Below are positions 1 to 64,000 of a DNA stretch of 64,000 nt, piece by piece. How positions within the stretch are numbered: the stretch's first letter is position 1; every line of letters starts with the position of its first letter. Source of the DNA: an uncultured Bdellovibrio sp. (GTDB lineage: Bacteria; Bdellovibrionota; Bdellovibrionia; Bdellovibrionales; Bdellovibrionaceae). Both the position numbers and the translations under genes were made by a program. The stretch is taken from NCBI GenBank assembly GCA_963932905.1, contig CAWVRN010000008.1, positions 1 through 64,000 of the forward strand, read 5' to 3'. Below the pieces are notes generated by a model that made no database searches, was not told the DNA's origin, and saw only the letters and a list, made by a program, of their open reading frames with translations.

Positions 1-19
1 GTCTTTCCAATAGAATTTA

Positions 20-44
20 GCTTCTTAGCCGCAAGCTAAGGAGC
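20..44. terminator. 10-bp hairpin (one G-U on +) downstream of the response regulator; possible terminator
   Basis: GCTTCTTAGC-CGCAA-GCTAAGGAGC; no strong U-tract. Confidence 0.35.
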
Positions 45-58
45 CAGTTCTTGAAAAA

Positions 59-457
59 TTAGGCACCTAGTTTTTCCAATCCAGAATCCTTTAAGATTTT
101 CACGATAGTTTGGATTAGGGCATCTTTACTGAACGGCTTGTAGATTAACCCGGTAGCACCTATTCTTTGCGCGGCAGCTTCGGTCAGTTTCGAATGTCCT
201 GTTGCAAAAAGAATTGGAGGTTGAGCGGTGCCGCTGCTTAAAAGTATGGTAATCATTTCGAAACCATCCATGATAGGCATTTGAATATCTGAAAGAATAA
301 AGTCGACCTTTTGCTCTTTAAGTATTTCGAGCGCGTTGTGTCCGTTTGTGGCCGAAGTCGTAACCGCATTTTCTGAATTTAGAAAGTCGCAAATGATTTC
401 GTTTAAATCGGGATCGTCTTCAACCACTAATATTTTAAACCCAGTTAACTTGTGCAT
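59..457 (-). CDS. Stand-alone response regulator receiver (CheY-like) protein
   Basis: ILVVEDD, DFILSDIQMPIMDG (phospho-Asp), ATGH, YKPF motifs; AAGGA SD upstream. Confidence 0.9.
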   Translation of the reverse strand: MHKLTGFKILVVEDDPDLNEIICDFLNSENAVTTSATNGHNALEILKEQKVDFILSDIQMPIMDGFEMITILLSSGTAQPPILFATGHSKLTEAAAQRIGATGLIYKPFSKDALIQTIVKILKDSGLEKLGA

Positions 458-592
458 ATGTATCCTTTTTGTTATTGGGTTTCGGCTCCCTTAACAATTC
501 GGATAAAAGTCCAGGTGTCTGCAATCAAGAATTCTTGAGAGCGTATGTTTCATTGTGAAACACTTTTTATTGCACTATACTTATTTAGAACC

Positions 593-1345
593 ATGCTGAA
601 AAACCTATTTAAATTTTGTCTAACGCTAATAGTGCTGCCAGGTCTGATTGGCGGTACCGTTTGGTATTTGAATCAGAAAAAATTTTTCGATTTGACTGAA
701 CTTGATTTCAAAACTGAATTCAGCCGCGAAAATAGAAGCGGCAAACCCATACTAGAAAACGAAATTAGAATTTTGTCGCAAAAACTAGATAGTTTTAAAG
801 GCACGTCGTTGTTCGAAGTGGATTTGGAAAAAATTCAACAAACGATTGAATCTGAAAACTGGGTTAAGTCTGTTGAAATTTACAGAGAATGGCCAAATAA
901 ATTACGTATTGTAATAGACGCCTATGACGTTGTTCTTCTGTATTGGATGAACGAAAAGAAAATATTTCCAATTTTAGAAAACAATCGATTGTTAGAACCA
1001 CTGACTGTAGGACAAGCTCCTGATCGTACTGTCACCGTCGAGAAAAAAATATTCGCGGAATCCAAAGTCAGAAAAAAAGCAATTGATCTGCTGAATAGTT
1101 TACCAAGCAACGGGTCCTTTTCTACCGCGAAAATTTCAGAAGTTGGTTATGATCCCAAAGAAGGATTTTGGACCGATCTGCTGAATAAAGAATTACGTGT
1201 GAAATTAGGCAGCGAAAATTTTGAAAGTAAATCACTAAGAGTTTCACAAGTTATCGATTACATCGAGAACAAACAAATTGAAGCGCGCGTCATAGATGCT
1301 AACCTTTCTCAAAAAGTTCTTGTCAGGTTGCGTAAGGAACCCTAA
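593..1345 (+). CDS. ftsQ: Cell division protein FtsQ/DivIB
   Basis: N-terminal TM helix, POTRA motif (WVKSVEIYREWPNKLRIVI), C-terminal VIDANL; directly upstream of ftsA; ATG 593 chosen over 545. Confidence 0.85.
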   Translation: MLKNLFKFCLTLIVLPGLIGGTVWYLNQKKFFDLTELDFKTEFSRENRSGKPILENEIRILSQKLDSFKGTSLFEVDLEKIQQTIESENWVKSVEIYREWPNKLRIVIDAYDVVLLYWMNEKKIFPILENNRLLEPLTVGQAPDRTVTVEKKIFAESKVRKKAIDLLNSLPSNGSFSTAKISEVGYDPKEGFWTDLLNKELRVKLGSENFESKSLRVSQVIDYIENKQIEARVIDANLSQKVLVRLRKEP

Positions 1346-1356
1346 GCTAAAGTTAT

Positions 1357-1390
1357 AGGACCAAAAGTATTGGGTCCTGATACTTTTTTT
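1357..1390 (+). terminator. Weak terminator/attenuator-like hairpin between ftsQ and ftsA
   Basis: AGGACC...GGTCCT stem followed by a T-run at 1384-1390. Confidence 0.35.
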
Positions 1391-1475
1391 AAAATCTAGG
1401 ATGATTTTAAAAGTTCGAAACTTATTGTTTCAACGAACTTGTCGAGCCATGTGCTCGCCAACGTAAGGACAAGGA

Positions 1476-2738
1476 ATGACTGGTCTAAAAAGTGGACACA
1501 AATCTAAATTTCCCGTACTCGCTGGTATTGATATCGGTTCGACGAAAGTATGTTTCGTCATTGGTATCGTCAACGAAGACAATAAGATTGAAATCGTAGG
1601 GGTCGGGCGCGCGCCAAATGCCGGTATTCGACAAGGTATCGTTGTGAATATCGAAGCAACTCAAAACTCAATCAAAAAAGCAAAAGACGAAGCGGAATTG
1701 ATGGCGGGATACCAAGTGGAAGAGGCTTGGGTTGGCGTCAGTGGTACGCATATAAAATCATTTGATTCTAAGGGCATGATTGCCATCAAAAACAAAGAAG
1801 TCGCTGGATCCGATATTGAACGTGTTATCGAGGCCGCCAAAGCCGTTGCTGTCCCGGCTGATCGACAAGTTTTGCACGTTTTGCCTCGCGAATACAAAGT
1901 CGACACTCAAGATGGAATTTCTGATCCTATTGGTATGTCAGGTATTCGTTTGGAAGCGAATGTTCACATTGTGACCGGCGGACAAACTGCAATCAATAAT
2001 ACAATAAAATGTGTGGAAAAAACTGGGGTTAAAATCAACAACCTAGTTCTAGATCCTTTGGCCGCGTCAATTGCCGTTGTTTCTGAAGATGAAAAGTCTT
2101 TAGGTGTTTGTGTTGTGGATATGGGCGGCGGAACGTGCAACTTACTTTATTACGTAAATGGCAGTGTGGCTCATACTAGTGTTATCCCAGTGGGAGGACA
2201 GCACTTTACTCATGACGTAGCTATCGGTTTAAGAACGCCGCAATTAGCAGCAGAGATGTTGAAAATAAATCACGGTTACGCGATCGGTTCTCAGGTGGAA
2301 GATACTGAAACTATCGACGTACAAGGCGTGGGTGGGCGTAAATCTCGTGAAATTCCAAAACGTGATTTGGCTGACGTGATCGAAGCTCGAGCAGAAGAAA
2401 CTTTGAATTTAATTTATCACGATATGAAAATGAGTGGCTTGTTGCCAATGCTGGGTTCAGGAGTCGTCCTTACGGGTGGCGCCAGTCAGTTGGCTGGGCT
2501 AGTAGAAATGGCGGAATTTATTTTTGAAATTCCAGTTCGTCGGGGAATGCCTTCAAATGTAGGCGGACTCACAGACGTAGTTAAATCGGCAGAATATGCG
2601 ACCTCTGTTGGTTTGATTCAATACGGTTACAATCAAAATAAGAACTTATACATAAAACTTGGCCAGGAAATGAAAAGCTCGGAAACTGGAGATGGGCTGA
2701 CACAAAAGATTAAAGATTTTTTCGGGCAAATTTTTTAA
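1476..2738 (+). CDS. ftsA: Cell division protein FtsA
   Basis: GIDIGSTKV, VDMGGGT, GVVLTGGAS actin-like motifs; C-terminal amphipathic KIKDFFGQIF. Confidence 0.98.
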   Translation: MTGLKSGHKSKFPVLAGIDIGSTKVCFVIGIVNEDNKIEIVGVGRAPNAGIRQGIVVNIEATQNSIKKAKDEAELMAGYQVEEAWVGVSGTHIKSFDSKGMIAIKNKEVAGSDIERVIEAAKAVAVPADRQVLHVLPREYKVDTQDGISDPIGMSGIRLEANVHIVTGGQTAINNTIKCVEKTGVKINNLVLDPLAASIAVVSEDEKSLGVCVVDMGGGTCNLLYYVNGSVAHTSVIPVGGQHFTHDVAIGLRTPQLAAEMLKINHGYAIGSQVEDTETIDVQGVGGRKSREIPKRDLADVIEARAEETLNLIYHDMKMSGLLPMLGSGVVLTGGASQLAGLVEMAEFIFEIPVRRGMPSNVGGLTDVVKSAEYATSVGLIQYGYNQNKNLYIKLGQEMKSSETGDGLTQKIKDFFGQIF

Positions 2739-2750
2739 CGGGGAGAGGGC

Positions 2751-4358
2751 ATGTTTGAACTCGAAGAGAACATAAATATTGGGGCAAATATAAAGGTAGT
2801 CGGCGTTGGTGGCGGCGGTAGTAACGCAGTGACAACAATGATCGAAGGCCAAATGTCTGGCGTTGAATTCATCGTTGCAAATACAGACATTCAAGCTTTG
2901 AACGCAAATAAAGCATCTACAAAAATTCAATTAGGTTTAGATCTTACGAAAGGATTAGGGGCAGGGGCTAATCCAGATATCGGTCGCCGAGCAGCGATTG
3001 AATCTTACAACGAGATCGTGGAAAAATTAGAAGGCGCAGACATGGTGTTCGTGACTGCGGGAATGGGCGGAGGCACTGGTACTGGTGGCGCTCCGGTAGT
3101 AGCAAAAATTGCTCGTGAGCTTGGGGCTCTGACAATCGGGGTTGTTACTAAGCCATTCATGTTCGAAGGTAAAAAACGTGGCAAGCATGCGGAAGCTGGT
3201 TTACAGGAACTACAAGACAATGTGGATACTTTAATTGTCATCCCAAACCAAAAGCTTCTTAGCATCGCTGGTGAAAAAACTCCTCTTTTAGATACATTCA
3301 AAAAAGCAGATGAAGTTTTATTACAGGCCGTAAAAGGTATTTCAGATTTAATTAACATCCGTGGTTTGATCAACTTAGACTTCGCGGATATCCGTACTGT
3401 TATGAAGGAAAAAGGTATGGCGATCATGGGTACTGGTTCTGCTAAAGGTGAGAACCGTGCAGTGGAAGCAGCAACATTCGCTATTTCATCTCCACTTCTT
3501 GAGAACATCAAGATCGATGGTGCTACGGGCATCATCATTAATGTTACGGGTGGTAGTGATCTTAGCCTTTACGAAGTTAACGAAGCTTCGACTCTTATCA
3601 CTGAAGCAGCTCACGAAGATGCAGAAATTATCTTCGGTGCGGTTATCGATGATTCATTGGGTGATGAAGTACGTGTTACAGTTATTGCTACAGGTTTCTC
3701 TGACCCGGCTGAAAAGAAAAACACAGTTCAAGACGCATTCTCTGGAATGCAGAATTTTTTGAACACAGCTCCAATCCAAATGCCGGCGCTAAATATTCCG
3801 CCGCCATCAATTAATCCAGCGATGTCGTCAACATCAGGATTAAATTTTGAATTGCCACCGATCTCTGCAGTTCAGAATTCTGTGAACCAATTTACTCACG
3901 AGGCAATGCCGGTGGTTGAAGAAGTTCCGGTGATGCAACAGCCATCGGTGATTGCGACTCAACCTCTTCCGCAACCGATTCAGCACGCTCAGCCGATGCA
4001 ACAACAGGCTCCGCAATTTCCAATGCAGCCGCCAGTGATTCAGCAACCTCAAATGATGACGCCAGAATCCGCACCTCAGCCGACTGCGCCGTCTGTTATT
4101 TCTCCAAATGAGTCTTTGTTGAACTCGCGTGATATGCTAGTCGCTAAAGCGCGTGCTTTCAAAGAAAGCCAAGATTTGAAAAACAAACATGTTGGCCCTG
4201 AGCAGCTGTCAATGATGATGGAAAATGAATCTGCATCTTTGGAAGAAGCACGCAAAATGGCTCGCGATGTTTTATCTTCAAGTTTCCATGGGCAAAACTT
4301 AGACGTTCCTTCTTTTATCAGAAAACGTCAAAGTATGGAATCAGACACTAAAGAGTAG
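2751..4358 (+). CDS. ftsZ: Cell division protein FtsZ with very long Pro/Gln-rich linker
   Basis: [18 protein letters not shown] tubulin signature, INLDFADI, C-terminal LDVPSFIRK peptide. Confidence 0.99.
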
Positions 4359-5107
4359 TGGCTAGTTACTTTATTTCCGATTTACATTTAAAAAGCCTAG
4401 ATGAGGAATCATCTAGGCTTTTGCTTTTTTTCTTTCGCGAGACTTGGCATAAGTCACCGGGCGATGTGTATTTGTTGGGTGATATTTTTGATATCTGGGT
4501 TTCTGATCATTCTGTTTTTATTAAACGATACCAGCCAATCATCGATGAGTTGAAAAAAATAAAATCGCAGGGGTACAAGATTGTTTATTTCGAAGGAAAT
4601 CACGACCTTCATTTGAAAAAATATTGGCAAAAAATTTTAGGCTTTGAAGTGTATTTCGATGTTGGTTATTTCGATATCGAAGGAAAAGTATTTCGCTTAG
4701 AACACGGCGATTTGATCAACTTAGCCGATGAAAACTATCAATGGTGGAGAAAGTTTTTGCGTTCACCAATGATGGTTACTTTGGGCGCAAATCTACCAGG
4801 CGCGTTTTGGAATTTCTTGGCAGAAAAGTACAGCCATCAAAGTAGAAAAATGAGTTCCGCGTATCGTGAGCAAAGAAAAGCCGAAATCATTGAAATGATT
4901 CGTGCGCATGCTCCAAGAGCCTATCAGGAAAAAAGTTTTGACTACATTATCTCAGGCCACATGCACGTGGTCGACGATTTTGAAACCGCAGCCAACAACG
5001 GAACTAAAATCCGCTCAATAAATCTAGGCACCTGGCTAGACGGCGCTAAAATCCTAAAATACGAAGCCGACACATTTACCTGGCTCAAAGCCCCCAATTT
5101 CAAATAG
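4358..5107 (+). CDS. lpxH: UDP-2,3-diacylglucosamine diphosphatase (LpxH-like metallophosphoesterase)
   Basis: FISDLHL, LLGDIFD, EGNHD, EHGD, GHMH calcineurin-like motifs; GTG start overlapping ftsZ stop. Confidence 0.85.
   Translation: MASYFISDLHLKSLDEESSRLLLFFFRETWHKSPGDVYLLGDIFDIWVSDHSVFIKRYQPIIDELKKIKSQGYKIVYFEGNHDLHLKKYWQKILGFEVYFDVGYFDIEGKVFRLEHGDLINLADENYQWWRKFLRSPMMVTLGANLPGAFWNFLAEKYSHQSRKMSSAYREQRKAEIIEMIRAHAPRAYQEKSFDYIISGHMHVVDDFETAANNGTKIRSINLGTWLDGAKILKYEADTFTWLKAPNFK
4391..4431 (+). terminator. Rho-independent terminator of ftsZ embedded in the lpxH coding sequence
   Basis: Perfect 14-bp stem AAAAGCCTAGATGA-GGAA-TCATCTAGGCTTTT followed by GCTTTTTTT. Confidence 0.7.
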
Positions 5108-5184
5108 AAAAGGGTACCTCCTAACATTCTGGAGCCCGCCGCATTAGACACGGCGGGCTCCAGAATGTTAGGAGGTACCCTTTT
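5108..5184. repeat. Perfect 34-bp inverted repeat (REP-like palindrome / bidirectional terminator)
   Basis: 5108-5141 is the exact reverse complement of 5151-5184, 9-nt loop CATTAGACA; lies between convergent genes. Confidence 0.9.
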
Positions 5185-5186
5185 TT

Positions 5187-6071
5187 TTAGAAGTTAAACT
5201 GCAGGGCGAATTCGTTGAAGTTTGTTTTGGATGTGCTGATGCTGCTGTAATTTTCACCGGCTGAAGCAAAGATATGTACCCGTGAAAAATAGTAGATTCC
5301 GATGTCGATGCTGTCGACATAGTATTGAGTGTCGGAAATGATATCATCACTGTAGGTTCTTGTGATGGTTGCGTCTATCCATGAGGTGGGTAGAAAGCGC
5401 AGGGAGATGGATTGGGAAACGTCAGATAAACTGTCTAGCGTATTCGCCACGTTTGAAAATAGCGAACTTAAAACTTCGGACCGATTTAGTTTTGTTTTTA
5501 TCGATTCCACGTCTTGGTTATAATTGAACCGATAGTATGAGCCCGTTAATTCAAACCAATAAATCGGAAATGCAGATAACGATATTCCTGATGAAGTTTG
5601 TTCCAAACTAAAATCAAATTTTCTACGTGCAAATGTTTTAGATTGATCCATACCAATGCGCTCGCCTTTAACTTTTACTCCGAAGTTAGGTTTAAAGCCA
5701 TCAACCACCTCCTGCCCATAAAAGAACTTCTGACCAACTTCGCCATTCAAAGTTTTTGTTTTTAGTTCTTCAGAGCTATTGCTGTATTGTCCGGTTGACA
5801 CGTTCAACGATAAAAAACTGGGCGTGATTATCTGTAGGCCGATATTTTTGTTATCTGAATCCGATTGATCAAGTGTATTTTTTGATTTTGTATAGCCCAG
5901 ATAACCTTCAAAGAAAGTATCTTCGTCTTTAATGTAGAATTCATTGTTGAAGGCTAAATCAACACTAGAATTTTCTAATGTCGAGGTGTTGTTCTTCGTG
6001 AGTTTTATGTTATGGGCATTGCTTATTATTGAAAACAAAATTGGAAATAGAGCAACGCCCAAACGATTCAT
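5187..6071 (-). CDS. Putative outer-membrane beta-barrel protein
   Basis: Signal peptide, alternating beta-strand pattern, C-terminal ALQFNF BAM-type motif. Confidence 0.65.
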   Translation of the reverse strand: MNRLGVALFPILFSIISNAHNIKLTKNNTSTLENSSVDLAFNNEFYIKDEDTFFEGYLGYTKSKNTLDQSDSDNKNIGLQIITPSFLSLNVSTGQYSNSSEELKTKTLNGEVGQKFFYGQEVVDGFKPNFGVKVKGERIGMDQSKTFARRKFDFSLEQTSSGISLSAFPIYWFELTGSYYRFNYNQDVESIKTKLNRSEVLSSLFSNVANTLDSLSDVSQSISLRFLPTSWIDATITRTYSDDIISDTQYYVDSIDIGIYYFSRVHIFASAGENYSSISTSKTNFNEFALQFNF

Positions 6072-6074
6072 AAA

Positions 6075-6803
6075 TTAGAAATTATAAGTGTAACCTAATA
6101 CGCCTTGAATACCTGACATTGTCGTTGCCATATCGTTTTGATCGTATTCAACTTCGCGACTGTTTTGAGTTTGAGTAAAGCCAGTAAGCGTTCCACTGAC
6201 GCTGTCAGCAACGTTGCGTTCAATCGGGAGATAACGAACGTTACCTTCCAGAGTCATGCAATGATTTTCAGTGAAACAGAACTCCGCGCCTAAGCCCGCT
6301 TGCGCGCCAAAATTAGATCCCGAGTAGCTTAACGAAGCATCACCTTGCTTCACTTCACCTTTTAGATAGCCAAAACCAACTCCCGCTTGCATGAAAAAGC
6401 GAATAAAGCTGTTTTCTAATGGGTAAAGTCTAAGCAACGGGAAAAATGTAAAACCGTTTAGTGTATGGTTGTAATCACCGACTGTGTTGCCCGAACCTTT
6501 ACCCGATTGCATGAAGTATGATGGTCTGAAAACTAAGGCAAAAATTGAACCGCTAAAGCGATATTGATACTGAATAAAAAAATCGTAAGCTGATGTTAAA
6601 CTTTTGGTGGAAACTCCACCTTGAGTTGAATTCACCGAATCGATGATTGAGTTCAGATCTTTTTGATCTGATGATATTGTTGTCAGACCTGCAGTGATCG
6701 AATGACCACCACTGCCTCCACCGCCACGAGCAGCGAATACGTCTTCAGCCGAAAGAATTATAATTGATAGTGATAAAAGAATGATAAATAAAATCCGTTT
6801 CAT
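6075..6803 (-). CDS. Outer-membrane beta-barrel protein (small OMP-type)
   Basis: Signal peptide (VFA-A), FMQAGVGFG and QAGLGAEF strands, C-terminal LGYTYNF. Confidence 0.75.
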   Translation of the reverse strand: MKRILFIILLSLSIIILSAEDVFAARGGGGSGGHSITAGLTTISSDQKDLNSIIDSVNSTQGGVSTKSLTSAYDFFIQYQYRFSGSIFALVFRPSYFMQSGKGSGNTVGDYNHTLNGFTFFPLLRLYPLENSFIRFFMQAGVGFGYLKGEVKQGDASLSYSGSNFGAQAGLGAEFCFTENHCMTLEGNVRYLPIERNVADSVSGTLTGFTQTQNSREVEYDQNDMATTMSGIQGVLGYTYNF

Positions 6804-6815
6804 ATAATCATCTCC

Positions 6816-6853
6816 AAAAAAAAAGAACCTATAAAGTTGCCTTTATAGGTTCT
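6816..6853 (-). terminator. Rho-independent terminator of the TRL-like gene
   Basis: 13-bp perfect stem AGAACCTATAAAG-TTGC-CTTTATAGGTTCT with A-run at 6816-6824 (U-tract on minus). Confidence 0.8.
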
Positions 6854-6894
6854 AATACTAATTGTTTAAGTGCAAGTCGAGCTATCGAGCTAGA

Positions 6895-7296
6895 TTAAAG
6901 ACCTGGAGCTGGTGCTGCTGGAGGCGGAGCTGGTTGGCCACCAGGGACCTTCATTGGAGCTGAAGGCGTAATACCGCGATTACCGTAAACGATAGTGCAG
7001 AATTGTGCCCAGAATCCCAGGATATTTGTATAGGATTGTTCAACATGTGAAACTTGAGTTACGTTAGCTGCTTTTGCCGCTGCTGTGATACTAGCATCAC
7101 CCAAAGCAACCAAACCTAAATAACTAGATGCACACGCTTGACCGTGCATAGCACCTCTTGGAGCGCCAGTCGCATTGATAGGACCTTGAACGTCAGAGTA
7201 CAACATACCGCTGATTGGTTGTCCAGAAGCACAGCCAGTTAAGTAAGCAGAAGACAACGCTAGTCCGCAAGCCAATACAAATTTAAATACTTTCAT
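6895..7296 (-). CDS. TRL-like family lipoprotein
   Basis: Lipobox LTGC; GQACASSYLGLVALGDASITAA...CTIVYG pattern typical of TRL-like proteins; Pro/Ala tail. Confidence 0.75.
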   Translation of the reverse strand: MKVFKFVLACGLALSSAYLTGCASGQPISGMLYSDVQGPINATGAPRGAMHGQACASSYLGLVALGDASITAAAKAANVTQVSHVEQSYTNILGFWAQFCTIVYGNRGITPSAPMKVPGGQPAPPPAAPAPGL

Positions 7297-7407
7297 AAAA
7301 TTCCTCTTTTATATGGTTAAATAGTATCTACTCTAAAAGGTTGATAGTTTCTATTTGGAATGTCAATAGTATTAGTTACGATGAAACGTGAGTGCCGAAG
7401 GTAGAAA

Positions 7408-7980
7408 ATGAAAAAGAAGTACGCAGAAAAAGATTTAATCGAATCAAAAATTGCAACGATTGCTGAACAGAACCCTCAGTTTTTAAGAATGCAAACGGAT
7501 GCTGTGCAATTAAGTAACTCACAGAAAGTAATTCGAGAATTCGTGCTTCATCCAGGTGCTGCGCTTGTTATACCCGAAGTTAAAAAAGGCGAATTGCTAT
7601 TTGTTAAGCAGTTTCGCTACCCTCTGAAACAAATATTTCTAGAACTACCGGCGGGAAAAATCGACAAGGGTGAAACACCACTTGAAACCGCCAAGCGTGA
7701 ATTAAAAGAAGAAGTTGGTTATGTAGCTAAGACCATGAAATACGTAACAACTATACATCCTGTTATTGGTTACAGTGATGAAGTGATACATATTTATTTA
7801 GCTCGAGAACTTAAATTCGTAGGCGATTCGCCGGATGAAGGTGAATTTTTAATTCCGCAGATTTTAACTTTGAAGCAAGCCATGATGCAAATAAAGCGAC
7901 ATAAGGTCACTGATGTGAAAACTCAAATCGCTTTATTTTGGTACGAGAAAATTATTAAAGGTCTTTGGTCGACAAAATAA
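7408..7980 (+). CDS. nudF: NUDIX hydrolase (ADP-ribose pyrophosphatase-like)
   Basis: Nudix box GKIDKGETPLETAKRELKEEVG; HPGAA, QFRYP, ELPAG. Confidence 0.85.
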   Translation: MKKKYAEKDLIESKIATIAEQNPQFLRMQTDAVQLSNSQKVIREFVLHPGAALVIPEVKKGELLFVKQFRYPLKQIFLELPAGKIDKGETPLETAKRELKEEVGYVAKTMKYVTTIHPVIGYSDEVIHIYLARELKFVGDSPDEGEFLIPQILTLKQAMMQIKRHKVTDVKTQIALFWYEKIIKGLWSTK

Positions 7981-10051
7981 AAGTAAACTCGACGGCTTTT
8001 TCTTTCAACTTTTCATAACGACCTGAACTACCGCCATGGCCTGATTCCATGTCAGTTTTTAATAGAATCTGCGAGTGCGAAGTGTTTAATTCACGCAGGC
8101 GTGCGACCCATTTAGCGGGCTCCCAATATTGTACCTGTGAATCATGCAAGCCGGTTGTAACCAGAATATTAGGGTAGTTAGCTTTCTTCACATTATCATA
8201 GGGCGAATATTTCAAAATATAGTCGTAGTATTGTTTTTCATTCGGATTTCCCCACTCATCATATTCGCCAGTTGTTAGTGGAATTGAATCATCCAACATA
8301 GTCGTTAGAACATCGACAAACGGAACTTGCGCTACGATGCCTTTATACAGATCGGGGCGCATATTGGTGATCGCGCCCATCAGTAAACCACCAGCACTGC
8401 CGCCCATGGCATAAACCGCCTTTTTATCCACAATTTTAAGTTTAACCAGTTCTTCAGTCGCATCGATGTAGTCATGGAATGTATTCATCTTGTGAGTCGT
8501 GCGGCCGTCGTCGTACCAGTGACGACCTAATTCAGAGCCACCGCGAACGTGAATAATGGCGTACACAAAACCACGATCAATTAATGAAAACACGCTTTGA
8601 GAAAAATACGGAGTCAGTGCCATACCGTAAGATCCATAACCATAAGTCAGAACGGGCGACGTGCCGTCGTTCGTGTGATCGGCCTTCATCAATAGCGATA
8701 CGGGAACCTTCTTTCCATCTCGCGCTGTAATCCAAATGCGATCGGTTTTGTATTTAGACGGCGTGAAGTTTGGAATCACTCGCTCTTTTTTCAAATCCTT
8801 ATTTTTTGTTTCTAAGTTGAAATCAAAAGTTTGTTCAGGCTGGCGCATAGACTCAAACACATATCGAAATACTTTTGATGTGTATTCGCTTTGTGCATCG
8901 GTTTCAGCCGTGTAGGCTTTGTCCGCAAAGGGAATAAAGTATTCACTGTTGTTGTGGCGGTTTCTAACAAGGATCTGATCCAAACCGTCGTGTTTTAATC
9001 CAGCTACTATGTAATCTTTGAATACGGTTATATCTTCCAAGTAGTAATCAGTTTTATGGGGTATAACTTCTTTCCAGTCTTTCTTGGCAATTTTTCCGGG
9101 CATGGCTTCGAACAAGCGATAGTTAGGTGCTTTCCAGTTGCTGCGAATATAGAATCGATCGCCGCCATCATAAACTTCGTATTCATGTTCTTTTTCACGC
9201 TTAAGAAACGTTTTAAATTCGCCAGTAGGTTGTCCCGCATCTAGATATTTAATCTCGGTAGTTAAGGTACTATTGGCTACCGTGAAGATGTAATTCTTCG
9301 CTAGGTTTTGATATATGAAAACTTCGTACGCCTCATCTTTTTCTTCCATCACCAGCGTCGACGTTTTGTTTTGAATATCGTAACGGTAAACTTGGTAGGT
9401 ACGTAAGGTTTCTGGATCACTTTTCGTGTAGAAGAAATAACGATTGTCTTTTGACCAAATGATGTTGGCCTTGGCTTTTTCAATTTTAATTGGCAATAGT
9501 TCCTGAGTGCGCAGGTCTTTAACTTGGATGGTGTAAAAACGTCGCCCCTGATTGTCAAACGCATATGCCATCAAGTTATGGTCATTCGACATGATCGGGC
9601 CAGAAGATTCATAGTAGTTTTGGCCTTCTGATTCCTTATTTACATCTATCAACGTTGTTTCTTGTCCATCTTTTAAATTTCTACGTAAATAGACAGGATA
9701 TTGTTTTCCCGGAATAAATTTCGAATAGTATTCATAACCTGCGCGCTGAATAGGTACGCTAGATTCATCTTCGATAACTCTGGATTTTAATTCTTCAAAG
9801 ATTTGATTTTGTAATGCTTCGTGAGGTTTAAGAACAGATTCGGTGTATTCGTTTTCTTGCTCTAAGTACCTTATGACGTTTTTATCTTCACGATTTTTTA
9901 GCCAAAAAAAATTGTCGACACGAACGTGCCCGTGTTTTTCTAAACGCTTTTCTGTTTTCGTAGCAATGGGAGCTTTCGTGGGCGCTGTCATACAACCTAT
10001 TTCCGTGGTTAAAATGAATAGAGCAGAACACCGAAGGAGTCGGCTAAGCAC
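7955..10051 (-). CDS. ptrB: Oligopeptidase B (S9 family)
   Basis: GGSAGGLL nucleophile, DSQVQYWEPAKW, GHGGSSGR; RVDNFFWL N-terminus; signal/lipoprotein-like leader. Confidence 0.95.
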   Translation of the reverse strand: MLSRLLRCSALFILTTEIGCMTAPTKAPIATKTEKRLEKHGHVRVDNFFWLKNREDKNVIRYLEQENEYTESVLKPHEALQNQIFEELKSRVIEDESSVPIQRAGYEYYSKFIPGKQYPVYLRRNLKDGQETTLIDVNKESEGQNYYESSGPIMSNDHNLMAYAFDNQGRRFYTIQVKDLRTQELLPIKIEKAKANIIWSKDNRYFFYTKSDPETLRTYQVYRYDIQNKTSTLVMEEKDEAYEVFIYQNLAKNYIFTVANSTLTTEIKYLDAGQPTGEFKTFLKREKEHEYEVYDGGDRFYIRSNWKAPNYRLFEAMPGKIAKKDWKEVIPHKTDYYLEDITVFKDYIVAGLKHDGLDQILVRNRHNNSEYFIPFADKAYTAETDAQSEYTSKVFRYVFESMRQPEQTFDFNLETKNKDLKKERVIPNFTPSKYKTDRIWITARDGKKVPVSLLMKADHTNDGTSPVLTYGYGSYGMALTPYFSQSVFSLIDRGFVYAIIHVRGGSELGRHWYDDGRTTHKMNTFHDYIDATEELVKLKIVDKKAVYAMGGSAGGLLMGAITNMRPDLYKGIVAQVPFVDVLTTMLDDSIPLTTGEYDEWGNPNEKQYYDYILKYSPYDNVKKANYPNILVTTGLHDSQVQYWEPAKWVARLRELNTSHSQILLKTDMESGHGGSSGRYEKLKEKAVEFTFILSTKDL

Positions 10052-11738
10052 GAGCTCCTCCGAGTAATTCCTCGGCGTGGGCCAAACTTGTTTTTGTGAT
10101 TTTTTCGCCGCTGATTAATCGTGCCAGTTCCTTGATCCGATCTTTGCGGTTTAGTTCATCCACAGTCATGGCTACTTTGTCGTTGATAGTATCTTTTTGA
10201 ATTAAGTAATGGTGATCACCGTGAGCCGCCACTTGCGGCAAATGAGTCACGCAGATAACTTGCTGGCCTTGCGCGATCGAGTGCAGTTTGATGCCAACTT
10301 TTTCTGCCGTTTCACCAGATACGCCCGTATCTACTTCATCGAATAAATAGGTTCTTGGGAAATCAGATTTTCCCAAAACTTTTTTCAACGACAGCAAGAT
10401 ACGAGATAATTCTCCGCCGCTGGCAAATTTTGCAAGCGATTTTGGTGATTCCTTAGATGTCGCTTGCGTTGTGAATTCAATATGTGAATTACCGCTAATA
10501 GAAAATTCCGGGCGGACTTCGGCATTCACGCCAAACTGAACGCCCTTCATGTTTAGATCATCAAGTTCTTTATTTACCAATACTTTCAATTGCAACGAAG
10601 CCTGCACGCGTTTTTTGTGAAGATCTTGAGCTCGTTTATTTAAATCGACATTGATTTTAGAAATTTCTTTTTCGATTTCGATTTTACGTTGTTCTTGAGT
10701 CTGTAATTGGTGAATTTCATTTTCTATCGTTACCAATGACTGAAGGATTTCGCTTAAGCTTGGTCCATATTTCTTTTGTAGTTTGCGAAGGCTGTTTAAT
10801 TTAGCTTCCATTGATTCCAGGTTTTCGGGATCTAAATCAATTTTATCAGTGTATGTACGCACGTCGAACAGCACATCTTCTAAAGATGACTTGATGGCTT
10901 CTAAACCCAATAACTTTTCACCTAGCTGTGGATCAATTGTCGTGATCTCGTGTCCTTTTTTCAGCACGGTTTTGATCCGCGCTAATGCTGAATCTTCATC
11001 GCTGTCCAGCATGCTTTCAATTTGGTTAGTAAACTGGATGATCTTGTTGCCGCTTTTCAAGCGTTTGATTTCTTGTTCCAAGATTTCATCTTCGCCAGGG
11101 CCCAGATCAAGTGACGCGATTTCATTTTTCTGGAAAGTTAAGTAATCTAGACGTTGTTCTTTGTTTTTGCTGTTTTCATCGATGGTGATTAATTCTTTTT
11201 CTAATTTACGAAGAGTTTCTAGCTGAGTTTGGAATTGATGACGTGATTCCCATAGGCCCGCATAGCGATCTAGCATATCTAGGTGATACGCCGGGGACAT
11301 TAAATTTTTATTTTCATGCTGGCCAGTTAGTTCAACTAGCGGAGCTGATGAGCCAGTGACTTCAACTAACGGAGAAATCAAATCTTTTAACAAGTTCAAG
11401 CTAGATAGCTGGCCGTTCAAATAGACACGTGATTTATCGGCCACGATAACTCGGCGAACGATCAATAAACCTTCATCGTTCTCGATACCAAAGGAAGTCA
11501 GTTTTTGTTTAATATCTTCGCGCTCAGAGATATCGAAGCAGCCTTCAACGATGGCTTGTTCAGAACCGGCACGTATGATGTCCGCAGATGATTTACTTCC
11601 CATTAGTAGCGAAAGACTTTTAAGTAATACGGATTTACCAGAACCAGTTTCCCCAGAAATAATATTCAATCCCGATTTGAATGACAGATGAACATTCTCG
11701 ATGATTGCAAAATTGGCTACTTTTAGTTCTAGTAACAT
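10044..11738 (-). CDS. recN: DNA repair protein RecN
   Basis: GETGSGKS Walker A, ASGGELSR, FDEVDTGVSG, CVTHLPQVAA. Confidence 0.97.
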   Translation of the reverse strand: MLLELKVANFAIIENVHLSFKSGLNIISGETGSGKSVLLKSLSLLMGSKSSADIIRAGSEQAIVEGCFDISEREDIKQKLTSFGIENDEGLLIVRRVIVADKSRVYLNGQLSSLNLLKDLISPLVEVTGSSAPLVELTGQHENKNLMSPAYHLDMLDRYAGLWESRHQFQTQLETLRKLEKELITIDENSKNKEQRLDYLTFQKNEIASLDLGPGEDEILEQEIKRLKSGNKIIQFTNQIESMLDSDEDSALARIKTVLKKGHEITTIDPQLGEKLLGLEAIKSSLEDVLFDVRTYTDKIDLDPENLESMEAKLNSLRKLQKKYGPSLSEILQSLVTIENEIHQLQTQEQRKIEIEKEISKINVDLNKRAQDLHKKRVQASLQLKVLVNKELDDLNMKGVQFGVNAEVRPEFSISGNSHIEFTTQATSKESPKSLAKFASGGELSRILLSLKKVLGKSDFPRTYLFDEVDTGVSGETAEKVGIKLHSIAQGQQVICVTHLPQVAAHGDHHYLIQKDTINDKVAMTVDELNRKDRIKELARLISGEKITKTSLAHAEELLGGARA

Positions 11739-11758
11739 ATATACCCCTTTTCTGAACT

Positions 11759-12643
11759 TTATGATCTATCGCCGAATTTCAATTTCTCACGCAGTAAGTG
11801 GAAGAAATTGTGGGATGGCGAACGTACGACCCAGTGAAATTGATGACTTTTTTCGATAACGACTTCGTTCTCGCTAGAAATTTCAATTTTATGCTGACCA
11901 TCTACAATGAAATGAGCACGCGTTTCTTTACCTTCTAATTTAAAACTCATGTTCCTGTCTTCAGGAAAAATGATTGGGCGTGAATTTAAGCTGTGCGGTG
12001 CGATTGGAGTCAATACAACCGCTTTAGAGTCAGGGTAAATCAAAGGACCGCCCGCTGCCAAGTTATAGGCTGTCGAGCCAGTCGGAGTTGCGATAATCAA
12101 TCCATCGGCCTTGACTTGCGATACAAAGAATTTTTCGCTGTAGATCGATGTATTAATCAAATGAGAAAAACTACCACGTTCGATTACTATGTCATTTAAA
12201 GCTAAGAATGTTTTTATCTTCTTTTGATTTTTGAAAATACTGGCCTCAAGTAATGTGCGTGGATGCATTTCCATTTCGCCTTGAAGAGTTTTTTCTAAAG
12301 TCGGAAATACTTGGTCCGCGGAAAAGTTAGTCAGGAAACCCAGCGAACCCATGTTGAAACCAATGACCGGAATTTTTCGGCCATGGATGTACGAAGCTGC
12401 TCGTAAGTAGGTTCCATCACCGCCCAGAACCACGATCAATCCAATTTTCTTCCAAGCTTGAGGTGTTTTTAGCAATAACGTGTTTGGAACTAATTTTTGA
12501 TCGGGCAATGTGTACACGGTGTGCTTGCGTTCGCGCAGCCAGTTAGTGACTTCGATTGCGGCTTGAATCGCTTTCTCTGTGTGTTCGCGATAAACGATTC
12601 CAATACATGTAGATGACGGTTTTCTTTTTCTAGTTGTCGCCAT
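11759..12643 (-). CDS. nadK: NAD(+) kinase
   Basis: GGDGT, GSLGFL, ALND, DGLIIATPTGSTAYNLAAGGP. Confidence 0.97.
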   Translation of the reverse strand: MATTRKRKPSSTCIGIVYREHTEKAIQAAIEVTNWLRERKHTVYTLPDQKLVPNTLLLKTPQAWKKIGLIVVLGGDGTYLRAASYIHGRKIPVIGFNMGSLGFLTNFSADQVFPTLEKTLQGEMEMHPRTLLEASIFKNQKKIKTFLALNDIVIERGSFSHLINTSIYSEKFFVSQVKADGLIIATPTGSTAYNLAAGGPLIYPDSKAVVLTPIAPHSLNSRPIIFPEDRNMSFKLEGKETRAHFIVDGQHKIEISSENEVVIEKSHQFHWVVRSPSHNFFHLLREKLKFGDRS

Positions 12644-14697
12644 TAAATTAAACCATCTCTTCGCAATAATGCATCCGCATCGGGTTCGCGTCCTCTGAAT
12701 TTTTTGTATAGTTCCATTGGGTGTTCGCTGCCACCTTTAGAAAGAACATTGTCGCGGAAACGAGCCGCGACCTCTTTGTTGAAAATACCTTTTTCTTTAA
12801 AGTACTCAAACGCATCAGCATCTAAAACTTCCGCCCACTTGTACGAGTAATATCCAGCCGAATAGCCGCCTGCAAAAATGTGACTAAAGCTGCATGATGT
12901 ATTCATCCCATCAATTTTTGGTAGAAGACGAAATGCGGAAATAGCGGTGTCTTCAAAACGTTCAACATCTGTAATCGTCTTTGGATCGGTCGTGTGCCAA
13001 GCCATATCTAAAGTTCCTAACTGAACTTGGCGAAGACTTGCCCAGCCAGCTAGGTATTTTTGTGAACGAACCAATTTGTCGACTAGGTCTTTAGGGATCA
13101 ATTGGTTAGTTTCATAATGACGAGCATATAAATCTAGGCTTTCTTTTTCGTTCACCCAGTTTTCCATGATCTGACTTGGCAATTCAACGAAATCCCAATA
13201 CACATTCGGTCCAGATAGCGATCGGTGACGGCAATCAGACAAAATCCCATGCAAAGCATGACCGAATTCATGGAATAAGGTTCTAACTTCATCATACGTC
13301 AACAAGCTTGGTTTTGTTGATGTCGGTTTCGTAAAATTACAAACGATACTAACGTGAGGTCTGCGGACATCGCCATCAAAGTATCCTTGTTCACGGAACA
13401 AAGTCATCCAAGCACCGCCTTTTTTAGTTTGGCGAGGGAAAAAATCTGTATAAAACAAGCCCATATAGACGTTGTTATCTTCACGATAAATTTCGTACGT
13501 TTTTACATCAGGATGATACACCGGAAGTTTTGAATTTTCTTTGAATATAATGCCGTAGAGTCTGCGGGCATGTTCAAATACACCGTTCACTACATTTTCC
13601 AATTTGAAATATGGACGAAGGTCTTCTTCGTTGAACGAATATTTTTTCTCTTTCAATTTTTCAGAATAATAAGCAAAGTCCCATGATTTGAAATCATTTA
13701 GTTTATCTGTTTCGTAAGCGAAGTCAGAAACTTCTTTCAGATCGCGTTCAGCTGCCACAAGTGAAACATCTTGAAGACGTTTTAAGAACGACGTCACTTG
13801 CGTCGATGTTTGCGCCATACGTTCTTGTAAAACAAAATCAGCATGATCTTTAAAACCCAATATCTGAGCGCGTTCGCGTTTTAGAAGCAGGATTTTTTTA
13901 ATTAGCTCTTGATTGCTTTGTTCACCTTGAAATGCGCGTGAATTATAAGCACGGAAAACTTTTTCACGCAGGTCACGGCGTTTAGAATACGTCATCATCG
14001 GCATGTAACTTGGGATTTGTAAGTTGAAAACGTATTTGCCCTGTAGGTTCTTGCTTAAGGCAAGATCTTTAGCCGCTTCAATCGCCGATTCTGGCAATCC
14101 GTCTAAATCTTTTTCCTCAAGAACCATTTCAAATGCATTCGTTGCTTTCAGTACGTTCTCAGAAAACTGTGGACCTAACGTCGATAACTCTTGGTCGATT
14201 TTACGTAATGCTTCTTTGCGTTCGTTTTCAAGGAGAGCGCCATTACGAGTGAAGCTTAAATAGGTTTTTTCTAAAAGGCGAGACTCTTCAACCGTCAATT
14301 TAAAATTCTTGCGATTCTCGTACACAGATTTAATTTTTGCAAACAAAGCGGCGTTGAGTGTGATGTCGGAACTAAAGCTGGCTAGCAGTGGATATAGTTT
14401 TTTTCCCACTTCGTGAATTTTTTCATCGCCGTTGGCGACTTCTAAGTTTCCAAAAGCTAGCGAAGCTTGATCTAAACGTTCTGAACTTTTTTCCAATGCA
14501 AAGATCACATTCTCAAACGTTGGTGTTTGAGGGTTATCTAAAATTTGTTGAATGTTTTTCTTAGCATCCGCAATCCAATACTCAACCGCGGGAACAAAAT
14601 GCTCCGCTTTAATTTGGTCGAAGGGCAGTGCTTTGTCGAAGTTTTTTAGTGGCTCAATTAACGGATTTTGTGACATAATGATATCCTTTGATTTCAA
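12643..14697 (-). CDS. dcp: M3 family metallopeptidase (peptidyl-dipeptidase Dcp / oligopeptidase A); real start may be a few codons downstream
   Basis: FHEFGHALH zinc motif, WDFVELPSQIMENW, GYSAGYYSYKWAEVLDADAF. Confidence 0.9.
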   Translation of the reverse strand: MKSKDIIMSQNPLIEPLKNFDKALPFDQIKAEHFVPAVEYWIADAKKNIQQILDNPQTPTFENVIFALEKSSERLDQASLAFGNLEVANGDEKIHEVGKKLYPLLASFSSDITLNAALFAKIKSVYENRKNFKLTVEESRLLEKTYLSFTRNGALLENERKEALRKIDQELSTLGPQFSENVLKATNAFEMVLEEKDLDGLPESAIEAAKDLALSKNLQGKYVFNLQIPSYMPMMTYSKRRDLREKVFRAYNSRAFQGEQSNQELIKKILLLKRERAQILGFKDHADFVLQERMAQTSTQVTSFLKRLQDVSLVAAERDLKEVSDFAYETDKLNDFKSWDFAYYSEKLKEKKYSFNEEDLRPYFKLENVVNGVFEHARRLYGIIFKENSKLPVYHPDVKTYEIYREDNNVYMGLFYTDFFPRQTKKGGAWMTLFREQGYFDGDVRRPHVSIVCNFTKPTSTKPSLLTYDEVRTLFHEFGHALHGILSDCRHRSLSGPNVYWDFVELPSQIMENWVNEKESLDLYARHYETNQLIPKDLVDKLVRSQKYLAGWASLRQVQLGTLDMAWHTTDPKTITDVERFEDTAISAFRLLPKIDGMNTSCSFSHIFAGGYSAGYYSYKWAEVLDADAFEYFKEKGIFNKEVAARFRDNVLSKGGSEHPMELYKKFRGREPDADALLRRDGLI

Positions 14698-14741
14698 AGA
14701 ATATCAGGTCAAATCACTGAGGCAACATCTAACTTAAGCTG

Positions 14742-15311
14742 TTATTGACGGCGGCAAATTCCCATACGTGAACTAGTTGCTGTAGGTTGGCAAACCAGGC
14801 CACTGCCACAACTCCCCGGTGTGTCGATGAAGCACGATAGAGCAACTTGTTGATAGCAATTATTTAAACTGCTTGCCGTATTTGGAATATTAGAAACCTG
14901 TGTCCAATTAACCCACTGATAGTTATTAGCGGATAGGGAATAGTAGTACACGCCAACCGCGATGGGATCAAAATATTGAATTCTTAAGCAGCCCATTCCA
15001 ATGGTGCCACCGTAAACAGGGCGAGATCCTGATGGGCAATCGCATAAAGGCATCGTCGAGTAGCCAGAATAACTGTAATTATAGAAGTTAGTGTACGGGT
15101 AAGGGCTAAAACCATAGGCAGCGTATTGATTATAAACCTGAGGGTTACATGTGCCATTAGTACCATATGGATTATAAGGATTATAAACATTTGTAGTTTG
15201 AATGCATTGGTTGCTGACCGCGGGAGGAGCTGCCGTCGTGCTGTTGTTGGACTGGTTGCAGGCCACCATAAACAATGACGTGATTACGAATGCATAAAAT
15301 AGTGTTTTCAT
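14742..15311 (-). CDS. Cys/Tyr-rich lipoprotein of unknown function
   Basis: Lipobox MVAC, 10 further Cys, about 20 Tyr; AAGGA SD upstream. Confidence 0.7.
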   Translation of the reverse strand: MKTLFYAFVITSLFMVACNQSNNSTTAAPPAVSNQCIQTTNVYNPYNPYGTNGTCNPQVYNQYAAYGFSPYPYTNFYNYSYSGYSTMPLCDCPSGSRPVYGGTIGMGCLRIQYFDPIAVGVYYYSLSANNYQWVNWTQVSNIPNTASSLNNCYQQVALSCFIDTPGSCGSGLVCQPTATSSRMGICRRQ

Positions 15312-15570
15312 AAAAATCCTTTGTTCACACTAGGGTGTATTACCAGAATGATGCCTAATTTTCTGGCTTTAACCGTGTTTGGGAGCAGCTGGACGATTGG
15401 GTCTGCCAAGTGGGCCTAAATCGAATAACACATGTACAATTTTTAGACACTTTTATCCCGGGGTAAGTGGGCCAAAAGATCGAGAAAAATTGAACCAGTG
15501 TCTGATCCAGTTTAGGAGTCGCCTATACCTAGGTTTATTAAGTTTAGTCTGTTAAATGACGAGCTAACAC

Positions 15571-16665
15571 GTGATGGAATCTGTTCCAAAAACGATAAAA
15601 AACAAACCTATGATTTGCGTTGTTGATGACGACGATATGTTTCGTGAAGTGCTGTCTTGCACTTTGGAAACTAATGGTTATGATGTGATTGTTTTTAGCT
15701 CGGCCTCTATGTTTTTAGTATCTGACGCTTTTGCAAAAAAGAGTTTTGACCTAGTTATAACCGATATCAATATGCCAGGTGCGACAGGATATGAACTGTG
15801 TCGATCGGTTCGCGAAAAATATTCGCAAGATCGCATTCCCATAGTCATGGTCACCGGAAATGATGCTTTAAAAGAAAAAACGAAGGGACTTGAAGTCGGT
15901 GCAGATGACTTTATCCAAAAGCCATTTCGTAATGAAGAATTGTTAGCAAAGTTAGCTTCACTATTGAAAATCAGATTCCAAGCTTTGGAACGTCTGGGTC
16001 GATTGACTCGATTCATTTCGCCAAATATTGCCGAGATGATGGCGGATGATCCCCAACAACTATCGCTGAAACTTCACCGCGCGCAGGTGACGGTGTTATT
16101 TTCAGATCTGCGTGGATTCACTGCATTTTCAGAAACAGCAGAGCCCGAAGAAGTACTAGAAATATTGAATCACTACTATAAAGCAGTGGGTGCCAGCGCT
16201 GCTAAATACAAAGCAACTCTGGGACATTTAGCCGGCGACGGCATTATGTTATTTTTAAATGATCCTTTGCCAATCTCTAATCATCAAGAAGTGGGGTTGA
16301 AGTTAGCGATGGATATTCGTTCTGCATTGAACGAACAAAAAGTAATTTGGAAAACAAAAGGCTACAATATTGATTTTGGAATTGGCCTGGCTGAGGGTTT
16401 CGCCACGATGGGCGGTATCGGTTTTGACCAATTCTGGCAATATTCGGTGATTGGTCCAGTAGCGAACTTTGCATCTCGCATGTGCCACTATGCGAACAAC
16501 GGACAAATTTTAGTTTCACACAGATTTTTAGCTCGTATGAGCGGTGCAGACACGTTTACGACCGAAAGCATTGGTTCGATTACGTTAAAAGGTATCGAAA
16601 AAACCGTAAAAGCATTTAACGTTGTTGATTACGCCGAAGAAGTTAAGCTCAGCAAAGCTGGCTAG
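15571..16665 (+). CDS. Receiver-domain class III nucleotidyl (adenylate/guanylate) cyclase
   Basis: REC (VVDDDD, TDINMPG, KPF) + cyclase FSDLRGFT, AGDGIM, YSVIGPVANFASR, LKG. Confidence 0.92.
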   Translation: MMESVPKTIKNKPMICVVDDDDMFREVLSCTLETNGYDVIVFSSASMFLVSDAFAKKSFDLVITDINMPGATGYELCRSVREKYSQDRIPIVMVTGNDALKEKTKGLEVGADDFIQKPFRNEELLAKLASLLKIRFQALERLGRLTRFISPNIAEMMADDPQQLSLKLHRAQVTVLFSDLRGFTAFSETAEPEEVLEILNHYYKAVGASAAKYKATLGHLAGDGIMLFLNDPLPISNHQEVGLKLAMDIRSALNEQKVIWKTKGYNIDFGIGLAEGFATMGGIGFDQFWQYSVIGPVANFASRMCHYANNGQILVSHRFLARMSGADTFTTESIGSITLKGIEKTVKAFNVVDYAEEVKLSKAG

Positions 16666-16749
16666 TTCCTGTTTAGTACGGATTTAGAATCCACTCAAAA
16701 CGTCTTTCGATAAATCGCTGTAAGTATTAGGGACAGTAGAACTGCGGAT

Positions 16750-18969
16750 TTAGCCGGTGCGTTTTAGTGGTTGATTTTCTGCTTTGCGTTCTTTTAAGTT
16801 TAGCAAGAATAGAATTTCCTCGTGGAAGTCATATTCGAAATTTTTTAATAAACTGATCAGAATCGTCGTATTGATATCTAGGTGGCGTCCGTTGACGACT
16901 AAGCTATATAGAATTTTGATTCGGTCACGCGGATTAAAGTAGACGAACAAGTTGACAAGTTCGCGATGGAAACTTTGATCCTTCAACAAGTTTTTAATTA
17001 AGACGATTTGTTCTTTCTTAAGTGATTCATCTATGCGGTACATATACCAAGACTGAAAAATAATATTGGATTTGTTTTTGACTTTGATGCCACGAACAGT
17101 TGATAACCAGCGGTCGTCGCGCACCTCACCCAAGACAAAGCAGGCGATGCCGAACATTGGGTTTTCAGGTTCGCGGATCAGTTCGTTGATTTTTTCTGTG
17201 AAAGCCAAACGATTCGTCGATGATTTGTATAAACCGATCAGTGCGAATTTAATTATATCCGGGCGGGCGTCATCTAAGTTGCTTAAGAATGTGTGGAACA
17301 GTTCTGGGTTTTGAATTTCACTTAAGCCTTCGATGATAATTCTGCGGTCTTCTTTTTCAGCCGTTTCTAAGTGGTTCAGGAAGACAGAAACCAAATGGCT
17401 CTTCATACGTCTGTGCAATAGTTTGATGGCTTTTTGACGTACGCGAAATGATTCACCTTTGTTAAGTGCAACGCCAATTAAAAAGGAAATCGATTGCGGT
17501 TTGTTTATGTGATTCAATGCTTCGCAAATTGCAAATTTAATTTCTTCCTTTGGATTTGAGAATTGCGATGTAATCAGCTTAATAGATCGCTTAGTCGGAT
17601 AGAATGCTAAAGACTCAATAATGGTTTTGATCAACAGAGTCTTTGGTTTTTGTGCTAATATATCTTTGAACCACTGGTCGTATCCTTTTGGTCGCAAGAA
17701 ACTTAACAGCATGGCGCCGTTAACTCGACGAACCCGATCATGGCTGTGTAAAAACAAATACATCAGATCAGTTAGATGGCCAATGTAGCTTTTCACAAAG
17801 TAGAGCGATGCGATCAGTAGTCCACCCAATGCAATCGCTAATGCTAAAAGTTTTGAATCTGGTGCTAGCCGGTGAACCAGGAATGACAATCCAAATACAG
17901 GTACCAAAGGTATAATAAAGAGCGACATTTGCGATAGCTTTCTAAAATCACTTCGTGTTTTATCGTCAAATGACGACATCAAATTTGTATTAGCCGCAAT
18001 AAAAAAATTACGGAACGTCGCCGAGGCCACGATTCCCAAAAACACGGCACCCATGATCGACTGAGTCACCGAGAAAACTAGCAATCCAATCGCACTCGTT
18101 AGAATAAAATAGTGGATGATTTTTTCTGGCGAAATCCGTGTACGACGGGTGGCCTGAGCCGCATACCAGCCGCTGAGGACTCCCAGTAAATTCGACCCAA
18201 TAACGTAAACGGTAGTGTAAAATACATAGTCGGCTTTATCCGTTACCATTTCTTGCAGATTCGAACGCCATACATATTCTTGGATGGCATAGAAGAAACC
18301 TATCAACAAGCACAACGAGATGTAGGAATTCACAACGCGACGTTTGAAGAACGGTTCTTGCGAGCTGCCTGGGTGTTCCTCAGAAGCCAGTTTGATTTCA
18401 AACGATTCATGTTTGCTAAATAAATACCAAGTGAAAAGAAATAGGCTGCTCCATAGTGCGCCGACGATCATTAAATTTGTGACCGTCGAAACTTTTACGA
18501 TCATCGTTGATCCGACAGCAAAGATAGATCCCAAATCAAGCGCTGCGGAAACAAAATAAGATAGTTCGTTGGCTTTCGAGCGCCCCATATGAAGTAATGA
18601 AATTTCAGTCAGCATCCAGCGTACTAAATTTCTAATCAAACCCGTAATGACAAAGAAAATCAGTGAGGCCGAAATTGCGTGTGGATTAAATCCATTGAAA
18701 AAGAAAATTAGAGAAAAGAACAAACCCACTGTGGCGATGGAGGGTGCCAATCGTTCATTATTTCGCGGAGCACGAATGATCGGTAAATAAATGAGTTCAC
18801 TTAGCAAGAGAGCCGGCAGTGTCCAAATCGCATCAATATGTATTAGAAAATCTGAGTAAGATTGTGCTCTTGAAACCCCAATGGCGGCACCAAAGAGTAG
18901 ACCGAGGAAGATGAATTTTGTTTCTATCGAGTTAAGTTTAAAAACCCAACTTTTTAACTTTGCTGGCAC
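16750..18969 (-). CDS. Polytopic membrane protein (MFS/NTT-like N-domain) fused to HEAT repeats
   Basis: About 11-12 hydrophobic segments in the first ~400 aa, then helical repeats (DRVRRVNGAMLLS, EEIKFAICEALN, RVRQKAIKLL). Confidence 0.65.
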   Translation of the reverse strand: MPAKLKSWVFKLNSIETKFIFLGLLFGAAIGVSRAQSYSDFLIHIDAIWTLPALLLSELIYLPIIRAPRNNERLAPSIATVGLFFSLIFFFNGFNPHAISASLIFFVITGLIRNLVRWMLTEISLLHMGRSKANELSYFVSAALDLGSIFAVGSTMIVKVSTVTNLMIVGALWSSLFLFTWYLFSKHESFEIKLASEEHPGSSQEPFFKRRVVNSYISLCLLIGFFYAIQEYVWRSNLQEMVTDKADYVFYTTVYVIGSNLLGVLSGWYAAQATRRTRISPEKIIHYFILTSAIGLLVFSVTQSIMGAVFLGIVASATFRNFFIAANTNLMSSFDDKTRSDFRKLSQMSLFIIPLVPVFGLSFLVHRLAPDSKLLALAIALGGLLIASLYFVKSYIGHLTDLMYLFLHSHDRVRRVNGAMLLSFLRPKGYDQWFKDILAQKPKTLLIKTIIESLAFYPTKRSIKLITSQFSNPKEEIKFAICEALNHINKPQSISFLIGVALNKGESFRVRQKAIKLLHRRMKSHLVSVFLNHLETAEKEDRRIIIEGLSEIQNPELFHTFLSNLDDARPDIIKFALIGLYKSSTNRLAFTEKINELIREPENPMFGIACFVLGEVRDDRWLSTVRGIKVKNKSNIIFQSWYMYRIDESLKKEQIVLIKNLLKDQSFHRELVNLFVYFNPRDRIKILYSLVVNGRHLDINTTILISLLKNFEYDFHEEILFLLNLKERKAENQPLKRTG

Positions 18970-18976
18970 GTATAAA

Positions 18977-19003
18977 TATTCGGAAGTTCGCCAAAAAACT
19001 CGA
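18977..19003 (-). promoter_or_regulatory. Putative sigma28 (FliA) promoter, leaderless
   Basis: TCGAGTTT-N11-TCCGAATA, 7 nt before the GTG at 18969. Confidence 0.55.
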
Positions 19004-19071
19004 GGGATTGGATTTTTTTATTGATCTTCTGGCTTTAGACCATAGTCTAGTTGGATACAAGGATGGGGACC

Positions 19072-20307
19072 ATGAGAAAACACTTATTAAAAATAGTTAT
19101 TGGAAGTATTTTGTTTGCAACGTCGTTCGTACATGCGCACGTTGTTAGCTCGAACACAACTGTACCAGTTTTAGCCGATTTGCATTTGCTTAAGGCAATC
19201 GGAGTTCCGGTATTTGTTCAAGATCCACAAATCAATCTTGGGTTTGCCTATTTGAGTCCGGATGCTCAAATAAAGTTGAGTTTGCTAGCCCATCGTTATG
19301 GTAAATGTGGTGGTTACGAAGTCGTTCAGGATTTTAATCCCGCAGACACACGAAATGTTAATATTCGTATGAGCTACATTAAAGAACGTTTGCGTCGTGA
19401 TAGCCAATGGGCGACCGGTCCAACCAGCAAAGTTCAAATTCCATTCCGCCAAGACATCGCCGCGGCAACTCAGGCTGCCAGCAAAGAGCAATTGATGAAA
19501 TGGGTGAACTGGCTAAGTGCATTTCCAAATCGTTATAATAAATCTTCAGAACCAAATGCCCACGTTGTTCAATTAAAAGCATTAATCGAACAAATGCGTA
19601 TGCGTGCAAAACGCCAAGTGATGGTGACGTTGATCGACCATAAACAAACAAAACAAAAATCGTTGCGAGTGACTCTGCCGGGTACAACTCGCGCGGATGA
19701 AATCGTTGTTCTCGGTGGACATTTAGATTCGATCAGTTTCGATGGCGATCGCGCTCCGGGATCTGATGATAATGCATCGGGTTCTTCTAACTTGTTAGAT
19801 GCATTGCGCGTATTAATGGCGCAAAAACAATCAACGCGTACAATTGAAATCTTCTGGTACGCTGGTGAAGAATCCGGTTTGTTGGGCTCTGCTGAAATCG
19901 CAGCGGAATACAAAAAAGCAAACAAGAAAGTAGTAGGTGTGCTACAACTTGATATGACGTTATTCCCCGGTGATGGTCCTCGCGTTATTAGCAGCATGAC
20001 TGACTACACTAGCGCATGGATGAGATCAATTTTGACTGAATTAAACAATCACTACGTAAAAGCACAATTGATCGAAGACAAATGTGGCTATGGTTGTTCA
20101 GATCACGCCTCTTGGTTTCGCCAAGGTTACCATACGTTGATTCCATTTGAATCATCGATGAGAAAAATGAACCCATCGATTCATTCTAAAAACGATGCGG
20201 TATCTCCAAAATTGAACTTTGATCATTCGTTATTATTCACTCAGTATGCAATCGCGATTGCGATGGAATTGGGTAACAATACGTCGTTAGTTCCGCCTGC
20301 GTACTAA
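19072..20307 (+). CDS. Secreted M28 leucyl aminopeptidase
   Basis: Signal peptide, CGG propeptide motif, GGHLDS, GSDDNASG, YAGEESGLLGS, LQLDMT, CGYGCSDHASW, IHS. Confidence 0.92.
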   Translation: MRKHLLKIVIGSILFATSFVHAHVVSSNTTVPVLADLHLLKAIGVPVFVQDPQINLGFAYLSPDAQIKLSLLAHRYGKCGGYEVVQDFNPADTRNVNIRMSYIKERLRRDSQWATGPTSKVQIPFRQDIAAATQAASKEQLMKWVNWLSAFPNRYNKSSEPNAHVVQLKALIEQMRMRAKRQVMVTLIDHKQTKQKSLRVTLPGTTRADEIVVLGGHLDSISFDGDRAPGSDDNASGSSNLLDALRVLMAQKQSTRTIEIFWYAGEESGLLGSAEIAAEYKKANKKVVGVLQLDMTLFPGDGPRVISSMTDYTSAWMRSILTELNNHYVKAQLIEDKCGYGCSDHASWFRQGYHTLIPFESSMRKMNPSIHSKNDAVSPKLNFDHSLLFTQYAIAIAMELGNNTSLVPPAY

Positions 20308-20319
20308 CAAAATTCCAAG

Positions 20320-20345
20320 TGCGCTGGAAACGTAAATCCAGCGCA
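20320..20345. terminator. Hairpin between convergent genes
   Basis: TGCGCTGGA-N8-TCCAGCGCA 9-bp stem. Confidence 0.5.
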
Positions 20346-20362
20346 ATCGAAGCCCCGCCCTT

Positions 20363-21619
20363 CTAATTGAAGCTATTTTTCGCACATAAGATAGAACCTT
20401 CGGGAATAGGTTTGTCGAATCCCATTCTGACATTAGATTGGCCGGAATGAACGGTATCTACGGCATGTCCGTTGAACTCGATATCTACAATTTTAACATT
20501 CATTGTGGAAATACCTTTGTCTTTGGGGACCAATGCTTGAATGACTTCATTCTTATTGATTTTTGATTTTGGTTGGACTGCCTGCAGACTTTCGGTCGCT
20601 GTCGATTGAACCACTATACCTAAAAATGTCGATGTGCGATTGGCTTGGTCATTGGTGTAGTTCTGTCCAGTTGATCCGGGATCTCCCTTGAAGAAACCTT
20701 TGTGAAATCCTTTGTGGGAAAGGTTATCAAGTTCGGCCAACAGAGTTTTTCGGAACGGTTTGTTTTCGATCATATCGTCGATGGCTTGCCTGTATATTTT
20801 GGCCACGATTGCCGCATAAAAAACTGATTTAGTTCGACCTTCAATTTTAAATGAACAAACCCCGGCATCCCGCAATTCTTTTAGATGCTCTATCAGGCAA
20901 AGATCCTTGGCGTTGAATAAATAGCTGCCATGTTCATCTTCATCCAATCGGTAGAGAGACCCTGGTTCACGTGTATCTTCAAGCCACAATTCCTTTGGTG
21001 TTTCTTCGGCATGCACCCGATAAGGGTATCGACACGAGTTATCGCAAACCCCCTGGTTGGCGTCCCTATAGCTCATATAATGGGACATCAGGCATCGTCC
21101 AGAATAGGCAATACAAATGGATCCGTGGACGAAGGCTTCTAGCTCTATTTCTGGAACTCGTTGTTTCATTTCTTGAATTTCTTCTAATCGCAATTCACGG
21201 CTCAGAATAACTCGAGTCACGCCTTGGGACTGCCAAAATTTAATAGCTTCCCAGTTCATGCAATTGGCTTGTACAGAGAGATGAATGGGAATGTCTGGAT
21301 GGATAGATTTAGCAATGTTCATTAAGCCAGGATCGCTCATGATCAATCCGTCAGGTTTTACGACGGATAACAACTCGCTAAAGTGCTGTCTGAACGGTGA
21401 TAGTTTTAAATTACGCGCAAAAATGTTTGCTGTTAAATATATTTTTTTTCCTTGGCTATGTACCCAGTCTACATTGCTTTTTATATTGGACAGCGAGAAT
21501 TCATTTTCCCTGGCGCGAAGACTAAATAGTGGCAAACCCGCATAGACAGCATCAGCGCCGAAGTTTATCGCGTACTTCAGTTTTTCAGGACTTCCTGCGG
21601 GCATAAGTAGTTCAACCAT
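20363..21619 (-). CDS. trhP: U32 family protein, TrhP/YegQ-like tRNA hydroxylation protein
   Basis: ELLMPAG, GADAVYAG, HLSVQAN, FVHGSICIAYSGRCLMS, NQGVCDNSCR, FKIEGRTKS. Confidence 0.8.
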   Translation of the reverse strand: MVELLMPAGSPEKLKYAINFGADAVYAGLPLFSLRARENEFSLSNIKSNVDWVHSQGKKIYLTANIFARNLKLSPFRQHFSELLSVVKPDGLIMSDPGLMNIAKSIHPDIPIHLSVQANCMNWEAIKFWQSQGVTRVILSRELRLEEIQEMKQRVPEIELEAFVHGSICIAYSGRCLMSHYMSYRDANQGVCDNSCRYPYRVHAEETPKELWLEDTREPGSLYRLDEDEHGSYLFNAKDLCLIEHLKELRDAGVCSFKIEGRTKSVFYAAIVAKIYRQAIDDMIENKPFRKTLLAELDNLSHKGFHKGFFKGDPGSTGQNYTNDQANRTSTFLGIVVQSTATESLQAVQPKSKINKNEVIQALVPKDKGISTMNVKIVDIEFNGHAVDTVHSGQSNVRMGFDKPIPEGSILCAKNSFN

Positions 21620-21621
21620 AT

Positions 21622-22170
21622 TTAACTCCGACTTTTAGAAAACTCTTTTTCGTGTAGCCACTGGGACTGTCGTGGTGGGCGTTTGGTGTGGCTCCATTCT
21701 TCAAGCATTGCCGGAGCTATTTTTTTTAATTCGCGCATTTCTGACTCGGTTCCTGTCACACAGGTTAGTTCTATACGATGTCCGTTAGGGTCGAAGAAGT
21801 ATATAGAGCGTATGATTCCGTGTTCGGTGATACCTATTACGTCAAGACCACGTTTGATGAGTTCATTTTTCGCGTCCTGTAGGGCTTCACTGTTTTTAAC
21901 TTGGAAAGCAATATGCTGGACCCACGTGGGAGTGTTATGGTCGCGATCCATTTCTTGATGACCTGTAATTTCAAAAAATGCCAAAATGTTTCCGTTTCCA
22001 GCATCTAAAAAAACATGCATATAGGGGTCAGGCTCTTTGGTTGAGGGGACTTTGTCCTCGGCGATGCAGACAAGTAAATCCATGTTTAAATAATTTTTGT
22101 AAAACTCGACGGTTTGTTTTGCATCTTTGCAACGGTAAGCGACATGATGAATTTTTTGAATAGCGATCAT
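21622..22170 (-). CDS. VOC/glyoxalase-superfamily protein
   Basis: IHHVAY, QHIAF, SIYFFDPNGHRIEL motifs. Confidence 0.88.
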   Translation of the reverse strand: MIAIQKIHHVAYRCKDAKQTVEFYKNYLNMDLLVCIAEDKVPSTKEPDPYMHVFLDAGNGNILAFFEITGHQEMDRDHNTPTWVQHIAFQVKNSEALQDAKNELIKRGLDVIGITEHGIIRSIYFFDPNGHRIELTCVTGTESEMRELKKIAPAMLEEWSHTKRPPRQSQWLHEKEFSKSRS

Positions 22171-22886
22171 TGTGTTCTCCGAATTTGTTTTTCAAGTTCC
22201 TCAAGGCCATCGAATAGTTGCTGAACATTTTTCAACACGAATAAAGTCGGCTGCATGATATCGATTCTAAAATCTTGATGGCGTATGGTTTCTACATCAA
22301 ACGGAATTTGGTTAGGAACAGAGCCTAGCGCGTACTCGCACTCTCCAAGGGACGAGGCAATTCCAGCCCCAAAAACTTTGCGGCCGTGTTCTGTTTCAAT
22401 GAGTCCAAATTCGATTGTAAACCAAAAGAACCTTTCGAACTGTCGAAATAGTTCGGGTTGGTGTGAATAGCGAATCGCAATTTCTCCAAATTTTTGGCAA
22501 AAATCAGCGTAATTCCTATCAATAAAAAATGGCAGGTGTCCATAGAGGTCATGAATTATATCCGGCGCGGGCGTGTAGCTAATGTCGTCTTTGTTGCGGA
22601 TAAAATTACCCACGGGAAAAAAACGTTCAGCCAGTAATTGGTAAAATGACGATCCGTCTTCAAGGCCTTCGACAAGTAGGCCCTGAAAACCTGAAATCGA
22701 TTTTAATTTTTTGTTTATCTGGTCCAAATCAGGAATTTGTTCCCCGTTCATCTGTAAGGTCGTAACACCCCGGTTGAAAAGGTCATAAATCTTTGTTTCT
22801 CGTGTTAGTTGATGGCGAGTGAAAACTGTCTTCCAGGTTTCGTTTTCATCCGCACTGAAAGTTCTAGCTCTCTGTGCCTTTGCCAC
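22167..22886 (-). CDS. phhA: Phenylalanine 4-monooxygenase
   Basis: YTPAPDIIHDLYGHLP iron motif, FWFTIEFGL, FGAGIASSLGE; GTG start coupled to hppD stop. Confidence 0.9.
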   Translation of the reverse strand: MAKAQRARTFSADENETWKTVFTRHQLTRETKIYDLFNRGVTTLQMNGEQIPDLDQINKKLKSISGFQGLLVEGLEDGSSFYQLLAERFFPVGNFIRNKDDISYTPAPDIIHDLYGHLPFFIDRNYADFCQKFGEIAIRYSHQPELFRQFERFFWFTIEFGLIETEHGRKVFGAGIASSLGECEYALGSVPNQIPFDVETIRHQDFRIDIMQPTLFVLKNVQQLFDGLEELEKQIRRTQ

Positions 22887-23935
22887 TACAGAACTCCGCG
22901 TTTCATTTGGTCGCGCTCAATCGATTCAAAGAGAGCTTGAAAATTGCCTTCTCCAAAAGATAGGTGGTTTTGCCTTTGAATGAGCTCGATAAAAATGGGT
23001 CCGACTAAATTCTTGGTAAAGATTTGCAAGAGGTAGCCGTCTTCATCGCCATCCACCAATATATTAAATTGCTGAATGGACTTTTTGTCTTCTTTTACAT
23101 TCGGAACTCGTTCAAAGACTTTTTGATAGTAGTTTTCGTCGATATCTAGGGTCTTAATACTGGTTCCTTGAAGCTGCTTCATTGACGAAATCAAATCGTC
23201 TGTCAAGAAGGCCAGATGTTGAACACCCGGTCCTTTGTATTCTTCTAAGTATTCATTAATTTGCGATTTTGATTCCTTGGCTTCATTGATTGGAATGCAG
23301 AATTTTCCACATGGGGATTTCAATGCGAAGGAATTTAGACCTGTTTTTTTTCCTTTGATATCAAAGTAGCGAACTTCAGTGAATCCAAAAATGTCTTTGT
23401 AAAACCGAGCCCAAGTATTCATGGTTCCGTTGTAGACATTGTTTGTAAGGTGATCTATGCGTGTAAAACCTTTCGTGGGGACAACGACGGGATCTTGCAA
23501 GTGAATAAAACCAAGTGATGAAAATAGCGAGGCAATGTCAAATTTATCGGAAGTAAAATAAATCAAACTGTCGCCGATTCCTTGGATGGCAGAAACACGC
23601 CTGCCATTTACCGAGGAATAGTCACATTGGGCGGCTGCCTTGGCTCCTTTTTTTAAACTCGTCGCAAATGCAGATTCGGGATCTGAAAAGCGCCAGCCCA
23701 TTGAGGAAATGCACGGTCCATGTTGTTTCTGAAACTGGAAGCCATAGGTTTCTGGATCATAGTTAAGTAAGAAAACTATTTCATTTTGAACATACAAATC
23801 TATATTTTTATTGTTATGTCGACCTATTTTGGAAAACCCAAATTCCGTGAAAAGCCGATGTAAAGCATCCGGAGCATTTGTGCTGAATTCAACAAAAGAA
23901 ATTCCGTTCATCCCAATTTGATTTTCTGTTTTCAA
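22886..23935 (-). CDS. hppD: 4-hydroxyphenylpyruvate dioxygenase
   Basis: IDHLTNNV, IPINE, SQINEYL, GVQHLAF, LLQIFT, FIELIQR, FGEGNFQALFESIERDQ; TTG start with GGAGG SD. Confidence 0.97.
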   Translation of the reverse strand: MKTENQIGMNGISFVEFSTNAPDALHRLFTEFGFSKIGRHNNKNIDLYVQNEIVFLLNYDPETYGFQFQKQHGPCISSMGWRFSDPESAFATSLKKGAKAAAQCDYSSVNGRRVSAIQGIGDSLIYFTSDKFDIASLFSSLGFIHLQDPVVVPTKGFTRIDHLTNNVYNGTMNTWARFYKDIFGFTEVRYFDIKGKKTGLNSFALKSPCGKFCIPINEAKESKSQINEYLEEYKGPGVQHLAFLTDDLISSMKQLQGTSIKTLDIDENYYQKVFERVPNVKEDKKSIQQFNILVDGDEDGYLLQIFTKNLVGPIFIELIQRQNHLSFGEGNFQALFESIERDQMKRGVL

Positions 23936-24003
23936 GGAGCCTCCAATTCCCTAAAATTATAGTTAAAAAAAGAGTTGAAATATAGATCAAAGATACGATA
24001 AAC

Positions 24004-24024
24004 TTTGTCAAAAAAACTGACAAA
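24004..24024. promoter_or_regulatory. LysR-type operator (T-N11-A palindrome)
   Basis: TTTGTCA-N7-TGACAAA between divergent hppD and LysR gene. Confidence 0.65.
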
Positions 24025-24032
24025 GAGGATTT

Positions 24033-24917
24033 ATGTTTATTTCTTTGGAACAAGCGGCTGCCTTTGATGCTATCGTCGAAAAAGGCACCGTTCAGAAAGC
24101 CGCCGAGAGTTTAAACAAAGGCCATTCAGCTATTCTATATTTAATTCGAACTTTGGAAAGCCAGCTAGATTTGAAACTATTTGATCGTTCTGGATACAGG
24201 AACAAATTAACGACAGAAGGACAGACGGTTCTTAAGTACTGTCGTAAGATGCTGGAGGCTCAAAATGATCTGCGCGCCGTATGTAAAAATCTTCAACAGG
24301 GTTGGGAGCCCAGCTTAAAAATTATCTACGATGGGGTGGTAGATTTTGATTCCATTGGAAACGCGCTTTTTGCTTTAAATGAATTTAAAGCTCCCACTGA
24401 AATAAAATTAGTTTCTGCGTTTTTGGGCGATGTGGAAAGTAAGTATGAAACAGAAGATGCCGACATGATGGTCACCATTTTACCAATAAAGCGAAGGGAG
24501 CTGCAGGCGATCCCGCTTCGTCAATTCCGAATGTTCCTGGTTTCACATCCTGAGCATTCTCTTGGAAAACAAAAGTCACGCAAAATTGAAATTAAAGAGT
24601 TGGAGGATCACACCTACATTCGTGTTGGAGCAGCCTCTCATCCTATCGGTTTAAGTACCGACCGTATTGATTTTAGTTCTTACTTTTATGTGAATGACTT
24701 TCATACAAAGAAACAGGCCATTCTGAAAAAATTGGGTTTTGGGTGGTTGCCAGAATATATGGTGAAAACTGAATTGAAAAATAAATCACTGAAAATCTTG
24801 ACCACGGAAATTCAAAACACAGCGCTGTTTCATCCTAAACTATTTCATCGTAGAACGGAACTTGTTGGGAAAATGGGTCAACACCTGTTAAAAGCGTTTC
24901 GTTTCCAGGATAGTTGA
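24033..24917 (+). CDS. LysR family transcriptional regulator
   Basis: N-terminal HTH (AAESLNKGHSAI...LESQLDLKLFDR), GFGWLP; divergent from hppD. Confidence 0.93.
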   Translation: MFISLEQAAAFDAIVEKGTVQKAAESLNKGHSAILYLIRTLESQLDLKLFDRSGYRNKLTTEGQTVLKYCRKMLEAQNDLRAVCKNLQQGWEPSLKIIYDGVVDFDSIGNALFALNEFKAPTEIKLVSAFLGDVESKYETEDADMMVTILPIKRRELQAIPLRQFRMFLVSHPEHSLGKQKSRKIEIKELEDHTYIRVGAASHPIGLSTDRIDFSSYFYVNDFHTKKQAILKKLGFGWLPEYMVKTELKNKSLKILTTEIQNTALFHPKLFHRRTELVGKMGQHLLKAFRFQDS

Positions 24918-24943
24918 TAACTAGTAAGGCATACATAGTTTGT

Positions 24944-26770
24944 CTATGTTAGTTGACTATCAATTTGCTCTATCGATTCCATAAAGTTCAGAATAGTTTC
25001 TTCTAGACGGTGAACTTCATCACTGCATTCACTGAGTTCCTTGGATATTTCGTTTGCGCGTGGGCCTTTCGCGGTCAGTATTTCTAAATTTAATTCTTCC
25101 ATACGCTTCGATTTAGCATTTAAGATTTCTTCTGATTTTAAAAGTTTACGCTGAAGTTCCTTTTTCTCTGCCTGTAGTTGCTTGGTGCCTTTTCTAACGG
25201 GTTGTTTTTCTTTAGGTGACTCTAGAGTCTGAGGCTTAGCACTTGTCACTGTGCCGGCCATAGCGACAGCTTCTTTATAGCGCTCCCTTAAGGCTCCTTT
25301 TTCCAAGCTCCACAAATAATCATCGTACGTGCCGGGATAAACTTCGGCTTTGCCATCACGAACTTCTAGAATTTTAGTCGCGATACGTCCGATAAAACTT
25401 CGATCATGGCTGACAACAACTAACGAGCCTGGGTATTCACGAAGAGCCTCAGTCAATGCTTCTACAGTGTCGAAATCCAAGTGATTCGTTGGCTCATCTA
25501 GCAGTAACAATGGGCTTCGTTTTAGTAAAATCTGTCCAATGGCTACGCGTGATTTTTCACCACCCGAAAGCACGCGAATTTTCTTGTGAATCGCATCGCC
25601 CGAGAACAGCAATGAGCCGGCCAGATTTAAAATATCTTGTGCCATCACTTCAGGATGAGCCATTTTCTGCAAACTTTCAAGAACGCTATCATTCGGGTCA
25701 AGATCTTCGCTTACATGCTGAGCGTAGTAAGAGAGAGTCACCTGATAGCCCATTTTCAGTTCCCCGGAAACCAATGGCAATCGGCCCGATAACGATTTTA
25801 ACAATGTGGATTTACCGACTCCATTAAATCCCACAACACCTAAATGATCTCCGCGCTCCAAGCGAATATGGCAGTTGCTGACGATGGTTTTATCGCCATA
25901 ACCAAGATGGCCATCCACCATCTGTAGAGTTTCTTTGCCAGTATGAATTGGCGGTGGGATTTTAATTTTTGCTTTAACGGGTAAATCTTTAACTTCGATT
26001 TTTTCCATCTTATCAAGCATCTTCATACGACTTTGCGCTTGTCTGGCTTTGGTCGCTTTCGCCCCGAAGCGATCGATGAAGTCCTGGATACTTTTTCTTT
26101 TGTTTTCTTGATTGGCGGCTTGGGCTTCTAAAATCGTACGAAGTTGAGCCTTTTGTTCAAAGTAGTCGTCGATATGTCCCGGGAATTTGGTAATGTCCGG
26201 AGATTCCACTTCTAAAGTGTGTTCGGTCGTGCGTTTTAAAAACTCACGATCATGCGAAATTAGTAAAAATGCACTTTTGTAACCTTGAAGAAATTTTTCT
26301 AACGTCAAAATACTTTCTAAATCTAAAAAGTTTGTCGGCTCATCTAGCAACATCAAGTTGGGTTGACGACCGATCAGCTGAAGAAGCTTCATACGCATGC
26401 GGTAACCACCGCTGAGCTGCTGAAACGTGGATTTAAAATGATGTTCGGACAATCCTAAATCTAACCCTAAAGCTTTTAATTCCCAGACGGGTGTGATGCA
26501 CGATTCGGCTAGATATTCTTCTGCCGTCAAATCGCCCGGTTCTTTGGCTTCTTGTTCCAGGTAACCTATCACAAGTTTGTTAGATTTTATCAATTCACCA
26601 GAATCTAGAGTTTCTAAACCCGCTAAGATTTTAAACAGGGTAGTCTTGCCAGCGCCATTAGGACCGATAACGCCGACGTGATCGCCTTCGTTAATGGAAA
26701 AACGAGCGTCTTGGAATAGAATTTTTGGGCCGTATTGCTTAGAGCCCGCATAGAGTTGTAGTAAATTCAT
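24944..26770 (-). CDS. ABC-F family ATP-binding protein
   Basis: Two ABC domains (GPNGAGKT, GFNGVGKS, LDEPTN twice, SHDR), no TM, coiled-coil tail. Confidence 0.95.
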   Translation of the reverse strand: MNLLQLYAGSKQYGPKILFQDARFSINEGDHVGVIGPNGAGKTTLFKILAGLETLDSGELIKSNKLVIGYLEQEAKEPGDLTAEEYLAESCITPVWELKALGLDLGLSEHHFKSTFQQLSGGYRMRMKLLQLIGRQPNLMLLDEPTNFLDLESILTLEKFLQGYKSAFLLISHDREFLKRTTEHTLEVESPDITKFPGHIDDYFEQKAQLRTILEAQAANQENKRKSIQDFIDRFGAKATKARQAQSRMKMLDKMEKIEVKDLPVKAKIKIPPPIHTGKETLQMVDGHLGYGDKTIVSNCHIRLERGDHLGVVGFNGVGKSTLLKSLSGRLPLVSGELKMGYQVTLSYYAQHVSEDLDPNDSVLESLQKMAHPEVMAQDILNLAGSLLFSGDAIHKKIRVLSGGEKSRVAIGQILLKRSPLLLLDEPTNHLDFDTVEALTEALREYPGSLVVVSHDRSFIGRIATKILEVRDGKAEVYPGTYDDYLWSLEKGALRERYKEAVAMAGTVTSAKPQTLESPKEKQPVRKGTKQLQAEKKELQRKLLKSEEILNAKSKRMEELNLEILTAKGPRANEISKELSECSDEVHRLEETILNFMESIEQIDSQLT

Positions 26771-26834
26771 ATAGCCTGTTTCATCTTCCCATAATAGATG
26801 CTAATTGGTAAAAATAACTGTTTAGGAGTCACGT

Positions 26835-28232
26835 TTGAATACCAATGCATTTCAGTCACTATCACTTTCTAGCGAGATTTTGTCCGTTGTGCAAGAGCTT
26901 GGTTTCGAGCAAATGACTCCGATTCAGGCCCAAAGCATTCCACTGTTGCTAGAGGGCAAAGATATCATCGGCCGTTCAAAAACGGGTAGTGGAAAAACAG
27001 CGGCATTCATCCTACCTATTCTTCAAAATTCAAATTTAAAGCAACGCACGCCTCAAGCTTTAATTTTGTGTCCAACCCGCGAACTCAGTGTTCAGGTCAG
27101 TAAAGAAGCTCGTAAATTCGGTCGTAAAATGAACGAACTGCAAGTCGTGGCGGTTTACGGAGGCGTACCCGCGCGCGAGCAGATTTTATCTTTGCAAAGC
27201 GGTCCACAAATTATCGTAGGTACGCCTGGCCGAGTTCTAGATTTAATCGATCGCAGAGCCCTGTACCTAGAAGACGTAAAGACGTTTGTTATCGATGAAG
27301 CCGACAAGATGTTAGAGATGGGATTTGAAGACGAGCTTTTAAGAGTCGTAGATATGCTGCCGAAAGATAGACAGACGTCTTTGTTTTCGGCGACATTTCC
27401 TGACACACTAAAATCTATTAGTCGCAAATATCAAAAAAAACCGATTGAAGTGAAAATCGAAGGCACCGACGAGGCCCAAATCAAAATCGAGCAAATCCAA
27501 TACGACTATGAACAGGAAGAAGATAAAATTGGAATCTTGATGCGCGTATTGCAGCAGCATCCGGCCGATTCAACGCTTATATTCTGCAATCAAAAAGCAA
27601 CGGTAAATGAAATCGTAGCCAAATTCACAGAACAAGGCGTGCCCTGCGGGGCTCTGCACGGCGATTTTGAACAGAGAGATCGTGATCGAGTCGTTTCGTT
27701 GTTCAGAAATAATTCCTACAGAATACTCGTAGCCACAGATGTTGCAGCCAGAGGTTTAGATATTGAAGACCTTGAGTTAGTGGTAAACTTTGATTTCCCA
27801 CAACAAGCTGAAACCTATGTTCACAGAATCGGCAGAACGGGCCGAGCTGGCAAAAAAGGCCAAGCTATAATCTTAGCCAAACCAAATGAAACGCTTAGAT
27901 TACTAGAACTAGAACAAGTCACAAAATCAAAATTCGAAAAGCCAAAGCTAGGTTTCAAAAATCAGCACAGCTTAAGCACCACCCACAGTGTAGCGAAGAT
28001 GCAAACGATCTCAATCGGCGCAGGAAGAAAAGAAAAATTGAGAGCAGGGGACATCCTAGGTGCCTTAACAAATCCCACAGTAGGCCTTAAGGCAGCGGAC
28101 GTGGGTAAGATTGAAATCATGGATCATCATTCACTAGTAGCTGTAAACGCTGACCACGCGTCGGCAGTGTTAAAGAAACTAAGAGACTCAAAGATCAAAG
28201 GGAAGAAGTTTCAGATTCGAATGATGTCATAG
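26835..28232 (+). CDS. dbpA: ATP-dependent RNA helicase DbpA
   Basis: TGSGKT, PTREL, DEAD, SAT, HRIGRTGRAG, C-terminal DbpA RBD (GRKEKLRAGDILGALT). Confidence 0.93.
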   Translation: MNTNAFQSLSLSSEILSVVQELGFEQMTPIQAQSIPLLLEGKDIIGRSKTGSGKTAAFILPILQNSNLKQRTPQALILCPTRELSVQVSKEARKFGRKMNELQVVAVYGGVPAREQILSLQSGPQIIVGTPGRVLDLIDRRALYLEDVKTFVIDEADKMLEMGFEDELLRVVDMLPKDRQTSLFSATFPDTLKSISRKYQKKPIEVKIEGTDEAQIKIEQIQYDYEQEEDKIGILMRVLQQHPADSTLIFCNQKATVNEIVAKFTEQGVPCGALHGDFEQRDRDRVVSLFRNNSYRILVATDVAARGLDIEDLELVVNFDFPQQAETYVHRIGRTGRAGKKGQAIILAKPNETLRLLELEQVTKSKFEKPKLGFKNQHSLSTTHSVAKMQTISIGAGRKEKLRAGDILGALTNPTVGLKAADVGKIEIMDHHSLVAVNADHASAVLKKLRDSKIKGKKFQIRMMS

Positions 28233-28389
28233 TTCATTCATAAAACCCCGAGGCTTTTGCGGTGAGCACATATACGTAAAAAATCGAAATACAACATCTG
28301 AGCATCTAAACCCAAAAGCGATTCAAAATTTCTTCCCAAAAAAGAAAAGCGACCACAAGCCCAAAAGAAAAGATCTAGAGATTGGGGGT

Positions 28390-28629
28390 ACCCTTGGAGG
28401 CTTGATGGTTTTCTTAAGAAGCTGCATTTCAAGTTCGGTCTTCTTGTTGGATGAGATTTCTGTTTTTAGGCGGCTCAGCTGCTGCATGGATGCGGTATTG
28501 TTCGCGAAGCGAACCGGCTGCTTGAGCCACGATGGCGTCCGCCTAAAAACAGAAATCTCATCCAACAAGAAGATACTCGCCCTAAAGGGAACCAAAGCTT
28601 CTTAAGAGAACCATCAAGCCTTCAAGGGT
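28390..28629. repeat. Nested long inverted repeat (34-bp outer + 35-bp inner stems); REP/MITE-like element or structured RNA
   Basis: 28390-28423 pairs with 28596-28629 (two G-U only); 28439-28473 pairs perfectly with 28539-28573. Confidence 0.88.
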
Positions 28630-28658
28630 TTCGAACCTCGCCCCGATCTGCATCAACG

Positions 28659-28703
28659 CCCAGCGCTCGCCCCGAACCCAGCGCTCGCCCCGAACCCAGC
28701 GCT
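28659..28703. repeat. GC-rich 18-bp tandem repeat, 2.5 copies
   Basis: CCCAGCGCTCGCCCCGAA x2 + CCCAGCGCT; partial copy CTCGCCCCGA at 28637-28646. Confidence 0.9.
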
Positions 28704-28863
28704 GCAAACCCGCTCCCAACCGTTTTCTCAAATTGAGACTGTCTAAAATCACGACACACACAGAACTCAAATTGTCCCCGCATCCACCAAGTCAAATAAA
28801 CTCAACAGACGGCGTGTAGAATCTTGGCCAGGTATTTGGAATTCACAAAAGTAGGAGAGAATT

Positions 28864-30069
28864 ATGCGATTTCCAATCAGACCACTTATATTATTTGCGT
28901 TCATGTCTTATTTTTTAGGTGCATGCTCGGGCGTGAAGTTCTCTCAGAACTTAGAATGCGAGAAAAATGGAACTTGTGTAGTACAGAACGGTAAAGCTGT
29001 TTATCCCGCGCAAGATTACACAGTAGATGGTGGTAAAGTTGACGTTCTTATTGTGGATGATAACTCGGCCTCTATGTCATTTGAACAAAATCGTATGTCA
29101 GCTCGTTTCAATCAATTCATTCAAAATTTAGAAAATAAAGGTGTTAACTACCGTATCGCGTTTACAACAACAGATATTTCAAGCTCCCAAAACGCAGCTC
29201 GTGCTATTAACGGAAATGGCGCTTTACAAGATGGCAAACTAATCGCGCTATCTACAGGAAAAAAGTTTTTATCTAAAGAAGATGGCGATCTAGCGACCAA
29301 AACAGCGATCTTCAAAACAGCTATCGAGCGTAAAGAAACTTTGGCGTGTGAAACGTTCATCACAAATTGGATGAACTCTGGCAAAACAGCCTCGGATACA
29401 AATTATTCGACTGAATACTACAACAACTGTCCTTCAGGCGACGAGCGCGGTATCTACGCAGCTAACTTAGTCACGCGGAACAATCCAGATGGCTTCTTGC
29501 GTGACGACGCTGACTTTCACATTATCTTTCTATCCGACGAAGATGAGCGTAGTCAGTTGTATTTACATGGTGGACAGTACGCTTTGGAAGACATGGACAC
29601 GGGTAAAAACTTAGCCGCTACCATTCGTTCAACATATCCTAGTAAAACATTCGGTATTCACCCGATCATTACTGCGGACGCGTACTGCTTGCCGATCCAA
29701 AATCAGCAAATGTCTGGTATCGTCAGTGGTTCTTATGGAACTGAATACAACAATGCTCGAAAAGAAGCTTTATCGATTGTTAATACAGAGCGATCTCAAA
29801 AAGGCTTAGCTAGTGTAAAAATGGTTCTTGGTGATATCTGTTTGAACGACTATGCAGGACAGTTAACTGAAATCTTCGATAACGTAGTTGGCCCAATTGT
29901 CGATAGTTACGCTATTAAATGTTCGACTCCAGAAGGATTGAACGTCACGGTATCAACATCAGATTCTTCAATCACGCATGAATTAGTAGGCAATGTAATT
30001 AAATTTAATAAAAAGTTGCCTGTCGGTACAAAGGTATCAATTAGTTCTTATTCTTGCCCAGCGGAATAA
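28864..30069 (+). CDS. Lipoprotein with vWA-like (MIDAS) domain
   Basis: Lipobox LGAC; DVLIVDDNSASM (DxSxS), IAFTTTD, IIFLSDEDE. Confidence 0.75.
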   Translation: MRFPIRPLILFAFMSYFLGACSGVKFSQNLECEKNGTCVVQNGKAVYPAQDYTVDGGKVDVLIVDDNSASMSFEQNRMSARFNQFIQNLENKGVNYRIAFTTTDISSSQNAARAINGNGALQDGKLIALSTGKKFLSKEDGDLATKTAIFKTAIERKETLACETFITNWMNSGKTASDTNYSTEYYNNCPSGDERGIYAANLVTRNNPDGFLRDDADFHIIFLSDEDERSQLYLHGGQYALEDMDTGKNLAATIRSTYPSKTFGIHPIITADAYCLPIQNQQMSGIVSGSYGTEYNNARKEALSIVNTERSQKGLASVKMVLGDICLNDYAGQLTEIFDNVVGPIVDSYAIKCSTPEGLNVTVSTSDSSITHELVGNVIKFNKKLPVGTKVSISSYSCPAE

Positions 30070-30070
30070 C

Positions 30071-31075
30071 TTAGTAGCGCCAGTAAACATCCAAGAACAT
30101 ATTGTAACCATCTTTTAAATCAAAGCGGTCAGCACGAATGTCGACCGTGTTCAAACTGACATTCAAATTAAAACGATCCCAAATGGCCACATAAGACAAG
30201 TAACCCCCAATCGTTTTCTTTTCAAAGTTATAATTGGGTCCGATCAAAACGCGATCCCAGCTTTTCAAAATAAATTCGTAACCAGTCTGAATCGAGCTCG
30301 ATCCAAATGATTTGATGGCCGTAGTTTCTGCGGCTCGATCGTAAGCCAAAACGGCCAAACTTAAAAAGTTATGCGTAATCATGGTGTCGTTGGAAAATGA
30401 ATCCCAAAGAAAGGTTAGGTTCAAATTGCTCTGAGTCGAATCAGGAACCCGAGTAAAGGTCACTAGCGTCGATATCGTATTTTCGTTAGTAGAAAGTAGG
30501 CGGTACTTGGCCAAGAAGTTTAAACCACCGGCAGCATTAACAAGCGCTGTTGTTCCAATTGTGAATCGAGGGTACAGTCCATAGTAGACCTGACCCAAGT
30601 AATTTACCAGAAATTCGTCTTGATCCAATGTGGCTGCCGTATCGCCAACCAAGAAGCCTTGAGTGTACAACGGTTTGTAGCGGCTAGAAATATTTTCGCC
30701 GGTATTACGAATCATCAAAAGGGTGGCACCTTGATAGTTGGAATTAGCCGTCACCAAGGCCAATGGTTTTAGCCGGTGACCAGGAAAAATAATTTGGTCT
30801 TTAAATATTTTTAAAACGATGAAATTATTTTCCGTATAACCGGCCTGTGAAATCTGCGTACTGATCAATTCCGCCAGTCCTATAATTTCCTGAGTTTTAT
30901 CAGAATGAATGCTGAAACGGTCGCCTACTTTTAAATGTTCTTCATATGTGATCGCGACGAATGTTTTTTCATCTTCAATACGCTTGATGGTTAAATCCGA
31001 ATCTGATTTAGATACGGCTTTGGAAAGCGTCGCTAGTGTTAGAAGTAAGGTAAATAGAAAAGTACGCACCATCAT
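30071..31075 (-). CDS. Hypothetical exported/outer-membrane protein
   Basis: Signal peptide; C-terminal beta-rich region ending DVYWRY. Confidence 0.6.
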   Translation of the reverse strand: MMVRTFLFTLLLTLATLSKAVSKSDSDLTIKRIEDEKTFVAITYEEHLKVGDRFSIHSDKTQEIIGLAELISTQISQAGYTENNFIVLKIFKDQIIFPGHRLKPLALVTANSNYQGATLLMIRNTGENISSRYKPLYTQGFLVGDTAATLDQDEFLVNYLGQVYYGLYPRFTIGTTALVNAAGGLNFLAKYRLLSTNENTISTLVTFTRVPDSTQSNLNLTFLWDSFSNDTMITHNFLSLAVLAYDRAAETTAIKSFGSSSIQTGYEFILKSWDRVLIGPNYNFEKKTIGGYLSYVAIWDRFNLNVSLNTVDIRADRFDLKDGYNMFLDVYWRY

Positions 31076-31102
31076 TCAGACGGTATAGCGTACTTTGCAG
31101 AC

Positions 31103-31831
31103 TTAGGCTATTTTTTTAATTTGTTCGAGCTTGTTTTTTAGGACTGAATTCTCAATTCTTAGCGTCGTTGCTTCTTGAGTTAGTTGGTTGACTTTCTTTT
31201 TAAGGAAATCATTTTCTTCTTTTAACGTGTCTAATTTATCGCTGCCTGAACTGGCGCGATTATTAGCTCCGCTAAAATCTAACGTCGTTTCTGAATTGTC
31301 ACTGCTTGCTGCGGATGACGGCGTTTGTTCCACTAAAGAAATAACTGTAGAGCCTCTTTGATTGATTAGGTCCTCGATATTTTCGGGAACAGCCATATCG
31401 GGATTGAATTTTTCCAGTTTGATAATACCTTGTTGAATCAAACCACGAACTTCCATCACAATTTTCGACAAGCATGTCGCAATCTCAGCTGGATTCGGAT
31501 TCGTTTCGTCGATCAAACTCAGGATTTTGCGTTTATCGCTTTGAGATAAAACGGCTAGAATTTCTTCACGTTTAGGTACTTCAAATTTGCGTAAAGCGAC
31601 CGCCAAAGTTAAAGGCTGGATACGCGAGATAATTTCACTTAACGGTTCTCTAGGCCATTCGACAATTTTATCTACAGTCAGTACACGTTTTTTAAGTTCC
31701 ATTTCCCAATTCACATTTTCTTGTGAAATAAGAGTTAGGAATTGTTCTTGCTTAGCTTTACTTGAGGTTTCAAGTAAATTAAGAAGTTGAATGAAGCCAC
31801 CTTTTTTCTTGTAACGATCTAGCATACCCAT
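31103..31831 (-). CDS. Stand-alone FliG C-terminal-domain-like protein with coiled-coil tail
   Basis: LAVALRKFEVPKREEILAVLSQ resembles FliG-C; start MGMLDRYKKKGGF chosen (supported by sigma28 promoter geometry). Confidence 0.7.
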   Translation of the reverse strand: MGMLDRYKKKGGFIQLLNLLETSSKAKQEQFLTLISQENVNWEMELKKRVLTVDKIVEWPREPLSEIISRIQPLTLAVALRKFEVPKREEILAVLSQSDKRKILSLIDETNPNPAEIATCLSKIVMEVRGLIQQGIIKLEKFNPDMAVPENIEDLINQRGSTVISLVEQTPSSAASSDNSETTLDFSGANNRASSGSDKLDTLKEENDFLKKKVNQLTQEATTLRIENSVLKNKLEQIKKIA

Positions 31832-31838
31832 GCAAAAC

Positions 31839-31865
31839 GTTTCGGGAATACAGGGGATTTCTTTA
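31839..31865 (-). promoter_or_regulatory. Putative sigma28 (FliA) promoter, leaderless
   Basis: TAAAGAAA-N11-CCCGAAAC, 7 nt before ATG at 31831. Confidence 0.6.
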
Positions 31866-31893
31866 AGAAAAAGAAGTGTCTCAATTTGATTTG

Positions 31894-32829
31894 CTACAGG
31901 ATCATGGACCAGAGAATGCCGTCGCGTAAGCCCACTCTCGGAACAAAAATGCGGTGAGCATCGCATTGTCGTAAAATCATCTTAACAGTGTAGATCGCGG
32001 GCAGAATTACGTCCGCACGGTCGGGGCGTAGATTCAATTTTTCAATGCGATCCTTGATCGACATTGTAGAGAGCTTGTCATAGATTTCGATCAGCTCATT
32101 CAGTGTGATAAATGTGTTCGATGATTTTTTCAAAAGGTCCCATTTTAATCGCGCCATGCACTCTAAATTTCCACCAGTGCCGATAGCAAAATCTATTTCG
32201 TGATGGAAATCGTTTTTATCGATGAATTGAAACACAGGTTTGATAAAATCGCCGACGACCACTTTCAAATGAGTTTCGTCTAGTTTGCGTTTTTCTAGTT
32301 GGTCAATGATGCGTACTGTGCCCATTGGAAAGGATTCCGTTTGTTTCATTTTACCGTTGGCCGACAATGTAATTTCGACACTGCCGCCGCCGACATCGAT
32401 TAAAACACAACGTCGGTTTTTTAATTCAACTTCCTTGCTGACAGCCAAATAAATCAGACGGGCCTCTTCTTGGCCATCTATAATTTCGATCTTAATTCCG
32501 CTTTTTTTTGCAATTTTATCAATGAATTCTAATTTGTTGGAAGCTTCACGCAAGGCGCTTGTTGCTACAGCACGGCAGGCCTGTACGCGGTACTTTTGAT
32601 TGATATTGCGAAAATGTTCAAATGTCTCCACTGAATCACTTATAGTTTGCGGAGAGATGGGTTTATCTAAAAACACTTCTTTGCCTAAACGAATAGGGGA
32701 GCGTATTTTTTTAATCTCTTGCATGATGTGGGTTTTTGTCGACGAATCATAGGAAACCTCTGAAATTATCATCCGTATTCCATTTGAACCTATATCGATG
32801 GCTGAATAGACTTTACCCATGTTTGACAT
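31894..32829 (-). CDS. ppx: Ppx/GppA exopolyphosphatase (short form)
   Basis: AIDIGSNGIR, ATSALREASN, IDGQEEA, IDVGGGSVE, RADVI, GLRDG. Confidence 0.93.
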   Translation of the reverse strand: MSNMGKVYSAIDIGSNGIRMIISEVSYDSSTKTHIMQEIKKIRSPIRLGKEVFLDKPISPQTISDSVETFEHFRNINQKYRVQACRAVATSALREASNKLEFIDKIAKKSGIKIEIIDGQEEARLIYLAVSKEVELKNRRCVLIDVGGGSVEITLSANGKMKQTESFPMGTVRIIDQLEKRKLDETHLKVVVGDFIKPVFQFIDKNDFHHEIDFAIGTGGNLECMARLKWDLLKKSSNTFITLNELIEIYDKLSTMSIKDRIEKLNLRPDRADVILPAIYTVKMILRQCDAHRIFVPRVGLRDGILWSMIL

Positions 32830-32875
32830 TGTGATTCAAATATTGTTCGATGTAAAGACTTGAGGGGGCTTTCCT

Positions 32876-33919
32876 ATGGGAAAAATACTATCGTTCGCTG
32901 TTTTGCTTATGCTACCGTTTGTTGTAAATGCACAAATGAAAGCGGAAAACTGGCAAGTCGAAGGTGAAGTCGATGTGTTGACTCGTTTGGGGTCGCAACC
33001 AACATCGGAACGGGGACAAGTTGCGTTCTCTTTGCCGTCGTTAAAATTAGCAGCGGACTATTTGATTGAAAAAAACAATTCGGTCTATTTTCAAGTTCAG
33101 ATGGCAGAAAATCGCAACAAAGATACTAAGAAATTTCAAACGGAATTGGCTCGAGCTTATTTTCAGCATATTTCAGAAAGCGATTCTTGGATTGTTCGCT
33201 ATGGCTTAATTAAGAATGCTTATTTGGATGACAATGAGCTGTTGCTTGATTACGACGTTGTGCCCGAATTCCGTGCGTTTGCTTATCGTTACAACTATTT
33301 GCCGTCAGCTGATATCGGTTTGGAAATTCGTTATGTCACCAGCCCTTATTTGGATTTTTCCGTCGGCGTCTATAACGGAGAAGAAAATACTACCAAAGAA
33401 GACGGCATGCAGAAGGATACCTATATTGGGATCAATTACGATGACTCTAGTTTCCACTTTGCGGCTCTTGCCATTCGTGGTGCCTATGATGAATATGAAA
33501 GCCCATTCAATGTAAAAGAAAGAAATCTGGTTCGCATCGCATGGAAAGGCAATCTTGTCGAGCTTGGCCTAGAGGGGCTAACGTCTAAAGAATTAAGCAA
33601 TGCGACTGTCGCCTATGGTCGTGCCGAAGGATGGGATGGATCAGCCTACCCAGAAACCATGGTTCAAGCCGAGGGGGCTTCGGCCTGGTTGCTATTTAAA
33701 GTCGACTCCGAGCTGCAATTCTTAGCGCGAAAAGACTATTTGGATCCCTACAAAGACGTAAAATTGGATGAAATTGAGTCTGAAAACATAGCCATGATTG
33801 TCAAAGACAACATGCGTTCGTGCATACTAGGTTATACCAAAACAGTTTACAAAGACCTGCATTCTACGAAGTCTAACGAGAAAGAATTCGGTTTCTTTGG
33901 ATTACGCCAAATTTTCTAG
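32876..33919 (+). CDS. Putative porin (possibly phosphate-selective)
   Basis: Signal peptide, beta-barrel pattern (ADIGL, SVGVYNGE), C-terminal GLRQIF; in Pho locus. Confidence 0.6.
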   Translation: MGKILSFAVLLMLPFVVNAQMKAENWQVEGEVDVLTRLGSQPTSERGQVAFSLPSLKLAADYLIEKNNSVYFQVQMAENRNKDTKKFQTELARAYFQHISESDSWIVRYGLIKNAYLDDNELLLDYDVVPEFRAFAYRYNYLPSADIGLEIRYVTSPYLDFSVGVYNGEENTTKEDGMQKDTYIGINYDDSSFHFAALAIRGAYDEYESPFNVKERNLVRIAWKGNLVELGLEGLTSKELSNATVAYGRAEGWDGSAYPETMVQAEGASAWLLFKVDSELQFLARKDYLDPYKDVKLDEIESENIAMIVKDNMRSCILGYTKTVYKDLHSTKSNEKEFGFFGLRQIF

Positions 33920-33978
33920 CGTCGCGTACGTAAGTACGCTCATAATTTAAGAATCCGCCTAGATTTTCCCCAAAAGTG

Positions 33979-34006
33979 TGTTAGATTTTTGTTAGGGGCT
34001 TGTTGT
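33979..34006. promoter_or_regulatory. Candidate Pho-box-like direct repeats upstream of phoU
   Basis: TGTTAG at 33979 and 33990, TGTTGT at 34001: 11-bp period. Confidence 0.4.
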
Positions 34007-34055
34007 TACGTACTACTACGTTTACAAGTCTATCAAATTTAGATAACTAACAAAC

Positions 34056-34733
34056 ATGGAGCATTCGTTGGAACGCGCTTTAGATACTCAGATTGATGAA
34101 GCTAAAAGATTAATTTTAATCATGGCTGGTAGCGTGGAATTGGCTCTATTCGAAGCCACCGAAGCTCTATTGGGACGTAACCCATCTAAGCTAAAAAACA
34201 TTCATCAAATAGAAAATAAAATTAACGAAGATCACATTAAAATCGATGAATGCTGCTTGAATATTTTAGCTAAGCAAAGCCCAGTCGCTAAAGATTTGCG
34301 TATTATTTTGTCCATTTTAAAAATCAATACTGACCTTGAACGCATGGGCGATCAGTGCACGAACATTGCGTACACAACGCAAGACTATTTGTCTCGTAAG
34401 GAACTTCAGCACGTCAGCCTTATTTCTGAAATGAGTGAATTTGTTCGCGCCATGGTGAAGAAGTCTTTGGACTGTTTCGTCCGCGGTGATGCGGTCGCTG
34501 CCAAAGCCATCCTTGTGATGGATGATGAAGTGGACGAGCGTAAGAACCGCGTATTTAGAGAATTATGTGAACATATGAAGAAAAATCCGGACGACGTGGA
34601 TGCGAGTTTGGATTTAATTTTAATTGCACGAAACTTTGAAAGGTTAGGTGACCATGCAACAAACATTGCAGAAGACGTCATTTTCGCCTACACGGGCAGC
34701 GATATCCGACACGGTGGTAAATCTGGATCCTAA
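34056..34733 (+). CDS. phoU: Phosphate signalling protein PhoU
   Basis: PVAKDLR, DLERMGD, DDEVD, ERLGDHATNIAE. Confidence 0.97.
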   Translation: MEHSLERALDTQIDEAKRLILIMAGSVELALFEATEALLGRNPSKLKNIHQIENKINEDHIKIDECCLNILAKQSPVAKDLRIILSILKINTDLERMGDQCTNIAYTTQDYLSRKELQHVSLISEMSEFVRAMVKKSLDCFVRGDAVAAKAILVMDDEVDERKNRVFRELCEHMKKNPDDVDASLDLILIARNFERLGDHATNIAEDVIFAYTGSDIRHGGKSGS

Positions 34734-35412
34734 TATCCTTGTTGTCGAAGACGAAACAGAGATCAGAGAATTAATTGCTCTGCATTTGCTACGACAAGGT
34801 TTTAAAGTCACGGAATGTGATAATGTATCAGATGCCATTGAACAGCTTGGGAAAAAAAAATTCGATGTGATCCTTCTAGATTGGATGCTGCCCGGCCTTA
34901 GCGGCATGGACCTTCTCGGCTTCCTAAAAGACAAAGAAATCGACACACGCGTAGTGATGGTGACGGCTAAAACAGATCCGGCAGATATTGTTCAAGGCTT
35001 AGAAAGCGGTGCCGACGATTATTTAACAAAACCATTCGATCCGGCTATCTTAATGGCGCGTGTTCGTGCTGTCATGAGACGCGTACCTAAAAAAGATAGT
35101 GCAGATACACAAGAAGAACTAACGGTTGGGCCGCTGTACATCAATTTCCGCACGTATGATGTCATGCTGAACAATGAAAAATTGCATTTAACGCCCAGTG
35201 AATTTAAGTTATTAGGGATTATGATCCAAAACCAGGGTCGCGTGTTGACTCGGGATAACCTGATCGAGAATATTCAGGGTGAAGGTGTGAACGTTATTGG
35301 CCGCACCATTGATACTCACGTATTTGGATTAAGAAAAAAACTAGGTAGCTGGGGAGATCGCATTGAAACAATTAGGGGAGTTGGTTACCGGGTTAAGACG
35401 GAATCTAATTAG
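34714..35412 (+). CDS. phoB: PhoB-like OmpR family response regulator
   Basis: ILLDWMLPG, GADDYLTKPF, LTPSEFKLL, RTIDTHV, TIRGVGY; GTG 34714 chosen as start. Confidence 0.88.
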   Translation: MVNLDPNILVVEDETEIRELIALHLLRQGFKVTECDNVSDAIEQLGKKKFDVILLDWMLPGLSGMDLLGFLKDKEIDTRVVMVTAKTDPADIVQGLESGADDYLTKPFDPAILMARVRAVMRRVPKKDSADTQEELTVGPLYINFRTYDVMLNNEKLHLTPSEFKLLGIMIQNQGRVLTRDNLIENIQGEGVNVIGRTIDTHVFGLRKKLGSWGDRIETIRGVGYRVKTESN

Positions 35413-36832
35413 TTTTACCTTCTGGCATTTTCCTTGGCGGATATTCCTTCAGTTTTTCATCATCCAAGTCATATCGTTTAATATTTTATTTCTTGGTCTT
35501 TTCTTCACGCAACTAGGAACTATAAAATGGATTTCACTATTCTTTTTAGGTTCGGTTCTAGTTTCATTAACGACCGCATTCTTTTTCACTCAGCCGATTC
35601 ATCGCATTTACATGAAGATCTTAAAACTTTCGCACAAAAAAGCGATGCGTGAATGGCAACCTGAAGCCGACGATTTGACGGAAGAAGAAATCGGTGAATT
35701 TTCCGTATTGGAAAAAGGTTTAAATAAAATTCAGAAAAAATTAAAAAAGCGCAAAGAACAATTATACCGTGAACGAGAAGAAACTCAGGCATTTATGTCG
35801 TCGGTGCAAGAAGGCCTGGTTAGTATATCAACCAATGAAAAGATCACATTTTTTAATTCACGGTTTGCGACGCTGTTTTTAGATTCAGGGCAAATGAATC
35901 AAGAGCAAATTTTTCTGACCGATGTATTTCGTGATCCCGTCATTTACAATTCATTTCGGCGTGTTTTGGTAGAGGGTCAAGTAGTGAAACTGGAATTACA
36001 GATGGAAACCAAGCTGGATGTCAGTACTCGCCATTTTCTATTGTCGTTGAGTCCATTACGAAAAGGTAAGACAAATGAAATATATGGAATGATTGGAATT
36101 TTTCATGATATTTCTGATATTAAAAAGACCGATCAAATTCGAATCGACTTTGTCGGTAATGCGTCTCATGAACTGCGAACTCCTTTGACATCAATCAAAG
36201 GCTATATTGAAACTCTTAAGCAAGATTTTGAGGCGGGCAACACCGCTCAGGCAGGAAGTTTCCTGCAAATCATATCGCGTAATGTGGATCGATTGATTGA
36301 TCTAGTCACCGACTTATTGACCATTTCGACTTTAGAATCACATCAACAAGTGAAAACCGCCGTAGTTCACCCCATGCAGCTAAGTAACTTGGTCGTTTCT
36401 GATTTGATGATTTTAGCGCAAGCGAAAAATCACAAGATTTTTATAAATGTCGCAGTCGATTCTCTTCGTGGTGATGGTGAGAAAATTGATCAGGTATTAA
36501 GAAATTTAGTTACTAACGCCATTAAATATATCCCTGAAGGTAAAGAAATCCACATCTCTTGGGAATACGACAGTGACGGTGTCGTTGTTCTTAAAGTTCG
36601 TGATAATGGTCCTGGGATTCCAAAAGAACATCATGATCGTTTGTTTGAGCGGTTCTATCGCATCGATAAAGGTCGCTCTCGTGATCGCGGCGGCACAGGC
36701 TTGGGGTTGGCCATTGTTAAGCATATCGTGTTAGCTCATGGCGGTCGGGTTGAGTTAAGAAGCGAAATGGGCAAGGGTTCAGAATTTATTTGTTATTTTC
36801 CGCAGCCACAGGGGTTGGGAGCCCAAATCTAA
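35363..36832 (+). CDS. phoR: PhoR-like sensor histidine kinase (TM-HAMP-PAS-HisKA-HATPase); start uncertain
   Basis: FVGNASHELRTPLTSIKG, NLVTNAIKY, DNGPGI, FERFYRIDKGRSR, GGTGLGLAIVKH. Confidence 0.88.
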   Translation: MKQLGELVTGLRRNLISFTFWHFPWRIFLQFFIIQVISFNILFLGLFFTQLGTIKWISLFFLGSVLVSLTTAFFFTQPIHRIYMKILKLSHKKAMREWQPEADDLTEEEIGEFSVLEKGLNKIQKKLKKRKEQLYREREETQAFMSSVQEGLVSISTNEKITFFNSRFATLFLDSGQMNQEQIFLTDVFRDPVIYNSFRRVLVEGQVVKLELQMETKLDVSTRHFLLSLSPLRKGKTNEIYGMIGIFHDISDIKKTDQIRIDFVGNASHELRTPLTSIKGYIETLKQDFEAGNTAQAGSFLQIISRNVDRLIDLVTDLLTISTLESHQQVKTAVVHPMQLSNLVVSDLMILAQAKNHKIFINVAVDSLRGDGEKIDQVLRNLVTNAIKYIPEGKEIHISWEYDSDGVVVLKVRDNGPGIPKEHHDRLFERFYRIDKGRSRDRGGTGLGLAIVKHIVLAHGGRVELRSEMGKGSEFICYFPQPQGLGAQI

Positions 36833-36957
36833 AAAAATACCGATTTATTGTCTTGTTTAGTTTTATTCCCTTACTTTGAATCTTGGTAAGACGGGGATCT
36901 TCGTTGTGGAAGGACTTTTTAAAAAGTGGGGATTTTGTCCAGACGTAAGTCCAGGAT

Positions 36958-37221
36958 CTAATTCTTAAGTATTCTTGAAATTCTAAATTCTTTTAGAGAT
37001 TGGTAGCCATACGTCTTCTTTCTAAAGATCTCGACGATTTCTTCTTCTAGGTCAGTTAATACCTCTCTAAAGACTGGCTCTGGGATCGTATTCGACATTA
37101 ACAAGTATTTAACAAACTGATCGCGTACGCGTTTTACAAACTGAGAAGTCGTTTCGTTAAGATTCGACGAATCTCTTAGGTATGTAATGATCAACTCAAT
37201 TAGTACTTGTTTATCGTTCAT
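36958..37221 (-). CDS. Small hypothetical protein (87 aa)
   Basis: Clean helical ORF with matching sigma28-type promoter immediately upstream. Confidence 0.65.
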   Translation of the reverse strand: MNDKQVLIELIITYLRDSSNLNETTSQFVKRVRDQFVKYLLMSNTIPEPVFREVLTDLEEEIVEIFRKKTYGYQSLKEFRISRILKN

Positions 37222-37228
37222 ACTAAGA

Positions 37229-37255
37229 GTTTCGGATTTAGATTTTGAACCTTTA
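37229..37255 (-). promoter_or_regulatory. Putative sigma28 (FliA) promoter, leaderless
   Basis: TAAAGGTT-N11-TCCGAAAC, 7 nt before ATG at 37221. Confidence 0.7.
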
Positions 37256-37399
37256 AAGAAAAAAGGGCTTGTAAAAAATCAGAACAGAAATCAAGGAAAG
37301 TTTGATAGTTCAGTCAAAAGTTGTATCATTTTGAACGGGCCTAAACACGAAGGCCTAGTAGGTTTTTCGGGATTTCAAGAGAGTGGCAAAGGTGAGCTA

Positions 37400-38698
37400 G
37401 TGAAAAGTATGAATTTTCTAGAATTTCAGGGCGGGGTCGATCGACTTCGCAAGCTCATAGTTGGGGCGCAACTTCAGGATTTTAGTGTGCTCGAAAAAGA
37501 TTTGCTGCTTCTTTTTTACGCAAGTCGATCCTTTATTCTGCGCATATCCCTACGAACGCCACCCGTATTTTTTTTAGAATCATCGACTTACAAGTTAGAA
37601 AAAAAATCACAGAAAGTGCCACTGGGGTTGTTTTTAAGTAAACATTTTTTGCGAAAATCAGTTGTTGATGTGAAGTATTTAGAGCACTGGGGACGTAAAT
37701 TCGAGATTCATTTATCTGACGAAAGCGGAAATCCGTTGGTAATGGAAGTCATTTTAGTACCTGGTTTCCAAAACGTTGCTTTATCAGTGAAAGCCCTAGG
37801 GAAAACGAAAAATGTTTATTGGAATAAACCTCGTGAGTTGTCAGAATTTTCAGAGCAGAAAGCAGAGGTTGCTGATTTTCGTTCATTAGAAGTTATTCGA
37901 GAAGAGTGGTACGCGGAAAAAATTCCATCAGACAAAAAAGTTTCTGAGAGTGTTGCTCAAACCAAAGATGTCGATGCGGATTGGAAACTAGAAGTTCAAA
38001 AAAAAGTAAGAAAGAAAACGGAAGCCATCGAAAAGATAAAGCAACAAAATGCAGAAAATGAAGTCAGTGTGGCAATGCTGTATAAAATTGGCGAACTCTT
38101 GAAATACCAAACGGCAAACCAGTTGTCTGACCAGCATCAAGAATGGCTTCGCCAGTACCACCCTAAAAATATTGATCGTGAGCAAATCTTCAAAAAAGCA
38201 AAGACGTTGGCTGCAAAAAAAGATGGCATGTCGAACCGGATCGAGTTGTTGCTAAAGGAAATTGGCGAATTGACTTCGTCTTTGGATGGCCCGCCTCCTC
38301 AGCCGAAACATAAGATTTCGGCGATTAGCAAGGGTGACGTGGACACTCGCAAGTTTGAAGTTAACCCGAATGTCAGTTTGTACATGGGAAAAAATGCTAA
38401 GGATAACGTTGAACTTCTAAAAAGTTCGCAACCCTGGGAACTTTGGTTCCACTTGAAAGATTATCCCAGTGCGTATGCAATTACGCGCAGAAATAAATCG
38501 GTCACTGTAGGTCATGCTGAGCTGGTTAAGATGGCGGCTTGGTTTGCCAAAGAATGTTTCAAAAATCAAAAGGAGAAATCTCCACAACATATTGAAGTTA
38601 TTTATACGGAATGCCGCTTCGTGAAGCTGCTTAAGGGTGACAAATTGGGACGCGTGACTCACACAAACACAAAGACTTTGCGCGTATCAACCACGTAA
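37400..38698 (+). CDS. NFACT/RqcH (FbpA)-like protein with NFACT RNA-binding domain
   Basis: C-terminal MGKNAKDNVEL, WFHLKDYPSAY, EVIYTECRFV; central coiled coil; GTG start after AAGGTGA. Confidence 0.8.
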   Translation: MKSMNFLEFQGGVDRLRKLIVGAQLQDFSVLEKDLLLLFYASRSFILRISLRTPPVFFLESSTYKLEKKSQKVPLGLFLSKHFLRKSVVDVKYLEHWGRKFEIHLSDESGNPLVMEVILVPGFQNVALSVKALGKTKNVYWNKPRELSEFSEQKAEVADFRSLEVIREEWYAEKIPSDKKVSESVAQTKDVDADWKLEVQKKVRKKTEAIEKIKQQNAENEVSVAMLYKIGELLKYQTANQLSDQHQEWLRQYHPKNIDREQIFKKAKTLAAKKDGMSNRIELLLKEIGELTSSLDGPPPQPKHKISAISKGDVDTRKFEVNPNVSLYMGKNAKDNVELLKSSQPWELWFHLKDYPSAYAITRRNKSVTVGHAELVKMAAWFAKECFKNQKEKSPQHIEVIYTECRFVKLLKGDKLGRVTHTNTKTLRVSTT

Positions 38699-38772
38699 GC
38701 AACCTCTTGACTATGAAGTCAGGTATGAAGAAACTTTTTTATACGACTTCAAAGTATTAAGAGGAGTTCAAT

Positions 38773-39708
38773 GTGATAGAAGTAAAAAATTTGACTAAGG
38801 AATATGGTTCTTTGAAAGCAATCGACAATGTTTCTTTTTCTATCAAAAAGGGCGAAGTGGTTGGATTTCTGGGACCCAATGGAGCTGGTAAATCAACGAC
38901 GATGAAAATCATAACTGGGTTTATGGCTCCGTCGGATGGTTCAGCATCAGTCGCGGGATTTGATGTGTTTGAAAACCCGATCGAAGTGAAAAAACGCATT
39001 GGTTATTTGCCAGAAACCCCACCGGTCTATGCAGATCAATATGTATCGGAATATCTGCGGTACGTGGCTCAATTAAAAAAAGTTCCGAAAGATAAATTGA
39101 ATACGTATGTTGAGCGTGCAATTGAGAAAACCAATTTGGGCTCAGTAAAAAATCGCTTAATTCACCATCTATCAAAAGGTTTCAAACAACGCGTGGGTAT
39201 TGCTCAGGCTATAGTATCAGATCCTGAAGTTTTAATTCTGGATGAACCGACGGTTGGTTTAGACCCAAAACAAGTGGCTGAAATCCGTGATTTGATCAGT
39301 GAATTAAAAGGTCATCACACAATAATTTTATCCACTCATATTTTGCCGGAAGTTCAAGCTACATGCGAAAAAGTAGTCATTATTAGTAAAGGTAAAATTG
39401 TAGCGCAAGATACGATTGATAACTTGTCAAAATTAGAAAAAGGCCAAGGACGTATTTTTGTTCGTCTTAGAAAAGAAGTTTCAGATTTAAGAACAGTGAT
39501 TTCGGGAATCGATGAAGTCCTTAGCGTCGACGTAGGAACAACCAAAAAAGAATGGCGCATAGATTACAAGGGTGATGACGAAACGATTGATAAAGTCTCG
39601 TCAAGAATCGTCAGCAACGGCCTTGGGCTGATTGAATTGACACCATCACGCGTGGATTTAGAAGATGTCTTTTTGAAACTGACTTACGGAATGGAAAAAG
39701 GAGGATAG
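38773..39708 (+). CDS. ABC transporter ATP-binding protein (GldA-like)
   Basis: GPNGAGKST, LSKGFKQRVGIAQA, LDEPTVGLDP, STHIL. Confidence 0.93.
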   Translation: MIEVKNLTKEYGSLKAIDNVSFSIKKGEVVGFLGPNGAGKSTTMKIITGFMAPSDGSASVAGFDVFENPIEVKKRIGYLPETPPVYADQYVSEYLRYVAQLKKVPKDKLNTYVERAIEKTNLGSVKNRLIHHLSKGFKQRVGIAQAIVSDPEVLILDEPTVGLDPKQVAEIRDLISELKGHHTIILSTHILPEVQATCEKVVIISKGKIVAQDTIDNLSKLEKGQGRIFVRLRKEVSDLRTVISGIDEVLSVDVGTTKKEWRIDYKGDDETIDKVSSRIVSNGLGLIELTPSRVDLEDVFLKLTYGMEKGG

Positions 39709-39709
39709 T

Positions 39710-40480
39710 ATGTCGGGTATTATGACTATCGCATGGAAAGAATTTAAAGGATTTGCGAAAAGTCCTACTTTCTACATCATGCTAGCAATGTTAACTTTGA
39801 TTTTAAGTTTGCTTTTCACGATTCAATTGCAAAAGTTTTTTCAAGCCGGTAGCATGGCGATGATGCAGCCGGGGATGGGCGCGCAACTGAACATTCATTA
39901 TACAGTTTTTTTAAATCACTTACAGATTTTGAACCTACTTTTGATTTTTATTGTACCAGCAATTACAATGAGATTATTTGCGGAAGAGAAAAAACTAAGA
40001 ACATTTGATTTGCTTTTAACGTCACCATTGAAATCGTATGAAATCGTATTGGGGAAATATTTGGGCGCGTTGATGGCTTTGTTTGTAGTCTTTGCGATCG
40101 CGTTTGCATACCCACTTGGAACCGCACTGTTCGCTGACTTTAGCTGGGCTCCATTGATCATTGCGTTCTTTGGAATTTATTTGATCGCCGCCATTTATGC
40201 GGCAATGAACTTGTTCTGCTCAAGTCTGTCAGAAAGTATTTTGATTTCATACGTAATGGCCGCATTGTTGAATATTGCAGTATGGTTTGTTTCTCAAGGG
40301 GTAGAGTTTGCAGATTCGCAATGGGCGAGAAATATTCTAGAACATATTTCTCTTAGTTTCCATATATCTGGATTAATTGAAGGAACAATTAGAACTAATT
40401 CGCTGATTTACTTTTTCAGCGGTATTGGTCTGTTTCTATTTCTAAATGAACGCGTAGTCGAATCTCATCGCTGGAGGTAA
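39710..40480 (+). CDS. ABC-2 permease (GldF-like)
   Basis: IAWKEF...SP, PAITMRLFAEEKK, LLLTSP, IVLGKYLG; multi-TM. Confidence 0.88.
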   Translation: MSGIMTIAWKEFKGFAKSPTFYIMLAMLTLILSLLFTIQLQKFFQAGSMAMMQPGMGAQLNIHYTVFLNHLQILNLLLIFIVPAITMRLFAEEKKLRTFDLLLTSPLKSYEIVLGKYLGALMALFVVFAIAFAYPLGTALFADFSWAPLIIAFFGIYLIAAIYAAMNLFCSSLSESILISYVMAALLNIAVWFVSQGVEFADSQWARNILEHISLSFHISGLIEGTIRTNSLIYFFSGIGLFLFLNERVVESHRWR

Positions 40481-40482
40481 AT

Positions 40483-42003
40483 ATGAGCAAATTAGGGCAA
40501 CTGAGTTTATTATTTTCTGGGTTATCATTAGCGGCGTTCGGTATAACACGATTTTTCATTCGTGAATGGTATCCGTTTTACTGGGTAATCATTGGATTGG
40601 TTGTTTTCTTTTTGGCCGCAGCGTTTTTATTTGATCGTAAATTCTACACAGAATTTCTTTCAATGAAGACAACGAAGCATGGAATGAATATGGGCGTGAT
40701 GATCCTTTTGGTGTTTGCCATTATTTTCATGGTGAACTTCATTGGGGCTCGAAATGTTAAAACTTTCGATTTTTCACAAGCTAAAAGAAATACATTGTCT
40801 GAGCAAAGTATAAAACTGCTTAACAATTTAAAAGAGCCACTGAGAGTTCGTTTCTTTTATCATGAAAAAGAAAAAGAATCGGAAGAAAATCGTAGAGCTT
40901 TTCGTGAGTTAATTAGAAAATACCAAGATGTAACCAGCCAAATCAGTCTTGAGTTTGTAGAGGTTAATGAACGTCCCGATTTAGCGGAAGAATACGGAGT
41001 TAAGCAAGGTAAAGGCATTGTATTTATCGAGTACAACAAGAAAAAACAAAGTATCGAAAAAATTGATGAACAAGATCTGACTCAAGCTTTAATTCGTGTG
41101 ATGAGCGATAAATCTAAAAAGATATACTTTGTTGATGGCCATGGTGAGTTCTCGTTATCGGATACCAGCGGTGCAAAAGGACTTGGTCGATTGAAAACCG
41201 TTTTGGAATCTAAGAACTACCAAGTAGCTAATTTAACATTGGCTCAAACAGGGAAAGTTCCCGACGATGCAGATGCGGTTGCTATTGTAAATGCGGAACA
41301 AGGGTTTCTTGAGCATGAAATAAAAGCGTTAACTGAATATGCAAAGAACGGTGGAAATTTAATTTTGGGCCTAGAGCCGAAAAATAAATCGGGTTTAGAT
41401 GCTTGGGTTAAGAATTTCGGTTTAGAATTGCAAGGTGATTACTTGATCAGCGTAAGCAATACGCCACTACCCAAAGGGATTACGTTCGCGTTCCAATACT
41501 CAGGAACAAGTGAAATCACGAAGGCATTTCCAAAAAATCAAGTAGCACTGTTTTTCCTTCCGCAATCTATCAAAAAATTGCCATCGGCCCCTACAACAAT
41601 TACTTATGATGAGTTAGTGAAAGTCGGCCCTGCTGTTTCTGTTGTCGATATCAAAGCGGCCGTGCCTAAAGATGAAGGTAACTATACGTCTGTATATTAC
41701 GCTAAAGGAAAGCTGACCGCCGATAGTAGTAAAGAATTCCAATTAATCTTGTTTGGTGATGCCGATATTTTTACCAACGACTTGCTTGATGCGAATATGA
41801 ATAAAGACCTAGTGTCCAATTCATTTTCTCAGTTGGCAAAGGACGACAATTTAATCAGTATCAGTCCTAAGGAACTGACCAAAACTGAAATCGATCCGTC
41901 TCAATCCAAGCAAGCCTTTTTCTATTTTGGTATCGTGATCCCCTTGCCAATTATCATGTTCATTTCTGCTATCGTTATTTGGTATAGAAGGAGAAATGCG
42001 TAA
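40483..42003 (+). CDS. GldG-like ABC auxiliary component
   Basis: N-terminal TMs, TLSEQS, KIYFVDGHGE, LFGDADIF, C-terminal TM + WYRRR. Confidence 0.85.
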   Translation: MSKLGQLSLLFSGLSLAAFGITRFFIREWYPFYWVIIGLVVFFLAAAFLFDRKFYTEFLSMKTTKHGMNMGVMILLVFAIIFMVNFIGARNVKTFDFSQAKRNTLSEQSIKLLNNLKEPLRVRFFYHEKEKESEENRRAFRELIRKYQDVTSQISLEFVEVNERPDLAEEYGVKQGKGIVFIEYNKKKQSIEKIDEQDLTQALIRVMSDKSKKIYFVDGHGEFSLSDTSGAKGLGRLKTVLESKNYQVANLTLAQTGKVPDDADAVAIVNAEQGFLEHEIKALTEYAKNGGNLILGLEPKNKSGLDAWVKNFGLELQGDYLISVSNTPLPKGITFAFQYSGTSEITKAFPKNQVALFFLPQSIKKLPSAPTTITYDELVKVGPAVSVVDIKAAVPKDEGNYTSVYYAKGKLTADSSKEFQLILFGDADIFTNDLLDANMNKDLVSNSFSQLAKDDNLISISPKELTKTEIDPSQSKQAFFYFGIVIPLPIIMFISAIVIWYRRRNA

Positions 42004-43430
42004 TGAAAAAAAATAAAGCGACCTGGATATTATTGGGTGTTGTCGTCGTATTGTCGCTTTACACTTATTTTGGTGAGTACCAAGGTAAGGAAAAGGAAAA
42101 AGTTCGTGAGGAACAACAGGCTATTATCCTAAAAGGTATCAACGCGGATCAAGTGAACTTTATTGAGATAAACAATTTAGAACAAAAAATCACTTTAAGC
42201 CGCAGTAGCGATGGTTGGAGCGTGACAGCTCCAATCAAAGACTCTGCAGACAATGCCGATATTGAATCTTGGCTAAAGCAGTTAACAGAAGAAAAAACAA
42301 TGTCGGTTGCAGTCGAAGGCAATGATATAAAATGGCAGTATTTCGGATTTGACCAACCAGTTAAAACCATAACAGTAAAAACAAATTCAAATCAGCAGGT
42401 GACCGTTGAAGTTTCCGATAAGAAAAATTTTGAAGGTAATAGTTTCATTCGGTTCCCTGGCGAAAACAAAGTTATGGTGGGATCTTCCGGTTGGAGCACT
42501 TACGCAAGTAAGAAAGTATTTGATGTTCGAAATAAACACCTTTTCAGACATCAGTTATCCAATGTTCAGTCATTTCAAATCAAAAATAAATCCAACACCA
42601 TCGATATCCAAAATAAGGATGCAAAATGGATCACTCCGAAACAACCCAATTTAGCCTTAGATCAAAACGTAATTCGCGAGAATATTAATAAGATCAATGA
42701 ACTTAAAGCGATAGAGTTTGTGGCCGAGAATGAGGATGTGGCCCGACAAATCAAGAAATTGAATTTGGGTCCAAGTATTGCCACGATTGATGTAAAGTTG
42801 ACGGAAGGGAGTTGGACGGGACATTTCTACGAGGCCAAAGATAAAACCGTGTACGCTGAAGTAGTGAGCCGTCATTTACTGGTTAAAATTGGAAACGAAA
42901 TTATCACTCGTTTTTCCGGTATGAAATTAACTGATTTACTCGACTACAGATTGCCATTTGCAAGTTTTGATAAAACTAAGGTTGAAAAGTTCGCATATGA
43001 AACTACCTTAAAAAAAGCTTCGTTAGTAAAGAAAAATAGTGTTTGGGAATTGGATCCTGCCGATAGTGCTAACGAAGTTCAGCAGGATAAAGTATCTAGT
43101 TTGCTTGAAGTGATTAAAAATGTCGTGGCTAAAGAATACTTGGCGCCTAAAGCAGTTAAGAAAGATATTACAAAGCAAAAGATCGTTTTCAAAGACTCTT
43201 CCGATCAAGTGTATTTCGAATTACAGTTTTCTGAGGCGGAAACAAAAAAAATCAATAACGAAGAAAAAACATTCCGTTATGCAAAAACTAATCTTTACGA
43301 CGAACCATTTTTGCTAGACGAATCAGAATTTAATAAATTGAGTTTGAACGATATTATTAAAATCAAAGTTAATAACGAAGGCAAAGCACTTCCTGTTGAC
43401 GCTAAAAAAGAAGTTAAAAATGGCAAATGA
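42003..43430 (+). CDS. DUF4340-domain protein
   Basis: N-terminal TM anchor, repeated W..TAP...AD and YFGFDQP motifs; usual position after GldG. Confidence 0.75.
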   Translation: MKKNKATWILLGVVVVLSLYTYFGEYQGKEKEKVREEQQAIILKGINADQVNFIEINNLEQKITLSRSSDGWSVTAPIKDSADNADIESWLKQLTEEKTMSVAVEGNDIKWQYFGFDQPVKTITVKTNSNQQVTVEVSDKKNFEGNSFIRFPGENKVMVGSSGWSTYASKKVFDVRNKHLFRHQLSNVQSFQIKNKSNTIDIQNKDAKWITPKQPNLALDQNVIRENINKINELKAIEFVAENEDVARQIKKLNLGPSIATIDVKLTEGSWTGHFYEAKDKTVYAEVVSRHLLVKIGNEIITRFSGMKLTDLLDYRLPFASFDKTKVEKFAYETTLKKASLVKKNSVWELDPADSANEVQQDKVSSLLEVIKNVVAKEYLAPKAVKKDITKQKIVFKDSSDQVYFELQFSEAETKKINNEEKTFRYAKTNLYDEPFLLDESEFNKLSLNDIIKIKVNNEGKALPVDAKKEVKNGK

Positions 43431-44427
43431 AATTAAGATTTTTTCACCAACCCGCGTGGATTTGGCTGGCGGCACACTGGATATGTGGCCACTATTTAAC
43501 TTTGTAGGCGGCGCTAAAACAGTGAATGTAGCAATTGATATTTATTCGCAAGTAGAGTTGACCAAGCAGGCCGGTGCTGAAGTCACAATCGATTCCAGAG
43601 ATCTAAATTACACTAAGACTTTTGCCAGCTTGGATGCGTTGCTAGCTAGTGCTGATCCACAACTGACTCTTTATAAGCCAGTACTTGGTTTTTTTAGACC
43701 GGCTTCCGGTTTTAAACTAATGACGGCTTCCCAAAGCCCTGTGGGCGGAGGATTGGGTGGTAGTTCAAGTCTTGTTATTTCGATGATGAAGGCGTTTTAC
43801 AAAATGCAAGGCCAGGCGATTCCTACCAGTCATGAGGTTGTAGACATTGCTCATAATATGGAGGCTCAGATATTAAATACACCGACTGGAACGCAGGATT
43901 ATTACCCAGCATTTAGCGGTGGATTAAATATTTTGGATTACAGTGTGAAGGGAATTCAGCAAAAAGTAATTCCAATTAACAGCACGCCGTTAAAGGACTA
44001 TTTTCTTTTAATTTATACTGGAAAGGCACATCATTCGGGAATTAATAATTTTGAAGTGATGAAGTCGGCAGTGGCGAAGGATGCAAAAGTTTTATCAGCA
44101 CTGCACGGTTTAAAAGAGGTCGCGGCTAAGACGGCTCAGTATTGTCTTTCTAATGAATGGAACAAATTGCCTGATATTTTCGAACAGGAATATAAATTCC
44201 GAATTCAGCTTACAGAGAGTTTTTCAAGTCCTGAAATTCGTCAGATTAAAGAAATATCGCAGAAAACAGGGCAATCCCAGGTAAAAATTTGCGGCGCCGG
44301 AGGGGGCGGCTGCGTTCTTGTCTGGACAGCTCCGTCAGAGCGATCTAAAATTATAAAAGAATGTCAAACTCAGGGGTTTCAAATTTTGAATTCTCAACCA
44401 GTGGATCTGGCTTCCACAGATTCGTAG
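43420..44427 (+). CDS. GHMP family sugar kinase (HddA/galactokinase-like)
   Basis: SPTRVDLAGGTLD, PVGGGLGGSSS, GTQD, KICGAGGGG. Confidence 0.88.
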   Translation: MANEIKIFSPTRVDLAGGTLDMWPLFNFVGGAKTVNVAIDIYSQVELTKQAGAEVTIDSRDLNYTKTFASLDALLASADPQLTLYKPVLGFFRPASGFKLMTASQSPVGGGLGGSSSLVISMMKAFYKMQGQAIPTSHEVVDIAHNMEAQILNTPTGTQDYYPAFSGGLNILDYSVKGIQQKVIPINSTPLKDYFLLIYTGKAHHSGINNFEVMKSAVAKDAKVLSALHGLKEVAAKTAQYCLSNEWNKLPDIFEQEYKFRIQLTESFSSPEIRQIKEISQKTGQSQVKICGAGGGGCVLVWTAPSERSKIIKECQTQGFQILNSQPVDLASTDS

Positions 44428-45230
44428 GGCTGTCTTTGTCGGGAGGGAAGAACGACAAGGCGTGCGTCGCCGTGATCGAATACTTCCCTAAGTACCATAA
44501 AATTTTTCTAACTAAAATATACGATCGCATTGTCGGCGATTTAAATCATTCCGCCGATCAAAAAATCATCGAGATTTTAGAATCCTACAAAGATTCGATC
44601 GAATGTATTTCTGTCGATACCCCATTTCAGCAGCCATTGTGTTTAGATTGCAAATTAAAGTGCCCAGGCTATGAACTTTGCAAAGTCGATCACATCGTTT
44701 GGATGCGTAAACAAATTCAAAAAAAACAAAAAAAGAAAAAAGTAAAAAAGCAGTTTACGCCCTATACACAGAAGGCTGTTGAATTCATTGTAAATGATGA
44801 ACTGGAGGAAAACTTTCAACTACCTCACGCCATGGGCGCGAATTCAGCTCCGCTTTTGGCCCGCTGTATGTTTTTAAAACGACGTTTTGCTGGAAACTGG
44901 ATCGAAGTATTTCCAAAATTATCGGTTTGGCGCATAGGCCGTTCTATGAATATTTCTAAGTCTGATTTACGGTTTCATCGGCACTCGGTTTCTGGAAATG
45001 AAGTCCGCGAGAATATTTTAGAAGAGCTTGTCGAACATAAGTTAGCGTTTGTTTATGACCAGGACAAAAAGATAATGGTTCAGAACAATCACGCATTTGA
45101 AGCGTTTGTGTGCGCTTTAACGGGCTTTTTAAAATACTTTGATCAGACCGAGGTTCGCCCAAAAGATTTTCCAGAAAATGAAAGCTGGATCGATTTTCCT
45201 AAAGAGAAAATCAAATGGGATAAAGTTTAG
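44361..45230 (+). CDS. DUF429-like (RNase H-fold) hypothetical protein
   Basis: FVGLSLSG, ISVDTP, WIEVFP, HAFEAFVCA motifs. Confidence 0.65.
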   Translation: MSNSGVSNFEFSTSGSGFHRFVGLSLSGGKNDKACVAVIEYFPKYHKIFLTKIYDRIVGDLNHSADQKIIEILESYKDSIECISVDTPFQQPLCLDCKLKCPGYELCKVDHIVWMRKQIQKKQKKKKVKKQFTPYTQKAVEFIVNDELEENFQLPHAMGANSAPLLARCMFLKRRFAGNWIEVFPKLSVWRIGRSMNISKSDLRFHRHSVSGNEVRENILEELVEHKLAFVYDQDKKIMVQNNHAFEAFVCALTGFLKYFDQTEVRPKDFPENESWIDFPKEKIKWDKV

Positions 45231-45721
45231 AAGCACTGTTGATTGTCATCTATCAAATTATGTAATTTGGCTTCGATCGAAGCAGACTCCATTTTAGTAT
45301 CAATAAAAATCTTTTTATAGTTTTCCTTCAATGTCAAACCCACTTCTTGGGGTTTGCATTCAAGTATTGTCGATAAAGTATTAATTGTTTCGCCTTGGCC
45401 TTTGGCGGCCTCTGCAGACAATCGATCTTTATTGCTTTCGATAAATTCCGGCAAACTTTCAGCGTGATTAATTGTCGTTGGAATGGTGTCCATGCAGTTT
45501 GACGTACCAGAAGAAATACCAAATGCTTGCGACGACGTAATGTGATTTGAAGTGATGGCAATAAGTTGATTTTCTTTAGGTTCGAACATCATGGATCCAA
45601 AACCACAACCCGCAAAACCGAATCCACCAGTGCCTTTAAGCTGACCTTTTAGGCCATCATTTTGCACTTTAGCGAAAGTCACAGAAGTCAGGATTAACAC
45701 AGTCAGAATATGTATTTTCAT
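45227..45721 (-). CDS. DUF3015 family exported protein
   Basis: AGCGFGS, SQAFGISSGTSNC, EAAKGQGE...C. Confidence 0.8.
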   Translation of the reverse strand: MKIHILTVLILTSVTFAKVQNDGLKGQLKGTGGFGFAGCGFGSMMFEPKENQLIAITSNHITSSQAFGISSGTSNCMDTIPTTINHAESLPEFIESNKDRLSAEAAKGQGETINTLSTILECKPQEVGLTLKENYKKIFIDTKMESASIEAKLHNLIDDNQQCF

Positions 45722-45868
45722 GAATCACCTCTGAATAAAGGTAACTTTACTTTTCACTTGAATCAACCCAGGCCGATGGGCTGGATTCAGAATTTATACG
45801 CTTATCGTCAATCTTTATAGGTCTGGATAAGTTGAGTTATGTTTTTAAACTGTTAACCTGTAGATATC

Positions 45869-46915
45869 ATGGCAGATTGGCGTAATAAATCCGAAGTAAA
45901 TGGTGACGTGGTTTTTTTTCGTTATGCTCCCGAGGGGTTGGAAAAAGGCGCTGACGAAGTCTTCATTTGGGATTTGGATAAAACATATTTAGATACGACG
46001 ATTGATTCATTACGTGGGTTATTTAAAACCATTATGGAACGCGCGTTGAACAAAAAAAATGTTCCAGGAACTGATACGCTTCTAAGAAATTTGGCGCAGT
46101 ATCGTACAGAACAAAAAGGAACAGAATACTTTCCTATTTATTTTATCACGGCAAGTCCACCGCAACTAGAAGATCGTATTTCTGAAAAGTTTTATATCGA
46201 CAATATCAATCCTCTGGGTTGTTTCTACAAAGACAATTTAAAGAACTTAAAACCTGATCGATTTTGGCGTTTAACAAAACAAGTAGGTTACAAATTGCAA
46301 GCCTTGATGCAGTTGCGGACTCGCTTAAGTGAAAGTGTAAAACAGATTTGCTGGGGTGACGATAGTGAAAGCGATGCGATCATTTATAATTTGTATTCAG
46401 ACATTTGTGCGCGAAGAATTTCTATTCAAGAAATTCGTAGTGTGCTGGAAGAACTTTACGTAACAGGCGACCAAGTGGATACGATTTTGGATTTACAGTC
46501 TCAGTGTCCAGAGCTTGATCCGGTAGAAAAAATATATATTAATTTAGCAACAGATACAGATCCGGAGTACTATTTAAAATTTGGTCGTCGGACGCTACCA
46601 ACATACAACACTTTCCAAGTGGCATTAGATCTGTTGCAAGACAAGCGATTGAATTTTGATGGCTTGATGGAAGTGCTGAACGATATGGTTTATAACTACT
46701 ATTACACAACCGAAGAATTAATTAAAAGTTTCGATGAACTGATTCGTCGAGGTGTTTTGTCACAGGAAACGTACCTGAATTTAAAACCTAAGTTCGTAGA
46801 AAAAGGAGTTCTGTATCCTTCCTACGAACCATCTTCTAGCAGTTTTGATAAAACGTTGTATATCGAAGAACCTTGGGTGCAAGAGCACGTGGATTATTTA
46901 AACGAGTACCGCTAA
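45869..46915 (+). CDS. HAD-like/App1-type phosphatase-domain protein
   Basis: WDLDKTYL (DxDxT), FITASP, GYK, WGDDSESD motifs. Confidence 0.72.
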   Translation: MADWRNKSEVNGDVVFFRYAPEGLEKGADEVFIWDLDKTYLDTTIDSLRGLFKTIMERALNKKNVPGTDTLLRNLAQYRTEQKGTEYFPIYFITASPPQLEDRISEKFYIDNINPLGCFYKDNLKNLKPDRFWRLTKQVGYKLQALMQLRTRLSESVKQICWGDDSESDAIIYNLYSDICARRISIQEIRSVLEELYVTGDQVDTILDLQSQCPELDPVEKIYINLATDTDPEYYLKFGRRTLPTYNTFQVALDLLQDKRLNFDGLMEVLNDMVYNYYYTTEELIKSFDELIRRGVLSQETYLNLKPKFVEKGVLYPSYEPSSSSFDKTLYIEEPWVQEHVDYLNEYR

Positions 46916-47036
46916 CTACGGTCGGTCAAGCAATACGGTCTTCTTGCCCTCGATACGCAACGATGAATGATCGCCGATGGCGAAACCATTTTAGATCGAG
47001 GTAACTGTGGACCGTTACTGGAAGTTTACTAAGGCA

Positions 47037-47825
47037 TTATTCGAAATTAAGTGGAATAACAGTTGATATAGGTTCACCATCGAAGGCTTTGAATTCGATG
47101 CGATTCAGAACTTCAAACAAACACGCTTTGAAACTATTGTCTGTCAGTACCGAGCTAGCCACGGTCGGGTTAATTACGCGGCCATTACGTTCGATAGTAA
47201 ACGCGAGTGTCACTGAGCCAGAAACACCGGGGGTCTTTTGCAGGAGTTTATTATAGCACTGCAAGAACTTGGCTTTGTGAGTTTGAATGGTATCGCTGAT
47301 AATTGTTTCTGATAATTTGTCACTAGATCCATAGGCACTGAGTGCCGCCTGTTTGTTTGGCGTGCTGAGAGCTGCAAACCACTGTTCCCATTCTTGAAGG
47401 CGAATGCGTTGGCCTTGGTAAGAAACCGAAACTTGATTTTGTGAACCATAGCTTTCGATAGAAAACGAACCTTTGGATAGTATAATCAACGTGATGTCAC
47501 GTTCTTGATCAATGATAACTTTGGTTTCAGCATTTAAACGAATTTTAGTGTCGTCTTTGAACTGAATTTCAACACGGCTTTGTTTGTGTGTTTCAATTGT
47601 GTCTAAAATCATCAGTGGTTCGGAATCGCCAAGCAGATGAGATCGAGATTGGTTTTTTCGTGTTAGGGACGCATTGCCTGCCAATTTTTCAATTTGGCCC
47701 AGCACTTGAGGTTTAGACAGAGTTTTTGAACTGGGCTTACTAAGTAAATAGCCAATCGTGAGAAAGCCAACACCTAAAAATAAAAAGATATACGTATAAA
47801 TGTTATCTTGAAGCGAGGCTTTCAT
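47037..47825 (-). CDS. Membrane protein with FecR-like and AgmX/PglI (TonB-C-like) C-terminal domains
   Basis: TM, IETHKQSRVEIQFKDDTKIRL, then CY...GSVTLAFTIERNGRV...C...F...PLNF. Confidence 0.72.
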   Translation of the reverse strand: MKASLQDNIYTYIFLFLGVGFLTIGYLLSKPSSKTLSKPQVLGQIEKLAGNASLTRKNQSRSHLLGDSEPLMILDTIETHKQSRVEIQFKDDTKIRLNAETKVIIDQERDITLIILSKGSFSIESYGSQNQVSVSYQGQRIRLQEWEQWFAALSTPNKQAALSAYGSSDKLSETIISDTIQTHKAKFLQCYNKLLQKTPGVSGSVTLAFTIERNGRVINPTVASSVLTDNSFKACLFEVLNRIEFKAFDGEPISTVIPLNFE

Positions 47826-47837
47826 TGATAGAATAAA

Positions 47838-48260
47838 TTATTTCTTTTCTGCAGCTGGAGCCGCTGGCGTTGCCGGAGCTGCGGGCGCAGTAGCCGTTGG
47901 ATCAGTTGATTTAGTAGGGTCTGGAGTCACTGAACCTGGCTTAGCTTCTTGCTGAACAGGCGTTGTTGGGCTGGTTTCAGGAATTGGGCTAGTCGTAGTT
48001 GTAGAATGCAATTGATCCACAACCGATTTGTTATCATGAGCTAAGAAATAAGTCAGAGCGATACAAGATGCCGCGAAAAGAATCGCCACCCATTTAGTCA
48101 GTGTCGCTGCCAATGTCTGTGCACCTGTGGCTCCTAACAATGAATTAGAACCACTGCCACCGATACCCAAAGCGCCGCCACCTTTAGAATCTTGCATAAG
48201 AACAAGTCCGCAAAGAGCGATTGTTACGATAATGTGTAATACAGATAAAAAATCAACCAT
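47838..48260 (-). CDS. secG: Preprotein translocase subunit SecG
   Basis: VLMQDSKGGGALG, two TMs, LTKWVAILF; Pro/Ala/Thr tail. Confidence 0.92.
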   Translation of the reverse strand: MVDFLSVLHIIVTIALCGLVLMQDSKGGGALGIGGSGSNSLLGATGAQTLAATLTKWVAILFAASCIALTYFLAHDNKSVVDQLHSTTTTSPIPETSPTTPVQQEAKPGSVTPDPTKSTDPTATAPAAPATPAAPAAEKK

Positions 48261-48400
48261 GGGTAATACCTCGAGTAAAATTATGACGTAGGAATATCCA
48301 AAGGAATATCTAGGCTAAATGGATTTTTCTCAATTCATAACTCTGCGCATAAAACTAAATATGTCTTTATCTTTCAAGGCAATTACATCCATATAGCGGC

Positions 48401-49036
48401 ATGGCTTTTATCGTATTCGAAGGGCTCGACGGCTCAGGCAAGAGCACTCTGATGAATCGGCTCTCTCAAGTTTTAAAGGATCAAAATATTGATCACGAAA
48501 TGACCCGCGAACCCGGTGGTACCGAATTAGGTGACAAACTCCGGGACCTAATCCTCGCGAAGGGTCCCAATGCGCCCACACCTCGGGCCGAGCTCCTTAT
48601 GTACGAAGCTTCACGGGCACAATTAGTCGAAACGTGGATTAAACCGCGTTTGCAAAAAGGCGGCTGGGTTTTATCCGATCGTTTTGCTGCAAGTTCCATC
48701 GCATTTCAAGCAGGTGGTCGTAATATCAATGAAGCCGACGTTGTTTGGTTAAATCACTTCGCCACAACGGGATTAGAACCGGATCTGTATATTTTACTCG
48801 ATGTCACTGTTGAAGAATCAAAACGTCGACGTAAAAGTCGCCAAGATTCGACCAGTGTAGCTGAAGATCGTATCGAAGCGGAAAAAGATGACTTCCATAA
48901 TCGTGTTCGCGACGGATTTTTAAAATTAGCTAAAAACAATCCCAAGCAGTGGTTTGTGGTTTCAGCCGAATTAAGTACCGAAAAAATGTTAGAACTTGTT
49001 CTTCAGCGTATGAGGGAACATAAATGGCTCAAATAG
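48401..49036 (+). CDS. tmk: Thymidylate kinase
   Basis: FEGLDGSGKST, TREPGGT, SDRF, DRIE. Confidence 0.97.
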   Translation: MAFIVFEGLDGSGKSTLMNRLSQVLKDQNIDHEMTREPGGTELGDKLRDLILAKGPNAPTPRAELLMYEASRAQLVETWIKPRLQKGGWVLSDRFAASSIAFQAGGRNINEADVVWLNHFATTGLEPDLYILLDVTVEESKRRRKSRQDSTSVAEDRIEAEKDDFHNRVRDGFLKLAKNNPKQWFVVSAELSTEKMLELVLQRMREHKWLK

Positions 49037-49989
49037 CAGCCCAGGTCGTAGGCCATCAAAATCAATGGGAGCAAGTTAAGAAAATTATCTCATCTGATTT
49101 GCAGTCTGGATCGTTCCTTTTTTCTGGTCCCGAAGGGATCGGTAAAAAGAAAATGGCGATGGCGGTGGCGCAATATTTTCTGTGCGAAACTCAATCGGGT
49201 TGTGGCCATTGTGGTTCATGCCGTCGCGTCGAGGCGGGAACTCATGAAGGATTATTACTTGTCGATGAAGGTGATGACATTCTGAAAATGGATGAAGTTC
49301 ACAAGATAAAAGAATTTTTGAAATTAAAATCGCTCAGTGGTGCCCGTTTCATCCTGATTAACAATGCTCACCGAATGAATATCCCGACGTCAAATGCGTT
49401 GCTAAAAACGTTAGAAGAACCACCGGAAGGCGTGTATTTCTTTCTAATTTCATCGCGTATCAGCGGTTTGTTGATGACGATCAAATCCCGCTGCCGATTG
49501 ATTCCATTTTCTATTTTGACTGAAAAAGACCTCGAACGCGTAAGTCTAATGAACGAGTTCACATTATTGAATTTTAAAAATAGTGGGCAGCTGCATTTAG
49601 TTGCTAAAAGTCAGGACAAAGACTTCCGTCCTATCGTCGAGTTAGCCTGTGAAATTCTAGATTGTATTGCCGAAGCTCGCTATACTCCTTTAACTGACGC
49701 GCAGAAGTCGACGGTGAAAAATAAGGATCAGTTTCAGGATTTAATTACATACTTGGAAATTATGGTTCGTGACGTGTTACTGACGCAAGCGGCGCCAAAT
49801 GCGGATATGGCGACGGTGTATTTTGAAGAGTATCGAAAAGATATTCAGGCGTGGGCGCAAGTGAATAGTTTAGTTTGGTCGCAATTTTACGAAATTTTAG
49901 AGACTAAAAAAGAAGATTTATTTTTAAGCCCCGATGCCAATTTATTTATCGAATCATTGATCGTAGATAACTTAAGGAGTGTGATCTAG
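49024..49989 (+). CDS. holB: DNA polymerase III delta-prime subunit
   Basis: GPEGIGK, CGHCGSC zinc motif, NALLKTLEEPP, TIKSRC; follows tmk. Confidence 0.92.
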   Translation: MAQIAAQVVGHQNQWEQVKKIISSDLQSGSFLFSGPEGIGKKKMAMAVAQYFLCETQSGCGHCGSCRRVEAGTHEGLLLVDEGDDILKMDEVHKIKEFLKLKSLSGARFILINNAHRMNIPTSNALLKTLEEPPEGVYFFLISSRISGLLMTIKSRCRLIPFSILTEKDLERVSLMNEFTLLNFKNSGQLHLVAKSQDKDFRPIVELACEILDCIAEARYTPLTDAQKSTVKNKDQFQDLITYLEIMVRDVLLTQAAPNADMATVYFEEYRKDIQAWAQVNSLVWSQFYEILETKKEDLFLSPDANLFIESLIVDNLRSVI

Positions 49990-50768
49990 TGGCAAATCTA
50001 TTTTGGACAGACATGCATGCCCATCTGGATAAACTTGAAGAAGGCCCAGAGAAGGCAATTGAAGCGGCATTGGCTCAAAATGTGAAACGAATTGTAACGA
50101 TTGCGACAGATCCGAATGATCTAAAAACTGTGTTAGAGTACGCAAATAAATATAGCCCTCACGTTTACTGCACGTTAGGAATTCATCCTCACGAGGGTGT
50201 GACGTACACTCCGGAAGTTCGTCAGTTTATAAAACAAAATGCGACTCATCCACGTGTGATTGCCATCGGTGAAATTGGTTTGGATTACTACTACGAACAA
50301 TCACCGAAAAAAGAACAATTGGCTGCGTTTCGTGATCAATTGGAGCTGGCTCAGGAATTGGGTTTGCCGATTGAAATTCACACGCGTGATGCAGAGCCGG
50401 ACACGGTCAATTTGCTTAAAGAATATCAAGGTAAAGTAAAGGGAATCATCCATTGTTTTACGGGTACGCAATGGTTAGCGGATGAATGTTTGGCTTTAGG
50501 ATACAATATTTCTATTTCGGGCATCGTAACATTCAAGAATGCTGCTGATTTGCGCAAAGTTGTCGAGAGCATTCCGTTAGACAGACTTCATGTGGAAACG
50601 GATTCACCGTTTTTGGCGCCCGTTCCGATGCGTGGAAAACAAAACACACCAAGCTATGTCGTGCATACGGCGCAGTTTGTGGCCGATCTTAAAAAAATAT
50701 CCGTCGAAGATTTATGTTTACAAACGAACAAAAATGCGGAAAAAATGTTCCCCAAACTATTGAATTAA
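49989..50768 (+). CDS. tatD: TatD family hydrolase
   Basis: DMHAHL, GIHPH, IGEIGLDYY, IHTRDA, IHCFTG, ETDSPFLAP. Confidence 0.95.
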   Translation: MANLFWTDMHAHLDKLEEGPEKAIEAALAQNVKRIVTIATDPNDLKTVLEYANKYSPHVYCTLGIHPHEGVTYTPEVRQFIKQNATHPRVIAIGEIGLDYYYEQSPKKEQLAAFRDQLELAQELGLPIEIHTRDAEPDTVNLLKEYQGKVKGIIHCFTGTQWLADECLALGYNISISGIVTFKNAADLRKVVESIPLDRLHVETDSPFLAPVPMRGKQNTPSYVVHTAQFVADLKKISVEDLCLQTNKNAEKMFPKLLN

Positions 50769-50789
50769 CAGCTTTTTAGTGGAGATCTC

Positions 50790-52487
50790 ATGATCAAATT
50801 GAATTCCCAAATATATAAAGTTATTGCCGCGATCGTGTCCGTTGTTTTTATCTCTGGTTTTGCTCATGCACAAAATGCAAAAGAGTTATCCATTGGAACT
50901 AACACTGAATTTGAAACGTTGAATCCAATCATCGCCTCTGTCGGCGCCTCTAAATACATGTTGTACCTAGCGACTCGCCCTTGGACATACATGGATGAAA
51001 AAAACGAATGGAAAACAAGTATCTTCAAACGCATTCCGAACTTAAAAGATAAATCCATGAAAATTGTTACTGAAGGTGGCAAGAAAAAATTAATCGCGAC
51101 TTGGGAATTTATCGATGGATTAAAATGGGGTGATGGTCATCCGATTACATGTAAAGATGCAAAATTCACATGGGAAGTCGGTTTAAGTCCAAATACATCT
51201 TTGCCAACTAAAGAAGGTTACGAAAATATCGAATCCGTTGAATGGGATGAAAAAACGCCAACTAAGTGTAATATCAAATACAAAGTGGCTAAATGGAATT
51301 TCTACGTGGATAGTCACACGCTGTTGTTGCCTGAACATTTAGAAGGACCTATTTTCCAAAAGTGGGGTAAAGAAAAAGAAGGTTACGATCGTAATACTCT
51401 TTACCAAAAGGACCCGACGCAAAAAGGTTTATGGAACGGTCCTTACGTCGTATCGGAAGTAAAACTGGGATCCCACGTCGTATTCGCTGCAAATCCAAAC
51501 TTCTACGGTTCGAAACCTAAAATTCAAAAGATCATTATTCGCATTATTCCAAATGCGGGAACGTTAGAAGCCAACTTACGTTCTAAAAATATTCAAAAGA
51601 TCTGCCGAATCGGTATGACGCTGGATCAAGCCCTGGCCTTCGACAAAAAAGTTAAAGAAGAAAACTTGCCGTATAAGGTGGAATTCCAAGACGGTATTAC
51701 TTATGCCCACATCGACGTAAACACAACTCATCCGATTTTGAGTGACCTGAAGGTTCGTCAGGCCTTGTCGTATGCGACTAACAAAGACGACATCAACAAA
51801 TCCATTTTCGAAGGTAAAGTCACAGTAGCGAACTCGATGACGTCGCCTTTGGATTCATTATACACGGCTGATTCTAAAATCGTTAAAGTCTATAAAACGG
51901 ATAAAAAACTAGCACGCAAAATGTTAGATGAGGCGGGCTGGAAGCTGGGGCCAGATGGTTTCCGTTATAAAAATGGACAGAAGCTGACATTTAAATTGGT
52001 AGGTGCTGCTGGTCTTAAGCAAATTGAAACTCTACAAGCGATTTTGCAATCGCAGTGGAAAGATGTGGGTGTGGATTTACAATTGAAAACTGATCCAACT
52101 CGCTTGCTGTTCTCTGAAACTCTACGTAAACGTAATTTTGACATGGCCGTATTTTCTTGGAGCAGTTTTCCGGGTTTAGGTAATGAATCTGTTTTACATA
52201 GCAAAAATATTCCGACGGAAAAAAATTCGTGGACTGGTCAAAACTACCACGGTTATTCGAGTCCAAAATTGGACAAGTTAACGGAAGAATATGATTACGA
52301 ATTCGATTTCAAAAAACGCAAGAAAATCACGGAAGAAATCATGAAGGAATACACAGAAAATGTTCCGGTTATACCTTTGTATTTCCGTCCAGAGGTCGCT
52401 GTAATTCCTAAGAACATGAAAAATTTCAAAATGTACGGGCACTACTACTACGAGTCCCTACAGGCTGAAAATTGGGATCTAGAATAA
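50790..52487 (+). CDS. Peptide ABC transporter substrate-binding protein (family 5)
   Basis: Signal peptide, TLNPI, KWGDGHPIT..D..FTW, NGPY, VRQAL, LDEAGW, PVIPLY. Confidence 0.92.
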   Translation: MIKLNSQIYKVIAAIVSVVFISGFAHAQNAKELSIGTNTEFETLNPIIASVGASKYMLYLATRPWTYMDEKNEWKTSIFKRIPNLKDKSMKIVTEGGKKKLIATWEFIDGLKWGDGHPITCKDAKFTWEVGLSPNTSLPTKEGYENIESVEWDEKTPTKCNIKYKVAKWNFYVDSHTLLLPEHLEGPIFQKWGKEKEGYDRNTLYQKDPTQKGLWNGPYVVSEVKLGSHVVFAANPNFYGSKPKIQKIIIRIIPNAGTLEANLRSKNIQKICRIGMTLDQALAFDKKVKEENLPYKVEFQDGITYAHIDVNTTHPILSDLKVRQALSYATNKDDINKSIFEGKVTVANSMTSPLDSLYTADSKIVKVYKTDKKLARKMLDEAGWKLGPDGFRYKNGQKLTFKLVGAAGLKQIETLQAILQSQWKDVGVDLQLKTDPTRLLFSETLRKRNFDMAVFSWSSFPGLGNESVLHSKNIPTEKNSWTGQNYHGYSSPKLDKLTEEYDYEFDFKKRKKITEEIMKEYTENVPVIPLYFRPEVAVIPKNMKNFKMYGHYYYESLQAENWDLE

Positions 52488-52516
52488 TATTTTAATTAAT
52501 TTAAGGAGAAAGTCAG

Positions 52517-53524
52517 ATGTCTAAAAAAGTAAGAGTTGGTATTAATGGTTTTGGTCGTATCGGTCGCGTCTTGTTTCGTGCTGGTTTTGAAAAACTAGAC
52601 ATCGTAGCCGTAAACTCATTGGATAGCGTAGCCGGTTCAGCTCACTTGCTTGAGTTCGATTCTACTCATGGTCGTTTTAACGCCGACGTTTCTCGTGACG
52701 ATAAAAATATTATCGTGAACGGGAAAAAGGTTCGGTACTTTTCTAGCAAAAATCCATTAGAAATTCCTTGGAAGGATGCAGGCGTCGACGTAGTTCTTGA
52801 GTGCACGGGTGCAATGAAGAACGCAGAAGACTACCAAAAACATATCACAGCGGGCGCGAAAAAAGTTTTCATTTCGGCTCCTGCGGATGGTGTTGATTTA
52901 ACAGTTGTTTTAGGCGTAAACGAAAATCAATATGACCCAACTAAGCACAAATACATTTCAAATGCGTCTTGCACGACAAATTGCTTAGCTCCGGTAGCCA
53001 AAGTATTGAACGAAACATTCGGTATTGAATTTGGTATGATGACAACAATTCATTCATACACAAATGACCAAAGAATTTTGGATGCGAATCACAAAGATGC
53101 ACGTCGCGCGCGTTCAGCGGCGTTGAGCATGATTCCTACATCAACGGGTGCGGCTAAAGCGATAGGTTTAGTTTTGCCTGAGCTAAAAGGCAAGTTGGAT
53201 GGTACTTCTGTACGTGTTCCAACTCCAAACGTGAGCTTAGTAGATCTTACTTTCAACTCCAAAAAAGACATGTCCGTGGCCTCCATCAATGAAGCGATTA
53301 AAGCGGCGGCAAGTGGCCCTCTAAAAGGTATCTTATTCGCAGAATCTAAAGAATTGGTATCAGTTGATTTCAATGGTAATCCTCACTCTTCCATCGTGGA
53401 TTTAAAAAGCACTATGGTTATCAACCCACGCATGGGTAAAGTATTGTCTTGGTATGACAACGAAACTGGATTTTCGAATCGTATGGTCGATTTTGTACAA
53501 ATCATGGGCGAGAAAGGATTATAA
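52517..53524 (+). CDS. gap: Glyceraldehyde-3-phosphate dehydrogenase
   Basis: GINGFGRIGR, SNASCTTNCLAP, SWYDNE. Confidence 0.99.
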   Translation: MSKKVRVGINGFGRIGRVLFRAGFEKLDIVAVNSLDSVAGSAHLLEFDSTHGRFNADVSRDDKNIIVNGKKVRYFSSKNPLEIPWKDAGVDVVLECTGAMKNAEDYQKHITAGAKKVFISAPADGVDLTVVLGVNENQYDPTKHKYISNASCTTNCLAPVAKVLNETFGIEFGMMTTIHSYTNDQRILDANHKDARRARSAALSMIPTSTGAAKAIGLVLPELKGKLDGTSVRVPTPNVSLVDLTFNSKKDMSVASINEAIKAAASGPLKGILFAESKELVSVDFNGNPHSSIVDLKSTMVINPRMGKVLSWYDNETGFSNRMVDFVQIMGEKGL

Positions 53525-53526
53525 TC

Positions 53527-54738
53527 GTGTCGGATCAAAAATCGGGTTTAAGAGGCATCAAGACAGTTCGCGATTTCGAAGTTGAAAATAAAGTTGTGTT
53601 TTTACGTTTGGATTTAAACGTTCCAATGGAAAAAGGCAAGATCACGGACTACACACGTATTGATGCTACTTTACCTACCGTTAAATACCTTATCGAAAAA
53701 GGGGCTAAAATAGTTATGGCGTCTCACTTGGGACGTCCAAAGACATCTAAAGACAAAGAATTTTCTTTAGAGCCAGTGGCGAAAGCAATGTCCGAGCGCT
53801 TAAATAAAGATGTGTTATTAGTTGAAGATCCAAGTGCAAAAGCAGTAAAGCAACTGCTGCATACATTAGGCAAAGACCAAATTATCTTATTAGAAAATGT
53901 TCGCTTTGAAGCGGGCGAAACCGAAGATTCAGAAGAGTTTGCCAGTCGTTTAGCTTCTTACACTGACATCTATATCAACGATGCATTTGGTGCGTCCCAT
54001 CGCGCCCATGCAACGATTCATGCATTACCAGCGATGATTCCAAATCGTGGTATCGGGTTTTTGATCGAAAAAGAAATTCAAATGTTAGATGGTCTATTAG
54101 TAAATCCTAAACGCCCTTATGTGGCTATTCTGGGTGGCGCGAAAGTTTCTGATAAGATCGGTGTGATCGAAAAATTAATGGACGTAGTTGATGCGTTTAT
54201 TATCGGCGGTGCAATGGCGTACACGTTTTTGAAAGCTCAGGGTCATTTTGTTGGCAAATCGCGCGTTGAAGAAGACAAAGTTAAATACGCTAAAGAATTA
54301 CTAGCTAGAATCGATGCTCGTAATAAAACAATTTTATTACCTGTGGACCACTTGGTAACAACAAGTATTACAGACACAGCGAGTGCTAAAGTTAAAAAAG
54401 AATTCGGTGAAACAGAAATGGGTGTTGATATCGGTCCAGAAACATTGAAAAACTATTCGGCTTTGATCAAAGAGGCGGGAACTGTTTTCTGGAATGGTCC
54501 AATGGGCGTTTTTGAAACTCCTGAATTCTCTAAAGGTACGTTTGGCTTAGCGAAAGTTATCGCAGAAAGCAAAGGCACAACAATCATCGGTGGTGGTGAC
54601 AGCGCGGCGGCAGCTGAACAAAGTGGTTTCGCAGATAAAATGACTCATATTTCTACCGGCGGTGGTGCTAGTCTTGAGTATTTACAAGGTGATAAGCTTC
54701 CTGGTTTAGAAGTACTACGATTTAAAGTTCGTTCATAA
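53527..54738 (+). CDS. pgk: Phosphoglycerate kinase
   Basis: RLDLNVP, SHLGRP, LENVRF, NDAFGASHRAHA, GGAKVSDKI, STGGGASLE. Confidence 0.99.
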   Translation: MSDQKSGLRGIKTVRDFEVENKVVFLRLDLNVPMEKGKITDYTRIDATLPTVKYLIEKGAKIVMASHLGRPKTSKDKEFSLEPVAKAMSERLNKDVLLVEDPSAKAVKQLLHTLGKDQIILLENVRFEAGETEDSEEFASRLASYTDIYINDAFGASHRAHATIHALPAMIPNRGIGFLIEKEIQMLDGLLVNPKRPYVAILGGAKVSDKIGVIEKLMDVVDAFIIGGAMAYTFLKAQGHFVGKSRVEEDKVKYAKELLARIDARNKTILLPVDHLVTTSITDTASAKVKKEFGETEMGVDIGPETLKNYSALIKEAGTVFWNGPMGVFETPEFSKGTFGLAKVIAESKGTTIIGGGDSAAAAEQSGFADKMTHISTGGGASLEYLQGDKLPGLEVLRFKVRS

Positions 54739-54756
54739 TTTTTGAAAGGCGTGGGG

Positions 54757-55524
54757 ATGAAAAATATAATTTTAGCTGCAAATTGGAAATTAAATAAATC
54801 TCCTGCCGAAACTCGTAGTTTTTTTCAAAAATTTCTTGAGGATGCAAAAACGAAGTCTTTTTATCCTCAAATTGGAAAACATTTTCAAATTGCGTTCTTT
54901 CCTTCTGCCATTTCATTGGAAGCTACAAGCCAGTCTTTAAAAGGTTCGGCAGTCCGATTTGGCGGCCAGAATATCTATTCTGAATCGCAAGGTGCTTTCA
55001 CTGGAGAGAATTCAGCGAAAGTTATTAAAGAGTTAAATGGCCATTATGCTTTGATTGGCCATTCAGAGCGTCGTCAATATTTTCATGAAACGAATGCGTT
55101 GTTAAACAAGAAAATTCACCACGCTTTGAAGTCGGATTTGATACCTATGCTCTGCATTGGTGAAACATTAGAAGAGCGTGAGAGTGGAAAGACGGAAGCT
55201 GTGCTGTTGTCTCAGCTAACTGAAGGCTTGAAGGAAATAAATTCTTCTAACGGCAAAACGTTAGTAGTGGCGTATGAACCTGTTTGGGCTATCGGTACAG
55301 GTAAAATTGCAACAGCAGAGCAAGTGAAAGATACTCATGCATTCATTCATAAAACTCTAACAAAGCTGGATTTGTCAGACACACCAATTCTATACGGTGG
55401 TTCGGTCAAAGCATCCAATGCTCAGGAGTTAATTCAAATTCCAAATGTGAATGGATTTCTAGTTGGTGGGGCTTCCCTTGAGGTTCCGTCCTTTCTTGAC
55501 CTAATACAAAATAGTCTGATGTAG
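54757..55524 (+). CDS. tpiA: Triosephosphate isomerase
   Basis: ANWKLN, GHSERR, AYEPVWAIGTG, YGGSV, LVGGASL. Confidence 0.99.
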   Translation: MKNIILAANWKLNKSPAETRSFFQKFLEDAKTKSFYPQIGKHFQIAFFPSAISLEATSQSLKGSAVRFGGQNIYSESQGAFTGENSAKVIKELNGHYALIGHSERRQYFHETNALLNKKIHHALKSDLIPMLCIGETLEERESGKTEAVLLSQLTEGLKEINSSNGKTLVVAYEPVWAIGTGKIATAEQVKDTHAFIHKTLTKLDLSDTPILYGGSVKASNAQELIQIPNVNGFLVGGASLEVPSFLDLIQNSLM

Positions 55525-55684
55525 ATTGCGCGATATTTGCGTCATTTTTTCTACATCTCAAACGCCTTTTTATTCGATCAGAGTAGAGGCGGATGCAGAC
55601 TTGATGCGTTGCGTGAAGTATCATTTTTGTCACTGCCGTAAGAATCCTATTTTAAGCCGATTTCGTATTTAAAAATACTAGTTA

Positions 55685-55746
55685 AATCAATTAGTTATGC
55701 AGATGGAATTTCCGGGTTGTTTTGAGAACTGGGATTCCAGATTGCA
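55685..55746 (+). promoter_or_regulatory. IHF site plus putative sigma54 promoter
   Basis: AATCAA-TTAG-TTA (WATCAANNNNTTR) at 55685-55697; GG-N10-GC (GGATTCCAGATTGCA) at 55732-55746. Confidence 0.45.
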
Positions 55747-55797
55747 CCATTCTCTCGTAAAATAGAGGAGTGTGGACGACTCCTCTTCTGAGAGAGG

Positions 55798-56049
55798 ATG
55801 TTATTTATGAACGTGAAGATTCATTTTCGCCGTTGCCACTGTTGTAATGAAGCGAATGAGTGCGTTGGTGATCTTGTTACAGAGTGTTTGGTTTGCGGCA
55901 AACGCCTATTGCCATTTTTATATTTCGATGAGCGTGTTGAATACGGATTTTCGCAATTAAAATCTAAAAAAGTAAAAGTGAAAACGATATTGCCTCATTC
56001 GGTTTATCCACCACTCGTTGGCATGTCGAGCGTTTGGGAAATAGAATAA
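55798..56049 (+). CDS. Small putative zinc-ribbon protein
   Basis: CHCC...CLVCGK Cys pairs; GAGAGG upstream; start could be 55807. Confidence 0.65.
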   Translation: MLFMNVKIHFRRCHCCNEANECVGDLVTECLVCGKRLLPFLYFDERVEYGFSQLKSKKVKVKTILPHSVYPPLVGMSSVWEIE

Positions 56050-56231
56050 TTTTTGATCACATTTTCTATTCAAAATTGAACGGTCGTCCAAAAATGCCCC
56101 GAGCTTGAAAAACTCGACGCAGAGAAGATTTTTTCCTTGAGTTCCGACTCTAAAGAAACAATGCTTAAGTAAATTCGAAGAAGAAAGATTTTATTTTTCC
56201 TCTTCACAAATAACTTAGCATAGGAGTTCGA

Positions 56232-57563
56232 ATGAAAAAGGGTTTACTGCTACTTTTTGTTTCTACAGTAGCATTTGGTTCTGGTTATGAAAAATCAGTT
56301 CTTTGGGGTGGTAAATATGCGGGCGTTGCTGGTTCCGCATCTGCGGGTGTTAGCGGTTCTGATTCCATATTTTATAATCCGGCCGGATTGGTGAATTCTC
56401 CAGAGTTAGGCGATATCACTTTCAATCTATCTAGCGGTTCGTCTCAGTTCAAAGGACCAATCGTTCCAAGTGCGAACGTAGTTTCTCCTGGGCCTTCGAT
56501 CGCGGCTTTCACAAACGCGAACAAACAAGAGTCGTCTAAAACGGCCCAAACTGTAGTTCCTGGCGTGACATACTCTATGAAACTAAATGATTCATGGTCT
56601 TATGGCTTGGGTTACTACGCAGTTGGCGGAACTCGCGCTGTGTATGAAGATGTTGATTTTGCACCAAGATCTTACAAAGCAAAAGTTGGTTCTGAAATCA
56701 CTATCACTGAATTTTCTGCTGGCGTTGGTTACAAAGTAAGCGAAGCTTTCAGATTAGGTTTAGGTCTACGTTACACAATGACAGATGCAAACTTTAGCTC
56801 TGTTGGATATGTGACTTCTGGTTCTAACGTTGTTGGTATTACGAACGTAGAAATCAAAGACATCAAAACAGCAAACTTAGACAGCGTTCGTTTAGGTATG
56901 CAATATGATGTTAGCGAAAACACTAAAGTTGGTTTGACTTTAAGAACTGAAACTAAAGTGAGCAAAACAGCCAAAGCATCTGGTACAGCGAACGTGTGTG
57001 GTGGCGGTGCGACTTGCCCTGCTATTGCAAACTTAACAATCGCAGAAGCCGACGTGAAAGTGGACACTGTGTTGCCAATGGCCATCAATTTGGGTGTTGA
57101 ACACAAATTGGCGGATACGTGGACTCTATACGGTGAACTTGTTCACACTGCTTACTCTACAATCGAGAAAGTTGACCTAGATGGATCTGTGACTGTTGGA
57201 ACTACAACATCAGCACTTCCTGACATCGATCAAAAATGGAAAGATCAATTGAATGTGAAATTGGCTGCTCAGTGGTCAGGTATGTCATGGCCAGTACGTT
57301 TTGGATACATTCATACGTCTGATGTTTCTAACAAACAATACGCACGTGCTTCATTCACTCCTCCGGGCGCTGCCGCGACTTACACTTTAGGTACTGGTCA
57401 ACAATTCAAAATCGGAGAATCACCTCTAGATTTCAATATTGCATTGGACTACACAACAGTTAAAGGTGATGGCGATGCTTCGGTTCAGCCTCTGTCAACG
57501 CCAGCAGGTTCCTACGAAGCAGCGTCTACAGCTATCCACACAGGTTTTGCTTACAAATTCTAA
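56232..57563 (+). CDS. OmpP1/FadL/TodX family outer-membrane transporter
   Basis: Signal peptide, GVAGS, SIFYNPAGL hatch motif, C-terminal GFAYKF. Confidence 0.88.
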   Translation: MKKGLLLLFVSTVAFGSGYEKSVLWGGKYAGVAGSASAGVSGSDSIFYNPAGLVNSPELGDITFNLSSGSSQFKGPIVPSANVVSPGPSIAAFTNANKQESSKTAQTVVPGVTYSMKLNDSWSYGLGYYAVGGTRAVYEDVDFAPRSYKAKVGSEITITEFSAGVGYKVSEAFRLGLGLRYTMTDANFSSVGYVTSGSNVVGITNVEIKDIKTANLDSVRLGMQYDVSENTKVGLTLRTETKVSKTAKASGTANVCGGGATCPAIANLTIAEADVKVDTVLPMAINLGVEHKLADTWTLYGELVHTAYSTIEKVDLDGSVTVGTTTSALPDIDQKWKDQLNVKLAAQWSGMSWPVRFGYIHTSDVSNKQYARASFTPPGAAATYTLGTGQQFKIGESPLDFNIALDYTTVKGDGDASVQPLSTPAGSYEAASTAIHTGFAYKF

Positions 57564-57577
57564 TTTGAAAGTTAAGA

Positions 57578-58801
57578 ATGAGTTCACTTAAAGTCGATAT
57601 TTCAGATATTCAAAAAGCACACGGGCTGTTAAAGCCCGTGATCAAGCATACAGATTTAGATTTGTCATTGTCTGCGAGTGAGCTCTACGGACGTAACGTT
57701 TATTTAAAGTTTGAAAATACGCAAAGAACAGGTTCCTTTAAAATTAGAGGGGCCTACAATAAAATCATGAATCTTTCGGCTGAAGAAAAAGCACGCGGTG
57801 TCGTTGCTAGTTCGGCTGGAAATCATGCTCAAGGGGTCGCCTTGAGTTCTAAATTAGCAGGCGTGCGATCAGTTATTGTCATGCCAGAAACCGCACCTTT
57901 GAATAAAATTTCAGCCACGAAACATTACGGCGGCGAAGTTATATTGAAAGGTGAAATCTACGATGATGCGTACGAATATGCCAAAGAACTAGAAAAAAAA
58001 GAAGGCTATACGTTTGTTCATCCCTACCAAGATTCTCACGTAATCGCAGGGCAGGGTACTATAGGGCTTGAGATTTTAACTCAGTTGCCCGACGTTGACA
58101 GCGTTATTGTTCCCATTGGTGGTGGCGGACTGATAAGCGGAATTAGTCTGGCGATTAAAGCATTGAAACCCACCTGCAAAATCTTTGGGGTTCAGTCCAA
58201 TCAGACTCCAGGCATGAGTCAGTTATTTAAACACCAACCAGCGGAACTGAAATTAAAGCGGATCACGACTATTGCTGACGGGATAGCCATCAAACGGCCA
58301 AGCCAGGAAATGTACAGTCAGTTTATTTCAAAATACGTGGATGATATCGTAACTGTATCCGATGATGAAATCGCCGAAGCCATCGTGTATTTGGTCGAGC
58401 GTATGAAAACGGTCACGGAAGGATCTGGGGCTGCGGGTTTTGCTGGTTTAATGAATCATAAGTTGGATTTTGGTAAAAACGTTTGTGTTTTACTGTGCGG
58501 TGGAAACATTGATTTGAATATCGTTTCTAAAGTCATAGAACGAGGTCAAATTAAACGCGGTAGACTAGCGAAAATGTCGGTAGTAGTCGAAGACATGCCA
58601 GGAAACTTGCAAAAATTAACTCAGATCATTGCGACAGAAAAAGCAAATATTCTGGAAGTAAACCATGATCGTTTAACTCATGGTTTATCATTACGTGAAA
58701 CTCGAATTGATTTCTTTTTAGAAACGAACAGTTTTGATCAGATTAAACGAATTGAAGCCGGTATTGAAAAGATCGGTGGCAAAGTTCTGCGCACAATCTA
58801 A
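57578..58801 (+). CDS. ilvA: Threonine ammonia-lyase with C-terminal ACT domain
   Basis: KFENTQRTGSFKIRGA (PLP Lys), SSAGNHAQG, PIGGGGLISG, CGGNID, DMPGNL. Confidence 0.93.
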   Translation: MSSLKVDISDIQKAHGLLKPVIKHTDLDLSLSASELYGRNVYLKFENTQRTGSFKIRGAYNKIMNLSAEEKARGVVASSAGNHAQGVALSSKLAGVRSVIVMPETAPLNKISATKHYGGEVILKGEIYDDAYEYAKELEKKEGYTFVHPYQDSHVIAGQGTIGLEILTQLPDVDSVIVPIGGGGLISGISLAIKALKPTCKIFGVQSNQTPGMSQLFKHQPAELKLKRITTIADGIAIKRPSQEMYSQFISKYVDDIVTVSDDEIAEAIVYLVERMKTVTEGSGAAGFAGLMNHKLDFGKNVCVLLCGGNIDLNIVSKVIERGQIKRGRLAKMSVVVEDMPGNLQKLTQIIATEKANILEVNHDRLTHGLSLRETRIDFFLETNSFDQIKRIEAGIEKIGGKVLRTI

Positions 58802-59082
58802 TGGCCGCTGCGCGCGATCTTTTTACCCAAAGAAATTTCAGATTTTAAACTGACTTCGTAGTCTTTGATTAATATCTGCATAACCATTTTTTCTGGTATG
58901 CCCAAAATAACAATTAGTTGCCCTAAAATATTATGAGGAACTTTAGACACGCCTCTTTCGAAAAGGGAAATAAACTGTGTTGAATCGTACCCAAGCTTTC
59001 TAGCTAGGTCTAACTGGGTCATGTCTTTATCTTGGCGATAATTTCTAATTAGTGAACCAAGTTCTTGGTACGTTTCGTTCAT
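58798..59082 (-). CDS. XRE-family HTH regulator (paralog A)
   Basis: MTQLDLARKLGYDSTQFISLFERG. Confidence 0.9.
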   Translation of the reverse strand: MNETYQELGSLIRNYRQDKDMTQLDLARKLGYDSTQFISLFERGVSKVPHNILGQLIVILGIPEKMVMQILIKDYEVSLKSEISLGKKIARSGH

Positions 59083-59151
59083 AGAGTTTCCCTTTTAATT
59101 TTTATCAGATCAATCTATCGAGAACGTTTTTTTTAAGCTAGTGGCTAAAAA

Positions 59152-59433
59152 CTACGCGTTTTTGGCTGTTTTTTTACCTGAAGAAATTTCAGATTTCAAG
59201 TTTACTTCGTAAGCTTTCATTAAAGTGTCTAAAACTTTTTTCTCTGGAATTCCAAGAATAACAATTAACTGACCTAAAACATTATTTGGAACTTTAGAAA
59301 GTCCACGTTCGAAAAGTGAAACGAATTGAGTTGAATCGTATCCAAGTTTTTCAGCCAGGTTGAGCTGTGTTAATTCTTTCTTAACTCTGTACTCTCTAAT
59401 TAGTGCACCTAGTTCGCGACGGACTTCTTTCAT
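59152..59433 (-). CDS. XRE-family HTH regulator (paralog B)
   Basis: LTQLNLAEKLGYDSTQFVSLFERG; GAGGT SD. Confidence 0.9.
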   Translation of the reverse strand: MKEVRRELGALIREYRVKKELTQLNLAEKLGYDSTQFVSLFERGLSKVPNNVLGQLIVILGIPEKKVLDTLMKAYEVNLKSEISSGKKTAKNA

Positions 59434-59647
59434 ATCTATACCTCAACTTGTAGTTGTTAATCCGATATCATATTCTGACATATCTATAGGCGTCAAGGGA
59501 AGTCGTTTTATCTTTAGATTGATATTTTACGGTCGGTGCCACATTTTCTGGTAAAACTTTTGTCTCAGACCAAGATCTTAACCGCAATTTAAATTGTTCC
59601 TAAGTATACGAAAGTTTAAGTTAATGTAAAGAAAATGAACGATAAAC

Positions 59648-59675
59648 TAATGTTATTTAGGTAATTTGCCGAATA
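59648..59675 (+). promoter_or_regulatory. Possible sigma28 promoter of ThiF-hydrolase operon
   Basis: TAATGTTA-N12-GCCGAATA. Confidence 0.4.
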
Positions 59676-59699
59676 GCCCTAAGCCAAGTCCAAACGGGA

Positions 59700-60578
59700 G
59701 TGAATGTAATGGAAACGTTTTCAAGGGACAACGATTATTGGGAAACCTATACTCGAAATTTCTCTATTATTTCTCGAAATCAGCAAGAGGGTATAAAAAA
59801 AATGAAAATCGCTGTTGGAGGTTGTGGCTCTACTGGAGGCGCTTTCATTGATGGCTTGCTGAGGTTGGGAGTCACGAAGTACCATCTAACTGACAACGGA
59901 TTATATGATCAGAGTAACCTCAATCGTCAAATGGTTAGCCGAAAAGATATTGGGAAAAATAAAGCTATAGTTTACGGTGAGCGTATAGCAGATATAAACC
60001 CCGACGCTTTAGTTAATACATGGTCTGAAGGTTTGACGGAAGCAAATATGGGTGAATTCTTAGATGATGTGGATTTTCTATTTGATGGCGTAGACGTGAC
60101 TACGAGCGACGGTATGAAAGCGAAGTTAGCGCTGCATGAGATGGCTGCCGAGCGTAAGATACCTACAGGCTCTGCACTTGATTTGGGATTTACCCAGTGG
60201 ATTCAAAGTTATAACTATCATACTGGTGACGCTGTTTTGCATGGTCGTTTGGATAAAGCCAAAAAAGCCACTAATCCCATTTCTTCAGTCCTAGAAGGTT
60301 TCATCAATTTAGAAGAGATACCCGACGGATTTATGAATGAGCTTTTGCGTTTTCTTAAAGAGCCTACCACGGGAGTTTCGCAAGTTTCGAGTGCCTGCTT
60401 TTTGTTATCTAGTCTTACCGCCCCTTATCTTTTATATTTTATAGAGCACAAAAAACTTCCTCCGTTAGTAGTGATTGATATCAAAAGTTTCTTTGAAACA
60501 AAAGAGCAACAAGAAGAAATTAAAGGCCAAGCGGCTAAAAGCTTGCCGTTAGTCCGACAAATTTTAGCAAAGTTATAA
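59700..60578 (+). CDS. ThiF/MoeB/E1-family adenylyltransferase
   Basis: GCGSTGG, D..YDQSNLNRQ, GKNKA, FDGVD; no C-terminal CxxC/rhodanese; start 59700 (GTG) or 59709. Confidence 0.88.
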   Translation: MNVMETFSRDNDYWETYTRNFSIISRNQQEGIKKMKIAVGGCGSTGGAFIDGLLRLGVTKYHLTDNGLYDQSNLNRQMVSRKDIGKNKAIVYGERIADINPDALVNTWSEGLTEANMGEFLDDVDFLFDGVDVTTSDGMKAKLALHEMAAERKIPTGSALDLGFTQWIQSYNYHTGDAVLHGRLDKAKKATNPISSVLEGFINLEEIPDGFMNELLRFLKEPTTGVSQVSSACFLLSSLTAPYLLYFIEHKKLPPLVVIDIKSFFETKEQQEEIKGQAAKSLPLVRQILAKL

Positions 60579-60587
60579 AAGAGCAAT

Positions 60588-61373
60588 ATGGCTAAATCAA
60601 ATTTAAGGTATCTGTTTCTACATTATGGTCCCGGAGGCAACGCCGCCTTGGAACGTATATGGTTAAAAAATTGGAGCTCGAAAATTGATTTTTGGGATCA
60701 GCCCACAAACCTAGGTTCATTTTCCGATTTAGCATCACATTGTGCCGATCAATTTAAATCAGGAAACTACGACGGAATTATCGCTCACAGTTTTGGTTGC
60801 GAGATTGCGGTTAAGGTTAATGAATTGGTAGGAGAAAACATTAAATCCTATTTCATTTCTCCTCTCAGAGATATTCCGTCAGCATTTATAAATTTAGCAA
60901 ATTTTCTGGCCAAATCAGCCCTATCGATTGAAAGAAAAACTCAGCTGATAGAAGTGTCAGCGCAAATGGAAAAAACGCCTAATTGGATGCCGAAAAAGAA
61001 CCTCTCGTCGGAAGGGATGGCAAATTTTATTAAATTAATTTCTACTATCAGTGCAGATCCGAAATATTACCGTTGTTTTTGGAGCAAGTCAGAATGTTTA
61101 GCTCGTTACGAAAGTATTCTAACTCAGTTACCGCCATTGGATTTAACATGCTGGCAAAATGTAATGATGGATTTTCTGGGAAATCATCAAATTTCAATAC
61201 AAAAAAATAACCTCCATGTCTTTGTTGGGAGTGATGATCCTTATTTAGGATTGACTCGAGACGAGCAACTATATTGGGAAAATTTGGAAGCCAAATTTTC
61301 TTTATGTGAAAAAGTGGGACACTACCCTCATCTGGAATCTGAACTAGTTAATAACCTTCTTAAATCTATTTAG
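60588..61373 (+). CDS. Alpha/beta hydrolase (thioesterase/esterase-like)
   Basis: HYGPGG oxyanion loop, AHSFG nucleophile, GSDDP acid, GHYPH His. Confidence 0.85.
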   Translation: MAKSNLRYLFLHYGPGGNAALERIWLKNWSSKIDFWDQPTNLGSFSDLASHCADQFKSGNYDGIIAHSFGCEIAVKVNELVGENIKSYFISPLRDIPSAFINLANFLAKSALSIERKTQLIEVSAQMEKTPNWMPKKNLSSEGMANFIKLISTISADPKYYRCFWSKSECLARYESILTQLPPLDLTCWQNVMMDFLGNHQISIQKNNLHVFVGSDDPYLGLTRDEQLYWENLEAKFSLCEKVGHYPHLESELVNNLLKSI

Positions 61374-61443
61374 CAGAATCCTTTGACTCATCTTGAAGCA
61401 GAACTTTGATTGTCTAATTGTTATTCAATTCAAGTAAATTTAT

Positions 61444-61470
61444 TTATGTTAAGCAAAATTATGCCGATAC
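61444..61470 (+). promoter_or_regulatory. Possible sigma28 promoter of the acyltransferase gene
   Basis: TTATGTTA-N11-GCCGATAC. Confidence 0.5.
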
Positions 61471-61548
61471 TTTAGTCTGTGAAACCATTTTGGAACCATT
61501 AGTTTTATTTTAATGGAGTTTAACTAATTTCAAACAAGGGGTGGCAAC

Positions 61549-62322
61549 ATGAAGCAAAGTTTAGGGCGTTTTAGACTTGTTATTTTGGACTGCGTTAAGA
61601 ATCAAATGATGAACCCAGCGGTGCAAAAAATTCTTAATGATGTCATTTTGTTTAAACAAACTAATTTCGAGCGTTCACGTCCTGACTATGTCACTCTCGA
61701 TAAACAGGATATGATAGGCACTCACTATTTGATTTATGATATAAGTGATGTGTTTCAGCCTAAATTAGTTGTAGCCATCCGGTCGACTTATGAAGCTCGA
61801 GCCAAAGAGTACCAATTGAAAACTCCATTTCTTGATATGTTGCCAGGACTACCAGAAAAATGTCAGACCGCCTACGCTGACTTTAAAAAATTACATCCCA
61901 TGGTTGCAGATTGCGGTGCGCTGGCTGTTGAAAGTAATTATACGTTCCATAACACGGGGTTAAAGCTAATACATATTTGTTATGCGATGATTTATATTCA
62001 TGTTACCCGCATGGGTTACACAAGTATTCTTGGTGGCACTAACGAACGATTTAGGTCGTCGAGATGGCTCGAAGATATTGGTTCATACACCAGAGGCTTG
62101 GAGTTTATTCATCCTGTGTGGCCAGGCACCCATTTGCTAATCATGATCGAGAAATTCAATGTGCCTAGTATTAAATCGATTTGTAAAGAAAACGAAGTGT
62201 TGTTCAGAAATATTCAAGAATTTGTGCCCAAGGATGTTGGGTATCTAGATATTCATGCGGCAATAGATGATTTGATTTTCAACGACACAACGACAGCGAA
62301 ACATTTAAAATTAGTCAGTTAG
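61549..62322 (+). CDS. GNAT-fold acyltransferase, LuxI/FeeM (N-acyl amino acid or AHL synthase)-like
   Basis: K..NF...LDKQD..GTHYLIYD...VVAIRST pattern echoes LuxI/FeeM R..F..ExDxxD..Y/H.L...R; later DCGALAV strand; remote, by-eye similarity. Confidence 0.55.
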   Translation: MKQSLGRFRLVILDCVKNQMMNPAVQKILNDVILFKQTNFERSRPDYVTLDKQDMIGTHYLIYDISDVFQPKLVVAIRSTYEARAKEYQLKTPFLDMLPGLPEKCQTAYADFKKLHPMVADCGALAVESNYTFHNTGLKLIHICYAMIYIHVTRMGYTSILGGTNERFRSSRWLEDIGSYTRGLEFIHPVWPGTHLLIMIEKFNVPSIKSICKENEVLFRNIQEFVPKDVGYLDIHAAIDDLIFNDTTTAKHLKLVS

Positions 62323-63213
62323 TGAATCTCTATTTTTTACCAAGTGCATGTGTCTGCTTTCGGCGGCGGGAAAATTGAACGTATAGTCACAGTGAATGCC
62401 GTCGGAAGTGTAATTGACTTTGTACTCGGGTAAAGATGGCGCTAAATTAGAAAGATAAGGAAACCAGCCGGCCAAAATTAAACGGTAGCGCAAAACTTTA
62501 TCTACATTTTTTTTACTAAAATCAATGTGAGCATGATTGTCGTAATCTAAAAAAGTAGTCACTTTAAAGCTTGTGCGATCTAAATCCGTCGTAATTCTAA
62601 AATTATTGTCTAGATTTTTAAAATTTTTAGAAACGACTTCGTAGCACTCGTAATAGTTACGAGCTTTGCTGAACTCGGCAAGCATCTGTGGTGTTTGATC
62701 AAGACTTAAAAACATCACGCAAGCCAATTGGTCTAGGTCACTTTGTTTGAAACCATGGTCCGTTAAGATGTCCAGCAAATCGATAAAATAGTTCAGGCTA
62801 ATTTTATTATTAAGATCTGAATAAATTAATGGTGAAACATTCAGTTTGCGTGCAATCATATCGCTAAAATGCTGTCCATATTTTAATGTAAGATATTTAA
62901 AAATATGGGCAGAGGAACGTAAATAGCTATATTTATTTTGAGTGTATTTCTCGGGCATGACACCATCGCCAGAAAACAAGATAGAGCGAACAAAGTTTTT
63001 GTCGTATGTCCCTTCTAGGATAGTGTCTTCATTAATATGAAGATACTGTCCTAATTGAACAAACTGAGCTTTTTTGATCACGCGCGATCGATAGCCAGAC
63101 CACCAGTCTAAGAATGTAAGTGGCGATAAGCCTAAAGCCTCAGGAGCGCGATTCAGAGGCAATCCGACATCTTTAATAAAATCACGTAGTTTTTTATCTT
63201 TGGAAGAACCCAT
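62311..63213 (-). CDS. Putative regulator: N-terminal XRE-like HTH + AraC-N/H-NOX-V4R-like ligand-binding domain
   Basis: ALGLSPLTFLDWWSG...LGQYLHINEDTIL HTH; KLNVSPLIYSDLNNKISLNYFIDLL resembles Arabinose_bd_2 type domains. Confidence 0.5.
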   Translation of the reverse strand: MGSSKDKKLRDFIKDVGLPLNRAPEALGLSPLTFLDWWSGYRSRVIKKAQFVQLGQYLHINEDTILEGTYDKNFVRSILFSGDGVMPEKYTQNKYSYLRSSAHIFKYLTLKYGQHFSDMIARKLNVSPLIYSDLNNKISLNYFIDLLDILTDHGFKQSDLDQLACVMFLSLDQTPQMLAEFSKARNYYECYEVVSKNFKNLDNNFRITTDLDRTSFKVTTFLDYDNHAHIDFSKKNVDKVLRYRLILAGWFPYLSNLAPSLPEYKVNYTSDGIHCDYTFNFPAAESRHMHLVKNRDSLTD

Positions 63214-63499
63214 CGATTTCCCTTAAAAAATTTAGAATATTTTCCACGTGAGTGATTTTGCTCAAATTTAATATCTCGTCTTTGTCCATTTGCATTACTG
63301 TAGCGATAGTTTCAAATTCGTTTTGAGAAAGGCGTTTTCGGCCCGATTCAATCATTTTAACTTCCTTAAGTGTCAGGCCTGTTTCTTCAGCGATATTTTC
63401 CGAAGTCAAATTAAGTACACCCTTTTGGCGCTTTACATACAGGCCAAAGAGGCGCCCGAATTCACGTTTGTTAAATTGGTTTAAAGTCTCTAAAATCAT
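63194..63499 (-). CDS. XRE-family HTH regulator
   Basis: LTSENIAEETGLTLKEVKMIESGRK; overlaps start of next gene by 20 bp. Confidence 0.85.
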   Translation of the reverse strand: MILETLNQFNKREFGRLFGLYVKRQKGVLNLTSENIAEETGLTLKEVKMIESGRKRLSQNEFETIATVMQMDKDEILNLSKITHVENILNFLREIDGFFQR

Positions 63500-63679
63500 T
63501 GAACCTATCCCTATCTAGGAACTTCTCTAGGTCCTAAGATAAGGGATGGGGCAAAATTCATCAATAGATTTCTACCTAAAGATAAAGGCGGGCCTCGAAA
63601 GGCGCGAGAGCCTATTAGAGCAAATTCCTTGGGTGAATGAGTACTTTTTAGACAGGAAAATTCTTTAGGCTTTGGGTCT

Positions 63680-64000
63680 CTACGCGGCGATCGGTTGCTC
63701 TTTGGCAGGGTTTTTGGCAAGGGTCCGTGGGTCAAAAAGAGAGGGAGCTAAATGGTGGTTTTTGTGAAAGTAGAGTCCAAATGCGATGGCATTTACAAAT
63801 CGATAGAACAACTGGGTATTCAGATTTTGAATTTCGGCAGAGTTTTGCATAGGGCGGTGGGTAGAGTAGTTGAACCAAGCATAATGAAACATTTTAAATA
63901 CGATCGAAGACAAAAATAGGAAAGTAAATAACTGAGGACCAAGTAGTAATAGCCAAAATAGGACTCGTGCGCACTGATCCAATTTGGCGGCTTGACCAAA
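63680..64000 (-). CDS. Membrane fatty-acid desaturase family protein (3-prime part; runs off window)
   Basis: Frame open to 64000; TM segment, WFNYSTH and FHKNHH third His box. Confidence 0.78.
   Translation of the reverse strand, partial: FGQAAKLDQCARVLFWLLLLGPQLFTFLFLSSIVFKMFHYAWFNYSTHRPMQNSAEIQNLNTQLFYRFVNAIAFGLYFHKNHHLAPSLFDPRTLAKNPAKEQPIAA

Follow-up and report, generated by a model that had tools for sequence, protein, structure and literature searches.

Acyl-oxazolones are described as the products of an N-acyltransferase acting with a ThiF-like cyclase, and the known pathways are reported to require a nitroreductase-type oxidase as well (PMC12596934, PMC12856293, PMC12479983). The described examples are OxzA/OxzB of Pseudoalteromonas rubra, and TyzA/TyzB/TyzC and TrzA/TrzS of Mycobacterium tuberculosis and its relatives. 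A first-pass annotation of 64,000 nt from an uncultured Bdellovibrio sp. (contig CAWVRN010000008.1, positions 1 to 64,000; hereafter the window) likened a locus at the end of this stretch to OxzAB for its N-acyltransferase and ThiF genes, and among described systems this is the right closest precedent (PMC12596934, PMC12856293). Compared with the acyl-oxazolone pathways, the acyltransferase (GNAT) and ThiF genes are neighbours here in 19 of 22 related loci (these lie in other genomes, were picked for holding the GNAT gene, and are mutual relatives rather than independent samples); the nitroreductase-type flavin oxidase is neither fused nor adjacent; ThiF comes coupled with a serine hydrolase, and the two swap as a cassette; the acyltransferase is a separate family that is not recognised by Pfam; and it is paired with a dedicated regulator with an HTH and an H-NOX-like domain, here called the sensor. 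With about even confidence, we read the locus as a conserved accessory module of the Bdellovibrio order that would make a small lipid derived from a fatty-acylated amino acid and carries its own regulator.

The locus begins at the end of ilvA (58801; TIGR01127, 476 bits). An ORF profile scan that included the contig past the window found no housekeeping genes from there to hisC at contig position 67948, in line with the first-pass annotation, which had noted none after ilvA. The locus is accessory and variable, and its GC content is the same as that of its flanks. Every ORF that had been claimed is in place, and the domain guesses hold. Sequence profiles gave no basis for three of them (the GNAT, the HTH protein and the hydrolase), which predicted structures, fold searches and alignments of orthologues confirmed.

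The ThiF-like protein (59709-60578, + strand; 289 aa; Pfam ThiF E 5.2e-27) is predicted to be an ATP-dependent carboxylate-activating enzyme. Its ORF opens at a GTG at 59700; the ATG at 59709 gives 289 aa, and a database protein of that length matches 99% of the query at 100% identity. The best NCBIfam model is NF006077 (103 bits, under its cut-off of 266), and the Rv1355c (TrzS) family is also matched (E 4.8e-17); all NCBIfam models score it far under their trusted cut-offs. All 27 aligned sequences share, without change, the glycine-rich ATP loop (starting at residue 38 of ThiF), NLNRQ and D..DVT; they have no CxxC and, besides C39 of the glycine-rich loop, no invariant cysteine. The enzyme thus lacks a conserved catalytic cysteine or zinc motif. 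Like TyzB, going by the descriptions of the latter, it is a stand-alone ThiF protein (PMC12596934, PMC12856293, PMC12479983), and by analogy we propose that it activates or cyclises an N-acyl amino acid in the manner of TyzB/OxzB.

The next ORF (60588-61373, + strand; 261 aa) starts exactly 9 nt past ThiF, and we propose that the two are translationally coupled. It encodes a Ser-Asp-His alpha/beta hydrolase: H-x-G-P-G and the catalytic triad (Ser68 in the H-S-F-G nucleophile elbow, Asp217 and His245) are invariant in 9/9 orthologues. The window protein has a single Pfam or NCBIfam match, at E 0.09; one orthologue (L025) matches alpha/beta hydrolase NCBIfam models.

The acyltransferase (61549-62322, + strand; 257 aa) has no Pfam or NCBIfam match at E ≤ 0.1, and the genome scan found neither PF13444 nor PF00765 in it even at E ≤ 1. 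Its AF2 model (pLDDT 87.8) has as best Foldseek matches BjaI, RpaI, EsaI, FeeM, MesI and LasI (E 4e-6 to 1e-4). In VIA-align RpaI leads (Z 17.7, 201 aligned), followed by BjaI (16.5), LasI (15.2), MesI (15.0), TofI (14.9) and FeeM (14.4 over 176 residues); generic GNATs reach about 12-13 over about 145 residues. The predicted structure therefore confirms the GNAT fold behind the earlier call of a LuxI/FeeM-like acyltransferase. The protein shares this fold with FeeM/NasY-type synthases (PF13444, Acetyltransf_5) but does not itself match PF13444, whereas among its distant relatives PF13444 is matched by 4 of 37 at E < 0.01, and the exosortase N-acyl amino acid synthase model TIGR03694 is weakly matched by 5 of 20. 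One of the relatives (P0044, linked by family profile at E 1.6e-25) passes the PF13444 cut-off. Three canonical PF13444 genes lie elsewhere in the host genome. The acyltransferase is a separate family that Pfam misses; from the fold and the distant family links we infer an N-acyl amino acid synthase.

The sensor gene (62311-63213, - strand; 300 aa) occurs once in the genome and converges with the GNAT gene, the 3′ ends overlapping by 12 nt in the window. Its product has no Pfam or NCBIfam match at E ≤ 0.1, including HNOB and Arabinose_bd. In the AF2 model (pLDDT 83.3), residues 1-69 resemble XRE HTH proteins (Z about 6), and residues 96-290 resemble H-NOX (Z 11.7 over 175 aligned residues), the ligand domain of VirS (10.7) and CdpR (7.8). 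An HTH protein with a ligand-binding domain, other than LuxR, had been suggested here, and the predicted structure agrees: an XRE HTH with a ligand-binding-type domain, forming a one-component regulator. As in VirS of M. tuberculosis and CdpR of P. aeruginosa, a ligand domain of this fold and a DNA-binding domain are in one polypeptide; the domain order is reversed, the XRE HTH being N-terminal in the sensor and the AraC HTH C-terminal in VirS and CdpR.

Three small XRE-type HTH proteins accompany these genes. The gene xre3 (63194-63499, - strand; 101 aa), upstream of the sensor gene, overlaps its start by 20 nt, so the two probably form one transcript; at the BLAST thresholds used, it was seen in this position in 12/22 related loci. 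Its matches to HTH_19, HTH_3 and HTH_31 (E 2e-4 to 6e-4) are under the Pfam cut-offs, as are those of xre1 (58798-59082, - strand; 94 aa) to HTH_31 (E 4.9e-5) and HTH_3 (E 1.7e-4). The tandem paralogue of xre1, xre2 (59152-59433, - strand; 93 aa), passes HTH_31 with 27.8 bits against a cut-off of 27. The two form a direct repeat, D1, of 75% DNA identity over 245 nt. Amino-acid identity of xre2 among same-genus genomes is 93-95%, and a 275-nt spacer separates it from the divergent ThiF gene. Genes like xre1/2 adjoin the GNAT gene in 16/22 related loci.

The first-pass annotation had staked its proposal on the genes co-occurring in other genomes, and a four-gene core (GNAT, sensor, ThiF and hydrolase) was found in four families of the Bdellovibrio order. 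Gene order and orientation vary between the genera and families in which it recurs, so that the grouping goes beyond chance. Three other families of the order contribute six of the 22 loci, and the core is complete in each of these. ThiF lies within about 3 kb of the GNAT gene in 19 loci, and a serine hydrolase gene adjoins it in every one; in three of these (L028, L031 and L032) a PF00756 esterase takes the place of the 261-aa type. The sensor gene, present in 18 of the 22, adjoins the GNAT gene and converges with it in all 18; the 3′ ends overlap by 4-47 nt in the 12 ORF-resolved loci, without exception, as they do in the window. The three loci that lack ThiF hold GNAT and a desaturase but neither hydrolase nor sensor, so that GNAT can work without the rest of the core, a point against the proposed module.

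The desaturase, earlier taken as part of the pathway, turns out to be peripheral, occurring in 6/22 related loci as two non-orthologous types. The window type is an FA_desaturase-family membrane protein (63680-64573, - strand; 297 aa, E 1.9e-17), of which the window holds the C-terminal 106 residues (63680-64000), and is restricted to three same-genus loci; the other (324-331 aa, PF00487 E about 3e-29) adjoins the GNAT gene in the three loci that lack ThiF. Response-regulator-like and hydantoinase-like neighbours reflect same-genus synteny only.

Nucleotide identity to same-genus genomes is about 85% and drops to 37-69% only at about 59.8-61.4 kb, the ThiF-hydrolase pair. Between genomes G000 and G170, dN is 0.25 for ThiF and 0.46 for the hydrolase, against 0.014-0.13 for 13 neighbouring genes. 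Metagenome contigs depart from the window at both borders: a 1,940-nt contig of run X1 matches 58555-59658 and then diverges; a 738-nt contig of the same run matches 61426-61784 and beyond that is unlike the window; and in run X6, which belongs to a different study, a contig departs at 59658 with the same 30 letters as X1. In the ThiF tree two deep clades stand apart on branches of length 3.3 and 4.0, and genera g1, g4 and g39 have members in both. The GNAT and sensor trees are concordant with each other and with genus; the ThiF-hydrolase clades are discordant. The pair thus behaves as a cassette swapped as a unit between close strains, and the coupling of the two genes that had been noted from the 9-nt gap extends to their being inherited and replaced together.

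In the pathway that we favor, GNAT would acylate the amino group of an amino acid, with acyl-ACP or acyl-CoA as the donor. The ThiF-like enzyme, by analogy with TyzB, OxzB and TrzS, would then adenylate the free carboxylate of the N-acyl amino acid. The activated species would cyclise, giving a saturated oxazolone or, by side-chain attack, a lactone or lactam; otherwise it would be handed on. The serine hydrolase would take the activated or cyclised species and either hydrolyse it or pass the N-acyl-aminoacyl group to an acceptor. An unsaturated oxazolone like that of OxzB is not the expected product, since the required nitroreductase-type oxidase is absent from all ORFs scanned at the locus. 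A saturated oxazolone would be labile, which counts against this pathway. Finally, given its fold, its invariable adjacency to GNAT and the congruent trees, the sensor may bind a hydrophobic ligand, for which the GNAT product, as such or modified, is the likeliest candidate; control of the locus would fall to the sensor with xre3 and xre1/2. A quorum-sensing-like role is conjecture, as is turnover of a signal by the hydrolase.

The sensor shows no co-variation with the ThiF-hydrolase cassette in the trees, which counts against the simplest model, in which the cassette sets the ligand that the sensor sees. Its identity is 84-94% where the cassette is replaced, and a sensor conserved in this way may have a ligand that the cassette does not make, or one that is no product of the locus at all. 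The same observation favors a regulated secondary lipid (antimicrobial, membrane or prey-directed) in place of a self-signal, a possible though distinctly less probable reading, in which the HTH/H-NOX-like protein would sense a hydrophobic compound of prey or environment, haem or a gas, and turn production on. The best-known users of the H-NOX fold are haem-based gas sensors, and N-acyl amino acids were reportedly first discovered as antibiotics. The function of the oxazolones was itself given as still unknown by the authors of 10.1101/2020.06.11.147165. However, the sensor has no Pfam HNOB match, the core includes no exporter or resistance gene, and adjacency, convergence and 3′ overlap with GNAT wherever the sensor occurs (18/18), together with the congruent trees, are the pattern expected of a synthase with its cognate receptor.

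That pattern, a synthase of LuxI fold beside the gene of a ligand-domain/HTH regulator, also recalls LuxI/LuxR, and luxI/luxR systems include convergent synthase-receptor gene pairs. GNAT might then use SAM or a different amine donor to make an acyl-homoserine lactone or a lactone akin to it, with ThiF re-closing the ring-opened signal at the expense of ATP, the hydrolase as lactonase and the sensor in place of LuxR. We consider this unlikely. The AHL synthases RpaI, BjaI, LasI, MesI and TofI do take the top structural ranks, all above FeeM, but Z differences of up to about 3 units do not separate sister folds, and the distant relatives point to N-acyl amino acid synthases (PF13444, TIGR03694) rather than LuxI. 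Neither the protein nor the genome scan at the locus gave a Pfam Autoind_synth match. In place of the autoinducer-binding domain and GerE of LuxR, the regulator has an XRE HTH with an H-NOX/VirS-like domain, and the locus adds ThiF and the hydrolase. Carboxylate activation by ThiF-like enzymes can form thiolactones and oxazolones (PMC12596934). A preprint reports no predicted acyl-HSL synthase homologues in 82 Bdellovibrionota genomes and five metagenome-assembled genomes (10.1101/2020.11.01.364414).

ThiF, an acetyltransferase and a serine peptidase together recall the mcc operon, and bacteriocin loci typically have a hypervariable cassette. On that basis ThiF could adenylate the C-terminus of a ribosomal peptide (RiPP or microcin-C-like), with GNAT and the hydrolase modifying it or giving self-immunity; RiPP pathways are where ThiF-like enzymes are best known (PMC12596934). 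Such a peptide is very improbable, however: none of 12 small ORFs (at least 10 aa) in four intergenic regions matches loci outside the genus at E < 0.01, the position of the ATP loop in ThiF leaves no room for an N-terminal peptide-binding domain, the core has no transporter, and GNAT belongs with the long LuxI/FeeM enzymes rather than with RimL-type acetyltransferases. Least probable of all is an anti-phage defence or toxin-antitoxin island with an E1-like enzyme and XRE antitoxin-like proteins: the locus is variable, the small XREs weakly match antitoxin and controller-protein models and ThiF matches CBASS Cap2-type models in their E1 part (E 3e-13), but the PADLOC matches extend no further than the generic Rossmann part and fall short of the NF006077 match, the other four enzymes and regulators have none, there is no E2 or JAB domain, cyclase or effector, and the GC content is that of the flanks.

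From OxzAB, TyzACB and TrzAS, the proposed N-acyl amino acid module differs in that it adds a hydrolase and a dedicated sensor and has no nitroreductase oxidase. As its ThiF-hydrolase pair is a replaceable cassette, the end products that are made from a similar N-acyl amino acid probably differ between related strains.

The interval 58798-64000, which the first-pass annotation had proposed as a lipid-signal (quorum-sensing-like) cluster with OxzAB-like chemistry, holds each of the ORFs claimed for it, with matching coordinates. It lies on a 130-kb contig whose first 64 kb are the window, in a draft genome of 4.55 Mb (98.6% complete) from an organism that we take, from taxonomy alone, to be a predator. 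The ilvA gene (TIGR01127, 476 bits) ends at 58801 and is followed on the minus strand by two small XRE genes, xre1 (58798-59082) and xre2 (59152-59433), tandem paralogues with 75% identity across 245 nt. After a spacer of 275 nt comes a ThiF-family gene (59709-60578, plus strand; Pfam E 5e-27), then, 9 nt past it, the ORF of a 261-aa hydrolase (60588-61373, plus) and, after another spacer of 175 nt, a 257-aa ORF (61549-62322, plus), here called GNAT. A 300-aa ORF with a helix-turn-helix and a ligand domain (62311-63213, minus), here called the sensor, converges on GNAT with a 12-nt overlap; the 101-aa xre3 (63194-63499, minus) overlaps the sensor ORF by 20 nt and also converges toward GNAT. 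A desaturase-family gene (63680-64573, minus) extends past the window end and in full encodes 297 aa (FA_desaturase E 1.9e-17). Beyond it, at contig positions 64779-67898 (8779-11898 of the extended locus L001) and outside the window, lie first a receiver-like ORF of 141 aa (Response_reg E 0.04) and then a co-directional, very divergent pair, hydantoinase B-like (462 aa, E 0.003) and hydantoinase A-like (455 aa, E 2.5e-9), followed by hisC, cmk and rpsA. The receiver-like and hydantoinase-like genes are conserved in same-genus synteny only.

Directly upstream of ilvA is a gene of the FadL/TodX family, whose product would carry hydrophobic compounds across the outer membrane (56232-57563, plus; Toluene_X E 3e-26); it is preceded by an ORF of 83 aa that contains several cysteine pairs of the CxxC type (55798-56049, plus). 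The FadL-like gene is syntenic within the genus only and was therefore left out of the module. GC content at the locus equals that of the flanks. Neither the promoter and terminator scan (13 and 5 sites observed, 14.3 and 4.1 expected) nor an Rfam scan at E≤0.1 gave anything specific, and the repeat search found no convincing operator palindrome. A 16-nt direct repeat (88% identical, copies 48 nt apart) at 59425-59488, placed at the xre2 start and in the spacer toward ThiF, may be an operator.

The closest named relatives of the GNAT gene are in metagenome-assembled Bdellovibrio (sp. 28-41-41, at 89% identity, UBA2316 and UBA2351), with further ones in Bdellovibrio sp. qaytius, Bdellovibrio sp. 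HCB337 and Pseudobdellovibrio MAGs. Of 182 genomes from the taxonomic family of the window, 24 carry a member of the GNAT family. It is accessory, since it was not found in most complete genomes of genus g4 (present in 4 of 44). A 401-genome sample of the phylum gave 16 strong matches, all in the same order and including three other families, and seven weak ones. In G014, a genome with a full module, the GNAT profile also matches weakly at another site (E 1.8e-6), within a 300-aa open frame on contig 1 (380668-381063).

We compared 22 loci from other genomes, 16 from the same family and six from other families, all picked for their GNAT gene. ThiF lies within about 3 kb of GNAT in 19 of them and the sensor is present in 18, bearing out the co-occurrence that the first-pass annotation supposed. 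A serine hydrolase adjoins ThiF in all 19 (15 homologues of the 261-aa protein, one distant Abhydrolase_6/1 protein and three PF00756 esterases). The sensor is convergent with GNAT wherever it occurs, their 3′ ends overlapping by 4-47 nt in the 12 loci with resolved ORFs and in the window, while the order and strands of the ThiF, hydrolase and XRE genes vary among genera. On these presence and absence counts the core is GNAT, sensor (with xre3), ThiF and hydrolase; the desaturase, which the first-pass annotation also counted in, is a recurrent, optional neighbour found in just six of the 22 loci, and in the window's type in three same-genus loci only.

Three loci lack ThiF, hydrolase and sensor together (L022 8725-11790, L023 9494-12654 and, in Bdellovibrio sp. 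qaytius, L024 6767-9794). There GNAT stands beside a different desaturase of 324-331 aa (PF00487 E ~3e-29), a conserved protein of 247-251 aa without a family assignment, and a single small XRE gene. The protein of about 250 aa was rejected as a relative of the sensor (profile comparison probability 0.4%), and its atlas lead is PAS-like (0.94). The HCB337 locus (L031 45-9003) lacks the sensor and retains ThiF with a PF00756 esterase; ORFs of 1,763 and 1,214 aa fill the sensor position beside GNAT.

The nearest described chemistry is that of the acyl-oxazolone pathways. According to the 2025 ThiF review (PMC12596934), tyrosine is N-acylated by OxzA; its carboxylate is then adenylated by the ThiF domain of OxzB, and the product cyclises to an oxazolone. 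The review names OxzB as the sole ThiF-like enzyme with a validated small-molecule substrate. Mycobacterial TyzA/TyzB/TyzC and TrzA/TrzS are described as chemically equivalent, TyzB being a stand-alone ThiF-like cyclase and the desaturation being done by a nitroreductase-family oxidase (PMC12856293); producers of N-acyl dehydrotyrosine carry the same gene trio (PMC12479983). The OxzAB preprint has oxazolones hydrolysing within hours, calls them possible stress signals and found no phenotype (10.1101/2020.06.11.147165). Our locus resembles these pathways in having an N-acyltransferase beside ThiF, as 19 of the 22 related loci also do, and in a ThiF-like domain that has ATP-binding motifs and no ubiquitin-like partner seen at the locus. 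It differs in adding a hydrolase and a sensor and in the oxidase, for no nitroreductase-family flavin oxidase was found among the 15 ORFs scanned at contig 56232-69054. The annotation's observation is upheld, and its interpretation in part: the acyltransferase-ThiF pair holds, the oxidase of the OxzAB-type pathways is absent from those 15 ORFs, and the desaturase is optional. The locus is a new variant in the acyl-amino-acid/oxazolone class, marked by a novel architecture of the sensor and by a ThiF-hydrolase cassette that varies among strains. Literature searches found no description of the module, nothing on Bdellovibrio with ThiF and an acyltransferase, and nothing on PRK08223.

From the folds, motifs, adjacency and evolutionary pattern that we observed, we infer all of the chemistry and the ligand of the sensor. 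GNAT would form an N-acyl amino acid, ThiF would activate or cyclise it in an ATP-dependent step, the coupled hydrolase would process the ThiF product, and the convergent HTH/H-NOX-like protein would sense a lipid of the pathway. Taken as a whole, we consider this reading about evenly balanced between right and wrong.

The sensor, present in one copy in the genome, matches no sequence profile. In its predicted structure (pLDDT 83.3), the N-terminal part (residues 1-69) is a helix-turn-helix of XRE type, which scores Z ~6 against DdrO and controller proteins, and residues 96-290 have an H-NOX fold, closest to the H-NOX proteins of Shewanella (Z 11.7, 175 residues aligned) and Nostoc (11.3); AraC-family ligand domains of the same fold reach 10.7 (VirS) and 7.8 (CdpR), against about 7 or less for unrelated chains. 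The likeness to H-NOX haem sensors is thus one of fold in residues 96-290, but Pfam HNOB gives no match at E≤0.1. His103 and His227 are invariant in the sensor alignment. Known members of the H-NOX/VirS-type domain hold haem or hydrophobic ligands. The adjacent regulator also departs from LuxR receptors, which combine an autoinducer-binding domain with a GerE helix-turn-helix; no LuxR-type Pfam match (autoinducer-binding plus GerE) was found among the ORFs at the locus. It is conceivable, if rather unlikely, that the module makes a regulated lipid and that this regulator senses a different cue.

The GNAT protein has no match in Pfam or NCBIfam, and its family is small, with 19 clusters in a set of 5.8 billion proteins and 73 representatives at E≤0.001 in a set of 1.84 billion. 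A model built from a 19-sequence alignment (pLDDT 87.8) has as its top Foldseek matches the AHL synthases BjaI, RpaI, EsaI, MesI and LasI and the N-acyl amino acid synthase FeeM (E 6.5e-5). VIA-align places RpaI first (Z 17.7, rmsd 3.0, 201 residues aligned), followed by the other AHL synthases (BjaI 16.5, LasI 15.2, MesI 15.0, TofI 14.9) and FeeM 2g0b (Z 14.4, rmsd 3.4, 176 aligned), whereas ordinary GNATs stay at Z 12-13 over about 145 residues. The earlier guess of a LuxI/FeeM-like enzyme was correct in that the model has the extended LuxI/FeeM GNAT fold.

Genuine LuxI-type lactone chemistry, with the ring re-closed by ThiF, would account for the ranking of AHL synthases in these comparisons, yet we regard it as highly doubtful. 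The protein shares the extended GNAT fold with LuxI enzymes but has no match to Autoind_synth (PF00765, the Pfam LuxI model) at E≤0.1 and no LuxR-type partner. A six-frame genome scan with that model at E≤1 gave nothing at the locus. A preprint covering 82 Bdellovibrionota genomes and five MAGs predicts no acyl-HSL synthase homologues in the phylum (10.1101/2020.11.01.364414). The likeness to the FeeM/NasY synthases is likewise one of fold, and the GNAT protein itself has no match to Acetyltransf_5 (PF13444). A search with the GNAT family profile yielded 37 distant relatives; four of them do match PF13444 (E<0.01), and one of the four, P0044, passes the cut-off. TIGR03694 matches five of 20 distant relatives weakly; the family profile finds only chance-level matches (E>0.5) among sequences of solved structures. 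The links on the sequence side point to N-acyl amino acid synthases. Given the fold, these links and the lack of a Pfam LuxI match, GNAT is most likely a putative N-acyl amino acid synthase of LuxI/FeeM fold.

ThiF and its relatives share an invariant glycine-rich ATP loop, an NLNRQ motif and a D..DVT motif (27 of 27 aligned sequences). Its best NCBIfam match is NF006077 (103 bits), with the Rv1355c/TrzS family among the others; the ThiF, MoeB and TcdA models all score it far under their thresholds (for ThiF and MoeB, 37-69 bits where 152-449 are required). Among its cysteines only C39, in the glycine-rich loop, is invariant in the 27 aligned sequences, which contain no CxxC, and no ORF scanned at the locus matches a sulfur-carrier or ubiquitin-like Pfam family. 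The protein thus lacks the trusted match, the conserved catalytic cysteine and the CxxC pairs of a ThiF/MoeB-type sulfur-carrier E1 and, judged by its sequence, fits better with a small-molecule carboxylate activator. Two longer homologues were matched, neither with a nitroreductase domain, which is weak evidence against a ThiF-nitroreductase fusion; in one, of 523 aa, the N-terminal part is related to neither GNAT nor the hydrolase. The genome has a second NF006077-like ThiF gene on contig 12 (62869-63747; L053 6870-7748; Pfam E 3.5e-41), between a TatD-type gene and a methyltransferase gene. It has 33% identity over 145 residues and was set aside as probably a tRNA-modification enzyme unconnected to the locus.

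The 261-aa protein scores at best E 0.09 in Pfam, and its orthologue in locus L025 matches alpha/beta hydrolase models down to E 8e-10. An H12-x-G-P-G oxyanion motif, an H67-S68-F-G elbow, D217 and G-H245 are invariant in nine of nine orthologues, motifs by which we classify it as an alpha/beta-fold serine hydrolase. Complex prediction for ThiF with the hydrolase scored 0.00 and is informative in neither direction. That the adenylating enzyme might serve a peptide system is very improbable. The microcin-C-like peptide-adenylate version was rejected because no small ORF of at least 10 aa that could encode a precursor is conserved outside the genus, the ATP loop begins already at residue 38, and there is no transporter in the core.

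ThiF and hydrolase have a history of their own. The ThiF tree splits into two clades with branch lengths of 3.3 and 4.0 changes per site, and genera g1, g4 and g39 are represented in both, while the GNAT and sensor trees are congruent with one another and with genus. Besides the window, the trees comprise 13, 16 and 12 of the 16 same-family loci, without those from other families. Hydrolase identity to the window copy tracks the ThiF clades (31-47% and 19-25%). Against four same-genus genomes, nucleotide identity dips solely at about 59.8-61.4 kb, from about 85% to 37-69% for G170 and G178 and from 70-85% to 30-60% for G172. Between the window genome and G170, dN reaches 0.25 in ThiF and 0.46 in the hydrolase, compared with 0.014-0.13 for 13 neighbouring genes; dS is saturated and dN/dS uninformative, so dN alone was used.

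Public groundwater and biofilm metagenomes hold contigs that are near-identical to the flanks and diverge from the window at the cassette borders. In one run (X1), a 1,940-nt contig matches 58555-59658 and a 738-nt contig matches 61426-61784, the remainder of both being unlike the window; in a run from a separate study (X6) a contig diverges at 59658 into the same 30 letters. This border evidence consists of the contigs leaving at 59658 and at 61426. Of the four DNA runs examined, none had a contig on 59808-61211, a lack of cover that we count neither for nor against, and no contig bridges the interval; the two 30-letter loose ends have no exact match in the 59 stored loci. The breakpoint at 61426 lies at the left edge of a spacer 5′ of GNAT (61418-61513) that is kept in same-genus genomes even where the adjoining cassette is replaced, a candidate promoter/operator region. 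In G174 the whole module has diverged (GNAT 45%, sensor 46%, xre3 30% identity), with ilvA and hisC still at 84-86%. The island is thus variable on two nested levels. That it could be a defence or toxin-antitoxin island is barely credible, variable as it is; the PADLOC scan gave nothing specific.

Cassette-like replacement among closely related strains suggests that the end product is under diversifying selection. The sensor and the cassette do not vary together, which is most economically explained if the sensor responds to the GNAT product and the cassette diversifies downstream derivatives.

The oxidase-free ThiF-hydrolase pairing suggests that ThiF chemistry on small molecules extends further than the one validated case named in the 2025 review (PMC12596934). 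The locus could also offer an experimental handle on the role of acyl-oxazolone and N-acyl amino acid lipids, because it has a dedicated sensor, of which the literature on characterised oxazolone and N-acyl amino acid systems makes no mention in the parts consulted. A LuxI-fold family missed by profile searches is here tied to its own ligand-binding regulator, giving a concrete pair of synthase and candidate receptor. We know of no self-produced signal for Bdellovibrio-type predators. A further step, which we think quite unlikely, would be strain-polymorphic 'dialect' lipid signalling in predators, with the LuxI-fold synthase and the new XRE/H-NOX-like receptor as a cognate pair and the exchangeable cassette turning one shared N-acyl amino acid into derivatives, cyclised or transferred, that differ by strain. 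Such signalling would be analogous to peptide quorum-sensing pherotypes but based on ATP-dependent small-molecule chemistry, and near-identical Bdellovibrio strains would then make different molecules for kin discrimination, interference or prey manipulation.
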